Assembly: GCA_014729395.1 (NCBI GenBank)
Contig: WJJZ01000010.1
Location: 156,544 to 220,543, forward strand
Length of the DNA: 64,000 nucleotides
Direction: 5' to 3'
Source: Candidatus Magasanikiibacteriota bacterium
Lineage (GTDB): Bacteria > Patescibacteriota > Patescibacteriia > Magasanikbacterales > UBA922
Position numbers and translations under genes: made by a program. This document shows positions 1 through 64,000 of this stretch, piece after piece; within the stretch, counting starts at the first letter, position 1, and each line of letters begins with the position of its first letter. A model generated the notes under the pieces. The model saw only the letters and a list, made by a program, of their open reading frames with translations. It did no database searches and had not been told where the DNA came from.

Positions 1-722
1 TTTGTAAAAGTAATCAAATTTGATTTATAAACTATGTCTTTTAAAATAGGTAATCTTAATAAAAGCCAATGTGTTACCGGCCTGGAAAATTTTTGTCTTA
101 CCAGCCACAGCAAAAAAACAGTTACACCTACAATAGAAATAAATAAAATAAGTCCGTGGTCTTGGACAAAATGAGAGAACCAAATTAAACCTCTTGTGGT
201 GGCAGGTAAATCAACATCTAAACCCTCAAAAAGTGGTGTTATCTTCGGTAAAACAAAAAAAGTAACTCCCATACCCAAAACAAAGCTGGCGATCAACACA
301 ATGATCGGATAAAGCATGGCACCTTTTATTTTTGCTATTAATTCTTTTTGAGCCTCCAAGTGCTCAGCTACACTGTTTAAGTTTTGCTCCAAAGTTCCGG
401 AAGCCTCACCGGCCTTAACAGCATTGATAAAGAGACCGGAAAAAACTTTTGGGTAACGAGCCAATGAGTCGGAAAGGGTTCGACCAGATTTTACAGATTC
501 TTGTATCTGACGAACTATTCTCTTTAGTTTACCTTCAGAGGATTCAAGCGCAATACCCAAAGCTTCGGTAATAGTAATTCCGGATTTAAGCATGACGGCT
601 AAATGTTTGGCAAAAACGGCTTTTTGTACCAAAGTGACACCACCAATTGAAATATCAAGAGCCATCAGACTCTCTTTCTTTTTTTTATCTTCTTTCTTTT
701 GAGAAACTTTTTTGACAGGCAT
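1..722 (-). CDS. pilC: Type IV pilus / type II secretion inner-membrane platform protein (GspF/PilC family), C-terminally truncated by the window edge
   Basis: My own translation of the minus strand from ATG (plus 720-722) runs open to base 1: MPVKKVSQKKEDKKKKESLMALDISIGGVTLVQKAVFAKHLAVMLKSGITITEALGIALESSEGKLKRIVRQIQESVKSGRTLSDSLARYPKVFSGLFINAVKAGEASGTLEQNLNSVAEHLEAQKELIAKIKGAML... This is a typical T2SS_F domain, lies directly downstream of pilB, and is missing from the ORF track only because no stop falls inside the window. Confidence 0.8.
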   Translation of the reverse strand, partial: MPVKKVSQKKEDKKKKESLMALDISIGGVTLVQKAVFAKHLAVMLKSGITITEALGIALESSEGKLKRIVRQIQESVKSGRTLSDSLARYPKVFSGLFINAVKAGEASGTLEQNLNSVAEHLEAQKELIAKIKGAMLYPIIVLIASFVLGMGVTFFVLPKITPLFEGLDVDLPATTRGLIWFSHFVQDHGLILFISIVGVTVFLLWLVRQKFSRPVTHWLLLRLPILKDIVYKSNLITFT

Positions 723-749
723 ATTAAAATTTTATGAGTATTTTTTAAA

Positions 750-2444
750 TTAGTCATCACTCGCCATACGCAAAACCTCCTCTATTGTAGTAATACCTTT
801 AAAAACTTTGTCCATACCATCCTCAAGCATGGTGCTCATGCCTTTTTTCTTGGCCAATTCCGTAATTTCATCACTTGAAGCTCTTTTTAAAACCAACTCT
901 CTTATTTCATCATCCATTTCTAAAATTTCAAAAATACCAACTCGTCCGGTATAGCCGGTGCCACTACAAACTGGACAACCAGCTCCGTGATACAAAGTTA
1001 TGTCAGAAACTTTTTTACCTTTCCTGCCCTGCATCATCTTTTTTACAACTTCATGACTTTTTATAAATTTCTTTTGTTCTGCGGATAATTTCACGGAGGC
1101 CCTACACTTGGTACAAATTTTTCTTACCAATCTTTGGGCAATTACAACATTGACAGTAGAGGCAACCAAAAATGGCTCCACTTCCATATCCAATAGACGC
1201 GGTAAGGTGGTGGCGGCATCATTGGTATGGAGTGTGGATAAAACCAAGTGACCCGTCAATGCAGAATTAACAGCAATTCCGGCTGTTTCTTCATCTCTAA
1301 TTTCGCCTACCATGATAATATCAGGGTCTTGTCTCACAATAGAACGCAAACCCTTGGCAAAAGTCAGGTTTGTCTTGGTGTTTACTTGGATTTGACTAAC
1401 ACCCTCTATATCATATTCCACCGGATCTTCAATAGTAGCAATGTTTATCTCACGTTTATTTACTATTTTTAAAACAGCGTATAAAGTCGTGGTCTTACCT
1501 GAACCGGTCGGACCGGTTACCAAAACCATGCCATGTGGATGCTTTATCGCTCGTTTTACTTTTTTCAAATCCCTTTCTTGAAGACCCAAATCAACTAAGC
1601 TAAACTTTCTACTTCTGGCTGAAAGCAGACGCATTACCGTAGTTTCACCTTGGGTGACCGGAACCACAGAAACTCTAACATCTATCTTACCCTCGCTGGT
1701 TTCAAACCTCATTTTACCATCTTGCGCAGCTCTGTGTTCATCAGTTCTCATCTTTGATAGAATCTTTATTCTGGTCAAAATATATTCATACAAATTTTTT
1801 GGCAGCTCCAAAACATCATGCAAAATTCCATCAATTCTATATCGAACAACAGCTTTTTTCACATGAGCGTCAATATGTATATCAGAGGCTTTATTCTGGT
1901 GGGCATAACGTAACAAAAGATCAAGGACAGTAATAATCATACTATCTTTTTCTTCTCGGGATAATTCTTCATTTTTTAGCTTTCTTAAAACCCCTTTGAA
2001 CTCCTCTTTTAAACTGCCTTTGTATATTGTAAAAGCCTCTTCCAGTTGTTCAATCGTGGTAAAATATGGAATTACGTTTTGATGAACACGTTTTTCTATT
2101 AAACCTAAAGTTTCGATGTCTTGAGGATCGTTCATAGCTACTTTTACCCCTTTTTCAGACCTCTCAAAAGCAATCACTTTTTTGGTCTTGGCTACTAACT
2201 CTGGAATCAAAAGCAAAACATCCTCATCTATTTTTTGTTTTTTAAGGTTGACATATTTTACCCCCAAATGTTCGGCAATAGCCTGACCATAAAGATCCTC
2301 GGACAAAAGATTTTCTGAAAACAGATAATCAGAAAAAGAGGTCTTATATTCTTTGGCAAACTCCTCGGCCTTTTTTAAATCCTCTTGAGTAATGTAGTTT
2401 TGCTCCACTAAATTTTTTTTAATTAGATCTTCATTTAATTGCAT
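750..2444 (-). CDS. pilB: Type IV pilus assembly / type II secretion ATPase (GspE/PilB family)
   Basis: N-terminal T2SSE_N-like region, Walker A GPTGSGKTTT, Asp/His boxes, C-terminal tetracysteine CTKC...CPVCSGTGY zinc motif. Confidence 0.9.
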   Translation of the reverse strand: MQLNEDLIKKNLVEQNYITQEDLKKAEEFAKEYKTSFSDYLFSENLLSEDLYGQAIAEHLGVKYVNLKKQKIDEDVLLLIPELVAKTKKVIAFERSEKGVKVAMNDPQDIETLGLIEKRVHQNVIPYFTTIEQLEEAFTIYKGSLKEEFKGVLRKLKNEELSREEKDSMIITVLDLLLRYAHQNKASDIHIDAHVKKAVVRYRIDGILHDVLELPKNLYEYILTRIKILSKMRTDEHRAAQDGKMRFETSEGKIDVRVSVVPVTQGETTVMRLLSARSRKFSLVDLGLQERDLKKVKRAIKHPHGMVLVTGPTGSGKTTTLYAVLKIVNKREINIATIEDPVEYDIEGVSQIQVNTKTNLTFAKGLRSIVRQDPDIIMVGEIRDEETAGIAVNSALTGHLVLSTLHTNDAATTLPRLLDMEVEPFLVASTVNVVIAQRLVRKICTKCRASVKLSAEQKKFIKSHEVVKKMMQGRKGKKVSDITLYHGAGCPVCSGTGYTGRVGIFEILEMDDEIRELVLKRASSDEITELAKKKGMSTMLEDGMDKVFKGITTIEEVLRMASDD

Positions 2445-2466
2445 AGACTAAAGCTATAAACTAAAA

Positions 2467-2835
2467 TTACTTTAATGTTTTTTTAACTATTTCAATTACA
2501 TCGCTAATTGGTACATCTGATTTGACAAGATATTCACTGGCACCAAGCTGTTTGGTCTTTTCTTTGTCACCATCTTGACTAAGATTGGTGGCAACTATAA
2601 CAGGAATTTTAATTCCTTTTTCTTTCATCTCTTCAAGAACGGTAAACCCGTCCTTTTTGGGCATTACCAAATCAAGTAACAAAAGATCATATTTGTTTTT
2701 GGACATTTTTTCCAAGGCATCTGCACCATCATAAGCAACCGAAACGGAAAACCCGGCACTGGTTAATTTCAGTTCCAAAGCTCGGGCCATTGGTTTTTCA
2801 TCCTCCGCTACGAGAATCTTTTTCTCTTTCGGCAT
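2467..2835 (-). CDS. Single-domain response regulator (CheY-like receiver)
   Basis: ILVAEDE...DLLLLDLVMPKKDG...K motif set of REC domains; 122 aa; immediately upstream of pilB. Confidence 0.8.
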   Translation of the reverse strand: MPKEKKILVAEDEKPMARALELKLTSAGFSVSVAYDGADALEKMSKNKYDLLLLDLVMPKKDGFTVLEEMKEKGIKIPVIVATNLSQDGDKEKTKQLGASEYLVKSDVPISDVIEIVKKTLK

Positions 2836-3086
2836 ATTTTCTTTATTCTTTTGATTAAATAACGTAAAATTAGTCCTATTTTAGGACTGACATATTAAAT
2901 AAAAATTCTACTGTAATTTAAGTAAAAATTTATAAATTAATTATTTATTAATTTATATTCAAATTATACCATAAAACAAACAAAAAACACACTGATTTAA
3001 GTGTGTATATCTTTGACACTTAATCACTCCAGCACTAGAGCACTCGATCACTAAAGTACAATAATCCTAAGCAGAGTTAATTTGTA

Positions 3087-3115
3087 TTGACATTTTGTAT
3101 ATTTTGATCTATAAT
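3087..3115 (+). promoter_or_regulatory. Sigma70-type promoter driving the tRNA-Val transcription unit
   Basis: TTGACA (3087-3092), 17-nt spacer, TATAAT (3110-3115). A transcript would start near 3122 and include the partial tRNA repeat plus structured leader. Confidence 0.55.
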
Positions 3116-3203
3116 GTAAGGGATTTTTGTGATAAGCACGCCTAGCTCTCGCCTTCGTCCTCGCTTCGCTCGGACTATGGCGAGGCAGGCAGCTGGTTTT
3201 AAA

Positions 3204-3280
3204 GCACGCCTAGCTCAGCTGGTTAGAGCGCCTCGTTTACACCGAGGAGGTCAGGGGTTCGACTCCCTTGGCGTGCACCA
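3204..3280 (+). tRNA. tRNA-Val (anticodon TAC), CCA encoded
   Basis: Cloverleaf folded by hand: acceptor GCACGCC/GGCGTGC, D arm GCTC-AGCTGGTTA-GAGC, anticodon stem CCTCG/CGAGG with loop TTTACAC, T arm AGGGG-TTCGACT-CCCTT, discriminator A + CCA. Confidence 0.85.
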
Positions 3281-3302
3281 AAAAAAACCACTCAAATAAA
3301 AA

Positions 3303-3340
3303 ACCCCTACAATTCACTTGTTGGGGGTTCGTTTTTTTTT
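3303..3340. terminator. Bidirectional rho-independent terminator (after tRNA-Val, and after the minus-strand lipoprotein gene)
   Basis: A-run, CCCC...GGGGG hairpin, then a T9 run. Confidence 0.5.
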
Positions 3341-3353
3341 GAAAAAATAATCC

Positions 3354-3662
3354 CTATTCAGGACTGTCAGGAAGATCTTCCTGATAACACATCCTTTTCT
3401 TGGGATCACAAATTTGATTTTCCGGGCAATCCTCCACTGACATACAACAAACACTTTCCTCAACAGGTCTACCCTGCACCCAAGTAGCGTCTTTTAACTG
3501 CTCCTCAAATTCTGCGCAGGAAATAGGACCGATTGGTTTTTTGCTTTTGTCAGCATAGACGAAATAGCACTCGTCGGGGTTATTTCTGGTAATTTCCGTA
3601 GAGCAAGAGCCCAAAAGAGCATTCCCGATAAACGCTAAAGCGACAACGATAAAAAACCGCAT
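3354..3662 (-). CDS. Small cysteine-rich secreted lipoprotein, hypothetical
   Basis: Signal peptide with lipobox LLGSC; 8 Cys in 102 aa; no recognisable domain. Confidence 0.5.
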   Translation of the reverse strand: MRFFIVVALAFIGNALLGSCSTEITRNNPDECYFVYADKSKKPIGPISCAEFEEQLKDATWVQGRPVEESVCCMSVEDCPENQICDPKKRMCYQEDLPDSPE

Positions 3663-3739
3663 TACTTCTCCTTTTGTTAAATAACGATACTTTCCAAGCT
3701 AAAAACGACTACTGACAATATATCATCTTCCAAAAATTG

Positions 3740-4744
3740 TCAAGAGCTTTTTAGTTTCATCTTTACATAATCCCAATAAAAATTATTTTCTTGTTTTTCC
3801 TTCATCCAATACCACCATTCAACACCCCATAGGTATGCTCTGGGTACTCCAATTCTTTCTACATATCTAAAATGTTTAATTAATCTCTCTGTATTCATGG
3901 TTTTTTCTTGCTCCTCTATCGGAGTATGAAGGGCTCCTCCATTAGTAAACCATGGTTCGGCTTGGAGTTCGGAGACAATGACATTATCCATATCCTTGTC
4001 GTACAACTGCGCTTTCAAGCGATAAACCGAGGGTGGTAGCCAATTATAAGAAAAAACCACACCTTTGTATGCGCGAACGACACGATATAAAGTGGTACCA
4101 AAAATATCTCCGGCATTAATGGCTTGACGCCATGTACTTAACTCTCCGCTGTCTGTAATCAAAATCTTTTTATTACCATCGAGCAATTTAACCAAATCGA
4201 TTTCATCATAGACCAAATCTTCTCGGTAATTGTCACACTCACCAAATCTAAATTTAATAAAAGGTTCATTCTCCACCTGCCACAGTTCCAAAGCCGGGTG
4301 ATTTTTGTATCTTTCCACTACTTTGGCAATATATGATAACAATCTGGTTCTATACTGTTCTTCATTCAAATTTTCTACCCAGTCCGGAACGTGGCACTCG
4401 GGCCAGCGCGGAGCTTTTTGACCTAGAACCAAAGTTATTTTGGTATCATTTTCAGCCGCTTTGTCCATCATCCAATCAACCTTGCTAAAATCGTAATACC
4501 CTCTTTCCGGTTCAATCTCACTCCACATGGCGGCTATTCGCACATACTCCGGTTCCAAAGATTCCAGCATGTCAATATAAACTTTTTGCCAATCCAATTC
4601 CAATGATTCAGCTTGGTATTGATTGTAACTAATGCCGTATTCGACATTATATTCTTTGCGGCTTATAAGCCATAAGAATAAATAAAACAATACTATTATA
4701 AATAGTATGATTGCAATAATCATAATAATTTTATTTTGCTTCAT
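3740..4744 (-). CDS. Membrane-anchored glycoside hydrolase, clan GH-A TIM-barrel-like (GH5/GH42-like)
   Basis: N-terminal TM helix; ELWQVENEP motif (NEP catalytic-acid signature of clan GH-A) and a second conserved acidic region; family not assignable by eye. Confidence 0.45.
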   Translation of the reverse strand: MKQNKIIMIIAIILFIIVLFYLFLWLISRKEYNVEYGISYNQYQAESLELDWQKVYIDMLESLEPEYVRIAAMWSEIEPERGYYDFSKVDWMMDKAAENDTKITLVLGQKAPRWPECHVPDWVENLNEEQYRTRLLSYIAKVVERYKNHPALELWQVENEPFIKFRFGECDNYREDLVYDEIDLVKLLDGNKKILITDSGELSTWRQAINAGDIFGTTLYRVVRAYKGVVFSYNWLPPSVYRLKAQLYDKDMDNVIVSELQAEPWFTNGGALHTPIEEQEKTMNTERLIKHFRYVERIGVPRAYLWGVEWWYWMKEKQENNFYWDYVKMKLKSS

Positions 4745-4779
4745 AATGACTTTATTTTACCACAAAAAAAAATAATTAA

Positions 4780-5724
4780 CTAATCACCTTGTGTAAAATA
4801 AGCGGTAAAATAACTGGTGGAATTTTTTATATTTTGCTGTAAATATTTACCGGAATTACTATGACGGATAATATTTAAATCACTGGCCCCAAGCATGTCC
4901 ATGGTTTTTAATAAAACAATTAAGGCTGCCGGTGCATCAATATAAGTATTATCAAACATTAAAATTTGGCTGTAAGCGCGATTTTCAATTGCGTCCCAAG
5001 TTATTTTATCCATATCAACTGATTCATCCGGGGTCAAATAATGTGAAAAATCAAAAGATCCAATGACCAAAACTTCATCGTTGCCGGAATATTCAGCCAG
5101 TCTGTCCGCTAATTTCTCCATGTCACTAATTTCTTTATTACTTAATATAACCAACGGAACTATGTCGGCTTTTGGAAAATAATATGAAACGAAAGCCACT
5201 GTGTTTTTAATGGAGTGTTCGGGAATAAAATTTTCATTATCATAAGAAACCAAACCACTAGCGACTAATTCATCGATAATAGTATAATTATTTTCTACCA
5301 CCCCAAACGGAGTCCGCCAATCCACTCGACCGCTAATAACATCATCCACGCCTTGACCGATGTGATTTGGTCCCAAAATAATTATGGTTTTTGGGTTTTC
5401 AGTTTCTTTAAGTCGAGAAAAGAATTCTGCAATATAATCTGAAACCAAATCATGATGAGGAATTATTCCACCATAAACTTTTTTATCTTTTTCTTGATAT
5501 GTTTTTTCACCGTTCTCTATGGCTGAATAAAACAATTCCCAGTTATAATCCAATTCAACTGTCTCCGCATACGGTTCGCTGTTAGAAAACACCGGACTAT
5601 GTTCATCTTTTATCTCAGTCAACATCTGTTGCTTGTAAAATATCAACAAAAAAATCACCACCAGACCGACAAAAGCGATGGCAGTGATTTTTAAGGTTTT
5701 AGATTGTCCGGTCTTATTCAACAT
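4780..5724 (-). CDS. MEMO1-family protein (AmmeMemoRadiSam system protein B-like) with N-terminal membrane anchor
   Basis: Motifs IPHHD, LGPNH, PEHSIKN, SFDFSHY match the MEMO1 family His/Asp metal-site motifs (PHAGY / GPSH / EHS / SDxSH). Confidence 0.55.
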   Translation of the reverse strand: MLNKTGQSKTLKITAIAFVGLVVIFLLIFYKQQMLTEIKDEHSPVFSNSEPYAETVELDYNWELFYSAIENGEKTYQEKDKKVYGGIIPHHDLVSDYIAEFFSRLKETENPKTIIILGPNHIGQGVDDVISGRVDWRTPFGVVENNYTIIDELVASGLVSYDNENFIPEHSIKNTVAFVSYYFPKADIVPLVILSNKEISDMEKLADRLAEYSGNDEVLVIGSFDFSHYLTPDESVDMDKITWDAIENRAYSQILMFDNTYIDAPAALIVLLKTMDMLGASDLNIIRHSNSGKYLQQNIKNSTSYFTAYFTQGD

Positions 5725-8700
5725 TTTCTATAACTATGGTACCCGGCTCGGAATAATTGATAATATCCTCGGTATTAACAGATTGGATTACGGCCGGCTC
5801 AACTGTAAATTCACCAAGCGAATTGACACGGGCATAGTATTTTCTATAACCGCATTTTGATCCCTTATAATAATTCGTTTTAATTATATTGTAACCGCTT
5901 CTATACGGATATATTATACAACTATCATAATCAATATCGCCCCTGGCATACGGTCTTTTGATTATACTTAAGCCGCTTGGTAATATATCGGTTACTGTGT
6001 AGGCGCCGTCAACAGAGTTGGGATTAATAGATGGATAAAGCCTCACCTCAACCACATCATTTTCTTTAAACGTAGTGGTTTCTTGACCATCTACAAAATA
6101 CTTTTTCTCAACTGATACATAAGTGACTCTCCCAGGTTCTTCGGCATACTGATTTGGAGCGGCAAAATATGATACGGTTACACCCACGTCGCCGTCTATC
6201 TCTTCAACTTTGAATGTTTCATATTGCTCCGGAGTAAGAGACAAGGTAAAAGTTCTACCTTTTTCCAATTCTTTTTCAATGCGCTTGCCATCAACGGTCA
6301 CAACAAAACTCACCGGAGTCGGTTTTAGATGTGTTAGCCTTTGCTTGATATACAAGAGCTCTTCCAAATTCACTAAAATTTCTCTAGTGTAATTCTTTTG
6401 AACATAATTCCACAATCTTTCGTGAAAATCATTATCCACACCGGCAGCTAAGTTGGCGGCGAGTGATGTAGCGGCCAAAATTTCGTCCTTATTGTCACTC
6501 GGTTTTATACGAACCATGCTTTCAAACTCTTCACCATAGTCGCTTAAGAGCTGATCTAACATATCGCGAGCTAGTTCGGTATCACCCAATTCTTCAGCCG
6601 CCAAAGCAATATAAAGACGATTTTTCACTGACAAATCCTCTTTTTGGGCCATTTTTTGCACCGGATACAAAACCGGTTCATCCAAAGCGGCCAAACCATA
6701 TAGTGACAGAGCGGCTTCATCTTCAGTCAAACTGGTTTGGTTGTAAAACCCGTAAAAATAATTGGCTAAAGCATTACGATCGAAAAATTGCGGGGCTAAA
6801 GCGGCTATTTTGGCCGACAGTTCAAAATCCGAATCGGCATATGACAACAAAGCAATACCGCCATTAGACATTTGGAATAAATTTTTATCAATTTCTTCAC
6901 CATTTCCTGTCATTTCGTCATCAAAATAAACTTGTTTGAATCTTCCGGCTAAGACGCGAGAAAGTTTTTGATCGATTCTGTCACCCCAAGTCCAAGCCAA
7001 TCTGGTCAAACGGTTGTAGAATTTACCTTGGCTTTCATCAGAAAAAATCATTTTAAATCTATCTTCAGGAATTTGTACCAGTTTTATATCTTGTGTCAGT
7101 TCATAAAAATCAGTAAATTCTTTCTTAAGCCTGGAATCTATAACGGAAATAGGCCTGATAACAGCGTCACTATAGCCGTTTGTCTTTACCGAGTGATATA
7201 GAGGATAAACACCTTTTTTAAGGTTACCCAAATCAAAATATTCCGGAACGAAAGCATACGAGGATCGCTCTTCATCAATACCCAGGTCATCAATTGTCAT
7301 TGAAAAATCAACCTTATCTCCCCGGTTCAATGAACTACCATAGGCTCTCAACTTAACGATAGGTTTATCACTTGCCAAATACTCGTCAGCAAATGTTCCC
7401 AAGACAAAAACCGGTTTACTGACATTTATGTTGCCGGTTGACTGACCGGCCAAAAGTGACTTGGTAACAGCTTTGGCATTAACTCGCCAAGAAGTAATAT
7501 TGTCGGGTAATTTGAAACTTATTTCACCCTTGCCATTACTGGCGGTTTGTCCGGAAAAGAACATAGCAGTATCCTTGAAGTCCACTCGTGCTCCGCCTTT
7601 TTCATTATGTACATAAATGCCATTGGCAATATAAGTATGATAATCAGCCACATGAAAATTAAACACCTCAACTGTCTTTTTCACTTTCTCAATATTTTCA
7701 ATCAAAATATAGTTACCATCCGCGTCCAACATAAAATCACCTACCTTGGCCTCGCCGATCATTTGCCAACCATCGTTGATATAGAATCTATGTTCCGGAG
7801 TTACTTCTATAGAATCATTTATAATAATATAACCCGGAACAACATGTTGAAAGGTTTCCACAACCTTGGCTTTGGTTAATTTTCTTGTTGCCGGTGAATC
7901 ATAAGTCAAAATCTCATCACCCGGGACAATATCCTCAATATTTTTTAAACTACCATCCGCCATAGTAATTTTGGTTCCGGACAAAAAGCAACCGGCCCCA
8001 CCTTCGGCTCCACTTTGATCAAATAAGGGGGTTTCGTGTGAACTATAGCTAAACAATTCACCACTTGGGACACCTGCATACAATTCCGACAATGTATTAC
8101 TGTAATCCTCTCTAATCTTATAAACAGCCTCATCAACCAAATTTATATTAAAACTTGACCTAACTCCACGACCAAATTTATCTTTGACGCTAATATACAA
8201 ATTTACATCTTCTCCGGGCTGATAAGTTTGCTTTTCACTAACCACTTCAATATCCAACTCCCTATCAGACTTGGCGACTCTGATGACAGAACCATTACCT
8301 CCTCCACCAAACCAATAATTGCTATAGGTCTCATGAAAAGTATTCCCATCATACCATACCCCTTTTAAACGTAAATTTGGTATGTCTTCTTCAGTAAATT
8401 TAAATCCGTATTCTGAATTCTGACTGACTTGGTAATCTTGCAAACCGCGCTGCATTTGCAAAAACAGAAAATCATTTTTGTCTGATCCGGACAGTTCTTT
8501 TCCATTATTTTTCATTTCCACTTTAACCGTCTCACCGATCGAGTACTCATTAAGATCCCTGTCTTCTGTCTCCTGTTTATCTTTTATTTCCAATTCATAA
8601 AAATCATAATCATACCTTGATTGAAAATTATAAAAATAAGCGGTTTGATAAAAAGCCCGACCATGATTATCTTTGGCAAAAACTTTAACGCGATAATTTT

Positions 8701-11284
8701 TATCTTTTTCAACATCAAACCGGTATTTATGTTCACCGCTGGCGCCGGTATTACCACTAAACTCGCCTACTTTATTCTCATAATAACTATATGAATATCT
8801 TTTACGTGTCACTTTATTTATAAAATCATAATCAGTACCGATTTCTTGTCTTTTATAACCAACTTCATATATTTCCGCTCTAAAATCAACATTGGCTCTC
8901 ACCGGACCCCGATAATCATAATAAATATTACCATCCCCACTGTTAATCTTATCAAAATCAAAGTAATTAAACTTGGTTGTTACTTCTGCTTTACCATCCT
9001 CCACCTTATTCGCTTTAACACTACCCAAAGTATCAAAATTGGCCACAATCACCATGGTACGACCGCTTATTTCTCCCAGTTCCGAATCTGCAGGATGAGC
9101 TTCTAAAGACTTATAAGACACACTAGCACAAGACCACTTATGTGTGCAGCTATGCTCTGATGTATTTATTACAGTCTTGACCCTGCCTTGAGAATCAGTA
9201 GTAACCTGTTGTCCATCAACCGATAAATCCAAATATGGTACTGGCGTCCCTTCAAAAAAATTAGTCTCAGCATCCAAATTAATATCTTCTCCGGCATAAA
9301 CAGCATACTTTTCCGGTGTAAGCTCTATTTGGTATTCGGGCTTAATATAATCTTGAACATTAATAAAATCCCTGGTCACGAATTCACCATCTACAAATAA
9401 CTCGACATGATAATATCCACTTTTAAGATCTTCCAAATTAAATTCCGCGGAAAAAGCACCGTTTGGATCCAATTCAATACTTACCTCTTCCAAAACAGCT
9501 GTTTCATGGTAATAATTAAAATAATCATTTTTTATAAGCTGAAGTTTTATGTCCTTATTTTTTAAATCATTACCATCACGATCTTGTAAAAACCCCCATA
9601 AATGGACTTTGTCATCCGGTTTGTAAACAGGTCTATCTTTTTCCAAAATTGTCCAATAGTCACCACCAAGGTTTCGATCGTATTTACTCAATTTAAACAA
9701 TGCTTTCTCCGATCCGTCGTCTATTACGATCTCATCGCTATCGGCATTAATCTTTTCAGTATCAAAAACCACCAGGCCATTGCTATTTGATGTGTATTCG
9801 TCTCCACTCCCAACCAGCCTAACTTTGGCAGCATTTATGGATGTATCGCTTTGTGCGTTCTTAAGCCAAACCAAAGACTGGTCTTCCAGTATATTTATAT
9901 AGGCGGCAATATTGGTAACTTGAAAAAAAGTCTGTAAAGTTCTATTGTCCGGTGTTTGCAGTTCCAGAGCATAAAAACCAACATCCAGGCTATCAGGTAA
10001 AACCAGATAATCTCTATTACGTGATTCGGTTGTTTTTAGATCAATATCCATGACTTGAACTGCATTACCAAGGTCAATCTTGGTATATCGATTCTGATAA
10101 CTCGCCCATGAAGGTATGGCACTTTTTTGACTAACCAATCTTTGATAGTTTTCCAAATTACCTAAATTATATACCGATACTTTATACTCAGCTTGGGTAC
10201 CATGCTCATATACCGGGAAAAAAGGAGTTACATCCGGAGAAAACTCACTAAGCTCTTTTCTAAAATAAATTTTTCGATAATTAGAAGCCGAGCCAGCAGC
10301 ATTGGTCTCAAATTGAAATTGAAAATCTTCTTCCAGTGATTCATCGGAATTTTCAAGGGGTAAATTTTTATCTACAGTTATAGTATAAATGGTACCGCTT
10401 TGTAATGTTTCATTTGGTACTAAAACCAAAGTCCGACCATGCTTTTCAAATCTATGGCTGATATTAGGTTCAATTGTGACATATTTATAATAATCATAAT
10501 AATCTTCATGACTAAAATAAATTTCTATACCGGTATTTAGCGGTACTTCGTCAACTTTGTCGCGCGGTAAACTGCCATAAATTTTAAACTGATCTTTGAC
10601 TTGGAAAGCCCAAGAATAGTCGCGCTCAACTGTTAAACCCTCGGAATTAACATATGCTGAATCAATTTTTAAATTATAAACAGTCCTGGTTTGAAGAGGA
10701 CTTTTTGGTGTAACTTTAAATTCTTGATTACTTATTACTTCAAAATTAAAATCAACCTCCGGAGTTAATTTAATATTTTCTTTTAACAAATTACTGTCTT
10801 CTATTTCGTCCTTGCTTTTTATTACAAAAGCGGTGCTGCTATCCACACCCAGACTGTCTGACTCAGTGGCTTCAACCGTAAAATTATCCTGGGCATAGGC
10901 CGGATTTATCAATAATTTTGAAAAGGGATCAAATAAACCGCCCGGCTGGCTTGGTTGCCAAATATAGATACTCGATATTGTGACCAATACCACCAGACCA
11001 ACAATCGCGGCCGGTACCAATCGCTTTGGCCTAAATAGGGTTTTTAGGGAAGCAATATTCAAACTTGGTTTTTTCATAATAATATTTTTTTTGCGCCGTT
11101 TCTCAATGATGTCTCGCTTTAGCGAATTTTTAAACTCTTGAGAAGCAGGCTGTGAATTAAAAATCCCCCGCTTGAGTTTACCCTCTGCTTCCTTTAACGA
11201 CGCAAACTTGGATTCATTACGTTTTTTATTGGATTTTTTATTATCCAAAAAATTCATTTTTTTATTTTTTGCCTTATTTTTCAT
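5714..11284 (-). CDS. Giant (1856 aa) single-pass membrane protein: Lys-rich cytoplasmic N-terminus, TM helix, Ig-like (Big_5/SbsA-type) and macroglobulin-like beta domains, embedded Hint/mini-intein-like domain, alpha-2-macroglobulin (A2M) domain, alpha-helical TED-like region without thioester, C-terminal receptor-binding-like domain
   Basis: A2M hallmark FKLPDNITSWR; TED-like LSLYGLAALDEP region but no CxEQ; C-terminal MG8-like region; start codon overlaps the stop of the upstream ECF sigma gene (ATGAAAAATAA overlap). Confidence 0.8.
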   Translation of the reverse strand: MKNKAKNKKMNFLDNKKSNKKRNESKFASLKEAEGKLKRGIFNSQPASQEFKNSLKRDIIEKRRKKNIIMKKPSLNIASLKTLFRPKRLVPAAIVGLVVLVTISSIYIWQPSQPGGLFDPFSKLLINPAYAQDNFTVEATESDSLGVDSSTAFVIKSKDEIEDSNLLKENIKLTPEVDFNFEVISNQEFKVTPKSPLQTRTVYNLKIDSAYVNSEGLTVERDYSWAFQVKDQFKIYGSLPRDKVDEVPLNTGIEIYFSHEDYYDYYKYVTIEPNISHRFEKHGRTLVLVPNETLQSGTIYTITVDKNLPLENSDESLEEDFQFQFETNAAGSASNYRKIYFRKELSEFSPDVTPFFPVYEHGTQAEYKVSVYNLGNLENYQRLVSQKSAIPSWASYQNRYTKIDLGNAVQVMDIDLKTTESRNRDYLVLPDSLDVGFYALELQTPDNRTLQTFFQVTNIAAYINILEDQSLVWLKNAQSDTSINAAKVRLVGSGDEYTSNSNGLVVFDTEKINADSDEIVIDDGSEKALFKLSKYDRNLGGDYWTILEKDRPVYKPDDKVHLWGFLQDRDGNDLKNKDIKLQLIKNDYFNYYHETAVLEEVSIELDPNGAFSAEFNLEDLKSGYYHVELFVDGEFVTRDFINVQDYIKPEYQIELTPEKYAVYAGEDINLDAETNFFEGTPVPYLDLSVDGQQVTTDSQGRVKTVINTSEHSCTHKWSCASVSYKSLEAHPADSELGEISGRTMVIVANFDTLGSVKANKVEDGKAEVTTKFNYFDFDKINSGDGNIYYDYRGPVRANVDFRAEIYEVGYKRQEIGTDYDFINKVTRKRYSYSYYENKVGEFSGNTGASGEHKYRFDVEKDKNYRVKVFAKDNHGRAFYQTAYFYNFQSRYDYDFYELEIKDKQETEDRDLNEYSIGETVKVEMKNNGKELSGSDKNDFLFLQMQRGLQDYQVSQNSEYGFKFTEEDIPNLRLKGVWYDGNTFHETYSNYWFGGGGNGSVIRVAKSDRELDIEVVSEKQTYQPGEDVNLYISVKDKFGRGVRSSFNINLVDEAVYKIREDYSNTLSELYAGVPSGELFSYSSHETPLFDQSGAEGGAGCFLSGTKITMADGSLKNIEDIVPGDEILTYDSPATRKLTKAKVVETFQHVVPGYIIINDSIEVTPEHRFYINDGWQMIGEAKVGDFMLDADGNYILIENIEKVKKTVEVFNFHVADYHTYIANGIYVHNEKGGARVDFKDTAMFFSGQTASNGKGEISFKLPDNITSWRVNAKAVTKSLLAGQSTGNINVSKPVFVLGTFADEYLASDKPIVKLRAYGSSLNRGDKVDFSMTIDDLGIDEERSSYAFVPEYFDLGNLKKGVYPLYHSVKTNGYSDAVIRPISVIDSRLKKEFTDFYELTQDIKLVQIPEDRFKMIFSDESQGKFYNRLTRLAWTWGDRIDQKLSRVLAGRFKQVYFDDEMTGNGEEIDKNLFQMSNGGIALLSYADSDFELSAKIAALAPQFFDRNALANYFYGFYNQTSLTEDEAALSLYGLAALDEPVLYPVQKMAQKEDLSVKNRLYIALAAEELGDTELARDMLDQLLSDYGEEFESMVRIKPSDNKDEILAATSLAANLAAGVDNDFHERLWNYVQKNYTREILVNLEELLYIKQRLTHLKPTPVSFVVTVDGKRIEKELEKGRTFTLSLTPEQYETFKVEEIDGDVGVTVSYFAAPNQYAEEPGRVTYVSVEKKYFVDGQETTTFKENDVVEVRLYPSINPNSVDGAYTVTDILPSGLSIIKRPYARGDIDYDSCIIYPYRSGYNIIKTNYYKGSKCGYRKYYARVNSLGEFTVEPAVIQSVNTEDIINYSEPGTIVIENVE
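7604..7990 (-). other. Hint / bacterial intein-like (BIL) mini-intein domain embedded in the A2M-like protein (aa 1099-1227)
   Basis: Block A CFLSGTKITMADG, block B TPEHRF (TxxH), block F/G VFNFHVADYHTYIANGIYVHN ending His-Asn; +1 residue is Glu (not Cys/Ser/Thr); no endonuclease domain. Confidence 0.75.
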
Positions 11285-11843
11285 ATTTTTTGTGTATCAA
11301 AGCAAATTTTTTCAAAGCTCTGTGAATTGTTACCCGGCTATTGTTCACCGACATACCCATAACCTCGGCTATTTCTTGGTTAGATAGTTCGGCATAAAAC
11401 TTCAAATGCAATATTCTTTGATATTTTTCTTTTAAATCACCTAAAGCTTTTTGAACTATTGTAGCCTCATATGATGCCTGCATTTCATCTTCGGGTGAAT
11501 CGGATTCAATCGGTTTATTTTCTAATCCTTCCATACCGGATTCTTTTTTCCTTCCTTGTTTACGGTAATAATCAATTAAATTATTATTGGCAATTGTATA
11601 AATCCAAGAAGAAAAACTGCCTTTTTTCGGGCTAAAACCGCTTAAATTACAAAAAACTTTCATAAAAGTACTAGATACCAAATCTTCAGTTGCTTCTTTA
11701 TTGCCGGTACGTTTAAAGATAAAGCCATATATCTTGGGAAAATAATGTTCATACAAAATTTCAAAAGAAGCTTCATCATCTTTTGCTTTTTCCACCAGCT
11801 GATTTTCATTTTTTATTTTTTCATTTTTGACACTCTCTGCCAT
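11274..11843 (-). CDS. ECF-type RNA polymerase sigma-70 factor
   Basis: Sigma70 region 2 (FMKVFCNLSGF...WIYTIANNNLIDYYRK) and region 4 HTH (LSNQEIAEVMGMSVNNSRVTIHRALKK); 189 aa. Confidence 0.85.
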   Translation of the reverse strand: MAESVKNEKIKNENQLVEKAKDDEASFEILYEHYFPKIYGFIFKRTGNKEATEDLVSSTFMKVFCNLSGFSPKKGSFSSWIYTIANNNLIDYYRKQGRKKESGMEGLENKPIESDSPEDEMQASYEATIVQKALGDLKEKYQRILHLKFYAELSNQEIAEVMGMSVNNSRVTIHRALKKFALIHKKYEK

Positions 11844-11881
11844 AAACTACTACGAAATAAATTTAAATCCATTACAGTTTT

Positions 11882-12784
11882 TTAAACTACAAACAAAGCC
11901 AAGCCCACAGCCACCAAAACAATGGCTGAAAGCTGCAGCCAAAATTCTTTTTTGGTAAAATACTCTTTGAATATTTTTGGATAAAAAACACTCATTAAAT
12001 AAATCAAGGCAAACATGGCGACAAATTGAAATCCGGCCAGTGCATTGACGACAGTAACGGAACCGATCGCAATCGCATACTGGATTAATATTACTCCAAT
12101 AAATCCCAATATTTTTGTAACAGCCACAATTGATAAGGCATGTTTGCGGTATTTGCTTTTGACTTTCTTTTTTCTTTTTTTAAAAATTCTTCGAACGGCC
12201 GGTGAAAACAACAAAAAAAGAGCAAAAAAGCCGGTTGTAAATCTGGTCCATATAAATACCGGCAAAAAATCATTTATATCATATAAATATTTTGCGCAAA
12301 TATGAGAAAAAGCAAACAATATTCCGGCTAAAAAAGCATATAAATAACCGACATGGATATGATTGTTATTTTTTGTTTTCTCAAAAGATAATAAAACCGT
12401 AGCAATTACCAACACTAAAAAGCCAATATTATCAAATAAAGACAAACGCTCACCAAGAATAAAAAAAGCTGTTAAATAAGTGGCGATTGCGGTAATTGCT
12501 CCGACGAAAGGATTGATATGACTGGCCTCGCCTTTTTTGGTGGCTACAAACATGGCCCACAAGGCCAAACCAAAAGTAATTCCGGAAACCAACGCCCACA
12601 GCCATTCCGTTCCGGACAATAATTCCGGCGCCAGAGGATACAAAAGCAAAGCACCGAACATGAAAATTGTGGAATAAAAAGTATAAACAATCGGTTTTCC
12701 GACTGATTTTGTTAGAATAAATTTATCCAGAGTAACCGTTAGCGCCAAAGCGCTATATCCCAAAATTGCAAGAAAAAACCACAT
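11882..12784 (-). CDS. EamA/DMT-superfamily membrane transporter
   Basis: 300 aa, about 10 TM helices in two repeated halves, EamA-like. Confidence 0.6.
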   Translation of the reverse strand: MWFFLAILGYSALALTVTLDKFILTKSVGKPIVYTFYSTIFMFGALLLYPLAPELLSGTEWLWALVSGITFGLALWAMFVATKKGEASHINPFVGAITAIATYLTAFFILGERLSLFDNIGFLVLVIATVLLSFEKTKNNNHIHVGYLYAFLAGILFAFSHICAKYLYDINDFLPVFIWTRFTTGFFALFLLFSPAVRRIFKKRKKKVKSKYRKHALSIVAVTKILGFIGVILIQYAIAIGSVTVVNALAGFQFVAMFALIYLMSVFYPKIFKEYFTKKEFWLQLSAIVLVAVGLALFVV

Positions 12785-12791
12785 GTAAAAT

Positions 12792-12853
12792 AAGTCTAAA
12801 GTCTAAAGTCTAAAGTCTAAAGTTGATTTAAGATTTTTGACTTTTAACTTTAG
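12792..12853. repeat. Tandem heptamer (AGTCTAA x4) followed by an 11-bp-stem hairpin (AGTCTAAAGTT ... AACTTTAGACT)
   Basis: Direct reading of the sequence; intergenic between the GT-B-like gene and the EamA gene. Confidence 0.6.
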
Positions 12854-12854
12854 A

Positions 12855-14243
12855 CTACAGTAGATGCATGTCTTCAATTTCACTCCTCTTTCCTTCCAGC
12901 ACGATTTCCTCTGTGTGATAAGCTCCGTTTCTTGGAGCATCCAAAAAACCTTCCATTGCTGCTTGAGCCAGCCAACCCGAACTTAGCCAATCAAACAGCC
13001 ATTCGTGCGTATACCGCGGATCGTCCTGTTCAAAACCGGCTCCGACCGCGTGTAGCCAGTCTTTGTTGTAATCTTCTTGCGACCCGATTGGCGGAGCCAT
13101 AATAATCGGCAGACCCAAACCCGCATAAAAAGACAGTTCACTCGGCTTTGTCCATAAAATATCAGTAGTTAGCAAGATTTGATTAAATTTTTTAAAATAA
13201 TCAATTTTGTTTGTATCGTAAATAATATTCAAGCTGGTTCCAAGACTTTTGTCTATCCCCATCATGCGCGCGTAATTATAATAATACTTATAGACATCAT
13301 TTCTAACCCCGGCTACCAAATTCAAATGGACTTGTTTTTTTCTAATTAGAGAATGCAGGCTTTCCAAAATTGTAGAACCGATTTGCCTTTGGGCACCGGC
13401 ACCACCGACCGCAAAAGTAATAGTCAAGGGGTGGCGAGGTTTTTTGTTGCAATAATCACGTCCCAAATAATATTTTAAAGTCCTTTGGTATTTATCCCGA
13501 TAACGATTTTCCGGATCAAGATTGGCAATTCTATATGCTATACTTTTTTTCAAAATATGCAAATCCTTGCCGCCGATATTTTCCTTTGGCAGAGGAAAAC
13601 CGGTGATATAAATATTTTTTTCTTTTACCCCGTATAACATCAAACGTTCTTTTACTCTACGATTGGGTGCCAAATATTTTATTCTACTTTTTGCCGGTTC
13701 CATTCCCACCCAGGCCCGAGATATATCCGTATCTGTACATATGCAGTAAATATCTTCTTTAAAATTGTGATATTCGGCAAAAAAAGCGGTACTAAAAAAA
13801 GAAGTTATCATCGGCAAAGGTTTTCTGTTTAAAACCTCTATCAAATGCTTGCCCCAGCCTTTTTCGATCATGCGATAAATACTTCTTACTTGAAATGTTG
13901 GTCTGGATAAATCACGTTTGGGATAAAAGGGTTCTATCCTCTGCAGATGATCCATCACACCAAAAAATATTTTTCCAATAAGAGGAATTTTTTTCATTCT
14001 GGAAATCTTTTCATAAATTGACCTTCCACCCTCCCAACGCCGTTTATCATACCCGGGAATTCCGGGATAATTATTGGCTGTAATTATATTGTGAGTATCA
14101 ATACCGCAACCATCCCAACCCTCGGGACAGGCGGCAATATCCTTTAATGGATAAACAGCTCGTTGATGACCATAGCCCATATCAACCGTGACGACATAGG
14201 CTTTTTTATACTGCTTTTGTTTTTTATTTTTTTTCTTTGGCAT
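12855..14243 (-). CDS. Putative GT-B fold glycosyltransferase (MGDG-synthase/MurG-like), hypothetical
   Basis: N-terminal VDMGYGHQRA (G-x-GH motif typical of GT28-like N domains) and C-terminal TFAVGGAGAQ Gly-rich loop; weak. Confidence 0.35.
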   Translation of the reverse strand: MPKKKNKKQKQYKKAYVVTVDMGYGHQRAVYPLKDIAACPEGWDGCGIDTHNIITANNYPGIPGYDKRRWEGGRSIYEKISRMKKIPLIGKIFFGVMDHLQRIEPFYPKRDLSRPTFQVRSIYRMIEKGWGKHLIEVLNRKPLPMITSFFSTAFFAEYHNFKEDIYCICTDTDISRAWVGMEPAKSRIKYLAPNRRVKERLMLYGVKEKNIYITGFPLPKENIGGKDLHILKKSIAYRIANLDPENRYRDKYQRTLKYYLGRDYCNKKPRHPLTITFAVGGAGAQRQIGSTILESLHSLIRKKQVHLNLVAGVRNDVYKYYYNYARMMGIDKSLGTSLNIIYDTNKIDYFKKFNQILLTTDILWTKPSELSFYAGLGLPIIMAPPIGSQEDYNKDWLHAVGAGFEQDDPRYTHEWLFDWLSSGWLAQAAMEGFLDAPRNGAYHTEEIVLEGKRSEIEDMHLL

Positions 14244-14270
14244 AATTTTTAGTTTATTATACCATATTTA

Positions 14271-15845
14271 TTAATTATTTGCTGCACCAAACCATTTATC
14301 GATTACGGCCTCAGCGGTTTTATTTCTTATGGAATTATTAATGCTAATTCTGGGCTTAACCTCAGGATCCATAGCATCATCCCACCAATATCCCAATATT
14401 GTAATTCTTTCAATAAAATCTCTACCTTCCAATGACCGCATAAATGCCTCATATATATCAGCTTGATGCTGCCAATCCGCTTCAACAGATGTTACTTCCG
14501 GTTTATAGAATTCATAAAACTCATGAAAGCCCTCATAATTAACCGAATCTTTAAAACTGGAAAAGCCCAGATTCAATGAAAGCTGTATATCAAGTTCCCT
14601 TGCTCTTGTTTCTATATCGTCTAAATATCTATCAAAAGCTTTTTTCATCTCTTCTATATTAGGGTTTGGTTGTACTTGGTAGGCACCGGGGAGATAAAAT
14701 ATATCCATATAAACCATATCAGCCTGGCGATAGTAATCATATTTATTCCAGTCGTCAGGACCTGACTGCTCACCCATAATGGAATAACGATCAATTATTA
14801 CCCCTATGTTACCTTCAAAATAATTTTGTAAGCTATTTATAGTTTCTTTCCATCTTTTATTTGCCAACTCTTCATAGGGATGGAAGCTGGGGTTGTGCCA
14901 ACCCGGAGTTATTATCATAGTATCAAACCCGGATTTTTTTAGCATTTGCGCTCTATGATTTAACACTCTGGCCCACTGTGCAAAAAAGGCTTCTACCCAT
15001 TCTCGACTTTTGTCCTGTGCCAAACGATCAAAATCGGACCCAACCCCACCGACAATATCTCCACTAGTAATATAGGCACCAATATTATTAAAATGCAGAT
15101 TAGATCGCCAAACGATTTCCATATCTCTATCGTGTGCTTGTTTTACCAGTTTATCCATATCTTCTTGAGTCATAGCTTCATCGCGTTGATCATTCCAAAA
15201 AATTTCCTCTTCAATATAAAAATTACTGTCCTTTACATCAACCCGGTCCTTTGCTTCTCCATCATATTTAACCCAAAAAAAATCTCTTGCTCCAGTTTCT
15301 TGAACACCCAATTCTGATAACCTACCAAAAGAAGATTCAACATTATTTCTGGTATCCTCGAACCACTCAAAATTATAATTACGACCCCAAGTATCGGCCA
15401 TATCCGCACCAAGAACCATATTCAAATCAGGTTCAAAACCCTGGTCACTCCACGAACTTACACCGTCAAAAACTTTTTTCTCTTTTTCATTGACAATCAA
15501 ATTCATATCTTCAGAAACTCCGCTTTCACTTCTATAATTATACTTAATTTTTTCCTGTCCAAAAACATCAATAACTGCTTGATATGTTAAATCTGAAATT
15601 TGTATCATATCCAAAACCTGTCCATCGGAAATATCCAATTTAATGCCTTTGGATATGTCTGTATTGTAAGGTACTGAAACTGTAAAAAAAATTTGTGCGT
15701 CTTCACCTTTTTTTATTTCAGTTTCACACCATGGTGGCATTGGCCATGGACCTTCGGGCGGACAATATCGAAACACAATCGTCATCACCACTATTATGCC
15801 TAAAAATATTAATAAGGACAAAATAATTAAAATTATCTTTTTCAT
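14271..15845 (-). CDS. Hypothetical membrane-anchored extracytoplasmic protein (possibly glycan-active)
   Basis: N-terminal TM; 524 aa; no confident motif. Confidence 0.4.
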   Translation of the reverse strand: MKKIILIILSLLIFLGIIVVMTIVFRYCPPEGPWPMPPWCETEIKKGEDAQIFFTVSVPYNTDISKGIKLDISDGQVLDMIQISDLTYQAVIDVFGQEKIKYNYRSESGVSEDMNLIVNEKEKKVFDGVSSWSDQGFEPDLNMVLGADMADTWGRNYNFEWFEDTRNNVESSFGRLSELGVQETGARDFFWVKYDGEAKDRVDVKDSNFYIEEEIFWNDQRDEAMTQEDMDKLVKQAHDRDMEIVWRSNLHFNNIGAYITSGDIVGGVGSDFDRLAQDKSREWVEAFFAQWARVLNHRAQMLKKSGFDTMIITPGWHNPSFHPYEELANKRWKETINSLQNYFEGNIGVIIDRYSIMGEQSGPDDWNKYDYYRQADMVYMDIFYLPGAYQVQPNPNIEEMKKAFDRYLDDIETRARELDIQLSLNLGFSSFKDSVNYEGFHEFYEFYKPEVTSVEADWQHQADIYEAFMRSLEGRDFIERITILGYWWDDAMDPEVKPRISINNSIRNKTAEAVIDKWFGAANN

Positions 15846-15862
15846 AGTAACTTTAAATTAAA

Positions 15863-16264
15863 TTATTGACCCAAACAAGCTCCGGCTTTTATATAATCAA
15901 AAGTACCGACTTCATCTTCACCACTTACTATCTGATCAACTCTGTCATCACCAAGTTTTTCTCTAAAGCAAGCTTCCATTTCAGGAGTAATTTCAGTAGG
16001 CAAAGCTTCAACATCCACACCGATTTTTTCCAAAGTTTTTTCCTGTTCAGTATCCAGTAGTGGGTGTTTGTCAGTCGACTCGTCAGTCTGGGTCATTTGT
16101 TCGTTACTTTTCGAATCAGACAGGTCGGTTTTCAAAAATTGCTTTAAATCATATGGATCAGCTACCCAAAACCATATGGCAAGAGCTATTACGGCTATAA
16201 TAAATAATGCAATTATAATGACCGCAATTTTAAAAATTGTCGATAAAAAACTTTTTATACTCAT
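15863..16264 (-). CDS. Hypothetical small membrane-anchored protein
   Basis: N-terminal TM helix, acidic C-terminal region. Confidence 0.4.
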   Translation of the reverse strand: MSIKSFLSTIFKIAVIIIALFIIAVIALAIWFWVADPYDLKQFLKTDLSDSKSNEQMTQTDESTDKHPLLDTEQEKTLEKIGVDVEALPTEITPEMEACFREKLGDDRVDQIVSGEDEVGTFDYIKAGACLGQ

Positions 16265-16265
16265 A

Positions 16266-16886
16266 TTATTTAAATTTTACTATTCTTGAATATTTAAAAT
16301 TTTCTTTTTTAATATAAAAATAACCTACGGTAGAAATAATTAATGCTCCGCAAGCATCAACTATGATATCCCACATGGTATCGACCAAACCCGACTTCAT
16401 CATATTTAAACCAAAAACAGAATCCATTAAAAATTCAAATACTTCCCACAACACTCCAATGGTTACAGCGAAACAAAATGAAAAAATAACAGTAAAAACC
16501 GGGCTCATTTCAAGGTGTACGGTTTTTTCGGCATGAAGCAAGCGAACCAATGAAAATCCTATAATACCGATGATAATACCGGACAAAAAATGCAAAAATA
16601 AATCCCACCACCAAAAAATTACATAAAATGATTGGATTTCTCCAAAATAGAGCGAGGCAAATAAAAAAAACAGAATTAAAATTTCAAATTCCGAAGGGTA
16701 ATCTATTTTTATTTCTCGTTCTATTATGCTAGGTAAAAAAGTAAAAAAAAGTGTAATAGAGGCCAAAGCCAAATTTATCCAATCTGCTTTTACTATGGCA
16801 ATTACGATTGCAACCAGCAATAAAATCCGCATCAACCAGGAAAAAACAAATTTGACCTTTTCTATACGCCTCATATTTATTGCCAT
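16266..16886 (-). CDS. Hypothetical polytopic membrane protein
   Basis: 5-6 TM helices; WEVFEF motif; overlaps msrA start by 10 nt. Confidence 0.45.
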   Translation of the reverse strand: MAINMRRIEKVKFVFSWLMRILLLVAIVIAIVKADWINLALASITLFFTFLPSIIEREIKIDYPSEFEILILFFLFASLYFGEIQSFYVIFWWWDLFLHFLSGIIIGIIGFSLVRLLHAEKTVHLEMSPVFTVIFSFCFAVTIGVLWEVFEFLMDSVFGLNMMKSGLVDTMWDIIVDACGALIISTVGYFYIKKENFKYSRIVKFK

Positions 16887-17416
16887 TTATCTTTAAATTT
16901 ATCTTTTATTTTTTTCATCTTTGGGGCGATAATTAGCTTACAATAAGCTGCTTCTTTGTTTTTATTATAATAATCTTTATGATGAGATTCAGCTTTATAA
17001 AATTTTTCAAATTTTTTTATTTCAGTCACAATCGGTCTTTTAAAATCAGATTTTATTGCTTTTATATATTTTTTTATAACATCTTTTTGATTATCATCAT
17101 TAAACAGAATAATGGAACGATATTGCGTACCAACATCTTCACCCTGACGATTTTTTGTAGTAGGGTCATGAGCTGCAAAAAAAACTTCAAGGATTTCTTT
17201 TAGTGAAATTTTTTTATCATCAAATTTTACTTTTATTACCTCCGCATGACCGGTGCTACCCGTTGCAACTAACTTATAATTTGGATTTTTAACCCAACCT
17301 CCGGCATAACCGGGAATGACTTTCTTTACGCCTTTTATTTTTTTAAAAATCGCCTCTGTACACCAAAAACAACCCCCGCCTAAAACAATCTCCGGTTTCA
17401 TATTTTTTTTAAACAT
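16877..17416 (-). CDS. msrA: Peptide methionine sulfoxide reductase MsrA
   Basis: GGGCFWC active-site motif, GHAEVIKVKFD. I place the start at the ATG at 17414-17416 (MFKKNMKPEI...) because a hairpin ATCTGCCGTCCTCACGAGGGCAGAT would lie inside the longer ORF-track start. Confidence 0.85.
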   Translation of the reverse strand: MFKKNMKPEIVLGGGCFWCTEAIFKKIKGVKKVIPGYAGGWVKNPNYKLVATGSTGHAEVIKVKFDDKKISLKEILEVFFAAHDPTTKNRQGEDVGTQYRSIILFNDDNQKDVIKKYIKAIKSDFKRPIVTEIKKFEKFYKAESHHKDYYNKNKEAAYCKLIIAPKMKKIKDKFKDKWQ

Positions 17417-17573
17417 ATTATATATCAATAAATATTTATCTGCCGTCCTCACGAGGGCAGATTCCAATTTTATTATTACCATTTAAATTTCATGGAAATA
17501 ATTCTGATGCGCTCAAAGCAGAGAAGATTACTAAGCTTAGGTGATATTATAGATAGATATTAAACTAAACGGT

Positions 17574-17933
17574 TTACTTTTTCTTAAACTCCAAAGAGAT
17601 GGAATTTACACAGTGACGGGTATTTTTCTCTGTCATACCTTCACCTGTAAAAACGTGTCCCAAATGAGCTCCGCATTGGGCGCATTGTATTTCCGTTCTG
17701 ACGCCGTCGTCATCCGGTATTTTTTTTAAAGCTCCGGGAATTTCATCATCAAAACTCGGCCAACCACAACCGGCTTCAAATTTATCTTTTGACAGAAACA
17801 ACTCGGCTCCGCAGCGCTTGCACGTATACACACCTTTTTCAAAGTGCTGGTCATACTTACCACTAAACGGCCGTTCCGTACCTTTGTTTACTATCACTTC
17901 CTGCTCCTCCGCAGTCAATTTTTTGTTATTCAT
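17574..17933 (-). CDS. msrB: Peptide methionine sulfoxide reductase MsrB (SelR)
   Basis: Two CxxC zinc pairs ([20 protein letters not shown]), RHCVNS active site. Confidence 0.9.
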
Positions 17934-17934
17934 A

Positions 17935-18771
17935 TTAAAATCTCCCTTCTATAACGTGGGTTTCCGGTTCACCATCATCTGTCTTTTCTTTGGTTATTAC
18001 CACATAATTAAACTCATTATATTTTTTTTCGGAAATATACTCCAGTAGCCAGTCACCTTCCGGTAACAATGTCATCTTCCCGGTTGAGAAAAAATCGACA
18101 CTCCCCGACTCGCTTACCAGCCAACCCTCATAAAATTCCCCTGCCTGCAAATCATTCGGTAATTCTGCTTTTACCATATGTTTTAGACCGTCTTCTTCCG
18201 ATCTCAATACATAAGCTACACCCCGACCCTCGCCTCCTCGCGCTGAAGCGGACAAATTGGCAGTATCAACTCCGCTTTCTTTGTAAATAGACTCAATAAT
18301 CGGGTAACCCGCTTCCAACCAAGCACTGTAGTTCCCATCCAATCTGTAAACATTTTTCATTCCGGCATTTACCAATTTTTCCGCACCGGCAACAGATGCA
18401 CTATCAACATGGCAATAGACCAAATACGTTCGATCTTCATCAAACTTTCCTTCGGACAATGCCTGATCCAAAGCTTCGTCTCCAAGATAATAATTTACAG
18501 AATTCAATAAATGTCCATCGTCATAATGTGGGGACACGTCAACAATAAGCAAGTTATCCGTATCTTCAATTATTTCAACGGATTGCTCCGGACTTACATC
18601 GGTGTAACCTTTCTCAGATGGACGCAAATCCCTTATATCCACCGTATCTTCGCCGTCTACTCCACCATTTATTTCTTTCACGGTTTTATTGCTATACCAA
18701 TAATAACCAACAACAGCTAATACTAATGCAACCAAGATAAATATAACCAAAACCAGTTGATCTTTTTTCAT
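17935..18771 (-). CDS. Membrane-anchored rhodanese-domain protein
   Basis: N-terminal TM; rhodanese fold motifs ([11 protein letters not shown] ... [12 protein letters not shown] ... [16 protein letters not shown]); stop/start abuts msrB. Confidence 0.6.
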
Positions 18772-18877
18772 AAAAATATTTTAATCTTAATAATTTTATT
18801 ATACTACAGTTTACCCATATTGACTAACATAATAATTGGGCTTTTGTGTTATACTTAACAATATCTTAAAAAAACAT

Positions 18878-20071
18878 ATGAATAAAAAAATTTTAATAAC
18901 AGCAATAGTTATAATCATTATCACTGCCGTACTGATTGTAATTTTTAATAAGCAAATCAGTAAATTAATTTTTAACCCGACCGAAACCAAGCTTCCAAGC
19001 GGGATAAAATATAGTGATGTTAATGATATAAGATTAAAAGACACTGAGGATGACTCTACCATGTCGGCTATTGAAGTCGTCGCTGAAAATCTGGAAATTC
19101 CTTGGGAAATAATTTTTCTGCCGGACGATACAATGTTGGTGACAGAACGGCCGGGACGACTGTTGCGAATTTACCCCAACAGACGAGAAGGCATAAATAT
19201 TTCCGGAGTGGAGCATCGTGGTGAAGGTGGTTTACTTGGTGCGGCACTACATCCTGATTTTGAAAAAAATAATCTACTCTATCTTTATCTAACAAGCAAA
19301 AACTCAGACGGCTTGATAAATCGTGTGGAAAGATATCACTTTGATGCGGAAAACAATAATTTATCTGACAAAAAAATAATTATAAATAATATACCCGGTG
19401 CCAGTTATCATGATGGTGGGCGCATAGCCTTTGGTAGTGATAACAAATTATATGTCACCACCGGTGACGCCGGTGATTCAAAATTGGCACAAAACATAAA
19501 TAGCTTGGCCGGAAAAATACTCCGTCTTAATGACGACGGCTCTGTACCCGGCGATAATCCTTTTGATAATGAAATCTGGACATATGGGCATCGTAATCCG
19601 CAAGGACTGGCTTGGGACAAAGATAACAATCTTTGGTCGACCGAACACGGCCCTTCCGGAGTCGGGTCGGGTTTTGATGAAATTAATCTGATTCAAAAAG
19701 GTAAAAATTACGGCTGGCCCGTAATTCAGGGAGGCGAAATTCAAGAAAACATGCAAACTCCCATAATTCAATCCGGAGCTGATGACACATGGGCACCGGC
19801 CGGCATGACCATAGTTGACAACAAACTGTTTTTTACCGGTTTGCGCGGCGAAGCACTTTATTCGGCTATTATTACGGATGACAAAAAACTATACACATTG
19901 CAAACCAATTTTAGAGAAGATTTTGGTCGCTTGCGCGTAGTGCGGACCGGTCCTGACGGCTGGCTGTATATAGCCACCAGCAATCGCGACGGTCGTGGCT
20001 CTATTCGACCTCAAGATGATAAAATTATAAAAATAAATCCCAATTTGTTCGGAACACATCAAAATAACTGA
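18878..20071 (+). CDS. PQQ-dependent soluble sugar (aldose/sorbosone) dehydrogenase family protein, YliI-like
   Basis: HDGGRIAFGSDNKLYVTTGDAG, GHRNPQGLAWD, KGKNYGWP motifs of the GSDH beta-propeller family; signal/TM at N-terminus; start placed at MNKKILI. Confidence 0.8.
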   Translation: MNKKILITAIVIIIITAVLIVIFNKQISKLIFNPTETKLPSGIKYSDVNDIRLKDTEDDSTMSAIEVVAENLEIPWEIIFLPDDTMLVTERPGRLLRIYPNRREGINISGVEHRGEGGLLGAALHPDFEKNNLLYLYLTSKNSDGLINRVERYHFDAENNNLSDKKIIINNIPGASYHDGGRIAFGSDNKLYVTTGDAGDSKLAQNINSLAGKILRLNDDGSVPGDNPFDNEIWTYGHRNPQGLAWDKDNNLWSTEHGPSGVGSGFDEINLIQKGKNYGWPVIQGGEIQENMQTPIIQSGADDTWAPAGMTIVDNKLFFTGLRGEALYSAIITDDKKLYTLQTNFREDFGRLRVVRTGPDGWLYIATSNRDGRGSIRPQDDKIIKINPNLFGTHQNN

Positions 20072-20077
20072 ATTTTT

Positions 20078-20239
20078 ATGCCTTTAAAAAAATCAACAAA
20101 AAACGGCAAGCCCTGTTACAAATGGGGTGATTCGGGCAAATGCTATCCCTACACGGCTGGAAATAAATCCAGCCGAGAGAGAGCAAAAAATAAAGCGAAG
20201 CATCAAGGCAGGGCGATTGAGATGAGAAAACATGCTTAG
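20078..20239 (+). CDS. Small basic Cys-containing protein (53 aa), hypothetical
   Basis: ORF MPLKKSTKNGKPCYKWGDSGKCYPYTAGNKSSRERAKNKAKHQGRAIEMRKHA, starting 7 nt after the dehydrogenase stop; below the ORF-track length cut-off. Confidence 0.3.
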   Translation: MPLKKSTKNGKPCYKWGDSGKCYPYTAGNKSSRERAKNKAKHQGRAIEMRKHA

Positions 20240-20397
20240 ATATAAAAAATGCCGGTCCAGACGGTATTTTTTTAATATCACTTTTTTTATTTAAAAAATA
20301 TGGATCAGCGAAAAAACCAATTCTTGACAATTCAATAAAAATAATATAATATTAAACATCAAAAAAAACGTTCATTCAACCACAACTAGGAGGTGCT

Positions 20398-20922
20398 ATG
20401 GAGAGTGGAAAAGATGAATTCACAAAAAAACTTGAACTATTGGAAGATCCGGATGGGGTCTCTATAAAATTTACCCAAATTACCCCACCGTTGACTAAAA
20501 AAGTGGATGTACTTCAATTTTTGGACTATCTGTGCAATGAAGATTTCATAACGAGAGATGAGTTTCTCGCCTATCAAAATCGCATCATGCTGATGGACAA
20601 TCTTAGCGACGAAAGTTTGATTGTTCCGCGGATAGACATTTGCATGTGTCGTGAGCATCTGAACATTGTAACCAGCTACGGTAGTCTGGAAGAAATTTCC
20701 TCATTTACCGAGTTGAAACAAATATTAAAAGAATTACAGGAAATGCATCATATCACGGAGGTGGATGCAAACCGTCTTCTACGACAGGCAAAAAAGGAAG
20801 CTATCCACATGCCGAACACGGAAATAATTCCTGAAGAGGCATTCGACATACAAGGCATACTCAGACTTCTGGAAGCAATCCAGGAAATCGCCGACGGCGA
20901 CGGAAATCAAAAGCCGAACTGA
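20398..20922 (+). CDS. Hypothetical protein
   Basis: Strong SD (AGGAGG) 6 nt upstream of the ATG; 174 aa; no recognisable motif. Confidence 0.5.
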   Translation: MESGKDEFTKKLELLEDPDGVSIKFTQITPPLTKKVDVLQFLDYLCNEDFITRDEFLAYQNRIMLMDNLSDESLIVPRIDICMCREHLNIVTSYGSLEEISSFTELKQILKELQEMHHITEVDANRLLRQAKKEAIHMPNTEIIPEEAFDIQGILRLLEAIQEIADGDGNQKPN

Positions 20923-20936
20923 AATATATAGCAAAA

Positions 20937-20965
20937 AGCACCCGTTGGGCGGAGTGCTTTTTTTA
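20937..20965 (+). terminator. Rho-independent terminator
   Basis: AGCACCCGTTGGGCGGAGTGCT hairpin followed by T7. Confidence 0.55.
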
Positions 20966-20967
20966 TT

Positions 20968-21040
20968 TGCAGGCGCGGTAGGAATCGAACCCACGACAAG
21001 AGTTTTGGAGACTCCTGTGATACCACTTCACCACGCGCCC
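20968..21040 (-). tRNA. tRNA-Trp (anticodon CCA), G73 discriminator, CCA not encoded
   Basis: Hand fold: acceptor GGGCGCG/CGCGCCT, D arm GTGA-AGTGGTA-TCAC, anticodon stem GGAGT/ACTCT with loop CTCCAAA, T arm GTGGG-TTCGATT-CCTAC. Confidence 0.8.
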
Positions 21041-21043
21041 ATG

Positions 21044-21292
21044 TTATTTGTATTTTAATCTTTTCATTAAACCTGTGTAAGCCGAGCCATATTGTTTCAA
21101 TTTCTTTTCACGTTCTTTAGCTAATTCTTCAACAATATATGATTCATAATAAATTAATTCCAACGGCCGTCTATATTTGGTTGACTTAACTTTCCCATCT
21201 ATATGATTTTTTAACCTTAATCTCAGATTGGATGTAAAACCTATATAAAACTTACTATCTTTTTTACTTTTTAAAATATATACATAAAACAT
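21044..21292 (-). CDS. GIY-YIG nuclease family protein (small stand-alone GIY-YIG domain)
   Basis: YVYILKSKKDSKFYIGFTSNLRLRLKNH = canonical GIY-x10-YIG with the R and N; 82 aa. Confidence 0.85.
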   Translation of the reverse strand: MFYVYILKSKKDSKFYIGFTSNLRLRLKNHIDGKVKSTKYRRPLELIYYESYIVEELAKEREKKLKQYGSAYTGLMKRLKYK

Positions 21293-21303
21293 AATTATCT
21301 ATT

Positions 21304-21379
21304 GTGGCGGTAGGAATCGCCCCGCCCTTCGCGAAGGGCGGGGTTGGAGACTCCTGTGATACCACTTCACCACGCGCCC
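21304..21379 (-). pseudogene. tRNA-Trp-derived pseudo-tRNA: exact copy of nt 1-37 of tRNA-Trp, a 24-nt perfect GC palindrome, and a copy of the tRNA 3' part (CGATTCCTACCGC)
   Basis: 36-nt identity to tRNA-Trp up to the anticodon loop, then CCCCGCCCTTCGCGAAGGGCGGGG, then the T-loop/acceptor 3' fragment; the acceptor stem can no longer pair. Confidence 0.7.
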
Positions 21380-21491
21380 ATATAGCTATCAGTTGACAGA
21401 CTTCAGCTAATACTACCAAAATAAAAGCTGAAGTCCGAAGTCTAATAACTGATTGCTAATTTTACACCATTTCTCCCAAAAAATCAACCCA

Positions 21492-22322
21492 TTAAACCAT
21501 TGTTTCCGGTTTATTTTTATTTGTTTTTTTAGGCTTTGTTTTTTTTACAAAAACAGCCGCTAGCATAACGAACAAAAGTAATACGGTGTAAGTGTAAATA
21601 TAATAATAACCGGCAATATCCAACACCAACTTTAAAAGTGTCGGCAGCGTAATACCATACATGCCCAAAGTATATATCTCTTGATATTTATAATTCTTAT
21701 GACCAAACTGAGCAGCAATCCAAACTATTAGAGATATAATTAGCAGATATACCAATTTGCCAATCACCAAGCCTACAAATACAGACAACAAAATAATAAA
21801 AAAAGCAAAATAAGGCAGACCATCGGTAAAACGACCAACCCAATAAACCATATCGTCCTTATCAAATTCAACACCATCTATATCTGAAAAAAATTGCACC
21901 CTGGTCTGACCCTGCTTACTATCATGCATCATAACTTTATTCCGTGTAATCAAAACACCGCTTTCTCTCATCGGATCAATAAAATCCTCTATCACCAGCT
22001 TTTCGTCTGTTTTTGTATCAACCACCAATAAAAAATCCTCATCACCTTCTCGACTCTCCAAAACAAATGGCTGCTCCAACTTGTCTACATTCAACCGGCC
22101 GTCTTCAATTTGTAAACTAAAATCCGGCACCTGATTAATAACTCCTTCATGTAAACCTTTAACCGCCTGAGGTATTTTCCAAGCAAAAAAAACAGAATAA
22201 AGCAAAGATACAAACAGAACAAAAAAAATAAAATAAGCACCGGCTTTGCCCATATCTTTGCGTCTTTCTCTTATCCACGCAAAATTAAATAAACTGTTTA
22301 CGAAAGCTTTTAGGTAATACAT
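21492..22322 (-). CDS. Hypothetical polytopic membrane protein
   Basis: 276 aa, TM helices at N-terminus and C-terminal half. Confidence 0.45.
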   Translation of the reverse strand: MYYLKAFVNSLFNFAWIRERRKDMGKAGAYFIFFVLFVSLLYSVFFAWKIPQAVKGLHEGVINQVPDFSLQIEDGRLNVDKLEQPFVLESREGDEDFLLVVDTKTDEKLVIEDFIDPMRESGVLITRNKVMMHDSKQGQTRVQFFSDIDGVEFDKDDMVYWVGRFTDGLPYFAFFIILLSVFVGLVIGKLVYLLIISLIVWIAAQFGHKNYKYQEIYTLGMYGITLPTLLKLVLDIAGYYYIYTYTVLLLFVMLAAVFVKKTKPKKTNKNKPETMV

Positions 22323-22344
22323 ATTGAAAAATTTTGAATTCTAA

Positions 22345-22366
22345 AACGGTCCTCAGAGGACCGTTC
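22345..22366. terminator. Perfect 10-bp stem hairpin (AACGGTCCTC-A-GAGGACCGTT) flanked by T-rich tracts on both strands
   Basis: Direct reading; intergenic. Confidence 0.35.
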
Positions 22367-22627
22367 TATTTTACCATTATTTGGTTTCTTTATGCAAAGT
22401 ATGTTTCTGGCAGTGCTTGCAAAATTTTTTTATTTCCAAGCGATTTTTCAAAGTCTTTTTATTCTTGCGAGAATAATAATTTATTTGTTTGCATTCAGTA
22501 CATTCCATTTTTATCATGTTATCTTGTGACATATATAAAATCCAAAATCATAAATCATAAATCTAAAATCAACTTAATTTTAGATGGTGAGAATATATTA
22601 CATAATTTAGCTTATTTTGTCAAGAAG

Positions 22628-23398
22628 TTATGGTTGTACAAAAATAATCGACTCTCCTTCCTTAAAATTGTCAGACTCAATCAAATCTAGCATATCTTGT
22701 CCACCCCATAGTCCCATTTGTCTTCCAACTTCAAAGCTGGACAAATTGAAAATATGATGCTTTATCTTATCTCTGTCAAGAGCATAGATTTTACCGGAAC
22801 TTTTAATTTTGATAAGTCTAAAAGGATATGAAATAGTTGAACAAATATTGTATTCCTTGACTACATCACTTAAAAACTCTCTGTATGTTTTATCCACCGA
22901 TCTCAGACCGGGCAATGGATCATAACGACGTCCGGGGTCAAGCAGATAGTGGCCGACTACAGATGTCTTGGGATCCAAACCAAACTTATGACAGGTATAA
23001 GCGATAGTCCACACATAGCGTTTATAAGCTTCTAAATTATTTATTCCTCCACCATAACAGAACTCGATGCCGATAGCCGTATCATTAGCTTCGTCTCCGT
23101 ACATTTTGTTATCCGCTTCCACATTATATCGGACATGCCATGCTTTTTCCGGTTTATCTGTCGTCAAAGCGGGTATACACTCCAGTATTTCCACATCATC
23201 TACAAACAGATGAGCCGAAGCATAGATTGAATTATTGGTATTTTCATAATAATTCACATTTGCTCGCGCGGTTGAACCGGGGTTTCCGGTATCATGAGCG
23301 ACAACAAATTTTACCTGCGGATTAATTTTTAGTCCGGAACGTCTCTTTGTCTTATCAGTCAGGTAAAGTGAAGTTATATTGTATTTTTTTTCAAACAT
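22628..23398 (-). CDS. N-acetylmuramoyl-L-alanine amidase (Amidase_2/PGRP domain) with C-terminal extra domain
   Basis: VVAHDTGNPGSTARANVNYY ... HLFVDD ... GIEFCYGG zinc-amidase signature. Confidence 0.7.
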   Translation of the reverse strand: MFEKKYNITSLYLTDKTKRRSGLKINPQVKFVVAHDTGNPGSTARANVNYYENTNNSIYASAHLFVDDVEILECIPALTTDKPEKAWHVRYNVEADNKMYGDEANDTAIGIEFCYGGGINNLEAYKRYVWTIAYTCHKFGLDPKTSVVGHYLLDPGRRYDPLPGLRSVDKTYREFLSDVVKEYNICSTISYPFRLIKIKSSGKIYALDRDKIKHHIFNLSSFEVGRQMGLWGGQDMLDLIESDNFKEGESIIFVQP

Positions 23399-23449
23399 AA
23401 TAATTACTGCTTTTATGCAATCTAATCATAAATCTAATTTTATGGCAAG

Positions 23450-25435
23450 TTAGTACACTACAATGGCAGTGTTTCCCAAATAAGTCCAAGTAGATAGAAA
23501 ATCTTGTACACTGTATTTTCTAGATCCTCGCCATGGGTCACTCGTCAAAATATAACCGGGATCTTCGACATCTCCGGTAAAACCTCTTACCACTTCAGAA
23601 TGCATACCGCGATATCCGGTTGCACCCGATTCCAGCTCAAACTCACCGGCTTTACTGTAATTATTGTGCCACCAAACTATTACCGGATTACCTTTTTGTA
23701 CTTCTTTTAGTAAATCCTGCAGATTCCAGCCTTTTTTCACAGCTACATTTCTATAGCGACTGATAAATGAAGCTATCGGTCCCCAGTGCACCCCGTAGTT
23801 TGATACCCAATCTTCATTCGGGTCATCACCCTCGCCCACCCCGCCAATAATATCTGATTCGGTTAAGTAAACACCTCTATAAGCAAGGACTATACGTGTA
23901 GCGGCAATATTACAAGTAAAAGTATCTTGCTGATTATACTGGGGTACGGGTAGAGTAAAAATTTTATCTTTGGTAGTAAAATAATATGTATAATCTTCTC
24001 CCAGATCTTTGCCGTATATACTTTTTATTCCGGCTTTTAGGCTTACCGTGTATTGAGTTGAAAAATCCAAATACCGACTAAAAATATATACCATTGAATT
24101 GTCTTTCCATGAAAAAGTCCCGGGCACATACGGATAAATGGAAAAAGCAGCTTCAGCCGACCCGTGATCTACCTCTTGATCAAACTCGATCACTACACGG
24201 GATAATTTTGTATCCACCCCATAACTACCGGAGACTGGATAAAGATCGCTTATTAATACACTTCCAATTGTTCGAAATCGAAGCTCGATATCTTCTGTTG
24301 TTTTTCCTCCATTTTCATTTGCCAATCCGGAAGACAAAGAAACAACATAGTCAGTATCATTGGCCAAATTTTCTGTTGGTCTAAAAACCAAAATGCGTTC
24401 ATCCGGCCATTCAAATTTTCCATCCACAGACGGTTTAATCATAAAACTGTTTTCCACCACTTCTTTACTCATCGCTTCATCAAACTCAATTTTTATAATG
24501 CTATCCAAGTGAACTTTGTATCCACGCGGTTCATAAGTTCTGATGGCCGGAGCCGATACCGTTTTAAATTCGGTATTTGATACTGAATTAAAATCACTTT
24601 TATCAATATCATCAAAATTTTCAGTATTGTATGTCCTTGATTTTTGGTAAATTAATAATCTATAAACAGTATCCTGAAACAAAGGTTTATTGAATAATAA
24701 TTTTTTCCTATTCGGCTTGTCACTAATAACATTAAAATCAACTTCAGGTATAAATTCATACCGCCACTCCACAAATGCACCATCTACAGAGTCTAAATTT
24801 ATGTAAATAGGATCATATATGGAGACATTTTCTGCATTATCTGCCGGTTCTATGCTTTCAATTTTGGTATTTTCGAAGAAAAAAATTCAAGCGACTGTTC
24901 GTGCGGAAATCCACCGGGAAACAATCGCTTCAATCCGACCGTGTAAACAATGATCTTGGTATCGGGATAAAAAGATTCATCAGGAAAAAAAATCGCTGAT
25001 TTTTTATAAGAAGTATTTATACCACTTAGATAATTTTTAAACTCCCAAGAACCGTCAATTTCAGGTGATAAATAAATTTTTAAAATCATTTATATTTACC
25101 GGTACGCTAAAATTAATTTTTATCGGTTGATGCGCTGTGTTCATATGAGATCCTGCATCAATACCAACCAAATTGATATAAGGGCGGATAAAAAAACTGG
25201 TTACAAAAAAACCGATTATAATTATTAATGTTATAAAGTCAAGCGCAAGCAAGGTGTGAAAAAGCCTTGACCTTTTTAAACCACCCAGATCAAACATCTC
25301 ACCTAGTTTTATTTTTTTTCCTTTTCTAATAACAAAAAAATAGAGAACAAAATTTTCAATAACCAGTATCAAAAAAAATACGAGTGATATCCAAATACGC
25401 TGAGTAAAGTTATTAATTCCCAATTCGAACAACAT
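23450..25435 (-). pseudogene. Frameshifted gene for a membrane-anchored protein with Ig-like (Big_5-type) repeats and a C-terminal papain-like Peptidase_C39_2-type domain; split into three ORF pieces (25061..25435, 24850..25089, 23450..24772)
   Basis: All three ORFs carry consistent domain content (TM + PIKINFSVPVNIN / SPEIDGSWEF / IEPADNAENVSIYDPIYINL Ig-like starts; FTCNIAATRIVLAYRG Cys nucleophile ... His). Frame changes fall at homopolymers: A7 at 24879-24885 and the T4A5T3 tract near 25065-25085. Confidence 0.55.
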
Positions 25436-25438
25436 ACA

Positions 25439-27016
25439 TTAATAATTATTCTCCCAAACTTGATAGACTTTCTCCAAATTAGCATAAATTACCGGTCCTT
25501 TATCATCCAAATATGAATAGGAGTCAATATAATTAAACAAATCGTCCACTTTCGGTTTATCCACATAAAACCAGTCCGGATGACTAAGATATACTACTAC
25601 CCTGCGCTCATACAAAGGCTCTCCTATGGCACCCCAATTCAAATTAAACCTTTCCTGCATATCACGAGCACTATACCACCAGGAGTCAGCCCCATTATTT
25701 GGAAACTCCCAAATATTCATATTTGGCGGTGCTGCTGAATTCTGATCATTTATATTTGGTCTATATGGTTGAGAGGTAATCGGCAAATCCCAATGACCCG
25801 GCATTTTTTTCGTGCCTAAATTATATTTGGTTCTGCCGGAGGTATCGACCACAAAGCCGTTATTTTCCAGTACTTGCAAAGCTTGCTCATCCAAAAACCA
25901 ACCACCTGCTCTGAAAGTAATGGGTTTTTTAAAACCGAGTTCAGTAAATTTTGTAATTGACCACTTTAATAATTTATCCAATTCAGATTCGTTTAAATAA
26001 GTTAAAGGTATATCATAGCCATCATCATATGCATAACCCCAATACGGTATATCATAAATTTGTTTCTTCTTTAATTTATTTTTATTGAATTCCTCTGCCA
26101 GGGAACTGGTAACCGTGCTGGTGGAGCTTGGTTCAATATACATATCAATATATGTCTGTAACAACTCTTCTTCATTTTTTTCCGGCAATTTGATTCCCGC
26201 TGCCGCTAAATTCTCATAAAACAAATGAAGGTGTAAACCAATACTGTCCCCGCGTGATGACTCTCTTTCCAAAAGCCAATTTTTCAATTCATCGCGCCTC
26301 TCATTAGTTATTGTCGGTGTTATAAAAAGTCGTGGATTGACCAAATGTGATAAAGGTATATTTTTATGTTTTTCACACAGATCATCCATAAATTTCAAAT
26401 AAGAGTCTTTTACATCATAACCCTCCCAATCAAAAGTCCAAACCACGTAAAAGGGATACGAAACCAACAAATTTTCATATACTTCTTCAGTACTACCGCA
26501 AGCAAATTCCAAAATTATTTTTACTTTGTAGACTCCGGGTGATAATCCCACAATCGCTACATCTTGATTAAATATTAATTCTTTCGAATCCTGCAAAGAA
26601 TCTTCTTCAAACTTTCCTTTAATAATACTATCAGTCAATTCTTCATTTTCTGTATTTATAAATTCATAGTAAATTTCAATTGCTTGACTTTGATCAAAAT
26701 ATTTTCTCGTTTCAGAGCTCAGATCGAGTTTTATATTCACTGTTTTTTCTTTCTCGCTAAACTCGGTACCCACCAAAACCCAACGGCGACTAAGCTCCAA
26801 AGAGTCAACCAAGCGATGTTTATCTTCGGCAAACATTAAGCAATAATCTTCATCGCTAGTAACTTTTTGGTGAACAGTTCTGACTTGACTGAAAAAATAA
26901 TTTTCACTACCTTGCTGCAACCTGATAAAAAATATAAAAAAAAACAAAACTGCCAATAAACATGCCACTACAAAAGTGGAGTAAAAAATTATCCTAAATT
27001 TTTGCTTTTTTCGCAT
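25439..27016 (-). CDS. Hypothetical membrane-anchored protein (possible polysaccharide-deacetylase-like C-terminal domain)
   Basis: N-terminal TM; 525 aa; weak similarity only. Confidence 0.35.
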   Translation of the reverse strand: MRKKQKFRIIFYSTFVVACLLAVLFFFIFFIRLQQGSENYFFSQVRTVHQKVTSDEDYCLMFAEDKHRLVDSLELSRRWVLVGTEFSEKEKTVNIKLDLSSETRKYFDQSQAIEIYYEFINTENEELTDSIIKGKFEEDSLQDSKELIFNQDVAIVGLSPGVYKVKIILEFACGSTEEVYENLLVSYPFYVVWTFDWEGYDVKDSYLKFMDDLCEKHKNIPLSHLVNPRLFITPTITNERRDELKNWLLERESSRGDSIGLHLHLFYENLAAAGIKLPEKNEEELLQTYIDMYIEPSSTSTVTSSLAEEFNKNKLKKKQIYDIPYWGYAYDDGYDIPLTYLNESELDKLLKWSITKFTELGFKKPITFRAGGWFLDEQALQVLENNGFVVDTSGRTKYNLGTKKMPGHWDLPITSQPYRPNINDQNSAAPPNMNIWEFPNNGADSWWYSARDMQERFNLNWGAIGEPLYERRVVVYLSHPDWFYVDKPKVDDLFNYIDSYSYLDDKGPVIYANLEKVYQVWENNY

Positions 27017-28046
27017 ATTTACTTATTTTTCCGACAAAAAAAGTTAAATAACTGATAACGACAAAAACTACAAGTTGCAAAACCCAGACATACAACGTGG
27101 TAAAGCTATACTCAATCAAATAATACTTTAACCCCAGTATAACCACCACATTGGCTAAAAAAATAAATAAAGCATTCTTTCCCAAAAATAAAATATATTT
27201 TTTTATAAATCCAAGTTTCCTTATAATCTTATATAGTAATATTATGGCAAAACAGTATGAAATACCATAGCTGAGAAATAGTACTGACGGAGGAAACCTG
27301 TACCAGCTTGATAAATTGTAGCTAATTAACGCAAAAACCAAAGCAAGCGAAATAATAAGTAAAATAAAATTTATTAATCTTCTTTTTTTCTTTGATTCGG
27401 CAATATAGCCGGATATCATACCAAGGGTGAAAACCGGAAAATAACTAAGGACCCCAAAAGAATGGACATGTTCGTGACCGACAAAAAGAGCTTTTATGTC
27501 ATTTATCGTACCGGTCCCCCCATCAACTTTATATAGATATATGGAAAGACCATAAATTAAAAAAGAAAATATAATAAAAGTTATAGGCTTTTTTAGTAAG
27601 TATTTAAAAAACTTTTGTGCAAAAATTAAAACCAAAACATATATGGCGAAAGTAATAATAAACTCGGTATACGGAGGTAAATATTTAAATTGTAATATAG
27701 ACAATAAGGTATCTCTATCTATACTTCTTTGGAGAAAAAAATGGGCAATTGCAGCCGAAGTCAAATATACTGCAAGAAGAATAAGAAATCTTTTTATTTC
27801 TCTGTATATTTTTAATTTCTTTTGTCTCATTAATTTCAACCCGTATATAAAAGCAAAACAAAATAAAAAAACCGTAAAACAAACGGTTGCACCCCACCAT
27901 GTTAACTTATCCAGCACCAAATCATATTCACTCTGAAAAACTGCATTAACATGCGTTATTATCATAAAAAAAATTGCACTTCCTCTCAAGAAGTCAATTT
28001 CATAAAATCTGGTTTTTTTTGATTTCTTGGCCATATCCAGCATCAA
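26994..28046 (-). CDS. Acyltransferase family 3 (OatA/OpgC-like) membrane protein
   Basis: N-terminal RFYEIDFLRGSAIFFMIITHV motif typical of Acyl_transf_3; about 10 TM helices. Confidence 0.65.
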   Translation of the reverse strand: MMLDMAKKSKKTRFYEIDFLRGSAIFFMIITHVNAVFQSEYDLVLDKLTWWGATVCFTVFLFCFAFIYGLKLMRQKKLKIYREIKRFLILLAVYLTSAAIAHFFLQRSIDRDTLLSILQFKYLPPYTEFIITFAIYVLVLIFAQKFFKYLLKKPITFIIFSFLIYGLSIYLYKVDGGTGTINDIKALFVGHEHVHSFGVLSYFPVFTLGMISGYIAESKKKRRLINFILLIISLALVFALISYNLSSWYRFPPSVLFLSYGISYCFAIILLYKIIRKLGFIKKYILFLGKNALFIFLANVVVILGLKYYLIEYSFTTLYVWVLQLVVFVVISYLTFFVGKISKYAKKAKI

Positions 28047-28080
28047 TTATACTGGAAAATGGGAAAAAAATAAACTTTTT

Positions 28081-28821
28081 TTACTCTATTACACAAAATG
28101 CGGCAATTCTGTCATCCACAGTAATCGCATCCGAAGATATACCTTGTGAAATATATTTTTCATCATCTTTTATTAACCAATCCCTGACAGGAACTTCAAT
28201 TGAAAAATTTACCAACTTGTCTTTTGCCTCGGTAATCGGATATGTCGGATATATCACCTCCAAAATTACTTCAAAATATTCCTTTTTTTCCTCTCCTCCC
28301 GGATTGTTATCAATTATAAAATCACCACCAAGTGCTTTTACCCTACCATCAAAATTTTTGATATATCGATCAAGATGAATTGGTGAGGCTATAATATCGT
28401 CTGTTCCTTTTTTTCTAATATATAATTTATCCACAAACACTTCATCAGCTATAGAAAATTTTATATCCATTGGATATTTTTCAATCCGGCTATCTTTGTT
28501 TGCCTTTGCCCAAAATGTTAACAATTTTATTTGACCCAATGTAACATTAAAACTCTGTCTGGTCCCCAAAAATTCACAACTCGCATTATCCAAACCAAAT
28601 TCAATTACCACCCTTTCTTCGGAATCATCGGTGCCGCTTTCGAAAACCTCTTCTGCCACATTTTTGTCGAATTCTACCACAGTATCTTTACTGCCAAATA
28701 CCCGATCCTTAAATTCTGTTATTTTTTCCGTCACGGATTTTTGGTTGGGTTGATTTATGTTTTCACAACCCGCACCCATAAATACGAGTACTAAAACTAA
28801 TAATATATATTTTTTAAGCAT
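28081..28821 (-). CDS. Hypothetical lipoprotein
   Basis: Signal peptide with lipobox FMGAGC; 246 aa. Confidence 0.45.
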   Translation of the reverse strand: MLKKYILLVLVLVFMGAGCENINQPNQKSVTEKITEFKDRVFGSKDTVVEFDKNVAEEVFESGTDDSEERVVIEFGLDNASCEFLGTRQSFNVTLGQIKLLTFWAKANKDSRIEKYPMDIKFSIADEVFVDKLYIRKKGTDDIIASPIHLDRYIKNFDGRVKALGGDFIIDNNPGGEEKKEYFEVILEVIYPTYPITEAKDKLVNFSIEVPVRDWLIKDDEKYISQGISSDAITVDDRIAAFCVIE

Positions 28822-28908
28822 ATTTTCAAATTCATTTAAATTATATCAAAAAATGATTTTATTACAATAAAAAAACCGCACACAAAGCATTTGCATACGG
28901 CCACCATT

Positions 28909-29997
28909 CTATTCATCAACAAGCCAATTCAATAGAAGTGAATAGGATCCAAAACATGCTTCTATTGATTCTTCCATCCATTCTTGATCCCCTTCGGGAA
29001 AGAATGCCCCCCATAAATCACGCTTTGATTGACGATAAAAATTGTCACTGACTTTATTTCTGTTTTGACGCACCCAATTAGCCCTCACTAACCTTTCAAC
29101 CGAATCTTTAACAGGAAGAACTCCTATTTCGAGGGCGACGGGCAAAAACTCAATGCCCGGTTTCCACCTCATAATTCCCGATAAAATATCGCCGGAAATT
29201 TTGCTGGAAATGGAAGACTCGGTATTGGGAAACTGACAACAGTCACCAAAAGTGGCAACTGTTCTGGCTCTTAGACCTATTTCTTCCGGAAAAGCCGGAG
29301 ACAATATCACTCCTTCGGCCCTTTCTCCCAAACCGGTATGTACATCAAGTACAACCGCCTTCTTGGACTCTCCCAGGTAAAATTCTACAATATTTCGAAG
29401 AGTGGTAATATTCCATGATTCTTCGGTGCCCCCAAAAAACAAACTGTCAGGATATTTATATTGACCCTGAGAGAATATTTGCTTGAACTTCTCTAGACCC
29501 AAATCCCGAACTCTGGCTAACAAATTGGCACCAGCTTGATCAGACCACTCATCAGGAAGCAATACATCAAGAATTAGTTCATGATCTGAACTATCTGTAT
29601 CCAAAGCTTTGGAAAAAGCATTTCTATTTAAGTCTATATTATCTTCATTGGTTCTCTCACCATATTTAAAACCCCAGGGATTTAAAGCAAAAATTAATAA
29701 TATATTAACCCCTTCCGGCATTACATCCGAATAATCAGCAGCTAATTTATTCAACAATCTTAACTGGAACTCAGCGCCAATCGGGCCCTCCAATCCATGT
29801 GTGCCGGATATCACAACGGCGGTTCTGTCAGCTTCGCCTCTGGAAATAAAAATAGAATCAATGGATATGTTATCGGAAGAAATTTCACCACCATTTTTAA
29901 AAAACCGCTGATGCATGCATAGGCATCCCAGCTGAGTGGTGGCTGTAGAGATTCTTCTTCTATACTTATCATACAAGGTCTTCATATCACCTCCCAA
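28909..29997 (-). CDS. M14-family zinc carboxypeptidase-like protein (succinylglutamate desuccinylase/aspartoacylase-like; DUF2817-like)
   Basis: ISGTHGLEGPIG (HxxE zinc site) and NPWGFKYGERTNEDNIDLNRN (M14 NPxG...DLNR signature), late His in VLDVHTGLG. Confidence 0.55.
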   Translation of the reverse strand: MGGDMKTLYDKYRRRISTATTQLGCLCMHQRFFKNGGEISSDNISIDSIFISRGEADRTAVVISGTHGLEGPIGAEFQLRLLNKLAADYSDVMPEGVNILLIFALNPWGFKYGERTNEDNIDLNRNAFSKALDTDSSDHELILDVLLPDEWSDQAGANLLARVRDLGLEKFKQIFSQGQYKYPDSLFFGGTEESWNITTLRNIVEFYLGESKKAVVLDVHTGLGERAEGVILSPAFPEEIGLRARTVATFGDCCQFPNTESSISSKISGDILSGIMRWKPGIEFLPVALEIGVLPVKDSVERLVRANWVRQNRNKVSDNFYRQSKRDLWGAFFPEGDQEWMEESIEACFGSYSLLLNWLVDE

Positions 29998-30032
29998 TGT
30001 TGGAATGAACGTCTTCTAAAAATATATAAGCA

Positions 30033-30060
30033 TAAAAAAAAGCCCGGGTCAAACCGGGTA
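30033..30060 (-). terminator. Rho-independent terminator after tRNA-Thr(GGT)
   Basis: Minus strand CCCGGTTTGACCCGGG hairpin followed by T8. Confidence 0.6.
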
Positions 30061-30069
30061 ATATTTAAT

Positions 30070-30145
30070 TGGAGCCGACATGCGGGATTGAACCGCAGAC
30101 CTCATCCTTACCATGGATGCGCTCTACCAACTGAGCTATGTCGGC
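30070..30145 (-). tRNA. tRNA-Thr (anticodon GGT), CCA encoded
   Basis: Acceptor GCCGACA/TGTCGGC, D arm GCTC-AGTTGGTA-GAGC, anticodon stem CATCC/GGATG with loop ATGGTAA, T arm TGCGG-TTCAATC-CCGCA, discriminator T + CCA. Confidence 0.85.
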
Positions 30146-30283
30146 ATGACTTCGTTAAAACTACGTCATACGCAGCACGACTTCGTTAAAACTACGTCAC
30201 CACTCGTAATTTTCGTCATGCAACTGCTTGCCCGCCGAAGTCCGGAGCTTGTCGAGGAACGAAGGCGGGAGCTATGTCGGCAT
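30146..30283 (-). repeat. Structured tRNA-Thr leader: two tandem copies of a 22-nt upstream motif (GTAGTTTTAACGAAGTC core), a conserved about 48-nt CGCC...GGCG stem element, and a 15-nt repeat of the tRNA 5' end (ATGCCGACATAGCTC)
   Basis: Direct sequence comparison with the tRNA-Val leader (3135-3203) and the tRNA-Thr(TGT) upstream region. Confidence 0.6.
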
Positions 30284-30399
30284 ATAAAAATAATAACTAA
30301 ACTATAATTATACAAATATTTTACAATAATTATTGTTTAATTATGGTCAAATTATGGTCAAATTATAGTACAATTATTATACCTTTCTGTCAATTGAAA

Positions 30400-31488
30400 C
30401 TATTTTTTCATAAAAATCGTCTGAGTCGGATATGCCAAATCAATATTCTCTTTTTCAAATACTTTCAATATTTCCATATTTAATTCATGTTTAACCGCTA
30501 CAAATTTTGCAAAATCTGGTGGTTCAACAACATAGACAACTTCATAATTTACACTCGAATCAGCAAACTCCATCAAATAACATCTTTTAAATTCGGCTCC
30601 TTTAATATTTTTGATTATTTTTTCAATTATTTCAGGAATTTTGATTAATTTTTCCTTTGGAGTTTCATAGGTCACAGACAATACAAACTTATCCTGTCTC
30701 TGTTTCATTTTCTTTAAATTTTGAATTCTTACTGTTGTAAGTTCTTTATTGGAAACGACCAACTCTTCTCCTCTAATAGTTCTTATGCGAGTTGATTTTA
30801 AACCGATTCTTTCAACAGTACCGGAATCAGTCCCCACCACTATCGTATCTCCAACTTTAAAAGGCTTATCCACAAAAATTGAAAAAGAGCTAAACATGTC
30901 ACTTAGAATATTTTGTACAGCCAATGCAATAGCAATACCGCCAATACCAAGACTGGCAACCAACGAAGTGACATTTATACCCAAATTGGATAATATTACC
31001 AAAATCGCTATTAGCCACATTGCGGCTACGGTAAAAGTACGCACTATTCTCATCATTGACTTTGCCTGCTGTTTTTCCACATTGTCTTTTTCTTCGTCTT
31101 CAATATATTTTTTTGTATAAAAATCAATTACCTGTTCAATCGCTCTAATCACTTCAAGCACAACTATTGCCACTAAAATCACAAACAGCAATTTGTTGGC
31201 AAAATCAGAATAATTTAAAAACCGTAATGCTAAAAATAAAGCAAATAGAAAATAAAATGGTGGCCGGACATTAGAAAATATTTCAATCAATAAATCATCC
31301 GCCTCTGTTTCAGTTTTTTCGGCCAATTTTTTTAATTTTCGCAATATCACAACTTGAAAAATTTTCAAAATAATAATCGCTCCAACAAAGACAAGGATTG
31401 TCAACAAATAATCCCAGCCGCTATTGCCTAAAAATTCAAAAGCTTTTAGTTGGTCTATATATTGGCTTAGGTAATTCATATGTTTCAA
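30400..31488 (-). CDS. Small-conductance mechanosensitive channel (MscS family)
   Basis: TM3 pore helix GIGGIAIALAVQNILSDMFSS followed by the beta domain KVGDTIVVGTDSGTVERIGLKSTRIRT. Confidence 0.85.
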   Translation of the reverse strand: MKHMNYLSQYIDQLKAFEFLGNSGWDYLLTILVFVGAIIILKIFQVVILRKLKKLAEKTETEADDLLIEIFSNVRPPFYFLFALFLALRFLNYSDFANKLLFVILVAIVVLEVIRAIEQVIDFYTKKYIEDEEKDNVEKQQAKSMMRIVRTFTVAAMWLIAILVILSNLGINVTSLVASLGIGGIAIALAVQNILSDMFSSFSIFVDKPFKVGDTIVVGTDSGTVERIGLKSTRIRTIRGEELVVSNKELTTVRIQNLKKMKQRQDKFVLSVTYETPKEKLIKIPEIIEKIIKNIKGAEFKRCYLMEFADSSVNYEVVYVVEPPDFAKFVAVKHELNMEILKVFEKENIDLAYPTQTIFMKK

Positions 31489-31635
31489 AAATTGGTATTA
31501 TTATAATAATAAAAAATATTTTTTTTAATTCACGTCCGCCCGCTGGAAAAAAGCTAGTTAAATTCAATAATTTTGTCTCCGGTTTTCGCCAGCAAAGTCA
31601 GTCAGCCATGAATCCTGTATCGTGTTCCATTATAC

Positions 31636-32496
31636 CTACTTTTGGCATTTGGGGCAATACGTGGTCCCCCTACCCGCTAATTTAATTTTTTTTAACTCTG
31701 TCTTGCATTTTTTGCACTTTTTACCCGAACGTCCATAAACCTTCAAGTGTTTTACAAAATTCCCCTGTCTACCGGAGCCGTCAAGATAATTTTTAAAGCT
31801 CGTTCCTCTTTTTTCGATTGCAATTTTTATAATTTTTTCCAAAGATTTAAATAATTCCTTTTTCTCAAGTTTAGATAATTGGTTTATTTTTCTACCCGGC
31901 CTGATTCCGGCATCAAAACAAACTTCATCTGCATAAATATTTCCAATTCCAGAAATAGCTTTCTGATTTAAAAGCAAAGCTTTTATATTGGTTTTTCTGT
32001 TTTTTAAAATTTCTAAAAAATTTTCAAATCTAAAACTCTTTGTTAACGGTTCCATACCAAATCCTTCCTTTATTTTTTTTAACTCTTTTTTGTCTACTAT
32101 TTGTAAATACCCAAAGCGACGCATGTCATTAAAATATAATTTGGATCCATCTGAAAAGATGAATTCTACTCTGGTAAATTTATTTTTTATGGATTTTTCC
32201 GACTCAGGCTCGGGATGACCCCCGGCAACAATCCTGTGGTCTTTTTCATAGATCAATTGACCGGTCATCTTTAAATGAATTAATAAATATTTGTCTTCCG
32301 GCATAACAAATATCAAGAGTTTCCCAATTCTATCTATATTTTTAAAATAATTATTTTTTATAGTATTTCTGAATTTACCCAAACTGCTATTTCTTATTCT
32401 GGCTTTTTGCGTTACTAAAAAAGTTTTGATTTTTTTATTTAAAATCAATTTTTTTAAATCACGCCGAATTGTTTCTACTTCCGGAAGTTCGGGCAT
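31636..32496 (-). CDS. mutM: Formamidopyrimidine-DNA glycosylase (Fpg/MutM; Fpg/Nei family)
   Basis: N-terminal MPELPEVE catalytic Pro2/Glu3, H2TH region, C-terminal CxxC-x16-CxxC zinc finger (CKKC...CPKC). Confidence 0.85.
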   Translation of the reverse strand: MPELPEVETIRRDLKKLILNKKIKTFLVTQKARIRNSSLGKFRNTIKNNYFKNIDRIGKLLIFVMPEDKYLLIHLKMTGQLIYEKDHRIVAGGHPEPESEKSIKNKFTRVEFIFSDGSKLYFNDMRRFGYLQIVDKKELKKIKEGFGMEPLTKSFRFENFLEILKNRKTNIKALLLNQKAISGIGNIYADEVCFDAGIRPGRKINQLSKLEKKELFKSLEKIIKIAIEKRGTSFKNYLDGSGRQGNFVKHLKVYGRSGKKCKKCKTELKKIKLAGRGTTYCPKCQK

Positions 32497-32630
32497 AAGA
32501 AGATGATATAATTGAAAAATTAACAGAAAAACACCCGTTTAGAGAGTGCTTTTTATTGTCTTTCAACTCGCTCCAGTCGCTTAGAAGAAAGTAGAACACC
32601 CTGAGAGGAGTGAAACCTGGAAAGACGAAA

Positions 32631-32714
<84 letters not shown>

Positions 32715-32795
32715 TTATAACAACAATTAACAATTAACTTTTTGAATATAATTTTTTAAAGTCTCTATAATGTTAATTGTTAAAGGTTGACCTAG

Positions 32796-32868
32796 AGCCA
32801 TCTCGGGGGTTCGAACCCCGGACCTACAGTTTACAAAACTGTTGCTCTACCAGCTGAGCTAAGATGGC
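32796..32868 (-). tRNA. tRNA-Thr (anticodon TGT)
   Basis: Acceptor GCCATCT/AGATGGC, D arm GCTC-AGCTGGTA-GAGC, anticodon stem ACAGT/ACTGT with loop TTTGTAA, T arm CGGGG-TTCGAAC-CCCCG. Confidence 0.85.
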
Positions 32869-32920
32869 ACGACTTCGTTAAAACTACCTAGTACAAAGCA
32901 TGACTTCAGCAAAACTATTC
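32869..32920 (-). promoter_or_regulatory. Tandem 22-nt upstream motif (two copies about 30 nt apart) abutting tRNA-Thr(TGT), shared with tRNA-Thr(GGT)
   Basis: Plus strand ggcACGACTTCGTTAAAACTAC...GCATGACTTCAGCAAAACTAT versus 30145-30199 ggcATGACTTCGTTAAAACTAC...GCACGACTTCGTTAAAACTAC; the minus-strand core GTAGTTTTAACGAAGTC ends exactly 2 nt before tRNA +1 in both loci. Confidence 0.5.
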
Positions 32921-33835
32921 CATTTCATCAATTCTTTGCCTAAAAGAAAGTAATTTTTGATTTTCCGGATTTACCATTCTCAGTCTTTTAAAAGCTTCTT
33001 CCGCATTGCTTTTTTGTCCAATAAGTATACTGATTTCAACCAATTTGTCAAGATACTTTGGATTTTGGGGTTCCAACTCAAGTGCCTGTAAAATTGCTTC
33101 ATTAGCCGCTCCATATTCCTCAACAGATTCCAATAATTCAGCAAATTTAGCAAAACGATTGGAAATATTCGGATTTAACAATATGGCTTTTTCATAATAC
33201 CGTATAGCTTCAGCGTAATTACCTTCTTTTTCGAATACATCTCCAAGTTTAATCAAAACATAATCATCGTCTTCATCAAGCTGTAATAAAAACTTATAGG
33301 TTTCTTTGGCCTCAGATAATTGACCTTGCTTTACATAAACATCTCCCAGACCTCTATAGGCGCTAATATTTTTTGCATCCACTCTAATCGCTTCTATATA
33401 TTTTTCTTCAGCTTTTTCATAATCTTCTTGTTCGTATGCTGCATCACCTTCCTTTAATAATTTGTCAACCTCTGACGTAATTTCCGAATCTTTTTGTTTT
33501 TCATTTTTTTCCGTGGCTTGTCTGACAACAGACTGAAGCTCTGTTTTTTCTCCGGCTTCCAGCTTTACCTTACCGACATATTTTCTAAACTTGATTTGAA
33601 TTTTTTTCCAAATCTCAATCAAAGGCTCAATCTTTTTTGTTATTTTTTCTTTATTTTCAATATTTTTTTTATCTACCCTCTTTTTCAAAAAGTCATCTTT
33701 CTTTTTTTCTTCTTTTACCTCCGGTAAATTTTCCACATCCAACAAAGTAAGCTGTGGAAATTTACGTATCAAAACTACTATTATTACCACTAAAGCCAAT
33801 AATACTAATATAAAAGGAATAATACTGTATGACAT
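32915..33835 (-). CDS. Membrane-anchored TPR-repeat protein
   Basis: N-terminal TM; Lys/Glu-rich linker; at least 5 TPR units (AYRGLGDVYVKQGQLSEA, AEAIRYYEKAILLNPN ...). Confidence 0.65.
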   Translation of the reverse strand: MSYSIIPFILVLLALVVIIVVLIRKFPQLTLLDVENLPEVKEEKKKDDFLKKRVDKKNIENKEKITKKIEPLIEIWKKIQIKFRKYVGKVKLEAGEKTELQSVVRQATEKNEKQKDSEITSEVDKLLKEGDAAYEQEDYEKAEEKYIEAIRVDAKNISAYRGLGDVYVKQGQLSEAKETYKFLLQLDEDDDYVLIKLGDVFEKEGNYAEAIRYYEKAILLNPNISNRFAKFAELLESVEEYGAANEAILQALELEPQNPKYLDKLVEISILIGQKSNAEEAFKRLRMVNPENQKLLSFRQRIDEME

Positions 33836-33860
33836 ATCAAATTATCAAGTGAAATTTGAA

Positions 33861-34631
33861 TCAGTTAATGTCTGATAATTCTTTTATTATTTCAGTAAAT
33901 GAGTCAATTTTCGTTGATGCACTACCAACCAAAACTCCGGAACAGTCTTCGAGCGCTACATATGATAACACATTTTTTTCATCTACGCTACCACCATATA
34001 ATATCGGAATTTCATTATCTGTATACTCTAAAATTTCTCTTTTTATCAATCCCATTACATCCTCAGCATCTGCTGGTGTGCATGGTTGCCCTTCTCCACC
34101 ATGAGAAATAGCCCAAACCGGCTCATATGCGATGATAATTTTATTATTTCCAATATCCAGATTATCAAAAACTTTCATTATCTGTTTTTTAATTCTGTAT
34201 TGGGTCTTGGATTCATCTTTGTCTTCTTTTGTTTCTCCAATACAAACAACCGGTGTCAAACCAACATCAAAACAGGATTCTACTTTTTTTCTTACATCTT
34301 CATTATTTTCTCCAAAAATATATCTTCTTTCAGAATGCCCTACTAAGGCATATTTTGCTCCCACTTCTTTGTATAAAAAAGCTGACAAAGCACCCGTATA
34401 AGCTCCTTGCGGAGCCCAGCTTACATTTTGTGCGCCGGTTTCAAAACCCATTGATACAATCTCTTTAAAAGCCAAAGCTGAAGGAAATATTATTAAGTTA
34501 TCCTCGGTATCCAAACTTTTTATTTGTTTTGCCAAATTTACCGACTCTTCATAATTAAGATACATTTTCCAATTGGCGAGAATATATTTCATAGTATAAT
34601 TATTAATAAATAATACTTTCCTTGTCAGCAT
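33861..34631 (-). CDS. tpiA: Triosephosphate isomerase
   Basis: ANWKMY, catalytic His in GHSERR, AYEPVWAI(S)G active-site Glu motif, GGSV phosphate loop. Confidence 0.9.
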   Translation of the reverse strand: MLTRKVLFINNYTMKYILANWKMYLNYEESVNLAKQIKSLDTEDNLIIFPSALAFKEIVSMGFETGAQNVSWAPQGAYTGALSAFLYKEVGAKYALVGHSERRYIFGENNEDVRKKVESCFDVGLTPVVCIGETKEDKDESKTQYRIKKQIMKVFDNLDIGNNKIIIAYEPVWAISHGGEGQPCTPADAEDVMGLIKREILEYTDNEIPILYGGSVDEKNVLSYVALEDCSGVLVGSASTKIDSFTEIIKELSDIN

Positions 34632-35862
34632 CGCCTATTACAGCCACTCTTAATTCAGATGGTCTGAAAACTTTTTTTGCCACCTTTTTGATATCCTCAT
34701 TTGTAACAGCATCAATTTTTTTCAATTTATCTTCCGGTGTACTAATCTTATCTTTAAAAAGCGCTTCACGTGCATACCAGTTCGCTTGCACGCTTGAGTC
34801 TTCCAACGAAAGAGCCAAAGAACCTCTAATATGTGTCTTTGCATCTTTTAATTCTCTTTTACTAACACCTTGACTAACAATTTTTTCTATTTCCGACTGT
34901 ATTACGCTTAGAGCTTTATTAATATTTTTGGTTTCCAATCCCACACGTATATATTCGTACCCGGTATCACGAAATTTTTCATTACCACTTCTTACCATAT
35001 ATGCCAAACCGCGTCTTTCTCTAATTTGAATAAATAAGCGCGAGCTCATAGAAGCACCCAGTACTGTATTTAATACCGATAAAATCGCATTATTATTATC
35101 GCCATATGGAAAGGCCGGATAGCCCATCATCATTTGAGCTTGATCAGTTTTTTTATCCTTCAGTATTAACCTATCCTTCTTAGCGCCAGCACCCAACTCA
35201 TAAGCTTTAAATCGCTTTGAAGAGTCCGTTTTTCTTGTTTTATTATGATCAAAATATTTTTCAATATCTTTTTTAACAGAATCATTAATTTTTCCGGCTG
35301 CAACTATTATTATATTATTACTCTGATAATGTTTAGTCTTGTAGCTCAAAACATCCTTTCGCTTGAAAGAAGCAACATCTTTTTCTTGACCGGCAATATC
35401 TCTACCCAAAGCTCCCTTGTACATTAATTCTTCAAATATATTTCCGATATTTATCAAAGGATTATCATTATACATTCGAATTTCCTCTATAATAACTTGC
35501 TTTTCTTTTTCCATTTCTTTGGAGTCAAATTTTGAATTGAAAAGCATATCAGACAAAATATCTGCAGCTTTGGAAAAATATTTACCATCCGCTTTTATAT
35601 AATAACCGGTGTATTCTTTTCCTGTAAAAGCATTATACTCAGCACCCAACTTGTCAATTTCACGAGTTAAACTAAGAGTGTTTTTTCTTTTATTGGTTCC
35701 TTTGAACATCATGTGTTCAATAAAATGAGATACACCGCTTAATTTCTCAGGCTCATATCTTGACCCAACCGGATACATAACGAGCAAAGTTGTGGATTTG
35801 GCACCCTGCTCCGGAATACAAATTACTTTAGCTTTATTTTGAAGTAAATATTTTTCAAACAT
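34603..35862 (-). CDS. M16-family (pitrilysin/insulinase-like) zinc peptidase
   Basis: Inverted zinc motif HFIEHMMFKGT (HxxEH) near the N-terminus, downstream Glu, two-domain size (419 aa). Confidence 0.8.
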   Translation of the reverse strand: MFEKYLLQNKAKVICIPEQGAKSTTLLVMYPVGSRYEPEKLSGVSHFIEHMMFKGTNKRKNTLSLTREIDKLGAEYNAFTGKEYTGYYIKADGKYFSKAADILSDMLFNSKFDSKEMEKEKQVIIEEIRMYNDNPLINIGNIFEELMYKGALGRDIAGQEKDVASFKRKDVLSYKTKHYQSNNIIIVAAGKINDSVKKDIEKYFDHNKTRKTDSSKRFKAYELGAGAKKDRLILKDKKTDQAQMMMGYPAFPYGDNNNAILSVLNTVLGASMSSRLFIQIRERRGLAYMVRSGNEKFRDTGYEYIRVGLETKNINKALSVIQSEIEKIVSQGVSKRELKDAKTHIRGSLALSLEDSSVQANWYAREALFKDKISTPEDKLKKIDAVTNEDIKKVAKKVFRPSELRVAVIGDADKESIIY

Positions 35863-35864
35863 AA

Positions 35865-37034
35865 CTATTCTTTATTTTGTTTCAATTTAAGTTCATCCTT
35901 TTTTTTAGTCAACATATCTTTGCCTTTAGTTTTAACAAAAAATATAATAGCGCCCACGACAATAACCAACACTATGACAAGAGCAATAATATTATGAAAT
36001 ATCATTGAAATAACAATTGTTACCACCGATAAAACAAAAGCAATGATAAAAGTAAGCAATTTTACCAGACCACGACTAAGCGAACCCATAAAAGGAAGCA
36101 CATCGAGCAAGGTACTAATGGGCTCAAGAACCATCATCAATCCTACCCACATTAAGATCAAACCCAGTATTCGTAAAACCCAAATACTCCAGGTATATTC
36201 ACTGTGCATCTGTACTACAGCTTGCTCCGGTGTACCGGAAAACATTCTATATATTGTTGCTCCTTCTTTTTGGTCGGTATAAGGAACAATTGACGATCCG
36301 CTCAATTTACCAAAAACCGTCACATCTTGATTCGGTCTTAACACTTTATACATTATACGGATATCCCCGACTTCCGGTCCATCAGAATAAGATTTTTCTT
36401 TGTATATATAATTATTCCGGATAGAGGTTAAATATTCATCTCCAAAATCTACCAAATCTTCACTCAACATCAGTTCATCGCCCGACAGCAAACTCATCTT
36501 CTGCGGATCAATTTTATATACTCCCACTTTTGCTTCCTCGACAACAAAAGTCTCCGATTGTATATCCAAAGAAGGATTTTCATGCCCTTCGCTGACCTTA
36601 AAACCGGAAGAATTTTGAGGATTTGAAGTCCATTCCTTTTCATAAGAATAGGTAGTCTCTGTTGTTTCACTACCTCCGTAATTAATCTCTGAACTTGATT
36701 CACTTTTTTCAACCCATGCATACATCTCTACAATTCTTTCAACTTTTACATAGTCACCTTGTTCCAAATACATATCATCCGAGAGTGTTTCTTCCGTAGT
36801 TAGAACTCCTGTTGTAGAAATCAAACTACCTTCCAAAGGATCATCGGTAAATTCCGTAGACGGAATGTTTATCGCTTCACTTGCAATCGTCGACAGGTCC
36901 AATCGCCCTTCATTCCAGTAAAGCAGTACAAATGATGCAATGAATAAAAGGATTCCTATAAAAATCCCTTTGAAAGACCTACCAAGACGTGTCCCCCAAC
37001 CTGTCTTGGTGGTTTCGGTATATTGATCGGGCAT
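35865..37034 (-). CDS. Hypothetical membrane protein (N-terminal TM, large extracytoplasmic domain, C-terminal TM bundle)
   Basis: Topology by hydrophobicity only. Confidence 0.4.
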   Translation of the reverse strand: MPDQYTETTKTGWGTRLGRSFKGIFIGILLFIASFVLLYWNEGRLDLSTIASEAINIPSTEFTDDPLEGSLISTTGVLTTEETLSDDMYLEQGDYVKVERIVEMYAWVEKSESSSEINYGGSETTETTYSYEKEWTSNPQNSSGFKVSEGHENPSLDIQSETFVVEEAKVGVYKIDPQKMSLLSGDELMLSEDLVDFGDEYLTSIRNNYIYKEKSYSDGPEVGDIRIMYKVLRPNQDVTVFGKLSGSSIVPYTDQKEGATIYRMFSGTPEQAVVQMHSEYTWSIWVLRILGLILMWVGLMMVLEPISTLLDVLPFMGSLSRGLVKLLTFIIAFVLSVVTIVISMIFHNIIALVIVLVIVVGAIIFFVKTKGKDMLTKKKDELKLKQNKE

Positions 37035-37054
37035 AAAATTTAATTAATGTCTAA

Positions 37055-38422
37055 TTATAAATTTTTACTAAAATAATTCTCCAACTCCTCAACACGTACT
37101 CTTTCCTGCTCCATTGTATCCCTGTCACGTACAGTCACTTTTTTGTCCTCTAGACTATCAAAATCCACTGTAACACAATACGGCGTACCGATTTCATCTT
37201 GTCTACGATAGCGTTTTCCAATGCTGGCCGTTTCATCATATTGTGTCATCCATTTACCCCATAAATCTTTTTGTATATCCTGAGCCATTTTTTGTAATGG
37301 TTCTTTTTTTGATAAGGGTAGAATGGCTATTTTTATAGGTGCCAAATCCTTGTGCAGTCTTAAAACAACTTCTTTTTCATGTTTGGAATTATCACCACCC
37401 CTTGCGTCCACTTCTTGGTAAGCATCAATCAAAAAAGCCAAAGTTGCTCTATCGGCACCTTCCGAAGTTTCAATAATATTTGGAATAAATTCTTCTTTTG
37501 TTTCATTATCTTTGTAGCTCATATCTTCACCGCTGAATTTTTGATGTCTGGATAAATCCCAGTCACCTCTGTTATGAATACCGGCCAACTCTTTAAAGCC
37601 CATTCCCGGATAATTATATTCAATATCCAAAGCTGACTTGGCATAATGAGCCAACTCATGTTCTTCATGCTCTCTGAATCGTAAATTTTCTTTCTTAATA
37701 CCATATGAATAGTACCAATTCATTCTATCTTCTTTCCATTGCTCAAAATATTTATCAGCTTCTTTTGGATTTACAAAATATTGTTGTTCCATTTGTTCAA
37801 ACTCTCGGGTTCGGAAGGTAAAATGACCCGGTGTAATCTCATTTCTAAAAGCTTTTCCAATTTGGGCTATACCAAAAGGCAATTTATTTCTGCTGGAATT
37901 CAAAACGTTTAAAAAATTTACATAAATACCTTGACAGGTCTCCGGTCTAAGGTATATCTGACTTGCTTCATCTTCCAAAGCCCCCATAAAGGTCTTGAAC
38001 ATAAGATTAAATTTTCTGACATCAGTTAATGTTCCACCGCATTCCGGACAGACTACATCCCCCATTGAATTTTTGCCGGGTCTAAAATCAGGTTTTATGC
38101 CTTTTGCTTCCAATAAATGATCGGCACGCCACCTTTTTTTACAGTCTTTGCAATCAACCAGTGGATCAGTAAAACCATCAACATGACCGCTCGCTTCCCA
38201 TACTTTGGGATGCATTAAAATAGCCGAATCCAACCCGACTACATCCGTTTTCATTTGTACCATTGATTTCCACCAAGCTTGTTTAATATTATTTTTTAAT
38301 TCCACCCCCAAAGGACCGTAATCATAACATGATGAAAGACCGCCATAAATCTCGGAAGATTGGAAAATAAATCCTCGCCTCTTAGCAAAGGACACAATTT
38401 TGTCTAAGGAATCATCTTTCAT
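37055..38422 (-). CDS. glyQS: Glycyl-tRNA synthetase, alpha2 homodimeric (GlyQS, class II)
   Basis: FAKRRGFIFQSSEIYGGLSSCYDYGPLGVELKNN (class II motif 1 region), motifs 2 and 3, C-terminal anticodon-binding domain. I place the start at ATG 38420-38422 (MKDDSL); the ORF track uses an upstream TTG at 38461, which would overlap the leader terminator U-tract. Confidence 0.85.
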   Translation of the reverse strand: MKDDSLDKIVSFAKRRGFIFQSSEIYGGLSSCYDYGPLGVELKNNIKQAWWKSMVQMKTDVVGLDSAILMHPKVWEASGHVDGFTDPLVDCKDCKKRWRADHLLEAKGIKPDFRPGKNSMGDVVCPECGGTLTDVRKFNLMFKTFMGALEDEASQIYLRPETCQGIYVNFLNVLNSSRNKLPFGIAQIGKAFRNEITPGHFTFRTREFEQMEQQYFVNPKEADKYFEQWKEDRMNWYYSYGIKKENLRFREHEEHELAHYAKSALDIEYNYPGMGFKELAGIHNRGDWDLSRHQKFSGEDMSYKDNETKEEFIPNIIETSEGADRATLAFLIDAYQEVDARGGDNSKHEKEVVLRLHKDLAPIKIAILPLSKKEPLQKMAQDIQKDLWGKWMTQYDETASIGKRYRRQDEIGTPYCVTVDFDSLEDKKVTVRDRDTMEQERVRVEELENYFSKNL

Positions 38423-38461
38423 ATTTTTATTGATTATATCTAAAATTTTAATATTTAACAA

Positions 38462-38630
38462 ATAAAAAAAGTCGGCTACATTAGCCGCCCCGGGGTCTCA
38501 ACCGATTAACAGGTTGAGACGGTTCCACCCGCAGGTTTCACTCTTGTTAATTGTCTACTCAACTCCAAGGTTGCCAAGACCTTTTCATCGTTGGGTATAT
38601 TAAATATACCTTATATATATATTTTGTCAA
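38462..38630 (-). promoter_or_regulatory. Probable glycine-specific T-box riboswitch leader with its promoter, upstream of glyQS
   Basis: Minus strand: TTGACA-16nt-TATATT promoter; stem I region with specifier GGC followed by A (cttGGCAacc); T-box-like GGGTGGAACCG (UGGA would pair with NCCA of a U73 tRNA-Gly); terminator CGGCTAATGTAGCCG + U7 just before the start codon. Confidence 0.5.
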
Positions 38631-38727
38631 TCGCAAATTATTAATATTGACAAAAAGGGCTAAAATTGCTAAGAATTAAGACAAGACAAAAGTAAAAAGT
38701 TCTTTGACAATCAACAAGGAGTAAGCC

Positions 38728-39594
38728 ATGAAACCAATGTCACAGCAGTACAAAAGAATCTTTGAAAAAAACCATGTCGCCAACAGATATATAGAAAAAA
38801 TTGACATAAACATTGAAGATGAGAAAAAACAAAAACGAAATTCACTACAAAAAAATGATTCTTATTTCCTTTTTGTTTTTGCTGGCGTTGTTCTCTCATT
38901 CTTCGTATTTTTTTCTTTTGTAATACTCATTGGCGGGAGTACAATAAACTCTAACAATCTACCGTACATTACGGGTATTTACTGTATTATTATTCTTATC
39001 ATAATAATACTCCTCAAAAAGGCAATATCAAACAAAAGGGAGGATGACAATAAATATAAATCAGACAAGCAAAGATGCGCCACAGAAATCAAACGAATTG
39101 AAAGCAAGTGGGAGCAAAGAAAGCTCAATGATTGTCTATATCAAAGGGCTGCGTTGATTTGCTGGGCCATTGATGACTTCAAACGACGGTACCACATATA
39201 CCAGAAGTGGCATGACCGGGTTGACCTTGGGTATCAAGAGGTTGACGAGACGCAGGCAGAGGAAATTCGTGTTCAGTTGGAGCAAATCCATGATGTCCTG
39301 ATAAAAGCCCTTGATAATTTCCAAAGGGCCTGGGAGATCAAAAAAGGTCGTGAAGACCTGACAACCAAATATGCCCGTCTGACCGATGGTGAAGATAGCG
39401 GAGCCTTGTCCGAGCTAATGAGCATATTGGACGAACGAGTTGAATTGGTTGAACCGAATTTGAATGACGACGATCCATCGTCTATCTTGGAGGAATACGC
39501 CATTTTGGATGAACTGTCATCAGATGACCTCGAACGACGATTCAAGGAAATCGAGGAGGAACAACAAGAGGCTACAGAAACAATTCCGGCTTGA
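38728..39594 (+). CDS. Hypothetical membrane protein with acidic C-terminal coiled region
   Basis: SD AAGGAG upstream; 2 TM helices; 288 aa. Confidence 0.45.
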   Translation: MKPMSQQYKRIFEKNHVANRYIEKIDINIEDEKKQKRNSLQKNDSYFLFVFAGVVLSFFVFFSFVILIGGSTINSNNLPYITGIYCIIILIIIILLKKAISNKREDDNKYKSDKQRCATEIKRIESKWEQRKLNDCLYQRAALICWAIDDFKRRYHIYQKWHDRVDLGYQEVDETQAEEIRVQLEQIHDVLIKALDNFQRAWEIKKGREDLTTKYARLTDGEDSGALSELMSILDERVELVEPNLNDDDPSSILEEYAILDELSSDDLERRFKEIEEEQQEATETIPA

Positions 39595-39631
39595 ACCATA
39601 GGCGCCTATCACCAGATGAGCGCTTTTTTTA

Positions 39632-40243
39632 TTAATAATAATTATCCTTTTCCCAATTTTTTGGATTATGCCTGATATACCAACGGATCTTATTTAATTC
39701 CAATTCATTTCTGACAATTCGATCATGGAATCTGGACTGCCAGGCAAAATGATTTTGACCAAATTTTGAATTGATTCGTTTTCTGGCAGCCGATTTAAAC
39801 CCGCGAATGATTGATGCTAAATTGTGGGATTGTGATCCGAATTTGTTTGGGATCCAATTTTGTTTACCTCGTTGTAGAGACGCGCAGCAGCGCGTCTCTA
39901 CGGTGTGCGTATCGTCTTGCGATGTTTGAGCGCAGCAGCGCGTCTCTACGTCATTATCATCATTTTTATTAATAATAACAATTCCGTGAATGTGATTCGG
40001 CATAACAACAAATTCATCCAAAATAACATACGGCCTGATCATGGTCGTATTTTTCCATTCATCATAAACAATTTTTCCAATTTCTGACAATTTAATTCTA
40101 CTATTTTCAATTTCGCCAAAATAACAAAAATTTTTTTTCGTACAAATAGTCACAAAATAGGCCGCGTCTTTGCCATAGTCCCACCCGCGCAGTCTGGTAC
40201 TGGAAATTCTGTATTTATTTCTAAATAATGGTCCGCTTGACAT
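39632..40243 (-). CDS. REP-associated tyrosine transposase-like (RAYT / IS200-IS605 Y1 HUH family) protein, carrying an in-frame GC-rich palindromic insertion
   Basis: HUH motif MPNHIHGIVII; WQSRFHDRIV and catalytic-Tyr region IRWYIRHNPKNW align with E. coli RAYT IWQPRFWEHAIR...DYIYINPVKHG; 203 aa. Confidence 0.7.
   Translation of the reverse strand: MSSGPLFRNKYRISSTRLRGWDYGKDAAYFVTICTKKNFCYFGEIENSRIKLSEIGKIVYDEWKNTTMIRPYVILDEFVVMPNHIHGIVIINKNDDNDVETRCCAQTSQDDTHTVETRCCASLQRGKQNWIPNKFGSQSHNLASIIRGFKSAARKRINSKFGQNHFAWQSRFHDRIVRNELELNKIRWYIRHNPKNWEKDNYY
39874..39949. repeat. GC-rich 28-nt perfect palindrome GTAGAGACGCGCAGCAGCGCGTCTCTAC plus a 20-nt direct repeat of its right half 48 nt downstream, inside the RAYT-like ORF
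   Basis: Direct reading; encodes a duplicated VETRCCA peptide in frame. Confidence 0.8.
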
Positions 40244-40249
40244 AAAAAA

Positions 40250-40702
40250 TCATTCCTTCGAATCAATTATCAAAGTAACCGGTCCATCATTTATTAAACC
40301 AACTTCCATTTCAGCGCCAAAAATACCCGTCTCCGCTTGCACATTTTTTTCTCTTAATTTTTCAACAAAATAATTATACAATTTCTCTGCCTGTTTTGGT
40401 CCGGCTGCTTCAGAAAAACTTGGCCTGGTACCTTTATGGCAATTTCCAAATAATGTAAACTGAGAAACAACCAAAACCGAACCTCTTATATCCTTTATAT
40501 TTCTTTCCAAAAAAGAATCCGATTTTTTAGTATCCGGGAACAGTCTTAATTTTAAGATTTTGTCCACCAACCAATCGGCGTCTTTGTTTTCATCTGAACC
40601 ACCTACAGCTACAAACAATAAGAAACCGCGGGAAATTTCCCCCACGGTTTTATTATCAACTCGTACAGATGCCTGTTTAACCCTCTGAAGTACAATTTTC
40701 AT
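40250..40702 (-). CDS. dtd: D-aminoacyl-tRNA deacylase
   Basis: MKIVLQRV start, SQFTL and NDGPVT signature motifs; 150 aa. Confidence 0.9.
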   Translation of the reverse strand: MKIVLQRVKQASVRVDNKTVGEISRGFLLFVAVGGSDENKDADWLVDKILKLRLFPDTKKSDSFLERNIKDIRGSVLVVSQFTLFGNCHKGTRPSFSEAAGPKQAEKLYNYFVEKLREKNVQAETGIFGAEMEVGLINDGPVTLIIDSKE

Positions 40703-40704
40703 AA

Positions 40705-41256
40705 TTAAACTTTGTTGATTTCATTTTCCTTATCTTCGCCGATTTGTTTGATCATTTCATTATACTCTTTCACCTCTTCTTCCAAATTATCCAATAATTT
40801 AAACTTTTCATCTTCTCCAATCATTTTATTTTTATAATTTTCCTCTATTTCTTCTTTTATATCTTCTCTAATTTTCCTAACCACTATCCTGGCTTGTTCC
40901 AATTTTTGACTTAAAACTTTGATTAACTCTTGACGCCTCTCCTGAGTCAACTCCGGTAGAGGAAGTCTGATTAACTTTCCATCATTTACCGGATTTATAC
41001 CCAGCTGTGAATTCGAAATTGCCGAATCTATCTGCTGCAAAACAGACTTATCCCAAGGATCCACTACTAAAGTTTTCGCATCTGAAACAGATATAGAGGC
41101 CAAGGCTTTCACCGGTTGCTTTGTACCATAAGCTTCAACCGTTATATCTTCAACCAAGGCCGGTGTGGCTCTACCTGTACGTAAACCGGTCACTTCGCTC
41201 TTTAGGTGATCAATGGCTTTTTCAAATTTTTCTTTGTGCTTTTGTATCAAATCCAT
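40705..41256 (-). CDS. frr: Ribosome recycling factor
   Basis: LRTGRATPALVEDITVEAYG ... three-helix bundle sequence; 183 aa. Confidence 0.9.
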   Translation of the reverse strand: MDLIQKHKEKFEKAIDHLKSEVTGLRTGRATPALVEDITVEAYGTKQPVKALASISVSDAKTLVVDPWDKSVLQQIDSAISNSQLGINPVNDGKLIRLPLPELTQERRQELIKVLSQKLEQARIVVRKIREDIKEEIEENYKNKMIGEDEKFKLLDNLEEEVKEYNEMIKQIGEDKENEINKV

Positions 41257-41266
41257 ATTTAATATA

Positions 41267-42352
41267 TTAATTAGAAGGCAAAATAGTAAAACCCAGATAG
41301 ATTATATTATCCTTTTCCGGATGTATTCGCAAGTAAGTTGGAACTTGACCCGAAGGAAGCTTTTTTGTGGTCCAGCTTACTCCCCCGTCATTACTTCTAT
41401 AAAATATTGATTTACCTTTTATCGTCGCGGTATAAAATATTTCATCCTCATTATTGGGGTTTACTGCAAAACCATATATATCGGCACTACCGGGCGGTGT
41501 AATCAATTCAAAAGGCTGCCACGAATTACCGGCATCTTCTGATTTTAATATACCATAAGTGGAGATCCAATAAAGAGTGCTGGTTGAACTGGAGTGCAAC
41601 TCAAATCTTCTAAATTCGAGCGACTCTGCAAAATCATCAAAGGATTCTTCCAGCGACTGCCAGGTATCTCCCGCATCTTCTGTTCTAAACAATCCCTCAT
41701 CTTTTGATGCTACATACAACAAGTCTTTCTCAAGAGGGCTGGCTTTTATTTCAGCAAAATCACCATTTTTTACGCGAGCAACCACAGTCCAACTGTCACC
41801 ACTGTCATTACTTCTAAGTATTTCTCCATTAGCTTTGGTTATAAATACCTGATAAGGAGAAAACTGATTTATAGCTATCGAAGTAACCCGCGCACGCTCT
41901 CTTTCTTCTCTATGTACTTCCACCCATGAACGGTTACAATTTTCAGTTTTGAAAACACGAAAACCATTGGTCGCATAAACATTACACTGATCAGCGGGAT
42001 GAACGGCCACACTATAAATGAAACCTTTATCGAGCGGTGCAACACTATGCTGCCAAGTTTTACCCTCGTCATAAGTATAATACAAGCCGTTTTGTCTCGA
42101 AGCCCAATATATTGTTTTGGAATCTTGGGGATCGTTAAACATCCTATACACACTAACATTACTAAGTTGTTCCACACCTTCTGCTGTTGGCAACAGGGAT
42201 ATCTGCCTCCAACTATCACCCCTATCGGCCGTTACAAAAATACCGGCCGGTCCGCTTCCGCTTTCATTATTCCCTGACAAAGAAACACAACCTTGTCCGG
42301 TCAGGATCAATACGAAAGAAAAAATTCCAAATAAATATAAAATTTTTTTCAT
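41267..42352 (-). CDS. BNR/Asp-box repeat beta-propeller lipoprotein (Ycf48/sortilin-like)
   Basis: Lipobox LTGQGC; multiple S/D-x-D-x-G-x-T/S-W Asp-box repeats (DRGDSW, DEGKTW, DSGDSW, DAGDTW, DAGNSW, DGGVSW). Confidence 0.6.
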   Translation of the reverse strand: MKKILYLFGIFSFVLILTGQGCVSLSGNNESGSGPAGIFVTADRGDSWRQISLLPTAEGVEQLSNVSVYRMFNDPQDSKTIYWASRQNGLYYTYDEGKTWQHSVAPLDKGFIYSVAVHPADQCNVYATNGFRVFKTENCNRSWVEVHREERERARVTSIAINQFSPYQVFITKANGEILRSNDSGDSWTVVARVKNGDFAEIKASPLEKDLLYVASKDEGLFRTEDAGDTWQSLEESFDDFAESLEFRRFELHSSSTSTLYWISTYGILKSEDAGNSWQPFELITPPGSADIYGFAVNPNNEDEIFYTATIKGKSIFYRSNDGGVSWTTKKLPSGQVPTYLRIHPEKDNIIYLGFTILPSN

Positions 42353-42385
42353 ATATAAATTTAGTAATTAATAATAATATTTATA

Positions 42386-43336
42386 TTAAGGTAATCTTGT
42401 TAAAATTTTTTCCACAAGCAAACGTGGATGAATATTCCTGTCCAACATTTTTTTTGTTTCTTCAATAGTATCGATTATTTTTATCTGGTCTTTTTTATTT
42501 TTTACAAACTCTATATCCAGTTGAAAAATACAACTGGAATTACTAAAACTTTTCAATAAATTATCTCTTAATAGAAGCTGCCAAATATTTAATACAGATT
42601 TCAAGTTTTCCCTGGTTACAATATGGTCTTTTTTATCTCCAAATAAATGTTCAACTATCTCTATTTTTTTATAAAACGGTTTTTGAAATAAATAACAAAA
42701 ATTTTTAACTTCCTGTCTATAGTTCTCATAAGCGTCCTCATCATCAATCCACTTAACCGCCAAACCGGGCAAACCCAAACTTAATCGCGACATTTCTTCG
42801 GCTCGTTTTTCATCTATTTTTTTACTTATTAAATATGTATATATTTCCTTTTTGTCAACAGGAGCAAAATATATCGTTTGAGTTCTGGAAATAATAGTCT
42901 CCGGTACCGACTTCTGCTCGTTGATTATTAAAAAAATAACTGTATTAATACCGGGTTCTTCTAAAGTTTTTAACAAAGCATTGGCAGAACTATCATTCAT
43001 AATATCAGCATCATTGATAATTGCCACTTTATAACCTTTGTTAAGGGGTCGGGAAGACATAAACCTGCGCAAACCTCTGATCTGATCAATATCAATATTC
43101 TTTTTTGTTTTTCCGGTTTTTTGATTTAACTCTCTTTCAATTATATAAAAATCCGGATTTGTCTTTAATTTATCCTGTTCAACACTCAGCAAACGAGAAG
43201 CTATTTTTTTAGCAACGGTTTTTTTTCCAACAAATGGAGTACCGACGAAACAATAAGCATGACTTAGATTTTCTCTATCTATAACTTTATCAAAAAAATT
43301 CAAGACTTTTTTATGTCCTATTATATCTAAGTTCAT
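42386..43336 (-). CDS. holB: DNA polymerase III clamp-loader delta-prime subunit-like AAA+ protein
   Basis: Walker A GTPFVGKKT, EPG..TVFILI box, SRTQ (SRC-like) motif; 316 aa. Confidence 0.65.
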   Translation of the reverse strand: MNLDIIGHKKVLNFFDKVIDRENLSHAYCFVGTPFVGKKTVAKKIASRLLSVEQDKLKTNPDFYIIERELNQKTGKTKKNIDIDQIRGLRRFMSSRPLNKGYKVAIINDADIMNDSSANALLKTLEEPGINTVIFLIINEQKSVPETIISRTQTIYFAPVDKKEIYTYLISKKIDEKRAEEMSRLSLGLPGLAVKWIDDEDAYENYRQEVKNFCYLFQKPFYKKIEIVEHLFGDKKDHIVTRENLKSVLNIWQLLLRDNLLKSFSNSSCIFQLDIEFVKNKKDQIKIIDTIEETKKMLDRNIHPRLLVEKILTRLP

Positions 43337-43347
43337 ATATGCTTAGA

Positions 43348-44496
43348 TTAGCATATTTTTTCTTTTTTAACAATCACACCCAAAGTATCTGAGGCACATT
43401 TCTGCCAAGAAAATTTTTTTACTCTTTCCAAACCCAAAACTACCTTTTCCTCTCTTAAATTATTATCATCTAAAAATCTTTGTATGGTGGTGGCAATAGC
43501 GTCGATATTTGATGGATCTACATAAAGAGCCGCCTTTCCGGCCACCTCATTCAAACTAGACTCATCGGCAGTCACCACCGGCGTACCACAGGCCATGGCT
43601 TCCAAAACCGGTAAACCAAAACCTTCATACAAACTTGGAAAAACAAACAACTCGGCCGCATTCATCAAATAAGGCAGATCTTGCTCGCTTACCCAACCCG
43701 GCTGAATAATATCATCTTTATACTGACTGGTCCGGATTACTTGGGCAACTTTTTCGTAGCCAAAACCGGGACTACCCACAAGGAGTAATTGGAGGCTGGT
43801 GGCTGATGACTGAAGATTATTTTTCTGTTTGATAATTTCAAATGCCTTAACTATATTCACAGTATTTTTTTTCTCTTCCAGTCTACCAACTGACATCACA
43901 AATGGCTTTTTTACCTTATATTTTTTTAATATCTCTACAATCTTTTTTTCATCGTCAATTACTTTGTATTTTTTATCATAACCGTGTTTAATAATAAAAA
44001 TTTTATCATCCGGTCTCCGGTCTCCAGTCTCCAGTCTCTCTAATTCTTTTTTCGTAAAACCAGAAGGAGTAATAATTTTCCATAGAGTATTTAAAGCGTG
44101 CTTGGCCGACCAAAGCGAATACCATCTTTCGAACCAATTAAAAGATTTGGGGTATTTTGCCGCTGCTACATCATGTACGGTCATAATCGTTTTTTTGGGG
44201 TGGACAATGGGAAAGACATGAGCGGGAATAAATAAAACATCCGGAGGATTTACAAACATTTCCCAACTCAATCTTATCTGTGTCCACAGCCTTTTAGGGG
44301 GCCAATGTAGAACTTTTTCTTGCCAATTTACCGGCATTTCAGACAGTTGTCCCTGTAAAGGTTTATCAGTGTATAAAACAACCCGAACATTCTCGGGTAT
44401 ATTTTTTTTTAATTCCTGAATAAGCTGAAAAGCATAGCATTCCACACCGGTTTTTTGTAAATTGTTTGCACGAGAGGCATCTATACCTATAATCAT
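43348..44496 (-). CDS. Glycosyltransferase family 4 (GT-B, glycosyl transferases group 1)
   Basis: VGRLEEKKN ... EGFGLPVLEAMACGTPVV E-x7-E motif. Confidence 0.85.
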   Translation of the reverse strand: MIIGIDASRANNLQKTGVECYAFQLIQELKKNIPENVRVVLYTDKPLQGQLSEMPVNWQEKVLHWPPKRLWTQIRLSWEMFVNPPDVLFIPAHVFPIVHPKKTIMTVHDVAAAKYPKSFNWFERWYSLWSAKHALNTLWKIITPSGFTKKELERLETGDRRPDDKIFIIKHGYDKKYKVIDDEKKIVEILKKYKVKKPFVMSVGRLEEKKNTVNIVKAFEIIKQKNNLQSSATSLQLLLVGSPGFGYEKVAQVIRTSQYKDDIIQPGWVSEQDLPYLMNAAELFVFPSLYEGFGLPVLEAMACGTPVVTADESSLNEVAGKAALYVDPSNIDAIATTIQRFLDDNNLREEKVVLGLERVKKFSWQKCASDTLGVIVKKEKIC

Positions 44497-44507
44497 AAAT
44501 AATAATG

Positions 44508-44705
44508 CGAATATACGCCTGCCTGCCGGCAGGCAGGGATAATTCAGATTTACGGATCGTTTAGTCTATAAACCAATAAAATATTTACTATCAACTGTCT
44601 GTATTAATAGAAGTCCTTTATTTGTTAATGATACACTGGACTAACACCAATCTATCCTAAAATCCGCACCTGCCTGCCGGCAGGCAGGTTATCCGTATAT
44701 CCGTA
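44508..44705. repeat. MITE-like element bounded by two identical 20-nt perfect palindromes CCTGCCTGCCGGCAGGCAGG (44518-44537, 44669-44688) with about 10-nt inverted flanks (CGAATATACG / CGTATATCCG)
   Basis: Direct reading; GC-rich palindromes in an AT-rich intergenic region between mreB and the GT4 gene. Confidence 0.6.
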
Positions 44706-44710
44706 TCGTA

Positions 44711-45718
44711 TTATTTTGTAGCCAAAACACTTCTTTTGTAGCTATCCAGGTTTTCCAGAGCCACTCCGGTTCCTTTAGCGACACATAAAAGCGGCTCATC
44801 AGCAACATAACAAGCGACTCCTGTGGCCTGAGCTATAAGTTCATCAAGATTTCTAAGCTGTCCGGATCCGCCGGACATTATAATCCCTTTATTCATCACA
44901 TCTGCCGATAGTTCAGGCGGTGTTTTGTGTAATACGTCTTTTATAGCCTGTACCAATCCTTCCATATCATGTTGTAGCGCCTCTGTGGTATCATCTGAAC
45001 TGACCTTTACAATTCTGGGCAGGCCGGTAATCATGTCCCTGCCTTTGACATCCATTTCCAAGGGCTTATTCATAAACATAGCCGAACCAACAGTTATTTT
45101 TACTTGTTCGGCAGTTCTGTCACCAATTGCCAAATTATATTTTCTGCGAACATACTCGGCTATTGAGGTATCAAACCTGGTTCCACCTATTCTTACCGAC
45201 CCTACGGAAACGATTCCGCCCAAAGATATTACGGCGATTTCAGCGGTACCCCCACCAATATCGATTATCATGTGTCCTGATGCGCTTCCAATCGGAACGT
45301 CTGCTCCTATCGCCGCTACTATTGGTTCTTTTATAATATAGGCTGCACGCGCTCCGGCAGCCATTGCAGCATCAATAACCGCTCTTCTTTCCGTAGAAGT
45401 TATACCCGCGGGTACGGCCACCATAACTTCCGGCCTAAAAAGCCTAACAGCGCCTAATGCACGATTTATAAAATACCGCAGCATTGATTCCGTAGTCTTG
45501 TAATTAGCTATCACTCCGTCTTTAAGGGGACGCTCGGCAATTATCGTATCCGGGGTTCTACCAATCATTTCCTTTGCTTCAGAACCAACTGCCAAAACTT
45601 TTTTATCATCTTTGGATATTGCCACTACGGATGGTTCGTTTACTACAATTCCACGCTTCGGTAAATAAACCAAAACATTTGTTGTTCCCAAATCAATTGC
45701 AACTTTTTTTATTAACAT
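44711..45718 (-). CDS. mreB: Rod-shape-determining actin homologue MreB
   Basis: DLGTTNVLVY ... phosphate 1/2 and adenosine motifs of the actin/Hsp70 fold; 335 aa. Confidence 0.9.
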   Translation of the reverse strand: MLIKKVAIDLGTTNVLVYLPKRGIVVNEPSVVAISKDDKKVLAVGSEAKEMIGRTPDTIIAERPLKDGVIANYKTTESMLRYFINRALGAVRLFRPEVMVAVPAGITSTERRAVIDAAMAAGARAAYIIKEPIVAAIGADVPIGSASGHMIIDIGGGTAEIAVISLGGIVSVGSVRIGGTRFDTSIAEYVRRKYNLAIGDRTAEQVKITVGSAMFMNKPLEMDVKGRDMITGLPRIVKVSSDDTTEALQHDMEGLVQAIKDVLHKTPPELSADVMNKGIIMSGGSGQLRNLDELIAQATGVACYVADEPLLCVAKGTGVALENLDSYKRSVLATK

Positions 45719-45721
45719 AAA

Positions 45722-47191
45722 CTATTCAAATTCCATTCTAAATAATCTATCTAAAATCAAATCACTTTTAATAGTGTAAACTCCGGACTGCATTTTTGCA
45801 AGAGCGACTTCCGGTTCCGCATTTTTTATTGTTTTTTCAAATTTCAAATCTAAAACCAAATCATGTCCAATCGTACCCGATTGTTTTTGAACATAAATTG
45901 TGTACGAACCATTTTTTATTTGACCTTCTATCTTCTCCGGTAATTTGTAAGTAAAACTCAAAGTCTTGGTATCACCCGGCTCTATTGAAATAAAAGTTCC
46001 AAACCATTGCTTGCCCAATTCTTGACCCTGATCCACCTCACCCTCCTCTTCAGTTTTGTCGCCGGCCATTGATCCTTCCACATCCACTAATTCCGATCCC
46101 TGTGGTACAAAAATACGAGCATATGTCCTATATCTTGTAGTCCGCCAATCAAAACTTCCGGTATTTTCATAACGCATAGTCGCGTTAGCTATATATTCGC
46201 CTTCTTCATTTTTTTCAATCTCATACATTAATGTCCTCTCCATTGCATGATCAGTTTTCAATGCGGCCATATTGGCGTCCACCCACATGAGATAATCCCC
46301 GGCAACAGTTTTTTGTTCTCCTGACCAATCATGCTTGTTTATAATATTTTCAATATCTTTGTCAGTTGAATAAACCATAATATGACGCTGATCAGCGAGC
46401 CCACCAAAAGTTTCAATGTATGTTTTGTAATTATAAAAGAGATCTGATTTCATTTTATTCAAAATCGTGAGCATCAATGGTTTCATTATTTTTTTTCTAT
46501 CTTTCGGAGTAATTTCTTTTTCCAAAAAACCATATTCAACTTCGTATTCCAAAGTTTCTGTCACATTTTCCGAAGTAAATTCAATACCTTCCACTTCAAT
46601 TGGTCCGGTAAGGCGCAGCATTTCTTCGAGAACTGTTGGGGTAATTGCCACGACTGCATCTATTTCATTAGCTAGCTCTCCACCTTCTCCTTTATAAAAC
46701 TCCAAGGCTCTCCGCGCATTTACCATATAATCAGGCGACCAATTACTATCTCGAAAATACCATGTGTCCAGGCCCAAATACTTGGATATCGGTTCCGGTG
46801 GTTTTCTGTCCCAGGATTCAGGAGCTCGTCCATCCAAATTTTCCGTTCCTTCTACAACTATTAACTCCACCTCGCCTTTATCAGCCATCAGAACAGCGTA
46901 AGAACCTATAAAACCTCCACCCGGTCTTAATTCCGTGTTATTTTTAAATAAAACCAAGTATGTATATGGCTTACTATACCCTAAAAAGGTAGGCAGTAAA
47001 TTAAATAGTTCCTCTCCATCTTCATTCAAATTATCTCGTACTATTTCGCTCACAAAATTACTGTTAATGATCTCTTCAACTGTTAAATTAGTCAACCAAT
47101 TATATACAAATATACCAACGACTATCATAACAGCCGCAAAAGCAAAAATGGCTAACGGTAAAATACTTGGCTTTTTTATTTGAGAATTCAT
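45722..47191 (-). CDS. Hypothetical membrane-anchored extracytoplasmic protein (DUF4012-like)
   Basis: N-terminal TM; ELRPGGGFIGSY motif; 489 aa. Confidence 0.35.
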   Translation of the reverse strand: MNSQIKKPSILPLAIFAFAAVMIVVGIFVYNWLTNLTVEEIINSNFVSEIVRDNLNEDGEELFNLLPTFLGYSKPYTYLVLFKNNTELRPGGGFIGSYAVLMADKGEVELIVVEGTENLDGRAPESWDRKPPEPISKYLGLDTWYFRDSNWSPDYMVNARRALEFYKGEGGELANEIDAVVAITPTVLEEMLRLTGPIEVEGIEFTSENVTETLEYEVEYGFLEKEITPKDRKKIMKPLMLTILNKMKSDLFYNYKTYIETFGGLADQRHIMVYSTDKDIENIINKHDWSGEQKTVAGDYLMWVDANMAALKTDHAMERTLMYEIEKNEEGEYIANATMRYENTGSFDWRTTRYRTYARIFVPQGSELVDVEGSMAGDKTEEEGEVDQGQELGKQWFGTFISIEPGDTKTLSFTYKLPEKIEGQIKNGSYTIYVQKQSGTIGHDLVLDLKFEKTIKNAEPEVALAKMQSGVYTIKSDLILDRLFRMEFE

Positions 47192-47201
47192 ATATAAAAT
47201 A

Positions 47202-48710
47202 TTATTGACTATCCATTATTAATTCCTTGCGTTTTTTTTGTGATATATTAAAACCGAGATACTTACCAAACATCAAATGAGTGACGGCATCAATGGCCGG
47301 TATTGCGCTTAGAAGTATCAAAGAAATTGGTAATAATACCCATTGCAACAGCATGATTACATACTTGTGGCGCGGATACGATTTGGGTCGTTTTGGTAAG
47401 AGTGGAATACTAAGTAATGCTGACAAAAGCAAACCGGACATGGCCATAATCATCAGTGTCTCCAAAAGATGAGGAGCATTGAAAAAAAGAGCGCTTTGAG
47501 TAACTTGTTCAGGAGCTACCTCTAAAGGCAAACGGCCTACTATGGTAATAAGAAGTGCTACCAAACACCAAGACCATTTACCTTCCCATTCAATAAAAAT
47601 CCATTTTGCTTTTTTCCACCAAGGAATTAATTTACCTTTTTTCTTGAAATTCCAAAATAAATACGGAACATGTTCGACACCCCATGCCCAGCGTCTTTGT
47701 TGTTTATATAAATTCTTCAAACTCTTCCACCAATTATCATCTCTTACGGTATCCATTGAAACAGGTATATACATTGGTGCCACCTTGTAATCTCCATTAT
47801 ACGCCAAAAGGCACTGATAAAAAATACGTGAATCCTCACTTACGATTCTCTTTTCATGAAAACCGGCATCTACCAACGCGCGAAAGCTCATTGAATGAGA
47901 GGAAAAGGTTACCAGGGCATCTTGCCTGGCAAGAGAAGTCATCATCCAAAAGGTGGTACCAAAAGCCATGATACGTAAAACAGCCGGTGAATCCCACATA
48001 TTATTATTATAAAGAGCGATCGGCTGATATGATGTTCTGGTCGCTTTTGGGTTTGTGCAATATAAATATGTAAGATAAGAAAAATACTGTCTATGACATA
48101 CCGTATCAATATCAAAAATGGTGACAATAATATCATCGTAAGACCAATCCATTCGATCAATATATTTTTTTATTTGTTTTTCAGAATAATTCAAATTGGA
48201 GCCTTTCCCCGGGATCTCGTCAGGTAAATTTTGCGGATGTAGAGTAAATTTGATCTTGAAAAAGCAATTGTCAAATTCTTTTTTAACATTTTGAAATATT
48301 TTCCGACAGTGTTCCTCGTTTCTTTCTTCACCGGCTATTACGACAACAAATCTATCTCTTTGATAGGCGGCATCGCATACACTCTGCAGAGCCGCTTTAA
48401 CCACTGACCAATCTTCATTATATACCGTTAAAAAAACAACATGCATTTTCTTGTCCCAGTCGGTTAAATCATGACGCATTTTATCCTCCCAGTCGATCTT
48501 TTTAACATTCCTAAATCTTTTCCATGAGATAATAAGATAAAAAACAAAGTTTACAACCTTTAAAACCCAATATATATCAAACACTATAATAAAATAAATC
48601 ATCCACATCGGTTTTATAAAGGAAATTATTATACTTAAAATCAAAGTTAGCCAAATCGATAAACCCGGTAGTATTTCGTAAATTCTATATTTTTGATAAT
48701 CGGTTAACAT
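47202..48710 (-). CDS. Membrane-embedded family 2 glycosyltransferase (processive, cellulose/chitin-synthase-like)
   Basis: DxD (FDIDTV), Q(Q/R)xRW motif QQRRWAWG, N- and C-terminal TM helices. Confidence 0.8.
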   Translation of the reverse strand: MLTDYQKYRIYEILPGLSIWLTLILSIIISFIKPMWMIYFIIVFDIYWVLKVVNFVFYLIISWKRFRNVKKIDWEDKMRHDLTDWDKKMHVVFLTVYNEDWSVVKAALQSVCDAAYQRDRFVVVIAGEERNEEHCRKIFQNVKKEFDNCFFKIKFTLHPQNLPDEIPGKGSNLNYSEKQIKKYIDRMDWSYDDIIVTIFDIDTVCHRQYFSYLTYLYCTNPKATRTSYQPIALYNNNMWDSPAVLRIMAFGTTFWMMTSLARQDALVTFSSHSMSFRALVDAGFHEKRIVSEDSRIFYQCLLAYNGDYKVAPMYIPVSMDTVRDDNWWKSLKNLYKQQRRWAWGVEHVPYLFWNFKKKGKLIPWWKKAKWIFIEWEGKWSWCLVALLITIVGRLPLEVAPEQVTQSALFFNAPHLLETLMIMAMSGLLLSALLSIPLLPKRPKSYPRHKYVIMLLQWVLLPISLILLSAIPAIDAVTHLMFGKYLGFNISQKKRKELIMDSQ

Positions 48711-48804
48711 TAAAACAATATGTATATAATAATTAGACTATAATTATACTACAATTTAACAATAATTACTGTTTATAATTTACATAATTTCACCTAAATT
48801 ATTG

Positions 48805-49077
48805 TTATAATATTTCAAATCTTTTTTTAGACATGCTCGGTATTTCTTCCCAATGCTCTTCCACTCTTTCAACTTTCGCAAGCCGACTACCCAGCTTACA
48901 CCAATTAACCATTCTTTTCAAGCCTTCTTTTTCACCTTCAGCTTCTATCTCTACAGTCCCGTCAGATAAATTTTTTGCATAGCCGACAATACCTAATTCA
49001 TCCGCCATCTGTTTAGCACTATCCCTAAAAAAAACTCCCTGCACTTTTCCATATATTTTAAGTAAGACTTTAGTCAT
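48805..49077 (-). CDS. acyP: Acylphosphatase
   Basis: GKVQGVFFR phosphate-binding loop and GYAKN motif; 90 aa. Confidence 0.85.
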   Translation of the reverse strand: MTKVLLKIYGKVQGVFFRDSAKQMADELGIVGYAKNLSDGTVEIEAEGEKEGLKRMVNWCKLGSRLAKVERVEEHWEEIPSMSKKRFEIL

Positions 49078-49088
49078 AAAAACAATAA

Positions 49089-49484
49089 TTATCCAATATT
49101 TGGTTTACCACTATAGCTGGCTGATACATAGTTACTCTTTTCCGTATTATCAAATATTGATATCAGTTCAGGATAATTATCGACTATTTCAACATTCACG
49201 CCAATCACCTTTATCCCATGAACATAACAAAATACATTGGCAACCGTAGTAGCTATTCTTGTACTGGTAAAACTACCCTCCCCAACAACAACCGCTATTC
49301 CTTTAATTTGCTTCACCTTTACAAGGTTTTGAATAAAAAAAGTGTCCAATGACACAAGCAGGTCTCTATTTTTAGCATTATAATCTTCAGAAGTTATTTT
49401 TCCTTTTATATCAAAAAGCTTAAGTTTTATCTTATTGTTCTTTGATAAATCAATTAATAAATACATATTAGGCCATAATTTCAT
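49089..49484 (-). CDS. tsaB: TsaB (YeaZ)-like protein, N-terminal domain only
   Basis: GEGSFTSTRIATTVANVFCYVHGIKVIGV matches the TsaB GPGSFTGxRIG...G motif; only 131 aa. Confidence 0.5.
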   Translation of the reverse strand: MKLWPNMYLLIDLSKNNKIKLKLFDIKGKITSEDYNAKNRDLLVSLDTFFIQNLVKVKQIKGIAVVVGEGSFTSTRIATTVANVFCYVHGIKVIGVNVEIVDNYPELISIFDNTEKSNYVSASYSGKPNIG

Positions 49485-50067
49485 CGACCACCATCACATT
49501 TTCCGCTTCAAATAAAGCGTATAAAAATTTATCCATAACGTGACGCCTATCATAAAACTCCTGTTCGGTCATTGTCGTATATTTAATAGTAAAACCAAAA
49601 TCTTTTTCGTATTTGGAAATTACCCTACTGATACTTCTTTCTTTTAATTTACCGACAAGTAGTAAATCGCTAGGTGCCCGACTATCCCCTGAAAACTGCC
49701 CCGTTAGAAGGAAAAGCTTGATTATTCCGGCTTTCTTTCTCATCTCGTTTACAAATTTTTGTTCACCCAAAACTTGTGCCTTTAAAATTAATGATTGTAG
49801 TTCGGGATATAAAATCGCCTCTTTGTTTAATTTAAAATATTTACGAAGACTGGATCCAGCTTTTTCCTCCTTGCGTTTAACTTCGTCACTATCCACCTCC
49901 TTTATAAGTTCTATATTTTCGAGTGTCTCCAACTCGCGACGTACAGCATTTATTTGAAGGTCAAGCATTCTTGTTAACTCCCTCACATAAAAGCTCTTTT
50001 CTGAATCTTTCATAAAAGCTTTTAATACTTTCACCCGAGCTTTTGAACCAAAAAGATGTTCAAGCAT
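49468..50067 (-). CDS. Winged-helix DNA-binding protein, hypothetical regulator
   Basis: N-terminal HTH-like SFYVRELTRMLDLQINAVRRELETLE. Confidence 0.35.
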   Translation of the reverse strand: MLEHLFGSKARVKVLKAFMKDSEKSFYVRELTRMLDLQINAVRRELETLENIELIKEVDSDEVKRKEEKAGSSLRKYFKLNKEAILYPELQSLILKAQVLGEQKFVNEMRKKAGIIKLFLLTGQFSGDSRAPSDLLLVGKLKERSISRVISKYEKDFGFTIKYTTMTEQEFYDRRHVMDKFLYALFEAENVMVVDEIMA

Positions 50068-50226
50068 ATTTAATTATTATTACTAATTTTTATTGTATAT
50101 TTCCTAGACTTTATTTATGTTTAAATAATTTTAATTTTTTTCATTTTTATAGTATAATAATTTTACTTATCAAAGTCAAAATTCTATATTAACAATCTTT
50201 AATAAACCCGGCAGAAAATCAGCCAT

Positions 50227-52485
50227 ATGTACAAACCACCGGAAATACATGAATTTTTTGTTGAAGGAAGTGATTTAAAAAAATCTCATGTACTCCTACA
50301 TATCACAGAGCCGTCAAATGCTGAGGAGTTAAAAAAGGGTTATTTTTTTGCACTCACTGAAATTAATAATGGTTCCATTGAACAAATTGAGCACCTGCAA
50401 CAAATGATCGATGATCTTGAATCAGGCTATTATGAAACGGAATCTGAGGACAAAAAAGGCGCTTTTGAAATTACGCTTGAGTATATCAACAGACGCGGCC
50501 ATCGAATTTTAGAAAATGAAAAATCCACTATTCATTGCATAGTGGGTGTTTTGCATGAAAATAATATATCTTTTGCTTACCATGGAAAACCCAGTGCGGT
50601 TTTATTTTACTATGCACAGGAAAAAATAAAGAATCTGAATGTATTAAGTGATGAAGACGAAGATGATGCAGATAATGAACAACTCTTCTCTTCTGTGATG
50701 GAAGGAAGTCTAAAAACGGGAGATTTTTTTTATGTGGTTACACCACATGTCGATGATTATTTTGCTCATGAAAGAATTGCTAAAATTTTGGATAGCAGAA
50801 GCACCAGACAAAGTACTTCACATATTCAAAAAGTTTTAAAAGATATTAGAAATGACCTTTCATTTGGCGGAGTAGTCATAAAAGCTTCTGAAAAAGAAGA
50901 ACAAAGCAAAATACCAAACACACCGATAGACCGACAAGGCGGTCCAAACGAATCAATTGACCAAATGATTGAAACGAATGAAAAAACTGATGAAATATTA
51001 GGCTCTCCTTTAATATCGAAATTGAAAAAGAAGATAAAAAAAATCAATCAAAATAATAAAAACAAAAATAATAAAGAACAATATAACGATTCAAATAGGA
51101 AAGTATATTTTAGCAACTCAATGGAAACAAATTACAGGCCGCGAGAATTGGAAGTAAACAATAACTCAATCATCAACAGTATCCTGGTTGGATTGGGACG
51201 ATCGGTGGTATTGTTATGCATTGGTTTATACAAATCATTAATTTATGTACTTAAATTCACCGGTAAAACAATTCTGGCAATTATTTTAATAATAACCAAC
51301 AAAGGCAACCGCAGGCGTGAAATTATACTAGAGTTAAAAAAAGATTTTCAAAATAGAAAAAAATTTATCAAGAACTTACCACCCAGCAGTAAAATAATTT
51401 TTGTATTAACCGTCTTTCTAGTATTGTTTTTTGCGGGTAGTATTACATACAGCAGAATCCAAGAACAAGAAAAAATAAGAAATCAAAAATATAATGATCT
51501 TATAAGTCAAATTATTGAAAAAAAGGATTTGGCAGAAGCCAGTATATTATATAACGATAACAATAAGGCTTATTCTCTTTTGCAGGAAGCTAACGACCTG
51601 ATAAACCAACTCCCAATAGAAAACGAAGATGAACAGAAAAAAATCGAAGTAATCGAATTACAAAAACAAATGGAAAATATATCCAAGGAACTAAGAAAAG
51701 TGGAAAAAGTAGCCCCGGAAATTTTGGCTGATTTGAATACATTCTCAGCAAACGCAACAAAAATTGAATTAATAGATGAAAATATAATCGCTTATGGAGA
51801 AGAAGATAATAGCTTTTATAAAATTGACATTGACACAAAAAAAATAGAACAAAAGGATCACTCTACCATAACTAATTTGAAAACAGCCGCCGTTCCCAAA
51901 GAAAATGATAAAATTATTTTCGTCGCAGGAAAAAATGAAATTGCCGAATATAACAAGGAAACGAATACTATCTCAAAAAAAGAAATCAGTTTTATTGATC
52001 AGGATACAAGCATAGCTTCGATCTTTGTTTATAATCGCAGATTATATACACTGGCGCCGGAAAAGAATCAAATTTATAAACACGGACCGACTCTGGGTGG
52101 TTATGACAAAGGAAATAATTGGATTACGGATAGCAATATTAATATTGAAGACGGAATTTCATTTGCAATTGACGGGGATATATATGTTTTAAAAAACGAT
52201 GGAAAAATAACTAAATTATCAGCTGGACAAAAAGATAATTTTGAAATTTCTTACATTGATCCAAAGCTGGAAAATCCGACTAAAATTTGGACATATAACG
52301 GTGTAGAAAATCTATATATACTCGAGCCGAACAAACAAAGAATTGTGGTTTTGGATAAAAAAGGTAATCTGGTAAAACAATACAAATATGATGGTTGGCA
52401 AAATCCCAATGATATGATCATAGACACCATATCCGGCGTCATATATATTATTGATGCAAATAAAATATCGAAATTTAACTTATAA
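50227..52485 (+). CDS. Hypothetical large membrane protein (cytoplasmic N-domain, two TM regions, C-terminal beta-rich domain)
   Basis: 752 aa; no confident motif. Confidence 0.45.
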   Translation: MYKPPEIHEFFVEGSDLKKSHVLLHITEPSNAEELKKGYFFALTEINNGSIEQIEHLQQMIDDLESGYYETESEDKKGAFEITLEYINRRGHRILENEKSTIHCIVGVLHENNISFAYHGKPSAVLFYYAQEKIKNLNVLSDEDEDDADNEQLFSSVMEGSLKTGDFFYVVTPHVDDYFAHERIAKILDSRSTRQSTSHIQKVLKDIRNDLSFGGVVIKASEKEEQSKIPNTPIDRQGGPNESIDQMIETNEKTDEILGSPLISKLKKKIKKINQNNKNKNNKEQYNDSNRKVYFSNSMETNYRPRELEVNNNSIINSILVGLGRSVVLLCIGLYKSLIYVLKFTGKTILAIILIITNKGNRRREIILELKKDFQNRKKFIKNLPPSSKIIFVLTVFLVLFFAGSITYSRIQEQEKIRNQKYNDLISQIIEKKDLAEASILYNDNNKAYSLLQEANDLINQLPIENEDEQKKIEVIELQKQMENISKELRKVEKVAPEILADLNTFSANATKIELIDENIIAYGEEDNSFYKIDIDTKKIEQKDHSTITNLKTAAVPKENDKIIFVAGKNEIAEYNKETNTISKKEISFIDQDTSIASIFVYNRRLYTLAPEKNQIYKHGPTLGGYDKGNNWITDSNINIEDGISFAIDGDIYVLKNDGKITKLSAGQKDNFEISYIDPKLENPTKIWTYNGVENLYILEPNKQRIVVLDKKGNLVKQYKYDGWQNPNDMIIDTISGVIYIIDANKISKFNL

Positions 52486-52490
52486 AAAAT

Positions 52491-52691
52491 ATGCCCAGAA
52501 TTCAACCGGAAATACATAAAAACAACTACATACCCCCCGAAGAGATAGAAAAAATTAAAAAAGAGAAAAAAAAGCAAGATGAAGAAAAGCGAGGAGCCGA
52601 AGTAATAGCAACTTGGCATGATGAGGAGGACGATGAGGATGAAAGTAATGACGGAGTTGTAAAAATTGATATGAATGAAACAAAAAACTGA
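52491..52691 (+). CDS. Small charged hypothetical protein (66 aa)
   Basis: Starts 6 nt after the preceding stop; Lys/Glu/Asp-rich. Confidence 0.25.
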   Translation: MPRIQPEIHKNNYIPPEEIEKIKKEKKKQDEEKRGAEVIATWHDEEDDEDESNDGVVKIDMNETKN

Positions 52692-52716
52692 CCAATAAGG
52701 CCAGTTTTTGTTTAAC

Positions 52717-53262
52717 TTATTTTAATTCAACTTTTCCACCCGCTTCTTCAATCTTCTTTTTCATTTCTTCCGCTTCTTCTTTGGCTACATCTTCTTTTAC
52801 AGCTTTTGGAGCACCATCTACCAATGCTTTTGCGTCAGCCAATCCCAAACCGGTAATTTCTTTAACAGCCTTGATTACAGCTATTTTTGTGTCGCCAGCG
52901 TCTGTTAACTCAACAGTGAATTCAGTTTTTTCCTCTGCAGCGCCTTCACCACCGGCCTCAGCACCACCGGAGGCCATCATCATTGCCGGGGCGGCTGCGC
53001 TTACGCCAAATTTTTCTTCCAAAATTTTGACGAGCTCTGCTAAGTCTAGAACAGACATTTTTTCAATCTCTTCTACAAGAGATTTGAACTTAGCCGGAAC
53101 TTCAACCTCTTTACTCTCTTCTTTTGTTTCTTCAGCTACTTTAGTTTCAGCTTCAGGTTTTTTTTCTTCTTTAGAAGCTTCTTGTTTACCCTTCGCATCA
53201 GTCGAAGGAGTTTTTGTCTCCTTTTCCGCTTTTTCTTCAGCGGCTTTTTTTTCTTCTGCCAT
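52717..53262 (-). CDS. rplL: Ribosomal protein bL12 (L7/L12) with an about 50-aa Lys/Glu-rich N-terminal extension
   Basis: Canonical NTD ([23 protein letters not shown]), Ala/Gly hinge, CTD ([32 protein letters not shown]). Confidence 0.85.
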
Positions 53263-53348
53263 ATATTTTTTTAATATAAATTTATTAATTTAATTTCCCC
53301 ATTCTCCCTCCCCTTCACAAGGGGAGGTGCCCGAAGGGCGGAGGGGTT

Positions 53349-53870
53349 TTAAGCTTTATTTTCTTTTATACCGTTCAAAACATTTACCAAACCTCTCAAA
53401 TTACCGGCCAGTACATTTACAAAACCGGATACCGGTGCATTTATTGAACCAACAACCTTGGCATATAATTCTTCTTTACTAGGAAGTTTGGAAAGCTCCA
53501 GCACTTTAGCCTCATCAATGAAATCATTTTCCAAAATTCCACCAAATATTTTTACCACATCATGATCTTTGGCAAATTTTGCAATAAGCTGGGCAGGAGC
53601 AACCTCATCTTCTTTCCCAAGAAAAACTCCAACCCCACCTTCAAAAGCCTTGGTATCAACCTCCATTCCTACACTGTCCAACGCTCTTTTAAGTAATGTT
53701 TTTTTTGTTGCGGTACAATCCACATTTTGTTCCCGACAAATTCCGCGCAGCTCTTCCATTTCAGACACCTTTAGACCCTGAAAATTGGCAAACACGGTTG
53801 ATTTGGCTTGTTGCATGTCTTGAGTAAGGCTTTTTACAGCCTCTTCTTTTTGTACTCTGGTTTTAGCCAT
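53349..53870 (-). CDS. rplJ: Ribosomal protein uL10
   Basis: Typical L10 sequence and rplJ-rplL order; 173 aa. Confidence 0.85.
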   Translation of the reverse strand: MAKTRVQKEEAVKSLTQDMQQAKSTVFANFQGLKVSEMEELRGICREQNVDCTATKKTLLKRALDSVGMEVDTKAFEGGVGVFLGKEDEVAPAQLIAKFAKDHDVVKIFGGILENDFIDEAKVLELSKLPSKEELYAKVVGSINAPVSGFVNVLAGNLRGLVNVLNGIKENKA

Positions 53871-54228
53871 AATATATAATTTTAGGCTTATTTACAATAA
53901 AAAACTGTGGTTTTCACCACAGACCTTGAAGTTTCGATAAAAATCGACCTAGAAGACAAAAAATCTTCTTTCTACCTCGGTAGCGTATTTAATCCTTTTT
54001 TGGAAGCTACTGTCTGCGGTTTTTAGTGTTTACATAATAACAAAATTAAAAAATCATGTCAATACCTTGACAAATTAGCTAAAATGTGATAAAAATCAAT
54101 ATCTTTCGCCCTTTTCTATTACAAAATAAGGAGGATTGATGATATAAAGATAAAAATAATTTAACCGGCAGAAGGAAAGATCTTTCACCAACGTGACAAC
54201 TCCTTCTGTACAACAGAAGGAGAAAGTC

Positions 54229-54546
54229 ATGAAAGTGAAGGACAAGTGCGAAGAGTGCGGACGCTGGGTACCGGTCGACGAGATGGCCTACTGGGGACGG
54301 CCAACCTGCAAGGACTGCCTGACACTCTCCATGAGTACCACCACAGACATCTGCGGTGGTTGCGGGAAAGAATTCCCGGAGAGGATGCTCGTATGGGCTC
54401 GTTCTGCAGATGAGTTCCACATCTGCGGAGAGCTGTGTCGGATCGACGGCTGCTGCCTGCGTGTCTGTACCGGCTCGGGTCAATGGTTCTGCCCCCGGTG
54501 CCACCAAAAACACCGGGATGAACTCGAGGCTCGCACCCACTACTGA
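54229..54546 (+). CDS. Cysteine-rich (13 Cys, four CxxC pairs) small protein encoded in an about 60% GC island
   Basis: SD AAGGAGA 7 nt upstream of ATG 54229; CEECG, CKDC, CGGCG, CPRC motifs; strong terminator directly downstream; G/C-ending codon usage unlike the rest of the window. Confidence 0.5.
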   Translation: MKVKDKCEECGRWVPVDEMAYWGRPTCKDCLTLSMSTTTDICGGCGKEFPERMLVWARSADEFHICGELCRIDGCCLRVCTGSGQWFCPRCHQKHRDELEARTHY

Positions 54547-54555
54547 CACACTGCC

Positions 54556-54595
54556 CCGATTCCACCACAGGAATCGGGGTTTTTATTTTTTTTTA
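54556..54595 (+). terminator. Rho-independent terminator
   Basis: CCCCGATTCC-ACCACA-GGAATCGGGG hairpin followed by a long T-run. Confidence 0.7.
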
Positions 54596-54643
54596 TCATT
54601 CCAGCTTTTGACATACTGGATTTCCATGCTATACTTATATAGT

Positions 54644-54880
54644 ATGTCAGAAGAAATTTTAGACAAGATACTTACTAAAGTAGTCAACATCGAAGACAAG
54701 ATGGATAATCTTGCAACCAAGGAAGATTTACGAGTAGCCAAAGATGAAATTATAGGTGATGTTGATAGATTTGTAAAACTTCATGAAACCTTAGACCATG
54801 AACTTGTTGCTCTGCGTAATAAATATGACCGTTTGGAAGAACGCATCAAAAAACTGGAAACTGGAATGGTCAGTACTTAA
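54644..54880 (+). CDS. Small coiled-coil protein (78 aa), hypothetical
   Basis: AT-rich ORF MSEEILDKILTKVVNIEDKMDNLATKEDL...; TTGACA 54609-54614 and TATACT 54630-54635 only 8 nt upstream of the ATG (possibly leaderless); the ORF-track 174-aa version is an artefact of read-through of the GC island. Confidence 0.4.
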   Translation: MSEEILDKILTKVVNIEDKMDNLATKEDLRVAKDEIIGDVDRFVKLHETLDHELVALRNKYDRLEERIKKLETGMVST

Positions 54881-55042
54881 TTTATAATTTTAAAATCTGT
54901 AAATTTCTTAAATCAAGCATCAACTTGATTTTTTGAATTAATAAACAAAAGTTCTTGACTAAACAGACATAAATGTGTATAATTTTGAAAGTTCAAAGTC
55001 GTTTGTTAATTGTTAATTGTCAAGTTGTTAATTGTTGTAAAT

Positions 55043-55114
55043 GGCCCGTTCGTCTAGTGGTTAGGACTCCAGGTTTTCATCCTGGCAACAGGGGTTCGAT
55101 TCCCCTACGGGCTG
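55043..55114 (+). tRNA. tRNA-Glu (anticodon TTC)
   Basis: Acceptor GGCCCGT/ACGGGCT, D arm GTCT-AGTGGTTAGGAC, anticodon stem CCAGG/CCTGG with loop TTTTCAT, T arm AGGGG-TTCGATT-CCCCT, discriminator G. Confidence 0.8.
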
Positions 55115-55293
55115 CAAACGCAAAAGTGTCAACTACAGTTGGTACTTTTGTATTTGTGAATACCCTTGAGGGAATCGAACTGGGGATGGTAAGGGGCGTA
55201 GCCCCTTACTTGTGGAGGAAAGCCTACGAAAACCCGAAGGTTTTCGTGGGAGCGACTGAAAGGAGCGAGTGAGATTTCCCCTACGGGCTGCAA
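55115..55293 (+). other. Highly structured about 160-nt insert followed by a 19-nt repeat of the tRNA-Glu 3' end (GATTTCCCCTACGGGCTGCA)
   Basis: Three clean hairpins (CAAAAGT...ACTTTTG; GGGGCGTAGCCCC; CGAAAACCCGAAGGTTTTCG) and a duplicated tRNA 3' terminus. Confidence 0.55.
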
Positions 55294-55294
55294 A

Positions 55295-55320
55295 AAAAAG
55301 AGGTAATCAACCTCTTTTTA
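55295..55320. terminator. Bidirectional rho-independent terminator
   Basis: A8-AAGAGGT-AATCA-ACCTCTT-T5. Confidence 0.6.
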
Positions 55321-55342
55321 TGCTATGTAATAATAATTATAT

Positions 55343-55744
55343 TCAATACAAACCGTGATCATTAAAAAACTTAGTATATTTTTTATCTATTTTTAAAATG
55401 TGGTTGATCCACCAGTCTGCCAAAAAATCGTCAACTTCTTTATAAATACCAGGTTCACCGGCCCTTTCTATAAGATCTCCGATCTTTGCTCTAAAACCAT
55501 TGTGTATTTTAATATGCATTTTCTCCTCCGGATAACCATATTTTTTAAAATCCTCTTCTTCGGCCGCCAAATGATAATCAATATATTTATTTAATTCCGA
55601 TAAAAGTTTATCCAGCATCTTATTTTTTTCCTGACTCCTTAAAAGATCTCCATATTGTCCAATCAAAGCAAAAATTTTCTTATGATGAAAATCAAACTCC
55701 TCTACCCCAACGCTATATTTTTTTAGCCAGACTATATTGGCCAT
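55343..55744 (-). CDS. Hemerythrin-like (bacteriohemerythrin) metal-binding protein
   Basis: W..YSVGVEEFDFHHKKIF start and the H...HxxxE...H...HxxxxD spacing of the HHE cation-binding family. Confidence 0.7.
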   Translation of the reverse strand: MANIVWLKKYSVGVEEFDFHHKKIFALIGQYGDLLRSQEKNKMLDKLLSELNKYIDYHLAAEEEDFKKYGYPEEKMHIKIHNGFRAKIGDLIERAGEPGIYKEVDDFLADWWINHILKIDKKYTKFFNDHGLY

Positions 55745-55746
55745 AC

Positions 55747-57645
55747 TTATACATTTAAAATAGTAAAATAAAAAGTAGTACCCTTACCTTTTTTACTTTC
55801 ATACCAAATTTTTCCACCATGACCTTTAATAATTATTTTACTGATCACCAAACCCAATCCCGTGCCGATATTCTTTTTGGCGTAGGCATTTCTAGCTCGA
55901 TAAAATTTATCAAATATAAAAGGCTTGTCTTTATTAGCTATACCAATCCCCTGATCTGCAATTTCAAATTGAATATAGTTATCCACTTTACCGGCACTAA
56001 TAATAATTTCGCCCCGATCATTGGAATATTCAATCGCATTGTCAATCAAATTATCCAGAATAACTTTAAATCTCCCCAAATCTACATTGATAATTATTTT
56101 GGAAGGAACATCAACCTGCACCTTTAATTTTTTGCTTTTTATCTCATCTTCAAATGATCCGATCATTTCTTCTGTTAATTTTCTGGCATTGACCTTCTCA
56201 AGGTTGGTAGCCAAATAATTATCACTTAACTCAATATATTGTAAAAAGTCATTCATAATAGCAAGTACCTGTTTGTTGCCTCTTGATATTTCTTCAATAT
56301 ATGGCATGAATTTCTTTTTATTTTTGGCTCTTGACATTTCTTCTGTAAGTAAATCCGTATAAGTACGGACCACGGTGGCCGGTGTCCGAAGTTGATGTGA
56401 AGCCGAAGCAATAAACTCATATTTTTCCCGATCGCGCACACGTATATTAGTAATAAGCTCATTCATTTTTTTGGCAAATTCACCGAACTCATCTCTGCTT
56501 GTCACCGGTATGGAAATATCATAACGACCCAAATTTAAATATTCAACGGATTTGGATATTTGCTTGATTGGTCTTAATAAACGAAGACTAAGCAACAAAA
56601 ATATCAAAAACATCATTAACATAAAGACACCGCTTTGCAATAACAAACGATCTCTGGTGTCTAAATATCCGGAAAAATAAGTATTATAATCTTCTTCAAT
56701 TGCCAATACCCAATACCTCTCAGGTTCGGTTATGCTGTAATTAAATCTATAATAAAAACCAACTGGACTTCGTTTATCATATTTACTATCACGCACAAAT
56801 TTGGATGTCTTAAAATAATCATCAAAATAGTCAGGATCGTCTTTAATACCATGCCAGCGAATATCAAGCCCCAGAGACTTTCCCCACTCTTTACTCACGT
56901 CAGTCGGATGAAAAATAAAATAACCGTCTTGGTCCATCAGGTATGTGTGTTCATATGGACTCAATCTAATAAAATCCAAAATTTTATCGGCAAATACATT
57001 AATTACAACAACCCCCTGAATCCGGTCTGCTGAATCAATAATTGGCGTAGCAAATCTTATAACCGGCTTATACGGCATCTCAACCTCAGCTTCTTCAACA
57101 TTAAGATCGAGCTCGGATACATACACCTCACCTTTGTTTAAATTAATGGATTTTTGAAAATAATATCGATCTGACTTGCTCTGCAATTCTTCTTCACCAA
57201 AAATATATGGTCTGGTATCCCTGTCGTCTCTACCGACTCGTACCACCTCATCACCCTGTTTGTCAATTAATCTAGCTTGCATAAAATCTTCCTCATTGTC
57301 CACAAATGCAAAAAAGATCTTTTCGATTTTCTCCAAATCTTCATTTAGTTTCGCTTCCAACTCGGGCTGCAATTCACTATCAATATTTTTCTCCAAATTT
57401 TCTTTAATTTTCGCAAACTCTTTTACTTCATCAAAACTGGTAAGGAGGAGGGCTTCATTCTTATAATTATTCAGTTTATTTTTTATCTCTTGTTCAATCG
57501 TCGTAAAATAATTTATAGCGATCCTTTCATTATATTCATCAAACAAACCTCTTGTGGTAGTAAAGATATAATAATATACGAAAAAAACCACTGTTGCTAC
57601 CACAAAAGCAATTATAAGTAACTTAAATTTTATTCCCATCCTCAT
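55747..57645 (-). CDS. Sensor histidine kinase with periplasmic sensor domain
   Basis: Two TM helices flanking an extracytoplasmic domain; H-box ASASHQLRTPATV; N, G1 (DQGIGI), G2 (GTGLGLVISK) boxes. Confidence 0.85.
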   Translation of the reverse strand: MRMGIKFKLLIIAFVVATVVFFVYYYIFTTTRGLFDEYNERIAINYFTTIEQEIKNKLNNYKNEALLLTSFDEVKEFAKIKENLEKNIDSELQPELEAKLNEDLEKIEKIFFAFVDNEEDFMQARLIDKQGDEVVRVGRDDRDTRPYIFGEEELQSKSDRYYFQKSINLNKGEVYVSELDLNVEEAEVEMPYKPVIRFATPIIDSADRIQGVVVINVFADKILDFIRLSPYEHTYLMDQDGYFIFHPTDVSKEWGKSLGLDIRWHGIKDDPDYFDDYFKTSKFVRDSKYDKRSPVGFYYRFNYSITEPERYWVLAIEEDYNTYFSGYLDTRDRLLLQSGVFMLMMFLIFLLLSLRLLRPIKQISKSVEYLNLGRYDISIPVTSRDEFGEFAKKMNELITNIRVRDREKYEFIASASHQLRTPATVVRTYTDLLTEEMSRAKNKKKFMPYIEEISRGNKQVLAIMNDFLQYIELSDNYLATNLEKVNARKLTEEMIGSFEDEIKSKKLKVQVDVPSKIIINVDLGRFKVILDNLIDNAIEYSNDRGEIIISAGKVDNYIQFEIADQGIGIANKDKPFIFDKFYRARNAYAKKNIGTGLGLVISKIIIKGHGGKIWYESKKGKGTTFYFTILNV

Positions 57646-57752
57646 ATTTTAATATTATAGCATAAAACCCGGCTGGTTTTAATAATCCTCATTTTGATAT
57701 AGATAAAATTTAAAATTGAATAAAAAAAATCATTCTGCTAGAATAAAACAAT

Positions 57753-58781
57753 ATGAAAATTCTAGGAATTGAAACATCTTGCGACGATACAGGAGCCGCT
57801 TTAGTAGAAGCTACTGATGATGGCTTTGTTGTGTTATCGGAAAAAACGGCTAGCCAAATAGAAGTACATAAAAAATACGGTGGTGTTGTACCCGAAATTG
57901 CCGGGAGACAGCACGCGGAAAATATTTTGCCGGTAATTGAAGCGGTTCTTAAAAACCAAGAAAAACCTGACGTTATCGCCGTCACTGCCGGCCCAGGCCT
58001 TATGACAGGACTCCTGATTGGCGTAGAAGCTGCTAAAACCCTCTCCTACTTATGGGAAGTACCCCTTGTTGCAATTAATCATATTGAAGGTCATATTCAC
58101 TCAGTGTTAATTGGAGATCAGAAACCGAAGTTTAGTTTTCCCGCCCTATGCTTGACTGTAAGCGGCGGCCACACTAAATTAATTTTAATAAACGATTTTG
58201 GTGATTATACAAAAATCGGTGAAACACGAGATGATGCCGCCGGAGAATGTTTTGATAAAGTCGGTAAACTTATCGGACTTGATTATCCCGGTGGTCCGAA
58301 AATTTCCAAACTTGCGGAATCGGGCAATCCTGACGCTATTGATTTCCCCCGTCCCATGATTAATGAAGGTAATTTTGATTTTAGTTTCTCCGGCCTCAAA
58401 ACCGCTGCCCTCTACTGGTTACAAGAAAATACGGAAATAAAAACTGCGAAATGTGAACTGTCGGCTGTGAACCGAAAAGATTTCTGCGCCTCCTTTGAGC
58501 AAGCTATAGTCGATGTCCTGGTTACCAAAACCATAAAAGCCGCTAAAAAATATAAACCAAAAACAATCATTCTGGCCGGTGGTGTCAGCGCTAACAAAAA
58601 ATTAAGAGAAACCGTACAGGAAGCAAGCAAGACTGTGAACTGTGAACTATTGCCTGCAAACCCAAAGTACTCAATGGATAACGCCGCCATGATTGCCGCA
58701 GCGGCTTATCACCACGCCTTAAAAAAAGACTTTATTTGCTGGAAAAATATAGAAGCTAATCCGAATTGGAAGTTGACTTAA
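57753..58781 (+). CDS. tsaD: tRNA N6-adenosine threonylcarbamoyltransferase TsaD (Kae1/YgjD)
   Basis: MKILGIETSCDDTGAALVE start; HIEGHI metal-site motif; GGVSAN. Confidence 0.9.
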   Translation: MKILGIETSCDDTGAALVEATDDGFVVLSEKTASQIEVHKKYGGVVPEIAGRQHAENILPVIEAVLKNQEKPDVIAVTAGPGLMTGLLIGVEAAKTLSYLWEVPLVAINHIEGHIHSVLIGDQKPKFSFPALCLTVSGGHTKLILINDFGDYTKIGETRDDAAGECFDKVGKLIGLDYPGGPKISKLAESGNPDAIDFPRPMINEGNFDFSFSGLKTAALYWLQENTEIKTAKCELSAVNRKDFCASFEQAIVDVLVTKTIKAAKKYKPKTIILAGGVSANKKLRETVQEASKTVNCELLPANPKYSMDNAAMIAAAAYHHALKKDFICWKNIEANPNWKLT

Positions 58782-58870
58782 TACAATAAATACTATAGAC
58801 TATTCAAAAAATCGTACATTTACATTAACCCTCAGGTCGAACAGACCTGTTTTTTAAAAAGGAATTTGTC

Positions 58871-59512
58871 ATGAGTAAAATACCTCTAATCATCAGTGCC
58901 GGTGGTACCGCCTCCGGAAAAACCACTCTGGTAGAGGCCGTTGTTAAAATGCTGGGCCCGGAAAAATGTACAGTAATTTGTCAGGATTGGTACTACAGAG
59001 ACCATCCCGAAAAAACCGCTGAAGAATTAAGTCAACTCAATTATGATCATCCCGGCGCATTTGAAGAATCTTTACTGGTAGATCAGATAAAAGCCCTCAT
59101 ACAAAATAAAATCGTTTTTACTCCTCGTTATGACTTCCGTACCCATCGTAGAAAACCACAAAGAGTGGAGACTGCTCCGGCGCAAGTTATTATTCTCGAG
59201 GGTATACTAGCTCTCACAATAAAAGAGTTGGTTGATCTGGCTACCTTTAAAATCTTTGTGGAAACTGATGACAGTATTCGCCTCCTGCGCCGCATGGAGA
59301 GAGACATGGCCGAACGAGGTCGTACATTCGAACAAGTAAAGCAACAATGGGTTGAGACGGTTCAACCAATGTATTTACAATTCTGCTTTCCATCAAGGCG
59401 TTTTGCAGACATTACCGTCCACCACGGGGGTAAGAATCCAATTGTCCTCCAGATGCTTCAAAAATTATTTGGAGAAATGGCGACCAATGGTCTTCGAACC
59501 ATGGTTGCATAA
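58871..59512 (+). CDS. udk: Uridine kinase (PRK/uridine kinase family)
   Basis: P-loop SAGGTASGKTT, DxYY... lid region; 213 aa. Confidence 0.75.
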   Translation: MSKIPLIISAGGTASGKTTLVEAVVKMLGPEKCTVICQDWYYRDHPEKTAEELSQLNYDHPGAFEESLLVDQIKALIQNKIVFTPRYDFRTHRRKPQRVETAPAQVIILEGILALTIKELVDLATFKIFVETDDSIRLLRRMERDMAERGRTFEQVKQQWVETVQPMYLQFCFPSRRFADITVHHGGKNPIVLQMLQKLFGEMATNGLRTMVA

Positions 59513-59626
59513 ATCCTTATAATCCTCGAAAAAAATCGAGGATTTTATTTTTGACTTTAATCAATGATTGATATACAATTCAGACAAGTTTCGTTCATTA
59601 ACAGAACAAAAACTAGGAGGTGCACG

Positions 59627-60589
59627 ATGGACAACGATCTTATCATTTTTTCCGGCAGCTCGCATGAAAAATTTGCGGAAGCTGTCGCCGCAAAACTCTT
59701 CAAAAAACTCGGCGAGAGGACAACAACGAAATTTAGTAATGAAAACATCATGATTCAAGTGCGTGAAAATGTACGTGAAAAAGATGTTTTTGTCATCCAA
59801 ACCAGCTGCCCTCCGGTGCATGAAAATTTCATGGAGCTTCTTATCTTTATTGATGCGCTCAAACATGCCTCTGCCAGCCGCATCACAGCCGTACTGCCAT
59901 ATATGCCTTATGTCCGCTCGGACAAAAAAGATCAACCGAGAATATCAATTACGGCCAGGTTAGTGGCCGACCTGTTGGAGACAGCGGGAGCTGATAGAGT
60001 CCTCACAATGGACCTCCATTCCCACCAGGTTCAGGGATTCTTCCGCATCCCGGTTGACCAACTGCGTGCTGTCAATACGCTTTGTGAAAAATTGAGACAA
60101 CTGGACTTGAATCAGGATAACGCCGTATTAATTGCAGCCGATGCCGGCGAAGCCAAACACATCGGCGCTTTTGCCAACCGTCTCGATCTGCCTTTTGCTA
60201 TCATTGACAAAAGACGTACTGGCAACGACGAAAAGCCGAAAGCGGTTGGCATTGTAGGTGACGTGAAAGATAAAATATGTGCCATTATCGATGACGAGAT
60301 CGCTTCCGGCGGTACTCTCATCCAGGCTACCAACTTTTTACTGAACCAGGGGGCCAATAAAGTTATGGCAGCGGTAACACATGGTGTGTTCAGTGGTTCG
60401 GCGTGTGGCCGAATTAAAGAATCAGCCATCTCAAAGGTCATAGCCACTGATACCATACCCGCCTGTAACCCACTTCCTGACAAAATCGAATACATTACCG
60501 TGACTGATTTATTTGCGGAGGCAATAAAACGTATCCACACCGGTGAATCAATATCCCATATCTTTCAGAGAGGATGGGATACAAGATAA
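59627..60589 (+). CDS. prs: Ribose-phosphate pyrophosphokinase (PRPP synthetase)
   Basis: SD AGGAGG upstream of ATG 59627; N-terminal IIFSGSSHEKFAEAVAAKL; PRPP-binding loop DDEIASGGTL. Confidence 0.9.
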   Translation: MDNDLIIFSGSSHEKFAEAVAAKLFKKLGERTTTKFSNENIMIQVRENVREKDVFVIQTSCPPVHENFMELLIFIDALKHASASRITAVLPYMPYVRSDKKDQPRISITARLVADLLETAGADRVLTMDLHSHQVQGFFRIPVDQLRAVNTLCEKLRQLDLNQDNAVLIAADAGEAKHIGAFANRLDLPFAIIDKRRTGNDEKPKAVGIVGDVKDKICAIIDDEIASGGTLIQATNFLLNQGANKVMAAVTHGVFSGSACGRIKESAISKVIATDTIPACNPLPDKIEYITVTDLFAEAIKRIHTGESISHIFQRGWDTR

Positions 60590-60605
60590 TTAACGGGATA
60601 CAAAC

Positions 60606-60637
60606 CAAAAACCTGCTCGGAAACGGCAGGTTTTTTT
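60606..60637. terminator. Bidirectional rho-independent terminator between prs and dnaE
   Basis: A5-CCTGC-TCGGAAACG-GCAGG-T7. Confidence 0.65.
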
Positions 60638-60651
60638 AATATAATTAACAA

Positions 60652-63600
60652 TTAACTATTTACTTCCACCCTGCCTTTCCCTACCACCTCATCTATTTTT
60701 CCTAAAATTTCATCGTTCCAATCTATCAAAGATTTGGTACGGATTATGTTTCCTTCAACATTTATAAAAACTTGATAATCTCCGGCCGAGCTTTCCATTA
60801 TCCGCTTAAGCTCATCCATATTCTTTTTTAACTCATCTTTGCTTAAATTTATTACCACACTTTTTTCTTTTTTTTGTTCACTCCTACTGCTTTCATGATT
60901 ACCAAGAGAAAGCTGTCGGGCAAGTGTTTCGGCATTGTCTTTTGTGAGGACAAAAGCTTTTTCCACAAAGACTTTATTATCCCCCTGTTCTTTTGGGGTT
61001 TTACCAACCACGCACACAATGTTCTTCTCAACCCAAATATCTTTGGTAGTTTCATATGTTTTTGGGAAAATCAATAACTCAAATGAACCGGTGACATCTT
61101 CCAGAGTCGCAAACATCATTATACTCCCCTTTTTTGTAATTTTTTTGGTCGCTTTGGCAATTACCCCGCCGATTATCACCCATTCATCACGCTTATAATC
61201 TTCCAATTCTCTAAGTTCGGTTAGAGTTCCTCTCATGACTTTTTGGAAATAATCAAATGGATGGGCGGTTACATAAATTCCCAGTAAATCTTTTTCCCAG
61301 TTTATTTTTTGATCCAAGCTGGCCGGGGCGGCTTCTATTAAAGTTACTTGATTGCCAATCTCAATAGCTGTACCGGAAAACAAAGAATCTTGGTTTGAAA
61401 CGGCTCTTTCTTTGATACTCTTGGAATAAAATAAAATATTTTCAATATTTTTAAGCAAAACTCCTCTGTCGTGTCCAAAACAATCCATGGCTCCGGCCTG
61501 GATTAGGCTTTCCAAAGATTTTTTGTTCAAATCTTTGTCTTGAATTCTTTCCAAAAAATTCTCCAAACTTTCATATTGGCCACTGTCTTTTCGCTCGCGA
61601 TAAATCACCTCGCAAATATGAGAACCAACATTTTTTATAGCATTCAAACCAAAGCGAATTCTCCCTTCTTCGCCCTGTTTTGATACCATGGCAAAATTTC
61701 TAAAACTTTCATTAACATCCGGCGGTAAAACTTTTATCCCCATACGCTCGCATTCATGAACAATGGCTGATACTTTATCGGCATCCCCAAACTCGGCTTG
61801 GAGTACGGCTGTCATAAACTGCACCGGAAAATGCGCTTTCATATAAGCTGTCTGATAAGCAACAATGCCGTAGCTGGCCGCATGAGCTTTGTTGAAACCA
61901 TAGGCGGCAAACGGTTCAATCGCACGCCACAATTCATCAATAGTTTGCTTTTTAAGCTTGCCTACTTTTTCGCATCCGTCATAAAATTTTATTTTCTGCT
62001 TTGCCATTTCTTCGGGAATTTTCTTTCCCATCGCTTTTCTAAATTTATCAGCTTCCATCCAGTCGTAACCGGCCAATTCTATGGCGGTCAACATAACATC
62101 ATCTTGGTAAACCAGCAGTCCATAAGAAGCATCCAAAATTTTCTCCAATCTTGGGTCGAGATAACTAATAGTCTCTGGATTGTATTTTCTTTTAATGTAT
62201 TCCGGAATGGATTCCATTGGTCCGGGACGGTACAAAGCTACCATGGCCATAATATCTTCAATCCGGTTTGGTTTTAACTCTTTTACCCAGCGAGTCATGC
62301 CGGATCCGGAAAGCTGAAAAACTCCCATGGTTTCTCCTCGAGCCAACTTTTCAAAAGTTAATTCATCATCAAGAGGTAAATTATAGATATCCACTTTTTT
62401 ATTGGCTGTTTTTTCTACAATCTCAACTGCATTTCCCAAAATAGCCAAATTCCTAATTCCCAAAAAGTCATTTTTCAAAACTCCGGCCGCTTCAACCGAT
62501 TTCATTTCATATTGAGTGGTTATTTTATCTCCCCCGGACTCTCGTTGGACCGGAGTAAAATCAGTTAGTGGGGTTGGCGAAATTACTACACCGGCAGCAT
62601 GAATTGAAGTGTGGCGAGCGCAACCTTCCACTTGCTGAGCCAAATCCAATAGTCGCTTAACTTCTTCGTTTGTGTCATAAAGTTTTTTCAAATCCGGCTC
62701 TTCTCCCAAGGCTCTCTCAATTGTCATCGGAAAACCTTGAGCTCCGGGTGGAATAAGTTTGGCCACCTGATCACAAAAACTATAAGAATAGCCCAAAGTC
62801 CGACCCACGTCCCTCACACTGGCCCGAGCGGCCATAGTTCCAAAGGTAATAATTTGCGCCACTTTGTCTTCTCCGTATTTTTCTGTTACATACTCAATCA
62901 TTTCTTCGCGACGATCGTCAGCAAAGTCCGTATCAATATCAGGCGGACTGGGTCTAAATGGATTTAAAAATCTTTCAAACGGCAACTTGAATCTAATTGG
63001 ATCAACCGTAGTGATTCCCAAAACAAATGAAACAACCGAGCCGGCGGCCGAACCTCTGGTTGATTCCACTATGCCGTTACTTTTGGCAAAACGAACATAG
63101 TCGGCCACACAAATAAAATAAGGCGAATAACCTTTTTTCCTAATAATTCCAAGTTCATACTCAATCCTCTCCTTTATTTCATCAGTTAGTGGATCATAAA
63201 AATTTGGCGCATATTTATATGTTTCATCACGCAAAAATTCATCAGCATTTTTCCCGGGTGGCAGATCAACCGGAGCAAAATGCCACTTGTCTAACTCAAT
63301 TTCAATATTGATTCTATCGGCAATCTTACCGGTATTTTCAATCGCCTCCGGAACATGACGAAACCTGGAAATTATGTCTTCGGCAGTATTCAATGATCTG
63401 TCTACCTGGCGATAATCTTCTCTGTCATGATTATCCACTTTCCAACCCTCGCTAATACAACGCAAGACGTCTTGTGCTTCGGCTTGATTTGTTTCCATAT
63501 AATGCACGTCTCTTGTTACAACCAGTGGTAATCCTGTGTCCTTTGATAATTGAATAAGTTTTGTGTTCACATCCAGTTGGCCGGCAATAGCCGGATGATC

Positions 63601-64000
63601 CTGGAGTTCCAGATAAAAATTATCTTCTCCAAAAATTTCTTTATATTCAAGTGCAGCTTTTTTAGCCTGGTCGTCCTTACCCTCTTTTAATAAAGTCGGC
63701 ACCTCCCCTTTTATACAGCCTGACAAAGCGATTATATTTTTACCATATTCTTTCAATAACTCTTTATCTATTCTGGGCTTATCATTAAAAAAGCCTTCCA
63801 GGTGACCCAAAGAAGACAATTTCATCAAATTTTTATAGCCTTTATAATTTTCTGCCAAGAGTACCAAATGATACAGTTCTTTATCTTTTTCCAAATCTTT
63901 ATCATGACGGCTGCGAGGAGCAACATAAGCCTCAAAGCCTATAATCGGTTTCATTTCTTCGGCCATACATGCCTTGTAGAATTCAATCGCTCCATACATT
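60652..64000 (-). CDS. dnaE: DNA polymerase III alpha subunit (DnaE), N-terminus truncated by the window edge
   Basis: PHP domain, polymerase core (GxGSAAGS, catalytic region), OB fold at the C-terminus; the frame is open to base 64000. Confidence 0.9.
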   Translation of the reverse strand, partial: MYGAIEFYKACMAEEMKPIIGFEAYVAPRSRHDKDLEKDKELYHLVLLAENYKGYKNLMKLSSLGHLEGFFNDKPRIDKELLKEYGKNIIALSGCIKGEVPTLLKEGKDDQAKKAALEYKEIFGEDNFYLELQDHPAIAGQLDVNTKLIQLSKDTGLPLVVTRDVHYMETNQAEAQDVLRCISEGWKVDNHDREDYRQVDRSLNTAEDIISRFRHVPEAIENTGKIADRINIEIELDKWHFAPVDLPPGKNADEFLRDETYKYAPNFYDPLTDEIKERIEYELGIIRKKGYSPYFICVADYVRFAKSNGIVESTRGSAAGSVVSFVLGITTVDPIRFKLPFERFLNPFRPSPPDIDTDFADDRREEMIEYVTEKYGEDKVAQIITFGTMAARASVRDVGRTLGYSYSFCDQVAKLIPPGAQGFPMTIERALGEEPDLKKLYDTNEEVKRLLDLAQQVEGCARHTSIHAAGVVISPTPLTDFTPVQRESGGDKITTQYEMKSVEAAGVLKNDFLGIRNLAILGNAVEIVEKTANKKVDIYNLPLDDELTFEKLARGETMGVFQLSGSGMTRWVKELKPNRIEDIMAMVALYRPGPMESIPEYIKRKYNPETISYLDPRLEKILDASYGLLVYQDDVMLTAIELAGYDWMEADKFRKAMGKKIPEEMAKQKIKFYDGCEKVGKLKKQTIDELWRAIEPFAAYGFNKAHAASYGIVAYQTAYMKAHFPVQFMTAVLQAEFGDADKVSAIVHECERMGIKVLPPDVNESFRNFAMVSKQGEEGRIRFGLNAIKNVGSHICEVIYRERKDSGQYESLENFLERIQDKDLNKKSLESLIQAGAMDCFGHDRGVLLKNIENILFYSKSIKERAVSNQDSLFSGTAIEIGNQVTLIEAAPASLDQKINWEKDLLGIYVTAHPFDYFQKVMRGTLTELRELEDYKRDEWVIIGGVIAKATKKITKKGSIMMFATLEDVTGSFELLIFPKTYETTKDIWVEKNIVCVVGKTPKEQGDNKVFVEKAFVLTKDNAETLARQLSLGNHESSRSEQKKEKSVVINLSKDELKKNMDELKRIMESSAGDYQVFINVEGNIIRTKSLIDWNDEILGKIDEVVGKGRVEVNS

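Follow-up and report, generated by a model that had tools for sequence, protein, structure and literature searches.

Interrupted copies of tRNA 5' ends with a hairpin insert precede intact tRNA genes in CPR bacteria

CPR bacteria (Patescibacteria) have truncated tRNA copies (the first 17-24 nt) on the promoter side of intact tRNAs; a GC-rich hairpin splits such a copy between C13 and A14, and a spacer separates it from the intact tRNA. The inserted element belongs to a hairpin-forming small-repeat family (39-48 nt) of the CPR/Patescibacteria that is undescribed so far. We argue that these modules are the footprint of DNA that inserts in tRNA genes and restores them by duplicating their 5' part. 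We put the probability of this reading at about 55%. The results favour insertion over an essential leader, and it is on their pattern that we infer the element to be mobile. In the scenario we propose, a DNA-level process would target the conserved D-arm AGCTC^AG of tRNA genes, and an insertion would be viable only with a duplication of the gene's 5' part. Variants of the hairpin would spread between tRNA loci by transposition or by short-patch gene conversion. The trigger may be breaks made by small GIY-YIG nucleases and followed by unequal repair, by analogy with the phage nuclease SegB.

Two interrupted tRNA copies in the window

The window (the whole 64-kb stretch of DNA that was analysed) has one module in front of tRNA-Val(TAC) and one in front of tRNA-Thr(GGT). 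The features of the tRNA-Val locus are as follows.

3087..3115, plus strand: sigma-70-type promoter TTGACA-17-TATAAT, 12/12 positions matched
3135..3148, plus strand: displaced tRNA-Val 5' fragment, nt -1 to 13, AGCACGCCTAGCTC, an exact copy 68 nt upstream of the gene
3149..3189, plus strand: GC-rich hairpin insert, 41 nt
3190..3198, plus strand: resumed tRNA-Val copy CAGCTGGTT, being C13 or an extra C and then nt 14-21
3199..3203, plus strand: 5-nt junction TTAAA from the truncated copy to the intact gene
3204..3280, plus strand: intact tRNA-Val(TAC), called by ARAGORN; Rfam tRNA 67.5 bits

The upstream copy of tRNA-Val is about 22 nt long (nt -1 to 21) and is split between C13 and A14 by the hairpin. 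The preliminary description was right that AGCACGCCTAGCTC repeats the start of tRNA-Val and that a consensus promoter stands upstream. It also took a 14-nt repeat and a 55-nt element to be adjacent units, and this has to be redrawn. The element is 41-42 nt, and the CAGCTGGTT that comes after it is the tRNA copy resumed, with the 8 nt past its C in agreement with the D-loop of the cognate tRNA-Val. Because CAGCTGGTT resumes the D-loop past the insert, the repeat is about 22 nt of a single interrupted tRNA fragment. The insert folds into two helices, an outer one of (C)TCGCC/GGCGA(G) and an inner one of GTCC/GGAC, separated by a 3x3 internal loop TTC/TAT and followed by a tail GCAGG. It scores 33.1 bits (E = 2e-5, filters off) in a covariance model that has this same copy in its training set. 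There is no second promoter-like site between the promoter at 3087-3115 and tRNA-Val at 3204. Since the sole promoter is upstream of the module, the module would be transcribed as the 5' leader of the pre-tRNA, and this leader would be discarded once RNase P cuts at the true +1. An orthologous tRNA-Val locus was sought through the neighbouring response regulator, and synteny is not conserved there.

The tRNA-Thr locus reads on the other strand.

30269..30281, minus strand: displaced tRNA-Thr(GGT) 5' fragment, nt 1-13, GCCGACATAGCTC, still joined to the native promoter and leader
30227..30268, minus strand: hairpin insert, 42 nt, of the same family as 3149-3189 by homology to the Val insert
30221..30226, minus strand: CAGTTG, the resumed copy of the interrupted tRNA-Thr
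30146..30220, minus strand: spacer, 75 nt, with two copies of the unit TGACGTAGTTTTAACGAAGTC[G/A]T
30070..30145, minus strand: intact tRNA-Thr(GGT), called by ARAGORN and Rfam

The homology first suspected between the Val element and the one in the tRNA-Thr(GGT) leader is borne out, since 33/45 positions of the two inserts are identical. The CGCC/GGCG stem is real as well, and its closing pair is compensatory between the two copies (T-A in Val, C-G in Thr). The Thr insert scores 44 bits in the covariance model, again with the copy itself in the training set. The TGACGTAGTTTTAACGAAGTC[G/A]T units of the spacer lie at 30199-30177 and 30168-30146, and the same unit is the native leader of tRNA-Thr(TGT).

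A module-free orthologue of this locus, L117, is found in a distant relative whose DUF2817 protein is 42% identical to the window's. The gene order tRNA-Tyr/Fpg/MscS/tRNA-Thr(GGT)/DUF2817 is common to both. The tRNA-Thr(GGT) body (74 nt) is identical in the two, and no module stands before it in L117. The promoter and leader of L117 align upstream of the window fragment, not with the spacer that adjoins the intact tRNA-Thr(GGT). Because the leader aligns there, the Thr fragment is the old 5' end of the gene. The comparison shows the block made up of the hairpin, a few D-loop nt, the spacer and a new nt 1-13 to be extra and dispensable.

Census of the modules and structure of the hairpin

The family was searched for beyond these two loci. 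The first scan used a pattern drawn from the insert alone, with no tRNA flank, on one genome per species. It gave 12 matches, and 2 of them are real, from Peribacteria and Peregrinibacteria MAGs. The other 10 were rejected as chance, being in GC-rich genomes without the flanks and without a nearby tRNA. Both real matches lie after (T/G)AGCTC and before the CAGYTGG of a 5' fragment, one upstream of tRNA-Pro and one upstream of tRNA-Ile. The second MAG contig also has a tRNA-Lys with a diverged copy, in which the outer stem CCGCC/GGCGG has become CCACC/GGTGG. The second scan was of metagenomes and returned 92 contigs. Its pattern was anchored on the AGCTC and CAG flanks, and because both were required the metagenome data set is biased to tRNA contexts. 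A link to phage was rejected, as a scan of viral contigs gave one chance match in a GC-rich contig.

Real copies are found at 50 loci (metagenome, window and the two MAG contigs), with 57 instances of which 52 are distinct. The modules span 16 anticodon species and ten amino acids, all of them tRNAs with the TAGCTCAG D-arm. A same-strand tRNA lies 13-438 nt downstream (median 61) in 49/57 instances. The other 8 comprise 3 at contig ends, 1 inverted relative to its tRNA and 4 at non-tRNA sites. The first 13 nt of the tRNA are exact in 36 fragments and have 1-4 mismatches in 12 (12/48 decayed). Past the insert the bases are those of the cognate tRNA, also when that tRNA has an unusual D-loop, as with CAGTCCGGT for Lys and CAGGTAG for Phe. 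The named sources are CPR bacteria only: Magasanikbacteria, Peregrinibacteria and Peribacteria. Copy number is low: the 1.25-Mb Peribacter genome contig has a single strict match, and the other contigs have 1-2 each.

We give chance similarity, or an artefact of assembly, a negligible probability. All that speaks for it is the small size of the feature. An exact 14-mer within 70 nt is expected at about 1e-7, and the flank-free matches reproduce flanks that were absent from the pattern, so chance is ruled out on both counts. The module also recurs with covariation in dozens of independent assemblies, which argues against an artefact.

Similarity to the tRNA stops 4-11 nt past the insert in all of the roughly 50 modules, and there is no full-length interrupted copy among them. 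The functional tRNA is never interrupted by the element; an intact gene follows the displaced 5' copy, and ARAGORN calls only these downstream intact genes at the module loci. All 5' copies found carry a GC hairpin, and several different types of hairpin occur in these pseudo-copies, at position 13, 22 or 36. Insert-free 5' duplications were not seen among the loci examined. The junction is an ambiguous single C, with no clear target-site duplication. The start of the duplication near +1 and its end 4-11 nt past the insert are not accounted for by the mechanisms tested. A simple tandem duplication of the leader and 5' part was rejected, as most spacers do not copy the leader upstream. So was a general second helix pairing what remains of the D-loop with the spacer, which is limited to a minority of modules.

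The consensus fold was built from 43 distinct copies. A further C-G pair closes its outer helix CCGCC/GG(A)CGG. Inward lie a 3x3 internal loop (TTC/TAC) and an inner helix of variable sequence and length, and the 3' tail GCAGG is conserved. The element ends in the outer helix CCCGCC/GGCGGG and so has terminal inverted repeats, with a 4-5 nt tail (CAGG) on one side. In the named structure 94% of cells are paired, against 83% in shuffles and 21-62% when the partners are slid. Double-change cells number 57, while the shuffles lead one to expect 18.5. The element is neither confined to the two loci of the window nor without covariation among its copies.

Such a structure could also be a leader RNA that benefits the host. 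For a subset of tRNAs it might signal processing, stabilise the 5' end, insulate folding or bind a protein. We regard this as unlikely, if still a serious alternative. The covariation is strong, the module keeps one orientation relative to its tRNA, and it would be co-transcribed from the sole promoter. The internal loop and tail are conserved, and the high GC hairpin keeps its structure and internal-loop sequence in AT-rich genomes of 34-37% GC. In the orthologous pair L042/L061 the hairpin is identical at 41/42 positions and the spacer at 60/90, and in two tRNA-Pro paralogues the hairpin is identical at 37/39. The retained structure and GC content, taken with L042/L061, would fit purifying selection. 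Against this, in two further orthologous pairs the hairpin changes at the spacer's pace. In one pair besides L042/L061, 37/42 positions are identical in the hairpin and 71/79 in the spacer. L117 has an identical tRNA and does without the module, as do several AGCTC-type tRNAs on contigs that bear a module elsewhere. A quarter of the fragments have decayed, and there are tandem, nested, inverted and non-tRNA copies.

The departures from pairing are also telling. G.U and A.C are equally frequent (12 each), and the opposite strand folds better in 45/52 copies, with an internal loop that there reads GNA/GAA. If selection acted on an RNA from the tRNA strand, neither would be expected. No Rfam family was matched at the modules or the non-tRNA copies at gathering or permissive thresholds (E <= 10), so the module fits no curated covariance model of the T-box or any other leader RNA. 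Across the window Rfam matched only tRNA and the L10 leader, and neither overlaps a module. A processing or regulatory leader had been offered early on as one of two explanations. It holds in one respect, in that the sole upstream promoter would place the module in the pre-tRNA, while a function for the host is not supported.

Insertion, folded DNA and nuclease cassettes

The copies themselves suggest insertion. Modules are in tandem at L048, L068, L103 and L047. At L103 the flanks and the 28-nt spacer of the tandem are identical and the inner hairpins are unrelated. At L004 the fragment also carries a nested second member of the family, ten bases further on. One more copy is in a tRNA-Tyr D-loop fragment, several weaker ones are at non-tRNA sites, and the module that is inverted relative to its tRNA has an orphan ORF in between. 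Close pairs of inner hairpins belong to different tRNA isotypes in 26/40 cases. The preliminary description had also proposed a mobile element inserting in the D-loop after TAGCTC. The C13/A14 site, the sharing between isotypes, the tandem and nested copies and the empty site agree with it. The picture of an interrupted functional tRNA does not hold, as it is a displaced 5' copy that is interrupted. A Pfam scan of about 50 ORFs in the 64-kb window found no transposase, integrase or HUH enzyme (no match to Phage_integrase or Y1_Tnp), and mobility is argued from the copies.

Further palindromes share sequence with the element.

44518..44537, no strand: perfect 20-nt palindrome CCTGCCTGCCGGCAGGCAGG, with a second copy at 44669-44688

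The motif GGCAGGCAGG is common to this palindrome and to the 3' tail of the hairpin insert. The insert tail GGCAGGCAG is half of the 20-nt palindrome, which is also present in 5 other module-bearing loci. That tail and palindrome share GGCAGGCAG suggests recognition at the DNA level. A pairing partner for the GGCAGGCAG tail was found near 1/54 modules.

About a quarter of the spacers (about 12) contain the D-arm and acceptor of the cognate tRNA in inverted form, with a conserved central mismatch; an inverted D-arm copy reaches p <= 0.01 in 5/49. At L077 it is 19 nt, AACCAACT-TCG-CTAATTGC, and it is also found at L047, L068, L070, L042/61 and L037/38/53/79. The fragment, the hairpin and the inverted arm could fold as a three-way junction that would mimic the D-arm. 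The modules might, as an alternative, be the footprint of an integrative element whose site is folded single-stranded DNA, with a recombinase that exchanges one strand at C13/A14 and a target that is regenerated. CTX-phi integrates as folded single-stranded DNA in a comparable way, with a regenerated target and tandem arrays (PMC4246890, PMC3442271). Like CTX-phi and attC sites, the module has a hairpin-forming site and, in part of the modules, an inverted arm near one junction. The regenerated target, the tandem modules and the better fold of one DNA strand would all suit this scenario. However, both window modules are without the inverted arm, and few spacers carry it at the stricter threshold. 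Unlike CTX-phi and attC, the module has no dif-like site, no attC consensus or R-box, and neither phage nor cassette cargo; its repeats are just 13-438 nt apart. No recombinase gene was found among the roughly 50 window ORFs, and no circular or free form was seen. We therefore consider integration through a folded site decidedly improbable.

A nuclease is a possible trigger of the insertion and repair that we favour. The window has a third disrupted tRNA copy with such a gene beside it.

21302..21379, minus strand: disrupted tRNA-Trp copy, consisting of nt 1-36, a palindrome and the 3' part of the T-arm and acceptor
21320..21343, minus strand: perfect GC palindrome, 24 nt, in the tRNA-Trp copy
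21044..21292, minus strand: GIY-YIG nuclease ORF, 82 aa (PF01541, 58 bits)
20969..21040, minus strand: intact tRNA-Trp, with the GIY-YIG ORF sitting between it and the disrupted copy

GIY-YIG homologues are within a few hundred nt of hairpin modules at 4 other loci, and relatives of the cassette are on Doudnabacteria and Falkowbacteria contigs. L109, a Doudnabacteria contig, has the same layout as the window Trp locus, with compensatory differences in its palindrome. The ORF lies between a disrupted copy and an intact tRNA at the window Trp locus, L089 and L109. At L051 (Tyr) a second disrupted tRNA copy comes after the GIY-YIG ORF, and L105 has no disrupted copy. At two of the four other loci the ORF begins directly after a 5' half of tRNA-Val or tRNA-Tyr that a hairpin disrupts. 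An ORF in or next to a disrupted target, as a GIY-YIG cassette should have, is thus present at the window Trp locus, L089, L051 and L109. It is absent from Val and Thr, whose modules encode no ORF and adjoin no nuclease gene.

Phage SegB (T4/T6) is a free-standing GIY-YIG nuclease in a tRNA cluster that cuts inside tRNA genes (PMC2330249; PMC13096335). Experiments show that it drives recombination-dependent tandem amplification of a tRNA-containing segment (PMC13096335; PMC2330249). As with SegB, the nuclease gene adjoins tRNA genes at the window Trp locus and the four related loci. Unlike SegB, the CPR proteins are chromosomal, have 80-95 aa and consist of the catalytic domain only, the Val and Thr modules are without the ORF, and cleavage by these proteins is putative. 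The layout of disrupted copy and intact tRNA is common to the GIY-YIG cassettes, which makes nuclease breaks and unequal repair a plausible source of the module duplications, by analogy.

If nucleases are granted, one can go further and see the modules as pure repair scars. A GIY-YIG or other nuclease would cut tRNA genes, unequal or fold-back repair would make the short duplication, and the hairpins would be unrelated GC palindromes that accumulate in neutral tRNA-like DNA. The cassettes beside modules, the SegB precedent for amplification of tRNA segments and the different hairpin types at positions 13, 22 and 36 would fit. Still, about 50 independent modules agree in the element, in its exact position and in its orientation, and this is unlike passive accumulation. 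The loci examined also have no duplication without an insert, and no nuclease gene is near Val or Thr. A pure scar is very improbable in our view.

Comparison with known systems and significance

tRNA genes are classic landing sites of mobile DNA. To our knowledge, all described tRNA-gene elements rebuild the 3' part of the gene; the known islands duplicate this part, with crossover in the anticodon loop, the T-loop or the 3' end. In tDNA islands and prophages the tRNA target is split, an element-side copy rebuilds the gene, and the displaced fragment marks the other end (PMC4383910). The module is like these in that it has a regenerated target and a displaced gene fragment as a direct repeat. 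Tandem arrays are possible in tDNA islands because the target is rebuilt. Unlike them, the module duplicates the 5' part (nt 1-13/21), its junction is in the D-arm and a conserved hairpin stands there. It also has just the short spacing given above between repeats, with no integrase or cargo.

The small palindromic repeats of non-coding DNA (REP/BIME, MITEs and mitochondrial GC clusters) make a second comparison, and MITE and REP are typically high-copy. The element is like these families in being a short, GC-rich, imperfect palindrome with compensatory change, in having several copies per genome and in being non-coding. It also co-occurs with other palindromes that share the motif GGCAGGCAGG, as small-repeat families do. 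It differs from REP and MITE in its very low copy number, its nearly exclusive position in tRNA fragments and its fixed orientation relative to the tRNA. The terminal inverted repeats of a MITE are present, but many dispersed copies were not seen in the contigs scanned, and the transposase search of the window gave no autonomous IS. In the REP/RAYT system an extragenic palindrome occurs in many copies, has a conserved 5' GTAG and is accompanied by a RAYT gene of the Y1 HUH type. The module shares the palindrome, but it is low-copy, has no terminal GTAG and has no RAYT in the 64-kb window.

Introns were considered too. Bacterial tRNA genes can have group I introns, archaeal ones have bulge-helix-bulge introns that include D-loop positions, and split tRNA genes are also known. 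The module is similar in having extra sequence at a defined tRNA position and GC helices by tRNA halves. Unlike an intron, the insert of 39-48 nt is far below group I size, has no ribozyme core and is followed by an intact gene. A tRNA intron was rejected, as the interrupted copies end so soon after the insert that there is nothing to splice. The module resembles each of the known systems in part, and for each there is at least one defining test that it fails. Neither full-text searches of the literature nor the Peribacteria genome paper turned up duplicated 5' tRNA fragments with a hairpin insert in the D-arm.

What distinguishes this case is that a structured 42-nt element marks the rebuilding of the 5' part, and that the old promoter-proximal fragment stays in the leader of the pre-tRNA. 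A mobile element would point to a mechanism of insertion or repair that was not previously known. Stand-alone GIY-YIG proteins are very common in CPR bacteria, and a mobile element may give them a function. One could go as far as a new kind of tRNA-targeting mobile DNA. It would recognize the D-arm AGCTC^AG, pass through a hairpin or three-way-junction intermediate and supply the 5' end of the gene, and its enzyme might be a GIY-YIG protein of about 80 aa or an unrecognised CPR recombinase. We find this version rather improbable; if true, it would mirror every known case of tDNA integration. In practical terms, the leaders of many CPR tRNA genes would run to 70-200 nt and include a decoy of the gene's own 5' end, which matters for annotation, for tRNA-seq mapping and for RNase P substrates in the CPR. 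The covariance model of the hairpin is a handle for a genome-wide census.

Hairpin types in displaced tRNA copies

The D-arm element is one among several hairpin types in displaced tRNA copies, because other GC hairpins with CCCGCC...GGCGGG ends also split 5' tRNA copies. The split falls at position 22 in tRNA-His (locus L027) and at position 36 in tRNA-Tyr (locus L051) and tRNA-Trp. The tRNA-Trp case is in the window:

20969-21379, minus strand: tRNA-Trp locus with a disrupted copy, a GIY-YIG ORF and an intact tRNA-Trp
21044-21292, minus strand: GIY-YIG ORF (82 aa, a small nuclease-family gene) between the disrupted copy and the intact tRNA-Trp

In the disrupted copy, nt 1-36 are followed by a perfect GC palindrome of 24 nt (21320-21343), and this by the 3' part of the T-arm. 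A Doudnabacteria contig (L109) has the same tRNA-Trp layout. A Falkowbacteria contig (L105) carries an identical palindrome immediately 5' of tRNA-Trp.

Two copies of the hairpin family lie outside tRNA sequence, within CATTCGAC repeat tracts of locus L086:

L086 144-181: first copy
L086 3311-3348: second copy

At the junction the sequence is once more ...AC^CA..., a hint of a loose NC^A target.

Orientation and arrangement of modules

Nearly all window genes are on the minus strand, and the GC skew of the plus strand is negative over the whole length. The plus strand carries tRNA-Val with its module, against the main gene orientation, and the minus strand carries the Thr module. Modules therefore take the direction of their tRNA rather than that of most genes or of the GC skew.

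Tandem modules occur in L103 (minus strand, oriented coordinates 2350-2540), L048 and L068. In L103 the fragment, the flanks and a 28-nt spacer are 100% identical; the inner hairpins are wholly different.

One module is inverted:

L092 1625-2726 (contig Ga0156703_11, 1,248,112 bp): inverted module

Here the module and a copy of the tRNA's leader are on the strand opposite tRNA-Val(CAC). A 263-aa ORF, without a Pfam match, sits between the module and this tRNA, so a protein gene may have come under the control of the former tRNA promoter.

Leader motifs and palindromes elsewhere in the window

Further short elements are found in tRNA leaders and in gene intervals:

~32715-32745, minus strand: GTTAATTGTTAATTGTTG, immediately 5' of tRNA-Tyr
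~55005-55040, plus strand: GTTAATTGTTAATTGTTG, immediately 5' of tRNA-Glu
32869-32887, minus strand: tRNA-Thr(TGT) leader GTAGTTTTAACGAAGTCGT
44518-44537 and 44669-44688: perfect 20-nt palindrome CCTGCCTGCCGGCAGGCAGG, two copies
53304-53347, minus strand: GC-rich double hairpin CCTCCGCCCTTCGGGCACCTCCCCTTGTGAAGGGGAGGGAG, rplJ-rplL spacer

GTTAATTGTTAATTGTTG could be a leader or promoter-proximal element common to both tRNAs. The GTAGTTTTAACGAAGTCGT leader is repeated twice in the tRNA-Thr(GGT) spacer (30146-30199, minus strand), which suggests that the two tRNA-Thr loci exchanged sequence.

The two CCTGCCTGCCGGCAGGCAGG copies are separated by 131 nt in the interval flanked by mreB and a gene for a glycosyltransferase, and the tRNA-leader hairpin also has their GGCAGGCAGG in its tail. 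Palindromes that are almost identical are present in L018 (two copies), L076, L079, L089 and L098. Such palindromes may act as terminators or form a further small repeat family. The rplJ-rplL spacer is AT-rich apart from its double hairpin, which has CCGCCCTTCG in common with the tRNA-Trp palindrome.

What the first reader, a model, noticed from the sequence alone, without database searches (positions are those of the whole stretch)
5714..11843. ECF sigma factor translationally coupled to a giant membrane-anchored alpha-2-macroglobulin-like protein in the anti-sigma position
The ECF sigma gene (11274..11843) ends inside the start of the 1856-aa gene; stop and start overlap in ATGAAAAATAA. The downstream product has the topology of an anti-sigma factor: a roughly 95-aa Lys-rich cytoplasmic N-terminus, then a single TM helix. 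Its extracytoplasmic part, however, is a full bacterial A2M architecture (Ig-like and MG domains, LPDNITSWR A2M signature, a TED-like helical domain with no CxEQ thioester, a C-terminal receptor-binding-like domain). A2M homologues are protease traps and anti-sigma factors are signal sensors. A fusion or operon that wires a protease-trapping scaffold directly to an ECF sigma would be a plausible envelope protease-sensing signal-transduction system. I am not aware of this arrangement being described.
Basis: partly seen in the sequence, partly recalled or inferred. Interest (0 to 1): 0.82.

Follow-up and report, generated by a model that had tools for sequence, protein, structure and literature searches.

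The report
Sigma factor wired to a macroglobulin-like surface protein
In this ultrasmall (Patescibacteria) bacterium a stress-type sigma factor is paired with a giant membrane-anchored relative of the protease trap alpha-2-macroglobulin. Its short cytoplasmic tail most likely holds the sigma factor in check.

Summary
A 189-aa ECF sigma gene (11274..11843, -) abuts a 1856-aa ORF (5714..11284, -) that has a basic tail, one TM helix and an ectodomain with an alpha-2-macroglobulin (A2M) fold and no CxEQ thioester.

The anti-sigma reading is supported by comparison, not by homology.
- In 69 assessable related loci, 34 have the sigma gene directly upstream, and all 34 carry a tail of 38 aa or more. 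Of the 35 without a sigma gene, 24 have tails under 38 aa.
- Three sigma clades match three tail types.
- Clostridia-like relatives carry a true zf-HC2 anti-sigma domain at the same position.

1. A 129-aa A-type bacterial intein-like (BIL/Hint) domain sits exactly in the Gly-rich bait loop.
2. A membrane-anchored Memo-like gene is coupled downstream in 55 of 80 loci.
3. An ECF-type promoter, TGTAAT-N16-CGT, precedes the sigma gene.
4. A second copy lies inside the tail-coding sequence. It is conserved at the DNA level in 14 of 14 clade members and is followed by a conserved internal Met.

Protease sensing itself is untested. I rate this a new variant of known kinds.

The parts
11852..11876 (-). 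P1: ECF-type promoter-like motif TGTAAT-N16-CGT. It ends 8 nt before the sigma ATG, which predicts a leaderless or near-leaderless sigma mRNA.
   Evidence: It is the only exact match in the 64-kb window. The same motif at the same distance precedes the sigma gene in L002, L008, L011, L039, L041, L056, L058 and L060 and in L083 and L084.
11274..11843 (-). ECF (group IV) sigma-70 family sigma factor, 189 aa.
   Evidence: Pfam Sigma70_r2 and r4_2. NCBIfam TIGR02937 above its cut-off. Homologues lie directly upstream of the A2M-like gene in 34 of 69 assessable loci.
5714..11284 (-). Single-pass membrane A2M-like protein, 1856 aa, the putative anti-sigma factor. An alternative start is Met10 at 11255..11257.
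11196..11221 (-). P2: a second promoter-like motif, CGTAAT-N16-CGTT, inside the tail-coding region (codons R22-L30).
   Evidence: It is the only window match to YGTAAY-N16-CGTT. It is present in frame in 14 of 14 clade-A loci. Codon choices keep the DNA motif while the amino acids vary: Cys TGT or Arg CGT, and Ala GCG, Ser TCG or Pro CCG. The joint codon-choice probability is about 1e-17.
11075..11203 (-). Helical part of the cytoplasmic tail (residues 28-70, helix-loop-helix), the candidate sigma-binding region. It contains the conserved PAS.dF..LK..IL..R motif.
   Evidence: AlphaFold model with helices 28-39 and 49-70 and block pLDDT up to 97. Tail alignment. The profile hits only this A2M family among 1.84 billion proteins.
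11075..11077 (-). Conserved in-frame Met70 (MKKPSL...), about 20 aa before the TM helix. It is a candidate internal start for a tail-less isoform.
   Evidence: An in-frame Met lies 141-159 nt after the start of P2 in all 11 loci examined. The window has no other ATG in any frame between P2 and Met70. Tail-less homologues such as L004 start at about this point, some 20 residues before the TM helix.
10949..11017 (-). Predicted transmembrane helix, about residues 90-112 (VPAAIVGLVVLVTISSIYIW).
   Evidence: Hydropathy maximum. Conserved in position across the family.
10304..10588 (-). Bacterial Ig-like domain (Big_5), residues 233-327.
9392..9640 (-). MG2 macroglobulin domain, residues 549-631.
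8117..8554 (-). A2M bait-region domain (Pfam A2M_BRD), residues 911-1056.
7991..8116 (-). Flexible Gly-rich bait-like loop, residues 1057-1098, ending in GAEGGAG.
   Evidence: pLDDT below 50 for model residues 156-197. Hint-less homologues have a continuous GAEGGG-GG..R loop here.
7604..7990 (-). A-type bacterial intein-like (BIL/Hint) domain, residues 1099-1227: Cys1, TPEH block, C-terminal VHN, with Glu at +1.
   Evidence: Pfam PT-HINT E = 6e-14. Best PDB match is 2LWY, a bacterial intein-like domain, at E = 1.8e-15 and aligned end to end. It is exactly 129 aa with invariant catalytic residues in 70 homologues.
7403..7561 (-). A2M (MG) domain carrying the LPDNITSWR signature, residues 1242-1294.
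6329..7036 (-). Helical TED-like domain, about residues 1417-1652, without a CxEQ thioester.
   Evidence: Helices at model residues 518-753 with pLDDT around 90. Fold matches to A2M, TEP and C5. No CxEQ.
5726..6313 (-). C-terminal beta-sandwich region (CTMG/receptor-binding-like), about residues 1658-1853.
4780..5724 (-). Membrane-anchored Memo-like protein (AmmeMemoSam_B-type). Its start overlaps the A2M stop by 11 nt.
   Evidence: Pfam Memo E = 9e-30. TIGR04336 above its cut-off. It lies directly downstream on the same strand in 55 of 80 loci, usually with a gap of -1 to -4 nt, and always has an N-terminal hydrophobic anchor.

Best explanation
This is an autoregulated ECF sigma / anti-sigma module. 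The anti-sigma factor is a member of a large, mostly Patescibacteria family of thioester-less, membrane-anchored A2M-like surface proteins.

Shown:
- The gene order sigma, A2M-like, Memo-like on one strand.
- Co-occurrence and co-divergence of the sigma gene and the cytoplasmic tail.
- The A2M fold.
- The BIL domain in the bait loop.
- Two copies of a sigma-type promoter motif.

Inferred mechanism:
1. The helical part of the tail (residues 28-70) binds and sequesters the sigma factor at the membrane.
2. Damage, cleavage or consumption of the ectodomain, most plausibly by foreign proteases attacking the exposed bait loop, leads to degradation of the anti-sigma isoform and frees sigma.
3. Free sigma fires P1, which makes more sigma and anti-sigma. 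It also fires P2, which lies inside the tail-coding sequence.
4. P2 transcripts cannot encode the N-terminus. In the window they would be translated from the conserved Met70, giving a tail-less A2M together with the Memo-like protein.
5. The circuit would therefore replenish a consumable protective coat without adding more inhibitor of sigma.

The BIL domain is a separate, older module. After translocation it either splices out, leaving a product equal to the Hint-less homologues, or cuts the chain at the bait position. It is not needed for the sigma link.
For: Linkage:
- 34 of 69 assessable loci have an ECF sigma gene within -22 to +41 nt upstream, apart from L060 at +164.
- All 34 have tails of 38-109 aa. 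Of 35 sigma-less loci, 24 have tails under 38 aa (Fisher p = 2.4e-10).
- The remaining long tails of sigma-less loci lack the motif or are an unrelated domain.

Co-evolution:
- Sigma identity against ectodomain identity gives r = 0.77. Three sigma clades equal three tail types.

Independent precedent on the same scaffold:
- P0088 and P0091 have zf-HC2 N-termini (37.3 and 28.2 bits against a 22.2 cut-off). An ECF sigma gene overlaps each by 4 nt.

Tail structure:
- Two helices are predicted, the second with block pLDDT up to 97.

Promoters:
- P1 is conserved upstream of the sigma gene in 11 of 14 clade-A loci.
- P2 is present in 14 of 14. Synonymous and non-synonymous changes preserve [T/C]GTAA[T/C]-N16-CGTT.
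- TGTAAT-N16-CGT resembles Bacillus sigmaX- and sigmaW-type ECF promoters (my own knowledge).
- A conserved internal Met follows P2. Tail-less homologues start at about that point.

A2M identity.

Type II bacterial A2M without a thioester still traps a protease after bait cleavage (PMC5764988).

Autoproteolytic ectodomains functioning in anti-sigma signalling have a precedent in RsgI (PMC10328401, PMC10556640).
Against: - No sequence or profile similarity of the tail to any known anti-sigma domain or solved structure.
- The tail type occurs only on this A2M family, so it is not a proven modular sigma-binding domain.
- The sigma-tail complex could not be modelled.
- No site-2 protease gene lies in the window.
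- The bait loop is about 1000 residues from the membrane. Cleavage there is not by itself a classical site-1 event.
- No transcription start or protein isoform data exist.
- There is no Shine-Dalgarno sequence before Met70. In four loci an in-frame ATG sits 8-11 nt after P2, which would give a nearly full-length anti-sigma protein instead.
- P2 is restricted to one of the three sigma clades.
- No protease substrate is known, and the A2M-like protein could have a non-inhibitor role.
- Counts of loci are not phylogenetically independent.
Confidence: 0.6

Rival explanations
1. This is an operon, not a switch. The sigma factor simply drives transcription of the A2M-like and Memo-like envelope genes and is controlled by something else. 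The cytoplasmic tail serves another purpose, such as localisation or insertion, or is a by-product of the DNA-level P2 element.
For: The tail has no homology to anti-sigma domains. Part of its apparent conservation, the C/R-N....A-L-L segment, is explained by DNA-level constraint on P2 rather than protein function. The first 25 or so residues are predicted disordered.
Against: Three unrelated tail types, plus a true zf-HC2 domain, all appear exactly when a sigma gene is adjacent, and each tracks its own sigma clade. The best-conserved and most confidently helical part (residues 46-70) lies downstream of P2 and is constrained at the protein level. The arrangement of a sigma gene followed by a co-transcribed single-pass membrane protein with its N-terminus inside is the standard ECF/anti-sigma layout.
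Confidence: 0.15
2. The signal is not protease attack. The A2M-like protein is a surface scaffold or adhesin of an episymbiotic cell. Its anti-sigma isoform would report envelope stress, host contact or mechanical load. The BIL cut would give two non-covalently held fragments whose separation triggers signalling, as in RsgI SEAL domains.
For: There is no thioester in any family member. The N-terminal part has Ig-like domains. The conserved partner is a Memo-like protein, sometimes fused to PGA_cap, which links the pair to envelope polymers rather than to protease inhibition. A clostridial relative carries a dockerin. Autoproteolysis-dependent anti-sigma signalling is documented for RsgI (PMC10328401, PMC10556640).
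Against: The full A2M domain order, the flexible loop at the bait position and the TED-like and CTMG-like domains are all retained. Thioester-less MagD still traps proteases (PMC5764988). The BIL domain is independent of the sigma link: 28 sigma-less loci have it and 2 sigma-linked loci lack it. It was lost seamlessly in a sigma-linked clade. It lies far from the membrane.
Confidence: 0.2
3. On the Hint domain only: it is a fixed, intein-like passenger that splices itself out by the A-type BIL route and has no role in the mature protein. The mature protein would be an ordinary Type II-like A2M.
For: Hint-less homologues have exactly the sequence expected of a spliced product: GAEGGG-GD... against GAEGGG|C...HN|DKGG. 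A Hint-less clade is nested among Hint-bearing ones and keeps sigma, tail, P1, P2 and Memo. The closest solved relative is the C. thermocellum BIL domain 2LWY. BIL domains lacking a +1 nucleophile have been reported to splice as well as cleave (title of Dassa et al. 2004, cited in PMC7765530).
Against: The review PMC7765530 states that A-type BIL domains cleave at their C-terminus but cannot ligate the flanks. The domain is more conserved than its host (51% against 39% mean identity). It has co-diverged with the host (r = 0.76) at an invariant 129 aa with no endonuclease, across many candidate phyla. The +1 residue is D, E or Q in 65 of 70 and almost never a nucleophile. That fits selection for something other than classical splicing.
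Confidence: 0.4

Closest known systems
Type II bacterial alpha-2-macroglobulin (MagD/YfaS of Pseudomonas aeruginosa and E. coli)
   Same: Large multi-MG-domain envelope protein with a bait region and a TED-like domain but no CxEQ thioester. It is associated with the cytoplasmic membrane. Cleavage at the bait gives an N-terminal fragment of about 90-100 kDa and a C-terminal fragment of about 74 kDa (PMC5764988). Cutting at the BIL site here would give about 125 and 71 kDa.
   Different: It is anchored by its own N-terminal TM helix rather than through MagB. There is no magABCEF context. A BIL domain sits in the bait loop. The downstream partner is Memo-like. It is linked to an ECF sigma factor. 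It is found in Patescibacteria, Chloroflexota and Bacillota rather than in Gram-negative bacteria.
Type I bacterial A2M (ECAM/YfhM of E. coli, Salmonella SaA2M; PDB 4RTD, 5A42, 4U48)
   Same: These are the best structural matches, at E about 1e-27 to 1e-25. They share the order of BRD, MG, TED and CTMG domains and a disordered bait of about 20 residues (PMC4498604).
   Different: They carry a CxEQ thioester, are inner-membrane-anchored periplasmic proteins and sit in an operon with pbp1C (PMC4498604). None of these applies here. Identity is about 11-12%.
ECF sigma / class I (ZAS-type) single-pass anti-sigma pairs such as SigW-RsiW and RpoE-RseA
   Same: Sigma gene first, then a tightly coupled gene for a membrane protein with its N-terminus in the cytoplasm. 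An autoregulatory promoter of -35 'AAC/AAT' and -10 'CGT' type with a 16-nt spacer. In homologues P0088 and P0091 the N-terminus really is zf-HC2.
   Different: The window's tail is not a recognisable anti-sigma domain. The ectodomain is a 1750-aa A2M scaffold. A second sigma-type promoter lies inside the anti-sigma coding sequence.
A-type bacterial intein-like (BIL) domains (Amitai et al. 2003; C. thermocellum BIL, PDB 2LWY)
   Same: About 130 aa with Cys1, a TxxH block, a C-terminal His-Asn, no +1 nucleophile and no endonuclease. Found in a secreted or surface protein. End-to-end alignment at E = 1.8e-15.
   Different: Described BIL domains lie in hypervariable regions of non-conserved proteins (PMC7765530). 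This one occupies one fixed loop of a conserved family, is inherited vertically and is more conserved than its host.
RsgI anti-sigma factors with autoproteolytic SEAL domains
   Same: An anti-sigma factor whose extracytoplasmic part contains a self-cleaving module (PMC10328401, PMC10556640).
   Different: The SEAL domain is unrelated to Hint, lies next to the membrane and is required for signalling. Here the Hint domain is about 1000 residues from the membrane and is dispensable for the sigma link.

Membership tests
ECF (group IV) sigma-70 factors | Regions 2 and 4 only, about 170-200 aa | tested here: met
   Sigma70_r2 at 30-98 and r4_2 at 129-179 in a 189-aa protein, with no r1 or r3 hit. 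TIGR02937 scores 121 bits against a 42.9 cut-off.
ECF (group IV) sigma-70 factors | Autoregulatory promoter with a -35 AAC-like element and a -10 CGT element | tested here: inconclusive
   TGTAAT-N16-CGT lies 8 nt before the ATG and is conserved in relatives. No transcription data are available.
Class I / ZAS anti-sigma factors | N-terminal anti-sigma domain (four-helix ASD, often HxxxCxxC) | tested here: not met
   No Pfam hit. No PDB profile hit. hhalign probability 0.1% against ZAS tails. The tail has no Cys or His. Homologues P0088 and P0091 do meet this feature.
Class I / ZAS anti-sigma factors | Single-pass protein with the N-terminus inside, encoded directly downstream of its sigma factor | tested here: met
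   Topology is inferred from the positive-inside rule.
Class I / ZAS anti-sigma factors | Binds and inhibits the cognate sigma factor | not testable with these tools
A2M / TEP / complement superfamily | MG-domain ring with a BRD, a TED and a C-terminal MG domain | tested here: met
   Pfam MG2, A2M_BRD and A2M. Foldseek probability 1.0 against ECAM, SaA2M, A2ML1, CD109, TEP1 and C5.
A2M / TEP / complement superfamily | CxEQ internal thioester | tested here: not met
   No C[GLAS]EQ in this protein. Among the 120 hits only three have one: an N-terminal CLEQ in P0036, one at 1464 in the distant P0107, and one at 1565 in the distant P0115.
A2M / TEP / complement superfamily | Exposed protease bait region between the BRD and the next MG domain | tested here: inconclusive
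   There is a low-confidence Gly-rich loop at 1055-1096 at that position. It carries the BIL domain. Protease susceptibility is untested.
Type I bacterial A2M (YfhM) | Operon with pbp1C; membrane-anchored periplasmic protein | tested here: not met
   The neighbours are sigma, Memo-like, GH-like and EamA genes. The protein has an N-terminal TM helix and no lipobox.
Type II bacterial A2M (MagD/YfaS) | Six-gene mag operon context | tested here: not met
   The only conserved neighbours across 80 loci are Memo-like and sigma genes.
A-type BIL domain | Hint fold with Cys1, a TxxH block and a C-terminal His-Asn, and no Cys/Ser/Thr at +1 | tested here: met
   CFLSGT...TPEH...VHN|E. Best PDB hit is 2LWY.
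A-type BIL domain | Located in a variable region of a non-conserved protein | tested here: not met
   Fixed position and fixed 129-aa length in 70 homologues.
A-type BIL domain | Autocatalytic cleavage or splicing | not testable with these tools
   Catalytic residues are invariant. Activity needs an experiment.
Canonical intein | Nucleophile (Cys/Ser/Thr) at +1; often a homing endonuclease; sporadic, mobile distribution | tested here: not met
   The +1 residue is Glu here. Across 70 homologues it is D 29, E 22, Q 14, G 2, T 2 and N 1. Hint identity tracks host identity (r = 0.76).
Memo / AmmeMemoRadiSam system protein B | Memo fold family match | tested here: met
   PF01875 scores 104 bits against 27. 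TIGR04336 scores 113 bits against 26.
Memo / AmmeMemoRadiSam system protein B | Partner AMMECR1 and radical SAM genes | tested here: not met
   Neither is among the annotated neighbours in the window or the conserved neighbour clusters. Here the protein has a membrane anchor and is paired with the A2M-like gene.

The most novel reading that the evidence does not exclude
A self-replenishing protease-decoy circuit encoded in one gene. The full-length isoform, transcribed from P1, is both a surface A2M and the anti-sigma factor, so its destruction by proteases reports consumption of the coat. Released sigma then uses a promoter embedded in the anti-sigma coding sequence (P2) to make a tail-less A2M from the conserved internal Met, together with the Memo-like partner. 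Output would rise without added inhibition of sigma. In addition, the BIL domain in the bait loop could supply a backbone Gly-Cys thioester. That would functionally replace the missing CxEQ thioester, either for covalent capture of a nucleophile or for self-activation of the trap.
Probability: 0.18. Interest if true: 0.88.

Novelty: new variant of a known kind. Interest (0 to 1): 0.72.

Why it matters
Each component (ECF sigma/anti-sigma switch, bacterial A2M, BIL domain) is individually known. Three combinations were not found in the searched literature.
- An A2M scaffold as the extracytoplasmic domain of an anti-sigma factor.
- A self-processing Hint domain fixed exactly at the A2M bait position across many candidate phyla.
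- A sigma-type promoter conserved at the DNA level inside the anti-sigma coding sequence.

If the anti-sigma role holds, it gives a testable example of how Patescibacteria regulate their envelope. These bacteria have tiny genomes and few regulators. It would also be a first case in which a protease trap could report its own consumption.

The BIL finding gives a conserved, experimentally tractable context for a domain class whose biological role is still unclear.

The family is large: at least 549 matching stretches among GTDB species-representative genomes. The biology would therefore be general rather than a curiosity of one metagenome-assembled genome.

Tried and rejected
- The tail profile found nothing meaningful in PDB, no anti-sigma family in Pfam and no similarity to ZAS tails by hhalign.
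- A word-indexed search with the tail alignment returned nothing at all. The exhaustive HMM search found the tail only on this A2M family and on N-terminal fragments of it. The idea that it is a widely reused anti-sigma module is rejected.
- A motif search for a site-2 protease (HExxH, LDG) in the window found only an acyltransferase and a tRNA synthetase.
- Sigma-70-type promoter and terminator scans were no better than shuffles for promoters (39 found against 33 expected). The TTGAGA-16-TATTAT hit just before Met70 is too close to the ATG to serve it.
- I considered that the Hint domain is a mobile intein. This is rejected because there is no +1 nucleophile, no endonuclease, and the domain co-diverges with its host.
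- I considered that the ORF is two genes. This is rejected because homologues are collinear over the full length.
- A P2-like internal motif was sought in the other sigma clades and not found, except for one locus with a motif just before the A2M start.
- Literature searches for anti-sigma plus macroglobulin, Hint or intein plus macroglobulin, and A2M plus Patescibacteria gave nothing relevant.

Full report
OBSERVATION

The sigma stop and the first ATG of the long ORF share ATGAAAAATAA.

The small protein is an ECF sigma factor. It has Sigma70_r2 and r4_2, and TIGR02937 scores above its cut-off.

The large protein is 100% identical to a hypothetical protein of a Candidatus Magasanikbacteria metagenome-assembled genome. 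Its features are as follows.
- 29 Lys/Arg in the 89 residues that precede a single strong hydrophobic segment.
- Big_5, MG2, A2M_BRD and A2M Pfam domains.
- LPDNITSWR at 1259-1267.
- No CxEQ.

An AlphaFold model of residues 900-1856, built with 12 sequences (pLDDT 75.9), contains MG domains, a well-predicted helical domain and a C-terminal beta domain. Its best PDB matches are E. coli and Salmonella A2M (E about 1e-27 to 1e-25), followed by A2ML1, CD109, TEP1 and C5.

One correction concerns the start codon. The closest orthologue (67% identical, L083) starts at the equivalent of Met10, one base after its sigma stop. In the window the true start may therefore be ATG 11255..11257, 16 nt after the sigma stop, rather than the overlapping ATG.

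1. Residues 1099-1227 are a Hint domain (PT-HINT, E = 6e-14). The sequence runs CFLSGTKI...TPEH...YVHN followed by Glu.
   - Its best solved relative is the C. thermocellum bacterial intein-like domain 2LWY, aligned end to end at E = 1.8e-15.
   - It lies between A2M_BRD and the A2M domain, in a loop that AlphaFold leaves unstructured (protein residues 1055-1096). That is the bait position.
   - In 70 full-length homologues it is always 129 aa. Cys1, TxxH and HN are invariant. The -1 residue is Gly in 69 of 70. The +1 residue is D, E or Q in 65 of 70.
   - Hint identity tracks host identity (r = 0.76). The Hint is more conserved than the host (51% against 39%).
   - Hint-less relatives have a seamless Gly-rich loop, GAEGGG-GD... 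One Hint-less clade is nested among Hint-bearing ones in a neighbour-joining tree without support values.

2. A Memo-like gene (4780..5724) overlaps the end of the A2M-like gene. Its product has an N-terminal membrane anchor. It is found directly downstream in 55 of 80 loci across Patescibacteria, Chloroflexota and Bacillota.

3. A promoter-like motif, TGTAAT-N16-CGT, ends 8 nt before the sigma ATG. It is the only match in the window. It recurs at the same place in relatives.

4. A second copy, CGTAAT-N16-CGTT (11196..11221), lies inside the tail-coding sequence.
   - It is present in 14 of 14 loci of this clade.
   - The first codon is TGT (Cys) or CGT (Arg), never AGA. The eighth codon is GCG, TCG or CCG (Ala, Ser or Pro). 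The ninth is TTA or TTG.
   - The amino acids therefore vary while the bases are kept.
   - Given each locus's own codon usage, the joint probability is about 1e-17. This treats the loci as independent, which overstates the case somewhat.
   - This explains the odd 'C/R-N' motif of the tail as a DNA constraint.

IS THE LARGE PROTEIN AN ANTI-SIGMA FACTOR?

A scan of GTDB species genomes found at least 549 stretches encoding relatives, and 79 loci were fetched.

- Of 69 loci with a complete 5' end and at least 650 nt upstream, 34 have an ECF sigma gene immediately upstream on the same strand.
- All 34 encode 38-109 residues before the TM helix.
- Of the 35 without a sigma gene, 24 have fewer than 38 residues even when the longest possible ORF is taken (Fisher p = 2.4e-10).
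- The other long tails of sigma-less loci lack the conserved motif or form a different domain.

The sigma factors fall into three clades that coincide with three different tail types. Sigma identity and ectodomain identity co-vary (r = 0.77).

Two more distant, Hint-less relatives from Clostridia-like contigs carry a Pfam-significant zf-HC2 anti-sigma domain in the same position. An ECF sigma gene overlaps each by 4 nt.

The window's tail is predicted to form two helices, 28-39 and 49-70, the latter with block pLDDT up to 97.

Three points count against membership of known anti-sigma families.
- The tail shows no similarity to Pfam anti-sigma domains, PDB chains or the ZAS tails.
- An exhaustive profile search finds it only on this A2M family.
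- The complex with sigma could not be modelled.

I therefore rate 'cognate sigma/anti-sigma pair' as well supported by comparative evidence but not shown.

HOW IT PROBABLY WORKS (INFERENCE)

1. The sigma factor is held at the membrane by the helical tail.
2. P1 gives the usual positive autoregulation of sigma plus anti-sigma.
3. P2 is the more conserved of the two motifs. L085 keeps P2 but lacks P1.
4. P2 lies downstream of the A2M start codon, so its transcripts cannot encode the full tail.
5. In the window the first ATG in any frame after P2 is Met70, in frame and 20 residues before the TM helix. An equivalent Met is conserved in all 11 loci examined. Tail-less homologues begin at about that point.
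6. The simplest reading is that active sigma makes a tail-less A2M plus the Memo-like protein. The output of the circuit would be more of the surface protein, without more inhibitor.
7. The trigger is unknown. Thioester-less MagD still traps a protease after bait cleavage (PMC5764988), and A2Ms are consumed when used.

Caveats:
- The bait is about 1000 residues from the membrane, so a further step is needed before intramembrane proteolysis.
- No site-2 protease gene lies in the window.
- In four loci an ATG 8-11 nt after P2 would give a nearly full-length anti-sigma protein instead.
- P2 is absent from the other two sigma clades.

THE HINT DOMAIN

It meets the sequence definition of an A-type BIL domain and fails that of a canonical intein, because it has no +1 nucleophile. 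Unlike described BILs, which sit in variable regions of non-conserved proteins (PMC7765530), it occupies one fixed loop of a conserved family.

It is independent of the sigma link. It is present in 28 sigma-less and 32 sigma-linked loci and absent from 2 sigma-linked loci. A sigma-linked, P1/P2- and Memo-bearing clade lacks it.

It may splice, giving a product like the Hint-less proteins, or cut the chain at the bait position. Cutting would give about 125-kDa and 71-kDa fragments, comparable to bait-cleaved SaA2M and MagD (PMC5764988). Sequence alone cannot decide between the two. The published statements on A-type BIL ligation also differ (PMC7765530 and the Dassa 2004 title cited there).

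COMPARISON AND NOVELTY

- Structurally the closest matches are bacterial A2Ms. By lack of a thioester the protein resembles Type II (MagD), but it lacks the mag operon. It also lacks the pbp1C link of Type I (PMC4498604, PMC5764988).
- As a regulator it works like an ECF/anti-sigma pair, but it fails the homology test for class I anti-sigma domains.
- Autoproteolytic ectodomains in anti-sigma factors are known for RsgI (PMC10328401, PMC10556640), but with an unrelated domain next to the membrane.
- Full-text searches found no paper that combines anti-sigma with macroglobulin, Hint or intein with macroglobulin, or A2M with Patescibacteria. The ECF reclassification paper does not mention A2M.

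I class the finding as a new variant of known kinds, with several separately testable novel features.

VERDICT

Interest is 0.72. The strongest new, directly checkable results are these four.
- The co-variation of tail and sigma gene.
- The zf-HC2-bearing relatives.
- The BIL domain at the bait position.
- The DNA-level internal promoter motif.

Noticed in passing
L014:11150-12919, L018:11163-12932, L033:7417-9189: In several relatives the downstream Memo-like protein is fused to a PGA_cap (CapA, poly-gamma-glutamate capsule synthesis) domain, giving a product of about 590 aa. This hints that the A2M/Memo pair is tied to an envelope polymer.
   Followed up: partly
L036 and L066 (A2M N-termini); P0062: Some members without a sigma gene carry a different cytoplasmic N-terminal domain of about 60-85 aa (..LKKYV...G.S..EI...L...GW..EEI..) in place of the sigma-linked tails.
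   Followed up: no
L026, L031, L043-L047, L054, L059, L061, L064, L074 (50-70 nt upstream of sigma; about 20 nt in L059): The Peregrinibacteria/Peribacteria-type sigma clade has its own conserved upstream motif, TGTAA[T/G]-N16-19-TTATA. The -35-like element is shared with the window's clade but the -10-like element differs. L044 also has such a motif ending at the A2M start.
   Followed up: partly
L085:2380-3100: This relative keeps the internal P2 motif but has no P1 motif upstream of its sigma gene. A TTGATATAAT-like sequence is there instead.
   Followed up: no
L035, L060, L071; P0059, P0066: A few homologues have Ser or Thr at the +1 position after the Hint His-Asn, for example VHN|TTGAE. 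They could splice by the canonical intein route.
   Followed up: no
P0093 (Acetivibrio clariflavus) and L080: A Hint-less clostridial relative carries a type I dockerin, which makes it cellulosome-associated. The zf-HC2 relative L080 has a dockerin protein gene next to it.
   Followed up: no
P0111: A more canonical A2M subfamily member, with Pfam A2M_comp/TED and bMG6/bMG10 domains, also has a 129-aa Hint with the same flanks (AEGGG|C...VHN|GKGG). The insertion is therefore not confined to the window's subfamily.
   Followed up: no
window 33764-33787 (-): A third, weaker match to GTAAT-N16-CGT lies inside the 5' part of ORF 32915..33835. Given 1.6 matches expected by chance, it is probably fortuitous.
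   Followed up: partly
window 11923-11941: A terminator-like hairpin followed by a T-rich tract lies within the last codons of the upstream EamA-family gene, about 50 nt before P1. It may insulate the sigma operon from read-through.
   Followed up: no
window 7036-6980 (residues about 1434-1439): A nearly invariant GDR[I/V]DQ motif lies at the start of the helical TED-like domain, roughly where the CGEQ thioester motif lies in true TEDs. It may be the degenerate remnant of that site.
   Followed up: no
window 750-2835 (-); 3204-3280 (+); 53889-54037 (-): Ordinary context includes a PilB/T2SSE-type ATPase and a single-domain response regulator downstream of the operon. It also includes tRNA-Val on the opposite strand, five more tRNAs and an L10 leader elsewhere. 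MsrA, rhodanese, glucose/sorbosone dehydrogenase and DNA polymerase III alpha genes are also present.
   Followed up: partly
window 3740-4744 (-): The gene after the Memo-like gene is a glycoside-hydrolase-like TIM-barrel protein (weak GH42/GH10 matches). It is not a conserved neighbour in the related loci.
   Followed up: partly

Follow-up and report, generated by a model that had tools for sequence, protein, structure and literature searches.

To our knowledge, all members of the alpha-2-macroglobulin (A2M) family, including A2M, C3/C4/C5, TEPs, CD109 and bacterial ECAM, are switched on by an outside protease that cuts just before the alpha'NT segment. Most BIL and Hint domains described so far belong to variable surface proteins or toxin tips. 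In A2M, chain discontinuity at the bait/alpha'NT is the trigger and R732/F735 are conserved in the alpha'NT, and members of the A2M/C3 superfamily without a thioester, such as C5, also exist (PMC9352918). BIL domains yield mainly N- and C-cleaved products (PMC7664689); A-type BILs cleave at their C-terminal Asn, and known BILs are described as located in hypervariable regions of non-conserved proteins (PMC7765530). Autoproteolysis is also known in anti-sigma factors (PMC10328401, PMC12036975). In open-access papers, nothing relevant was found on A2M combined with Hint, intein or BIL, or on A2M combined with anti-sigma.

Here we analyzed a stretch of 64,000 nucleotides from a Candidatus Magasanikiibacteriota bacterium (the window), which contains a gene for an A2M-like protein with an embedded Hint domain (5714..11284, minus strand; 1856 aa; ORF list and Pfam). 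The best explanation, to which we assign a probability of roughly one half, is that a catalytically competent and endonuclease-free Hint of A-type BIL kind has been fixed within the bait region of an A2M-like protein that is membrane-anchored and lacks a thioester, in a Candidate Phyla Radiation (CPR) bacterium, and we infer from sequence that it acts there as a built-in self-cleaving trigger.

The A2M-like host protein and its Hint domain

The A2M-Hint protein is a 100% match to P0001, which is annotated as hypothetical in a Candidatus Magasanikbacteria MAG, and Pfam recognizes Big_5, MG2, A2M_BRD, PT-HINT and A2M domains in it. The N-terminal cytoplasmic domain, a candidate anti-sigma domain with a conserved motif (aa 1–87; 11024..11284, minus), is followed by a single transmembrane helix (aa 88–110; 10955..11023, minus; hydrophobicity scan and translation). 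The A2M_BRD match covers the macroglobulin domain before the bait (aa 911–1056; 8117..8554, minus; 2.8e-10), and the A2M domain (aa 1242–1294; 7403..7561, minus; 6.1e-08) includes the motif FKLPDNITSWR (aa 1257–1267; window 7484–7516). According to Pfam, AlphaFold2 and Foldseek, the C-terminal half after Hint combines this A2M domain with a helical region resembling a thioester domain and with a macroglobulin domain at the C-terminus.

When the whole protein was searched against PDB by single-sequence phmmer, only Hint relatives and no A2M match were obtained, so a family profile was needed to detect A2M homology in PDB. The profile of the A2M-Hint family matches ECAM at 5.7e-75, spanning profile positions 240–1665. 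With the predicted model, the top matches of Foldseek are ECAM and SaA2M at about 1e-30 (ECAM 5a42 at 3.2e-30). The TM-scores of Foldseek (0.38–0.42 for activated A2M, 0.21–0.32 for native A2M and 0.24 for the C-terminal fragment 4ziu) were given no weight, as the AlphaFold2 model is that of a truncated protein, built with 43 sequences. By these matches, the 1856-aa protein is a member of the alpha-2-macroglobulin/C3 superfamily, homologous along its length to solved members.

Like ECAM/YfhM and Salmonella SaA2M, which are of the thioester type, the A2M-Hint protein has a multi-macroglobulin layout over its whole length, and it is anchored in the membrane, lies outside the cytoplasm and has a disordered bait loop within a macroglobulin domain. 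In contrast to them, it has no thioester (Arg for Cys), and a folded self-processing domain is predicted at the end of its bait. It also differs from bacterial A2Ms in having a transmembrane helix and a cytoplasmic domain instead of a lipobox, and its gene is accompanied by those for an ECF sigma factor and Memo, not by PbpC or the mag operon. YfaS/MagD, the thioester-less type of bacterial A2M, is set beside it by description only.

The A-type BIL-like Hint domain spans aa 1099–1227 (129 aa; 7604..7990, minus; PT-HINT, 2LWY and AlphaFold2). PT-HINT (PF07591) of Pfam matches aa 1108–1227 at 6e-14 (52.9 bits; cut-off 27.7), and the best phmmer match is PDB structure 2LWY, a bacterial intein-like domain, which aligns with aa 1099–1227 end to end at 7.5e-14; mini-inteins in PDB also align end to end, at about 1e-5 to 2e-5. 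In the AlphaFold2 model, the mean pLDDT of 10-residue blocks within Hint is 81–95. Block A is CFLSGTKI (aa 1099–1106; window 7967–7990), block B is TPEHRF (aa 1162–1167) and blocks F/G are NFHVADYHTYIANGIYVHN (aa 1209–1227; window 7604–7660). With blocks A, B, F and G present, aa 1099–1227 is by its sequence a member of the HINT superfamily. The preliminary description had quoted a Hint with these motifs and without an endonuclease; the residues were recovered as given, and no endonuclease insert exists in a domain of just 129 aa.

The catalytic positions are strongly conserved. Cys1099 (7988..7990, minus), residue 1 of Hint and the nucleophile for the N-S acyl shift, is invariant (75/75 and 76/76). 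In TPEH of block B (7790..7801, minus), Thr1162 is present in 73 of 75 sequences and His1165 in all 75, while the terminal His1226-Asn1227 of block G (7604..7609, minus), at which Asn cyclisation and C-terminal cleavage would take place, is invariant in 75 of 75, and Asp1183 is also invariant among the 75 aligned homologues. The +1 residue after Asn1227 is Glu1228, where an intein would have Cys, Ser or Thr. With a C-terminal His-Asn followed by a non-nucleophilic residue, Hint is to judge by these residues an A-type BIL, and it is apparently active.

One could also regard it as the remnant of a decayed intein or as a structural insertion without catalytic activity, which merely lengthens or stiffens the bait loop, and Glu at +1 does preclude canonical splicing. 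However, a remnant would have lost the catalytic residues, which are invariant in about 200 sequences although host identity goes down to about 30%, and the length of 129 aa is fixed in nearly all members of the thioester-less family and most members of a thioester-bearing sister family; this reading deserves very little credence.

Hint here resembles A-type BILs (the Clostridium thermocellum BIL, 2LWY; PT-HINT) in its size of about 130 aa, the lack of an endonuclease and an exported bacterial host, as well as in the N-terminal Cys, TxxH of block B, C-terminal His-Asn and non-nucleophilic +1. Unlike known BILs or the PT-HINT found just ahead of polymorphic toxin tips, it occupies a single fixed site that is critical for function, in a conserved family with which it has co-diverged; although the host is exported, this is no hypervariable region of a non-conserved secreted protein. 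Class 1 mini-inteins (RecA, DnaB) have the same fold and blocks A, B, F and G, whereas Hint here lacks +1 Cys/Ser/Thr, its host is no housekeeping enzyme and its site is a flexible loop. Several homologues carry the NCBI name of a polymorphic-toxin pretoxin module, and this candidate was rejected, as a conserved A2M C-terminal half and not a variable C-terminal toxin is located just downstream. An antisense ORF within the Hint-coding region (7547–7879, plus) was treated as spurious.

Bait region, alpha'NT and thioester position

According to the family profile, the Hint insertion falls between Gly949 and Arg956 of ECAM, within the bait-region domain, and it is six residues ahead of those aligning with R732/F735 of human A2M, just past the human bait (P690–T728). 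The preliminary description had placed Hint in the bait region, about 30 aa upstream of FKLPDNITSWR. Both points stand: the site is inside and not outside the bait/MG6-MG7 region, and the motif is 30 aa past Asn1227. Its further suggestion, that the bait had been swapped for a self-cleaving module, is right about the position, but “swapped” is too strong, as a disordered linker of about 20 aa remains.

This Gly-rich, bait-like linker, LFSYSSHETPLFDQSGAEGGAG (aa 1077–1098; 7991..8056, minus; pLDDT and alignment), has pLDDT below 50 over aa 1077–1096 (residues 218–237 of the AlphaFold2 model) and is aligned with ECAM residues around 930–949 in the bait-region domain. It ends in a conserved AE.GG motif plus Gly at -1 of Hint, and this Gly is found in 75 of 76 homologues. 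Homologues with and without the insertion both exist, and the loop in Hint-less relatives is similar in length to the linker.

On the other side of Hint, Glu1228 (+1) and an alpha'NT-like segment, EKGGARVDFKDTA (7565..7603, minus), contain Arg1233 and Phe1236, the equivalents of R732/F735 in human A2M. Among homologues R1233 is invariant and F1236 is present at 90% or more, and in 99 further representatives His-Asn and the alpha'NT Arg are 3–11 aa apart. Using a Hint-deleted profile, R/F aligns with “VRKHFPETW” of CD109, and the alignment to human A2M starts at residue 731. In C5, residues 582–629 and 785–859 align with the two flanks of Hint, and the stretch between them comprises the linker, the anaphylatoxin domain and the alpha'NT. 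By alignment, the 1856-aa protein has an A2M bait region/alpha'NT with conserved Arg and Phe.

In complement C3/C4/C5, a folded domain of about 77–130 aa is found at the same topological position, between macroglobulin-domain halves (MG6) and before the alpha'NT Arg/Phe, and activation consists in its removal by a cut at the C-terminal end. The inserted domains are not homologous, however, and the cuts in complement are made by furin and convertases, whereas Hint here would excise itself.

At the position of the A2M thioester motif, the window protein has GDRIDQ (aa 1434–1439; 6968..6985, minus), aligned to G-C-L-E-Q of ECAM (1186–1190) with Arg in place of Cys. Arg is found at the thioester-Cys position in 109 of 113 family members, and CxEQ near the equivalent position is absent in 112 of 113; stray CxEQ occurs elsewhere in three members, and P0111 belongs to the thioester family. 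Since thioester-less members such as C5 exist, the missing thioester does not exclude A2M/C3 membership.

In a sister A2M family (22 clusters), the same Hint is inserted at the identical position in the bait region, and these proteins have kept an intact GCxEQ thioester. The preliminary description had offered a second possibility, that N-S acyl chemistry of Hint replaces the missing thioester, and this had to be dropped: as the sister family has both, Hint does not compensate for a lost thioester, and its role appears tied to the bait position. Hedgehog-like acyl transfer is a form of this second idea, in which an external nucleophile, for example the lysine of a protease, an amine in the cell wall or a lipid, would resolve the Gly1098-Cys1099 thioester, so that the membrane-anchored N-terminal half is covalently coupled to a target and functionally replaces the lost A2M thioester. 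A thioester intermediate should indeed form given the invariant Cys1 and TxxH of block B, and the family lacks CxEQ and has Arg at the thioester-Cys position. However, Hint and GCxEQ occur together in the 22 clusters, while Hint-less members occur in the thioester-less family. Moreover, the terminal His-Asn, unneeded for Hedgehog-type transfer (Hog), is invariant, and no sterol- or adduct-recognition region follows Hint, after which the A2M chain runs straight on. We consider this transfer quite improbable.

Distribution and inheritance of the Hint domain

The 129-aa Hint was found at the identical site in about 200 examined homologues from the same group of uncultivated bacteria, which is far beyond chance. 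Cys1 and His-Asn are present in every homologue where checked (197-homologue set). The +1 residue is D/E/Q/N/G/A/I in 186 of 197 homologues (D/E/Q in about 85%), Ser/Thr in 11 and Cys in none. This agrees with the earlier assignment to the BIL type, in which +1 Glu excludes canonical splicing. The homologues are not canonical inteins, and a decayed canonical intein was rejected in view of the invariant catalytic residues and the non-nucleophilic +1 position throughout the family.

The mean pairwise identity is 0.50 for Hint and 0.36–0.43 for host regions, and the distances of Hint and host correlate (r = 0.79). The GC content of Hint (0.357) is like that of the gene (0.372). Given this co-divergence and unchanged GC, a recent mobile insertion was ruled out, and no evidence of a homing endonuclease or mobility was found in the 129-aa Hint. 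Hint has co-diverged with its A2M-like host, and in the main reading it is fixed there and vertically inherited. Its nearest relatives outside A2M proteins are giant multi-Hint surface proteins.

The spread of Hint is patchy, including P0086/P0089 outside the main clade and the second A2M family, but always at the identical site. Nested in the Hint-bearing clade, with the support of 98 of 100 bootstraps, is a Hint-less clade, in which the host protein evidently functions without Hint. Both observations would fit a fixed splicing mini-intein-like element, in which the alpha-amine of Glu1228 attacks the thioester (A-type BIL aminolysis) and the flanks are re-ligated. The mature short bait loop would then be intact, and Hint would be a neutral or selfish passenger, whose residues are kept since failed excision cripples the host. 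In favor of this, the loss in the nested clade is precise with the host kept, the predicted junction GAEGGG-DKGG.R resembles the Gly-rich loop GAEGG-GGDG..R of Hint-less relatives, and canonical splicing is possible in the 11 homologues with +1 Ser/Thr. An A-type BIL is also said, in work of Dassa et al. in 2004, to ligate its flanks without a +1 nucleophile. Yet BIL products are predominantly cleaved and A-type BILs are described as unable to ligate (PMC7664689, PMC7765530). As a single Cys/Ser mutation suffices for BILs to splice efficiently (PMC7664689), selection for splicing would be expected to favor +1 Cys/Ser, but +1 is mostly D/E/Q. Hint is also more conserved than its host over the whole length and has neither an endonuclease nor signs of mobility in its co-divergence and GC, and it sits in a Gly-rich loop on a surface protein, unlike inteins, which sit at conserved catalytic sites. 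Splicing of this kind seems unlikely to us.

Four of these points count at the same time against a self-cleaving trigger: the Hint-less clade, as expected for a host with a neutral intein-like insertion, the +1 Ser/Thr homologues, the likeness of the spliced junction to the Hint-less loop and the ligation reported for an A-type BIL by Dassa et al. So does the thioester sister family, since constitutive self-cleavage would fire the thioester early unless regulated.

Proposed self-cleavage and the neighboring sigma factor gene

In the proposed self-cleaving trigger, Cys1099 would carry out an N-S acyl shift at Gly1098-Cys1099 after export and folding, and Asn1227 would cyclise with the help of His1226. 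Glu at +1 makes transesterification impossible, and cleaved chains would be the main products, as reported for BIL domains. The invariance of the terminal His-Asn indicates that C-terminal cleavage, not just the N-S shift, is under selection. The C-terminal cut would expose a new alpha'NT-like N-terminus (EKGGA-R1233-VD-F1236), like that generated by a protease cut in the A2M bait or by convertase removal of the C3/C5 anaphylatoxin domain. Hint, in the topological place of the anaphylatoxin domain/bait, may serve as a built-in, self-removing stopper, and its excision would break the chain continuity that holds the native state of the A2M family in the plug-in-channel model. Self-cleavage may also prime or gate transmembrane signalling, as described for the anti-sigma factors RsgI and FecR, which are autoproteolytic. 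If true, protease-independent firing of the A2M conformational machine would be new and would offer a natural test of the plug-in-channel trigger model, and BIL/Hint domains would acquire a clear physiological function bound to one fixed site.

An ECF sigma-factor gene (11274..11843, minus; Sigma70_r2 4e-18, r4_2 1.6e-13) ends within the start of the A2M-Hint gene, with an overlap of 11 nt. The sigma-then-A2M arrangement is also found in L002, L003, L004 and L007, and the overlaps with the upstream ECF sigma gene are 4–20 nt in the window and these four loci. The motif ..ALLEAE.KIK..EPAS.DF..LK..IL..R in the cytoplasmic domain is conserved in many homologues (CPR members). In a Pfam search, the N-terminal cytoplasmic domains of CPR members, including the window protein, gave no anti-sigma match, and the window protein has no recognisable zf-HC2/ZAS or RskA-type domain. 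The Hint-less P0088 and P0091 have an HxxxCxxC motif at the N-terminal position, with a zf-HC2 match at 4.4e-09 in P0088. The gene follows the ECF sigma gene and is translationally coupled to it, and its product is an N-in single-pass protein. To judge by gene order only, the A2M-Hint protein is probably the anti-sigma factor that pairs with the ECF sigma factor encoded upstream.

RsgI of C. thermocellum and FecR/FoxR of cell-surface signalling are likewise described as single-pass anti-sigma(-like) proteins beside an ECF sigma gene, with the extracytoplasmic self-cleavage that we infer here; however, they use short autoproteolytic motifs or acyl rearrangements in unrelated domains and contain no Hint and no A2M-like sensor. 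From the link with ECF sigma, CPR bacteria may have a class of anti-sigma sensors with an A2M scaffold that has not been described so far.

A joint reading, which we put forward only tentatively, is that a large clade of CPR A2M/complement-like proteins activates itself. Hint at the anaphylatoxin/bait site would cut itself out by Asn cyclisation and free the alpha'NT, and the A2M-type switch would be driven without an external protease. The thioester-less branch would be wired to the ECF sigma factor as an A2M-like anti-sigma sensor, and the thioester branch would deploy its reactive thioester, perhaps to bind covalently to the surface of a host cell.

A Memo-family gene (4780..5724, minus; PF01875 9e-30) is located directly downstream of the A2M-Hint gene with an 11-nt overlap, and the same is found directly downstream in L002, L003 and L006. 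As a separate observation, the A2M-Hint family resembles ECF anti-sigma factors.

The Hint domain and its place in the A2M scaffold

ORF calling places the whole region in one gene (window 5714-11284, minus strand) encoding an A2M-like protein of 1856 aa, which is 100% identical to a hypothetical protein from a Candidatus Magasanikbacteria metagenome-assembled genome. All motifs quoted in the preliminary description were found in place in the minus-strand translation: CFLSGTKI starting at Cys1099 (window 7988-7990), TPEHRF (block B; aa 1162-1167), the domain end IYVHN with Asn1227 as last residue (window 7604-7606), Glu1228 at +1, and FKLPDNITSWR 30 residues beyond Asn1227. Pfam domains are ordered as Big_5 and MG2 upstream, A2M_BRD (aa 911-1056), PT-HINT (aa 1108-1227; 6e-14, over the gathering score) and A2M (aa 1242-1294). 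Using phmmer against PDB, 2LWY, a bacterial intein-like (BIL) domain, aligns with the Hint from residue 1 through the terminal His-Asn (7.5e-14), and engineered RecA and DnaB mini-inteins are the next matches (about 1e-5). With 129 aa and no insert, the domain lacks an endonuclease, as had been proposed. AlphaFold2 with 43 homologues models the Hint confidently (mean pLDDT 81-95 in 10-residue blocks), while the 20 residues preceding it (aa 1077-1096) are disordered (pLDDT <50).

The closest non-A2M relatives of the Hint (33-42% identity) are the giant proteins P0240 (2780 aa), P0249 (3399 aa), P0291 and P0310 (1285 aa), with 3-9 matched Hint stretches each, and PKD, Ig-like and MopE-type domains (Pfam) in two of them. 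A 110-aa TTG-start ORF antisense to the Hint-coding region (window 7547-7879, plus strand) is most likely spurious.

The family profile matches the A2Ms of E. coli (ECAM/YfhM) and Salmonella (SaA2M) over nearly full length (5.7e-75), and both are the top Foldseek matches (about 1e-30) for the AlphaFold2 model of aa 860-1856. In the profile alignment the insertion point falls between ECAM Gly949 and Arg956, within the bait-region domain, which bears out the earlier suggestion that the Hint is located where an A2M bait would be. When elastase cuts ECAM, Arg923-Leu942 are lost, and the same work counts Arg956 as part of the cleaved bait (PMC4498604). Arg1233 and Phe1236 align with R732 and F735 of human A2M and the corresponding CD109 residues; the human bait is P690-T728, and R732/F735 are conserved residues of alpha'NT, a segment that passes through a channel when A2M-family proteins are in the native state (PMC9352918). 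The C-terminal scissile bond of the Hint is 6 residues ahead of Arg1233, with distances of 3-11 residues among 99 additional representatives. Residues 582-629 and 785-859 of C5 align with the two flanks of the insertion. In C5 these two segments enclose the linker, processing site, anaphylatoxin domain and alpha'NT. From the alignments with ECAM, human A2M/CD109 and C5, the Hint thus lies where the bait is in A2M, or the anaphylatoxin domain in complement.

Conservation, inheritance and loss of the Hint

The homologue search gave 120 clusters, 76 with the Hint and about 35 without it, the latter roughly 130 aa shorter. All 76 Hint-bearing clusters keep Cys1 and the terminal His-Asn, and 75 of them have Gly at -1. 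At +1, 74 have D/E/Q/N/G/A and 2 have Thr (that of P0083 was scored as Asp from the alignment). T1162 and H1165 of block B as well as D1183 are also conserved. In an exhaustive search with aa 1040-1300 against 1.84 billion cluster representatives, 410 clusters were found at E ≤ 1e-30, and flank, Hint and flank were all matched in about 130 of the best 150. A strict pattern was found in 99 of 134 new representatives, with +1 residues D46, E18, Q17, S8, A6, N2, T1 and I1. Across 197 homologues in total, Cys never occurs at +1 and Ser/Thr occurs in 11. Since the feature is conserved and widespread among homologues, the Hint as a remnant was ruled out. There is also a conserved Lys at +2 in 63 of the 76 proteins.

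The Hint is the best-conserved part of the protein, with a mean pairwise identity of 0.50 versus 0.36-0.43 in the macroglobulin and thioester-domain-like regions. Because Hint and host distances are correlated (Pearson r = 0.79; 73 sequences) and the Hint-coding DNA has the same GC content as the gene, the Hint must have been passed on vertically over a long time. Neighbour-joining on the host sequences minus Hint and flanks (100 bootstraps) puts a Hint-less clade (P0070-P0082 and P0072) inside the Hint-bearing clade (98/100) and separates two Hint-bearing proteins, P0086 and P0089, from the main clade (91/100). This topology implies at least one precise loss, plus either further losses or a transfer between A2M genes, and shows that the host protein can do without the domain. 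Just ahead of the insertion site, the motif 'AE.GG' (GAEGGAG, aa 1092-1098; window 7991-8011, minus strand) is conserved in Hint-bearing, Hint-less and thioester-bearing members alike; ECAM has 'RFGGDG' there.

The missing thioester and the proposed self-cleavage

In the family of the window protein CxEQ is absent near the thioester-equivalent position, though three members have a stray CxEQ elsewhere, and where ECAM has its thioester Cys, Arg is nearly always present (GDRIDQ, aa 1434-1439). A search seeded with P0111, the one odd hit, revealed another CPR A2M family, whose sources carry the names Moraniibacteriota and Pacebacteria. In it 22 clusters have the Hint (P0111, P0121-P0136, P0138 and P0140-P0143; for example at locus L006, 4001-9199), and P0137, P0139 and P0144 are Hint-less sisters. 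Its Hint is also 129 aa long with the same flanks (AEGGG/C...VHN/[QNDE]KGG..R..FKDTAYW), and GCxEQ is intact about 225 residues downstream. The proposal that Hint chemistry stands in for the missing thioester does not fit a thioester-bearing family with the same Hint at the same bait position, and the domain is therefore tied to the bait position, not to thioester absence.

All residues for the N-S acyl shift and Asn cyclisation are conserved, and the +1 nucleophile for transesterification is missing. According to two reviews of published work, BIL domains give mainly N- and C-cleaved products (PMC7664689) and A-type BILs cleave at the C-terminal Asn (PMC7765530). Conformational change in the A2M family is triggered by lost chain continuity just upstream of alpha'NT (PMC9352918). 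Self-cleavage of the Hint is the most likely reading, with a probability of about 0.5. C-terminal cleavage would expose a new N-terminus, EKGGA-R-VD-F, equivalent to the alpha'NT made by bait cleavage or complement convertase, and N-terminal thioester hydrolysis would then release the Hint, which would act as an inbuilt stopper that removes itself, firing or maturing the A2M-type switch with no protease from outside. The main rival, less likely but kept in play by several observations, is A-type BIL splicing via aminolysis. The flanks would then be ligated again and an ordinary short bait would remain. The Hint-less clade within the Hint-bearing one, a predicted junction that resembles a loop and the few Ser/Thr +1 variants agree with splicing, and cleavage in the thioester-bearing sister family would risk firing the thioester too early.

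Both components, A-type BIL/PT-HINT and bacterial A2M, are already known, and pipelines have annotated some homologues as 'polymorphic toxin-type HINT domain-containing protein'. In the open-access literature searched, no paper was found that describes a Hint fixed at the A2M bait/alpha'NT position.

Gene neighbourhood and a possible anti-sigma link

An ECF sigma-factor gene (window 11274-11843, minus strand) reaches 11 nt into the start of the A2M-like gene, whose adjacent part (window 10955-11284, minus strand) encodes a cytoplasmic N-domain and a transmembrane helix. Of the 6 family loci inspected, 5 have such overlaps (4-20 nt), the other four being L002 (3451-4020), L003 (3481-4008), L004 (3378-4004) and L007 (2474-3004), and the coupled pair is seen at P0008 and P0084 with the Hint and at the Hint-less P0075 and P0091. 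A conserved 70-90-aa cytoplasmic N-domain and, after it, a single transmembrane helix are common to many members; in two Hint-less relatives this domain contains the zinc-finger anti-sigma motif HxxxCxxC, and the motif at the N-terminus of P0091 is a canonical one. Because of the coupled sigma gene, the zinc-finger motif and this N-terminal architecture, the thioester-less family resembles a set of anti-sigma factors whose extracytoplasmic (sensor) domain is A2M-like. No description of such anti-sigma factors was found in the open-access literature; autoproteolytic ones have precedents in RsgI and FecR (PMC10328401 and PMC12036975).

Directly downstream lies a Memo-family gene (PF01875; window 4780-5724, minus strand), as in L002 (9639-10565), L003 (9166-10083) and L006 (9192-10073), and this often overlapping pairing is common to the thioester-less and thioester-bearing Hint families. 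P0093 from Acetivibrio clariflavus (L005, 4001-9154), a Hint-less member with no sigma-factor gene upstream at L005, has a type I dockerin at its C-terminus; this points to cellulosomal display of an A2M-like protein. Other window content is ordinary: genes for a PilB-like type II/IV secretion ATPase (750-2444, minus strand) and an adjoining single-domain response regulator (2467-2835, minus strand), a ribosomal protein L10 leader (53889-54037, minus strand) and six tRNA genes.
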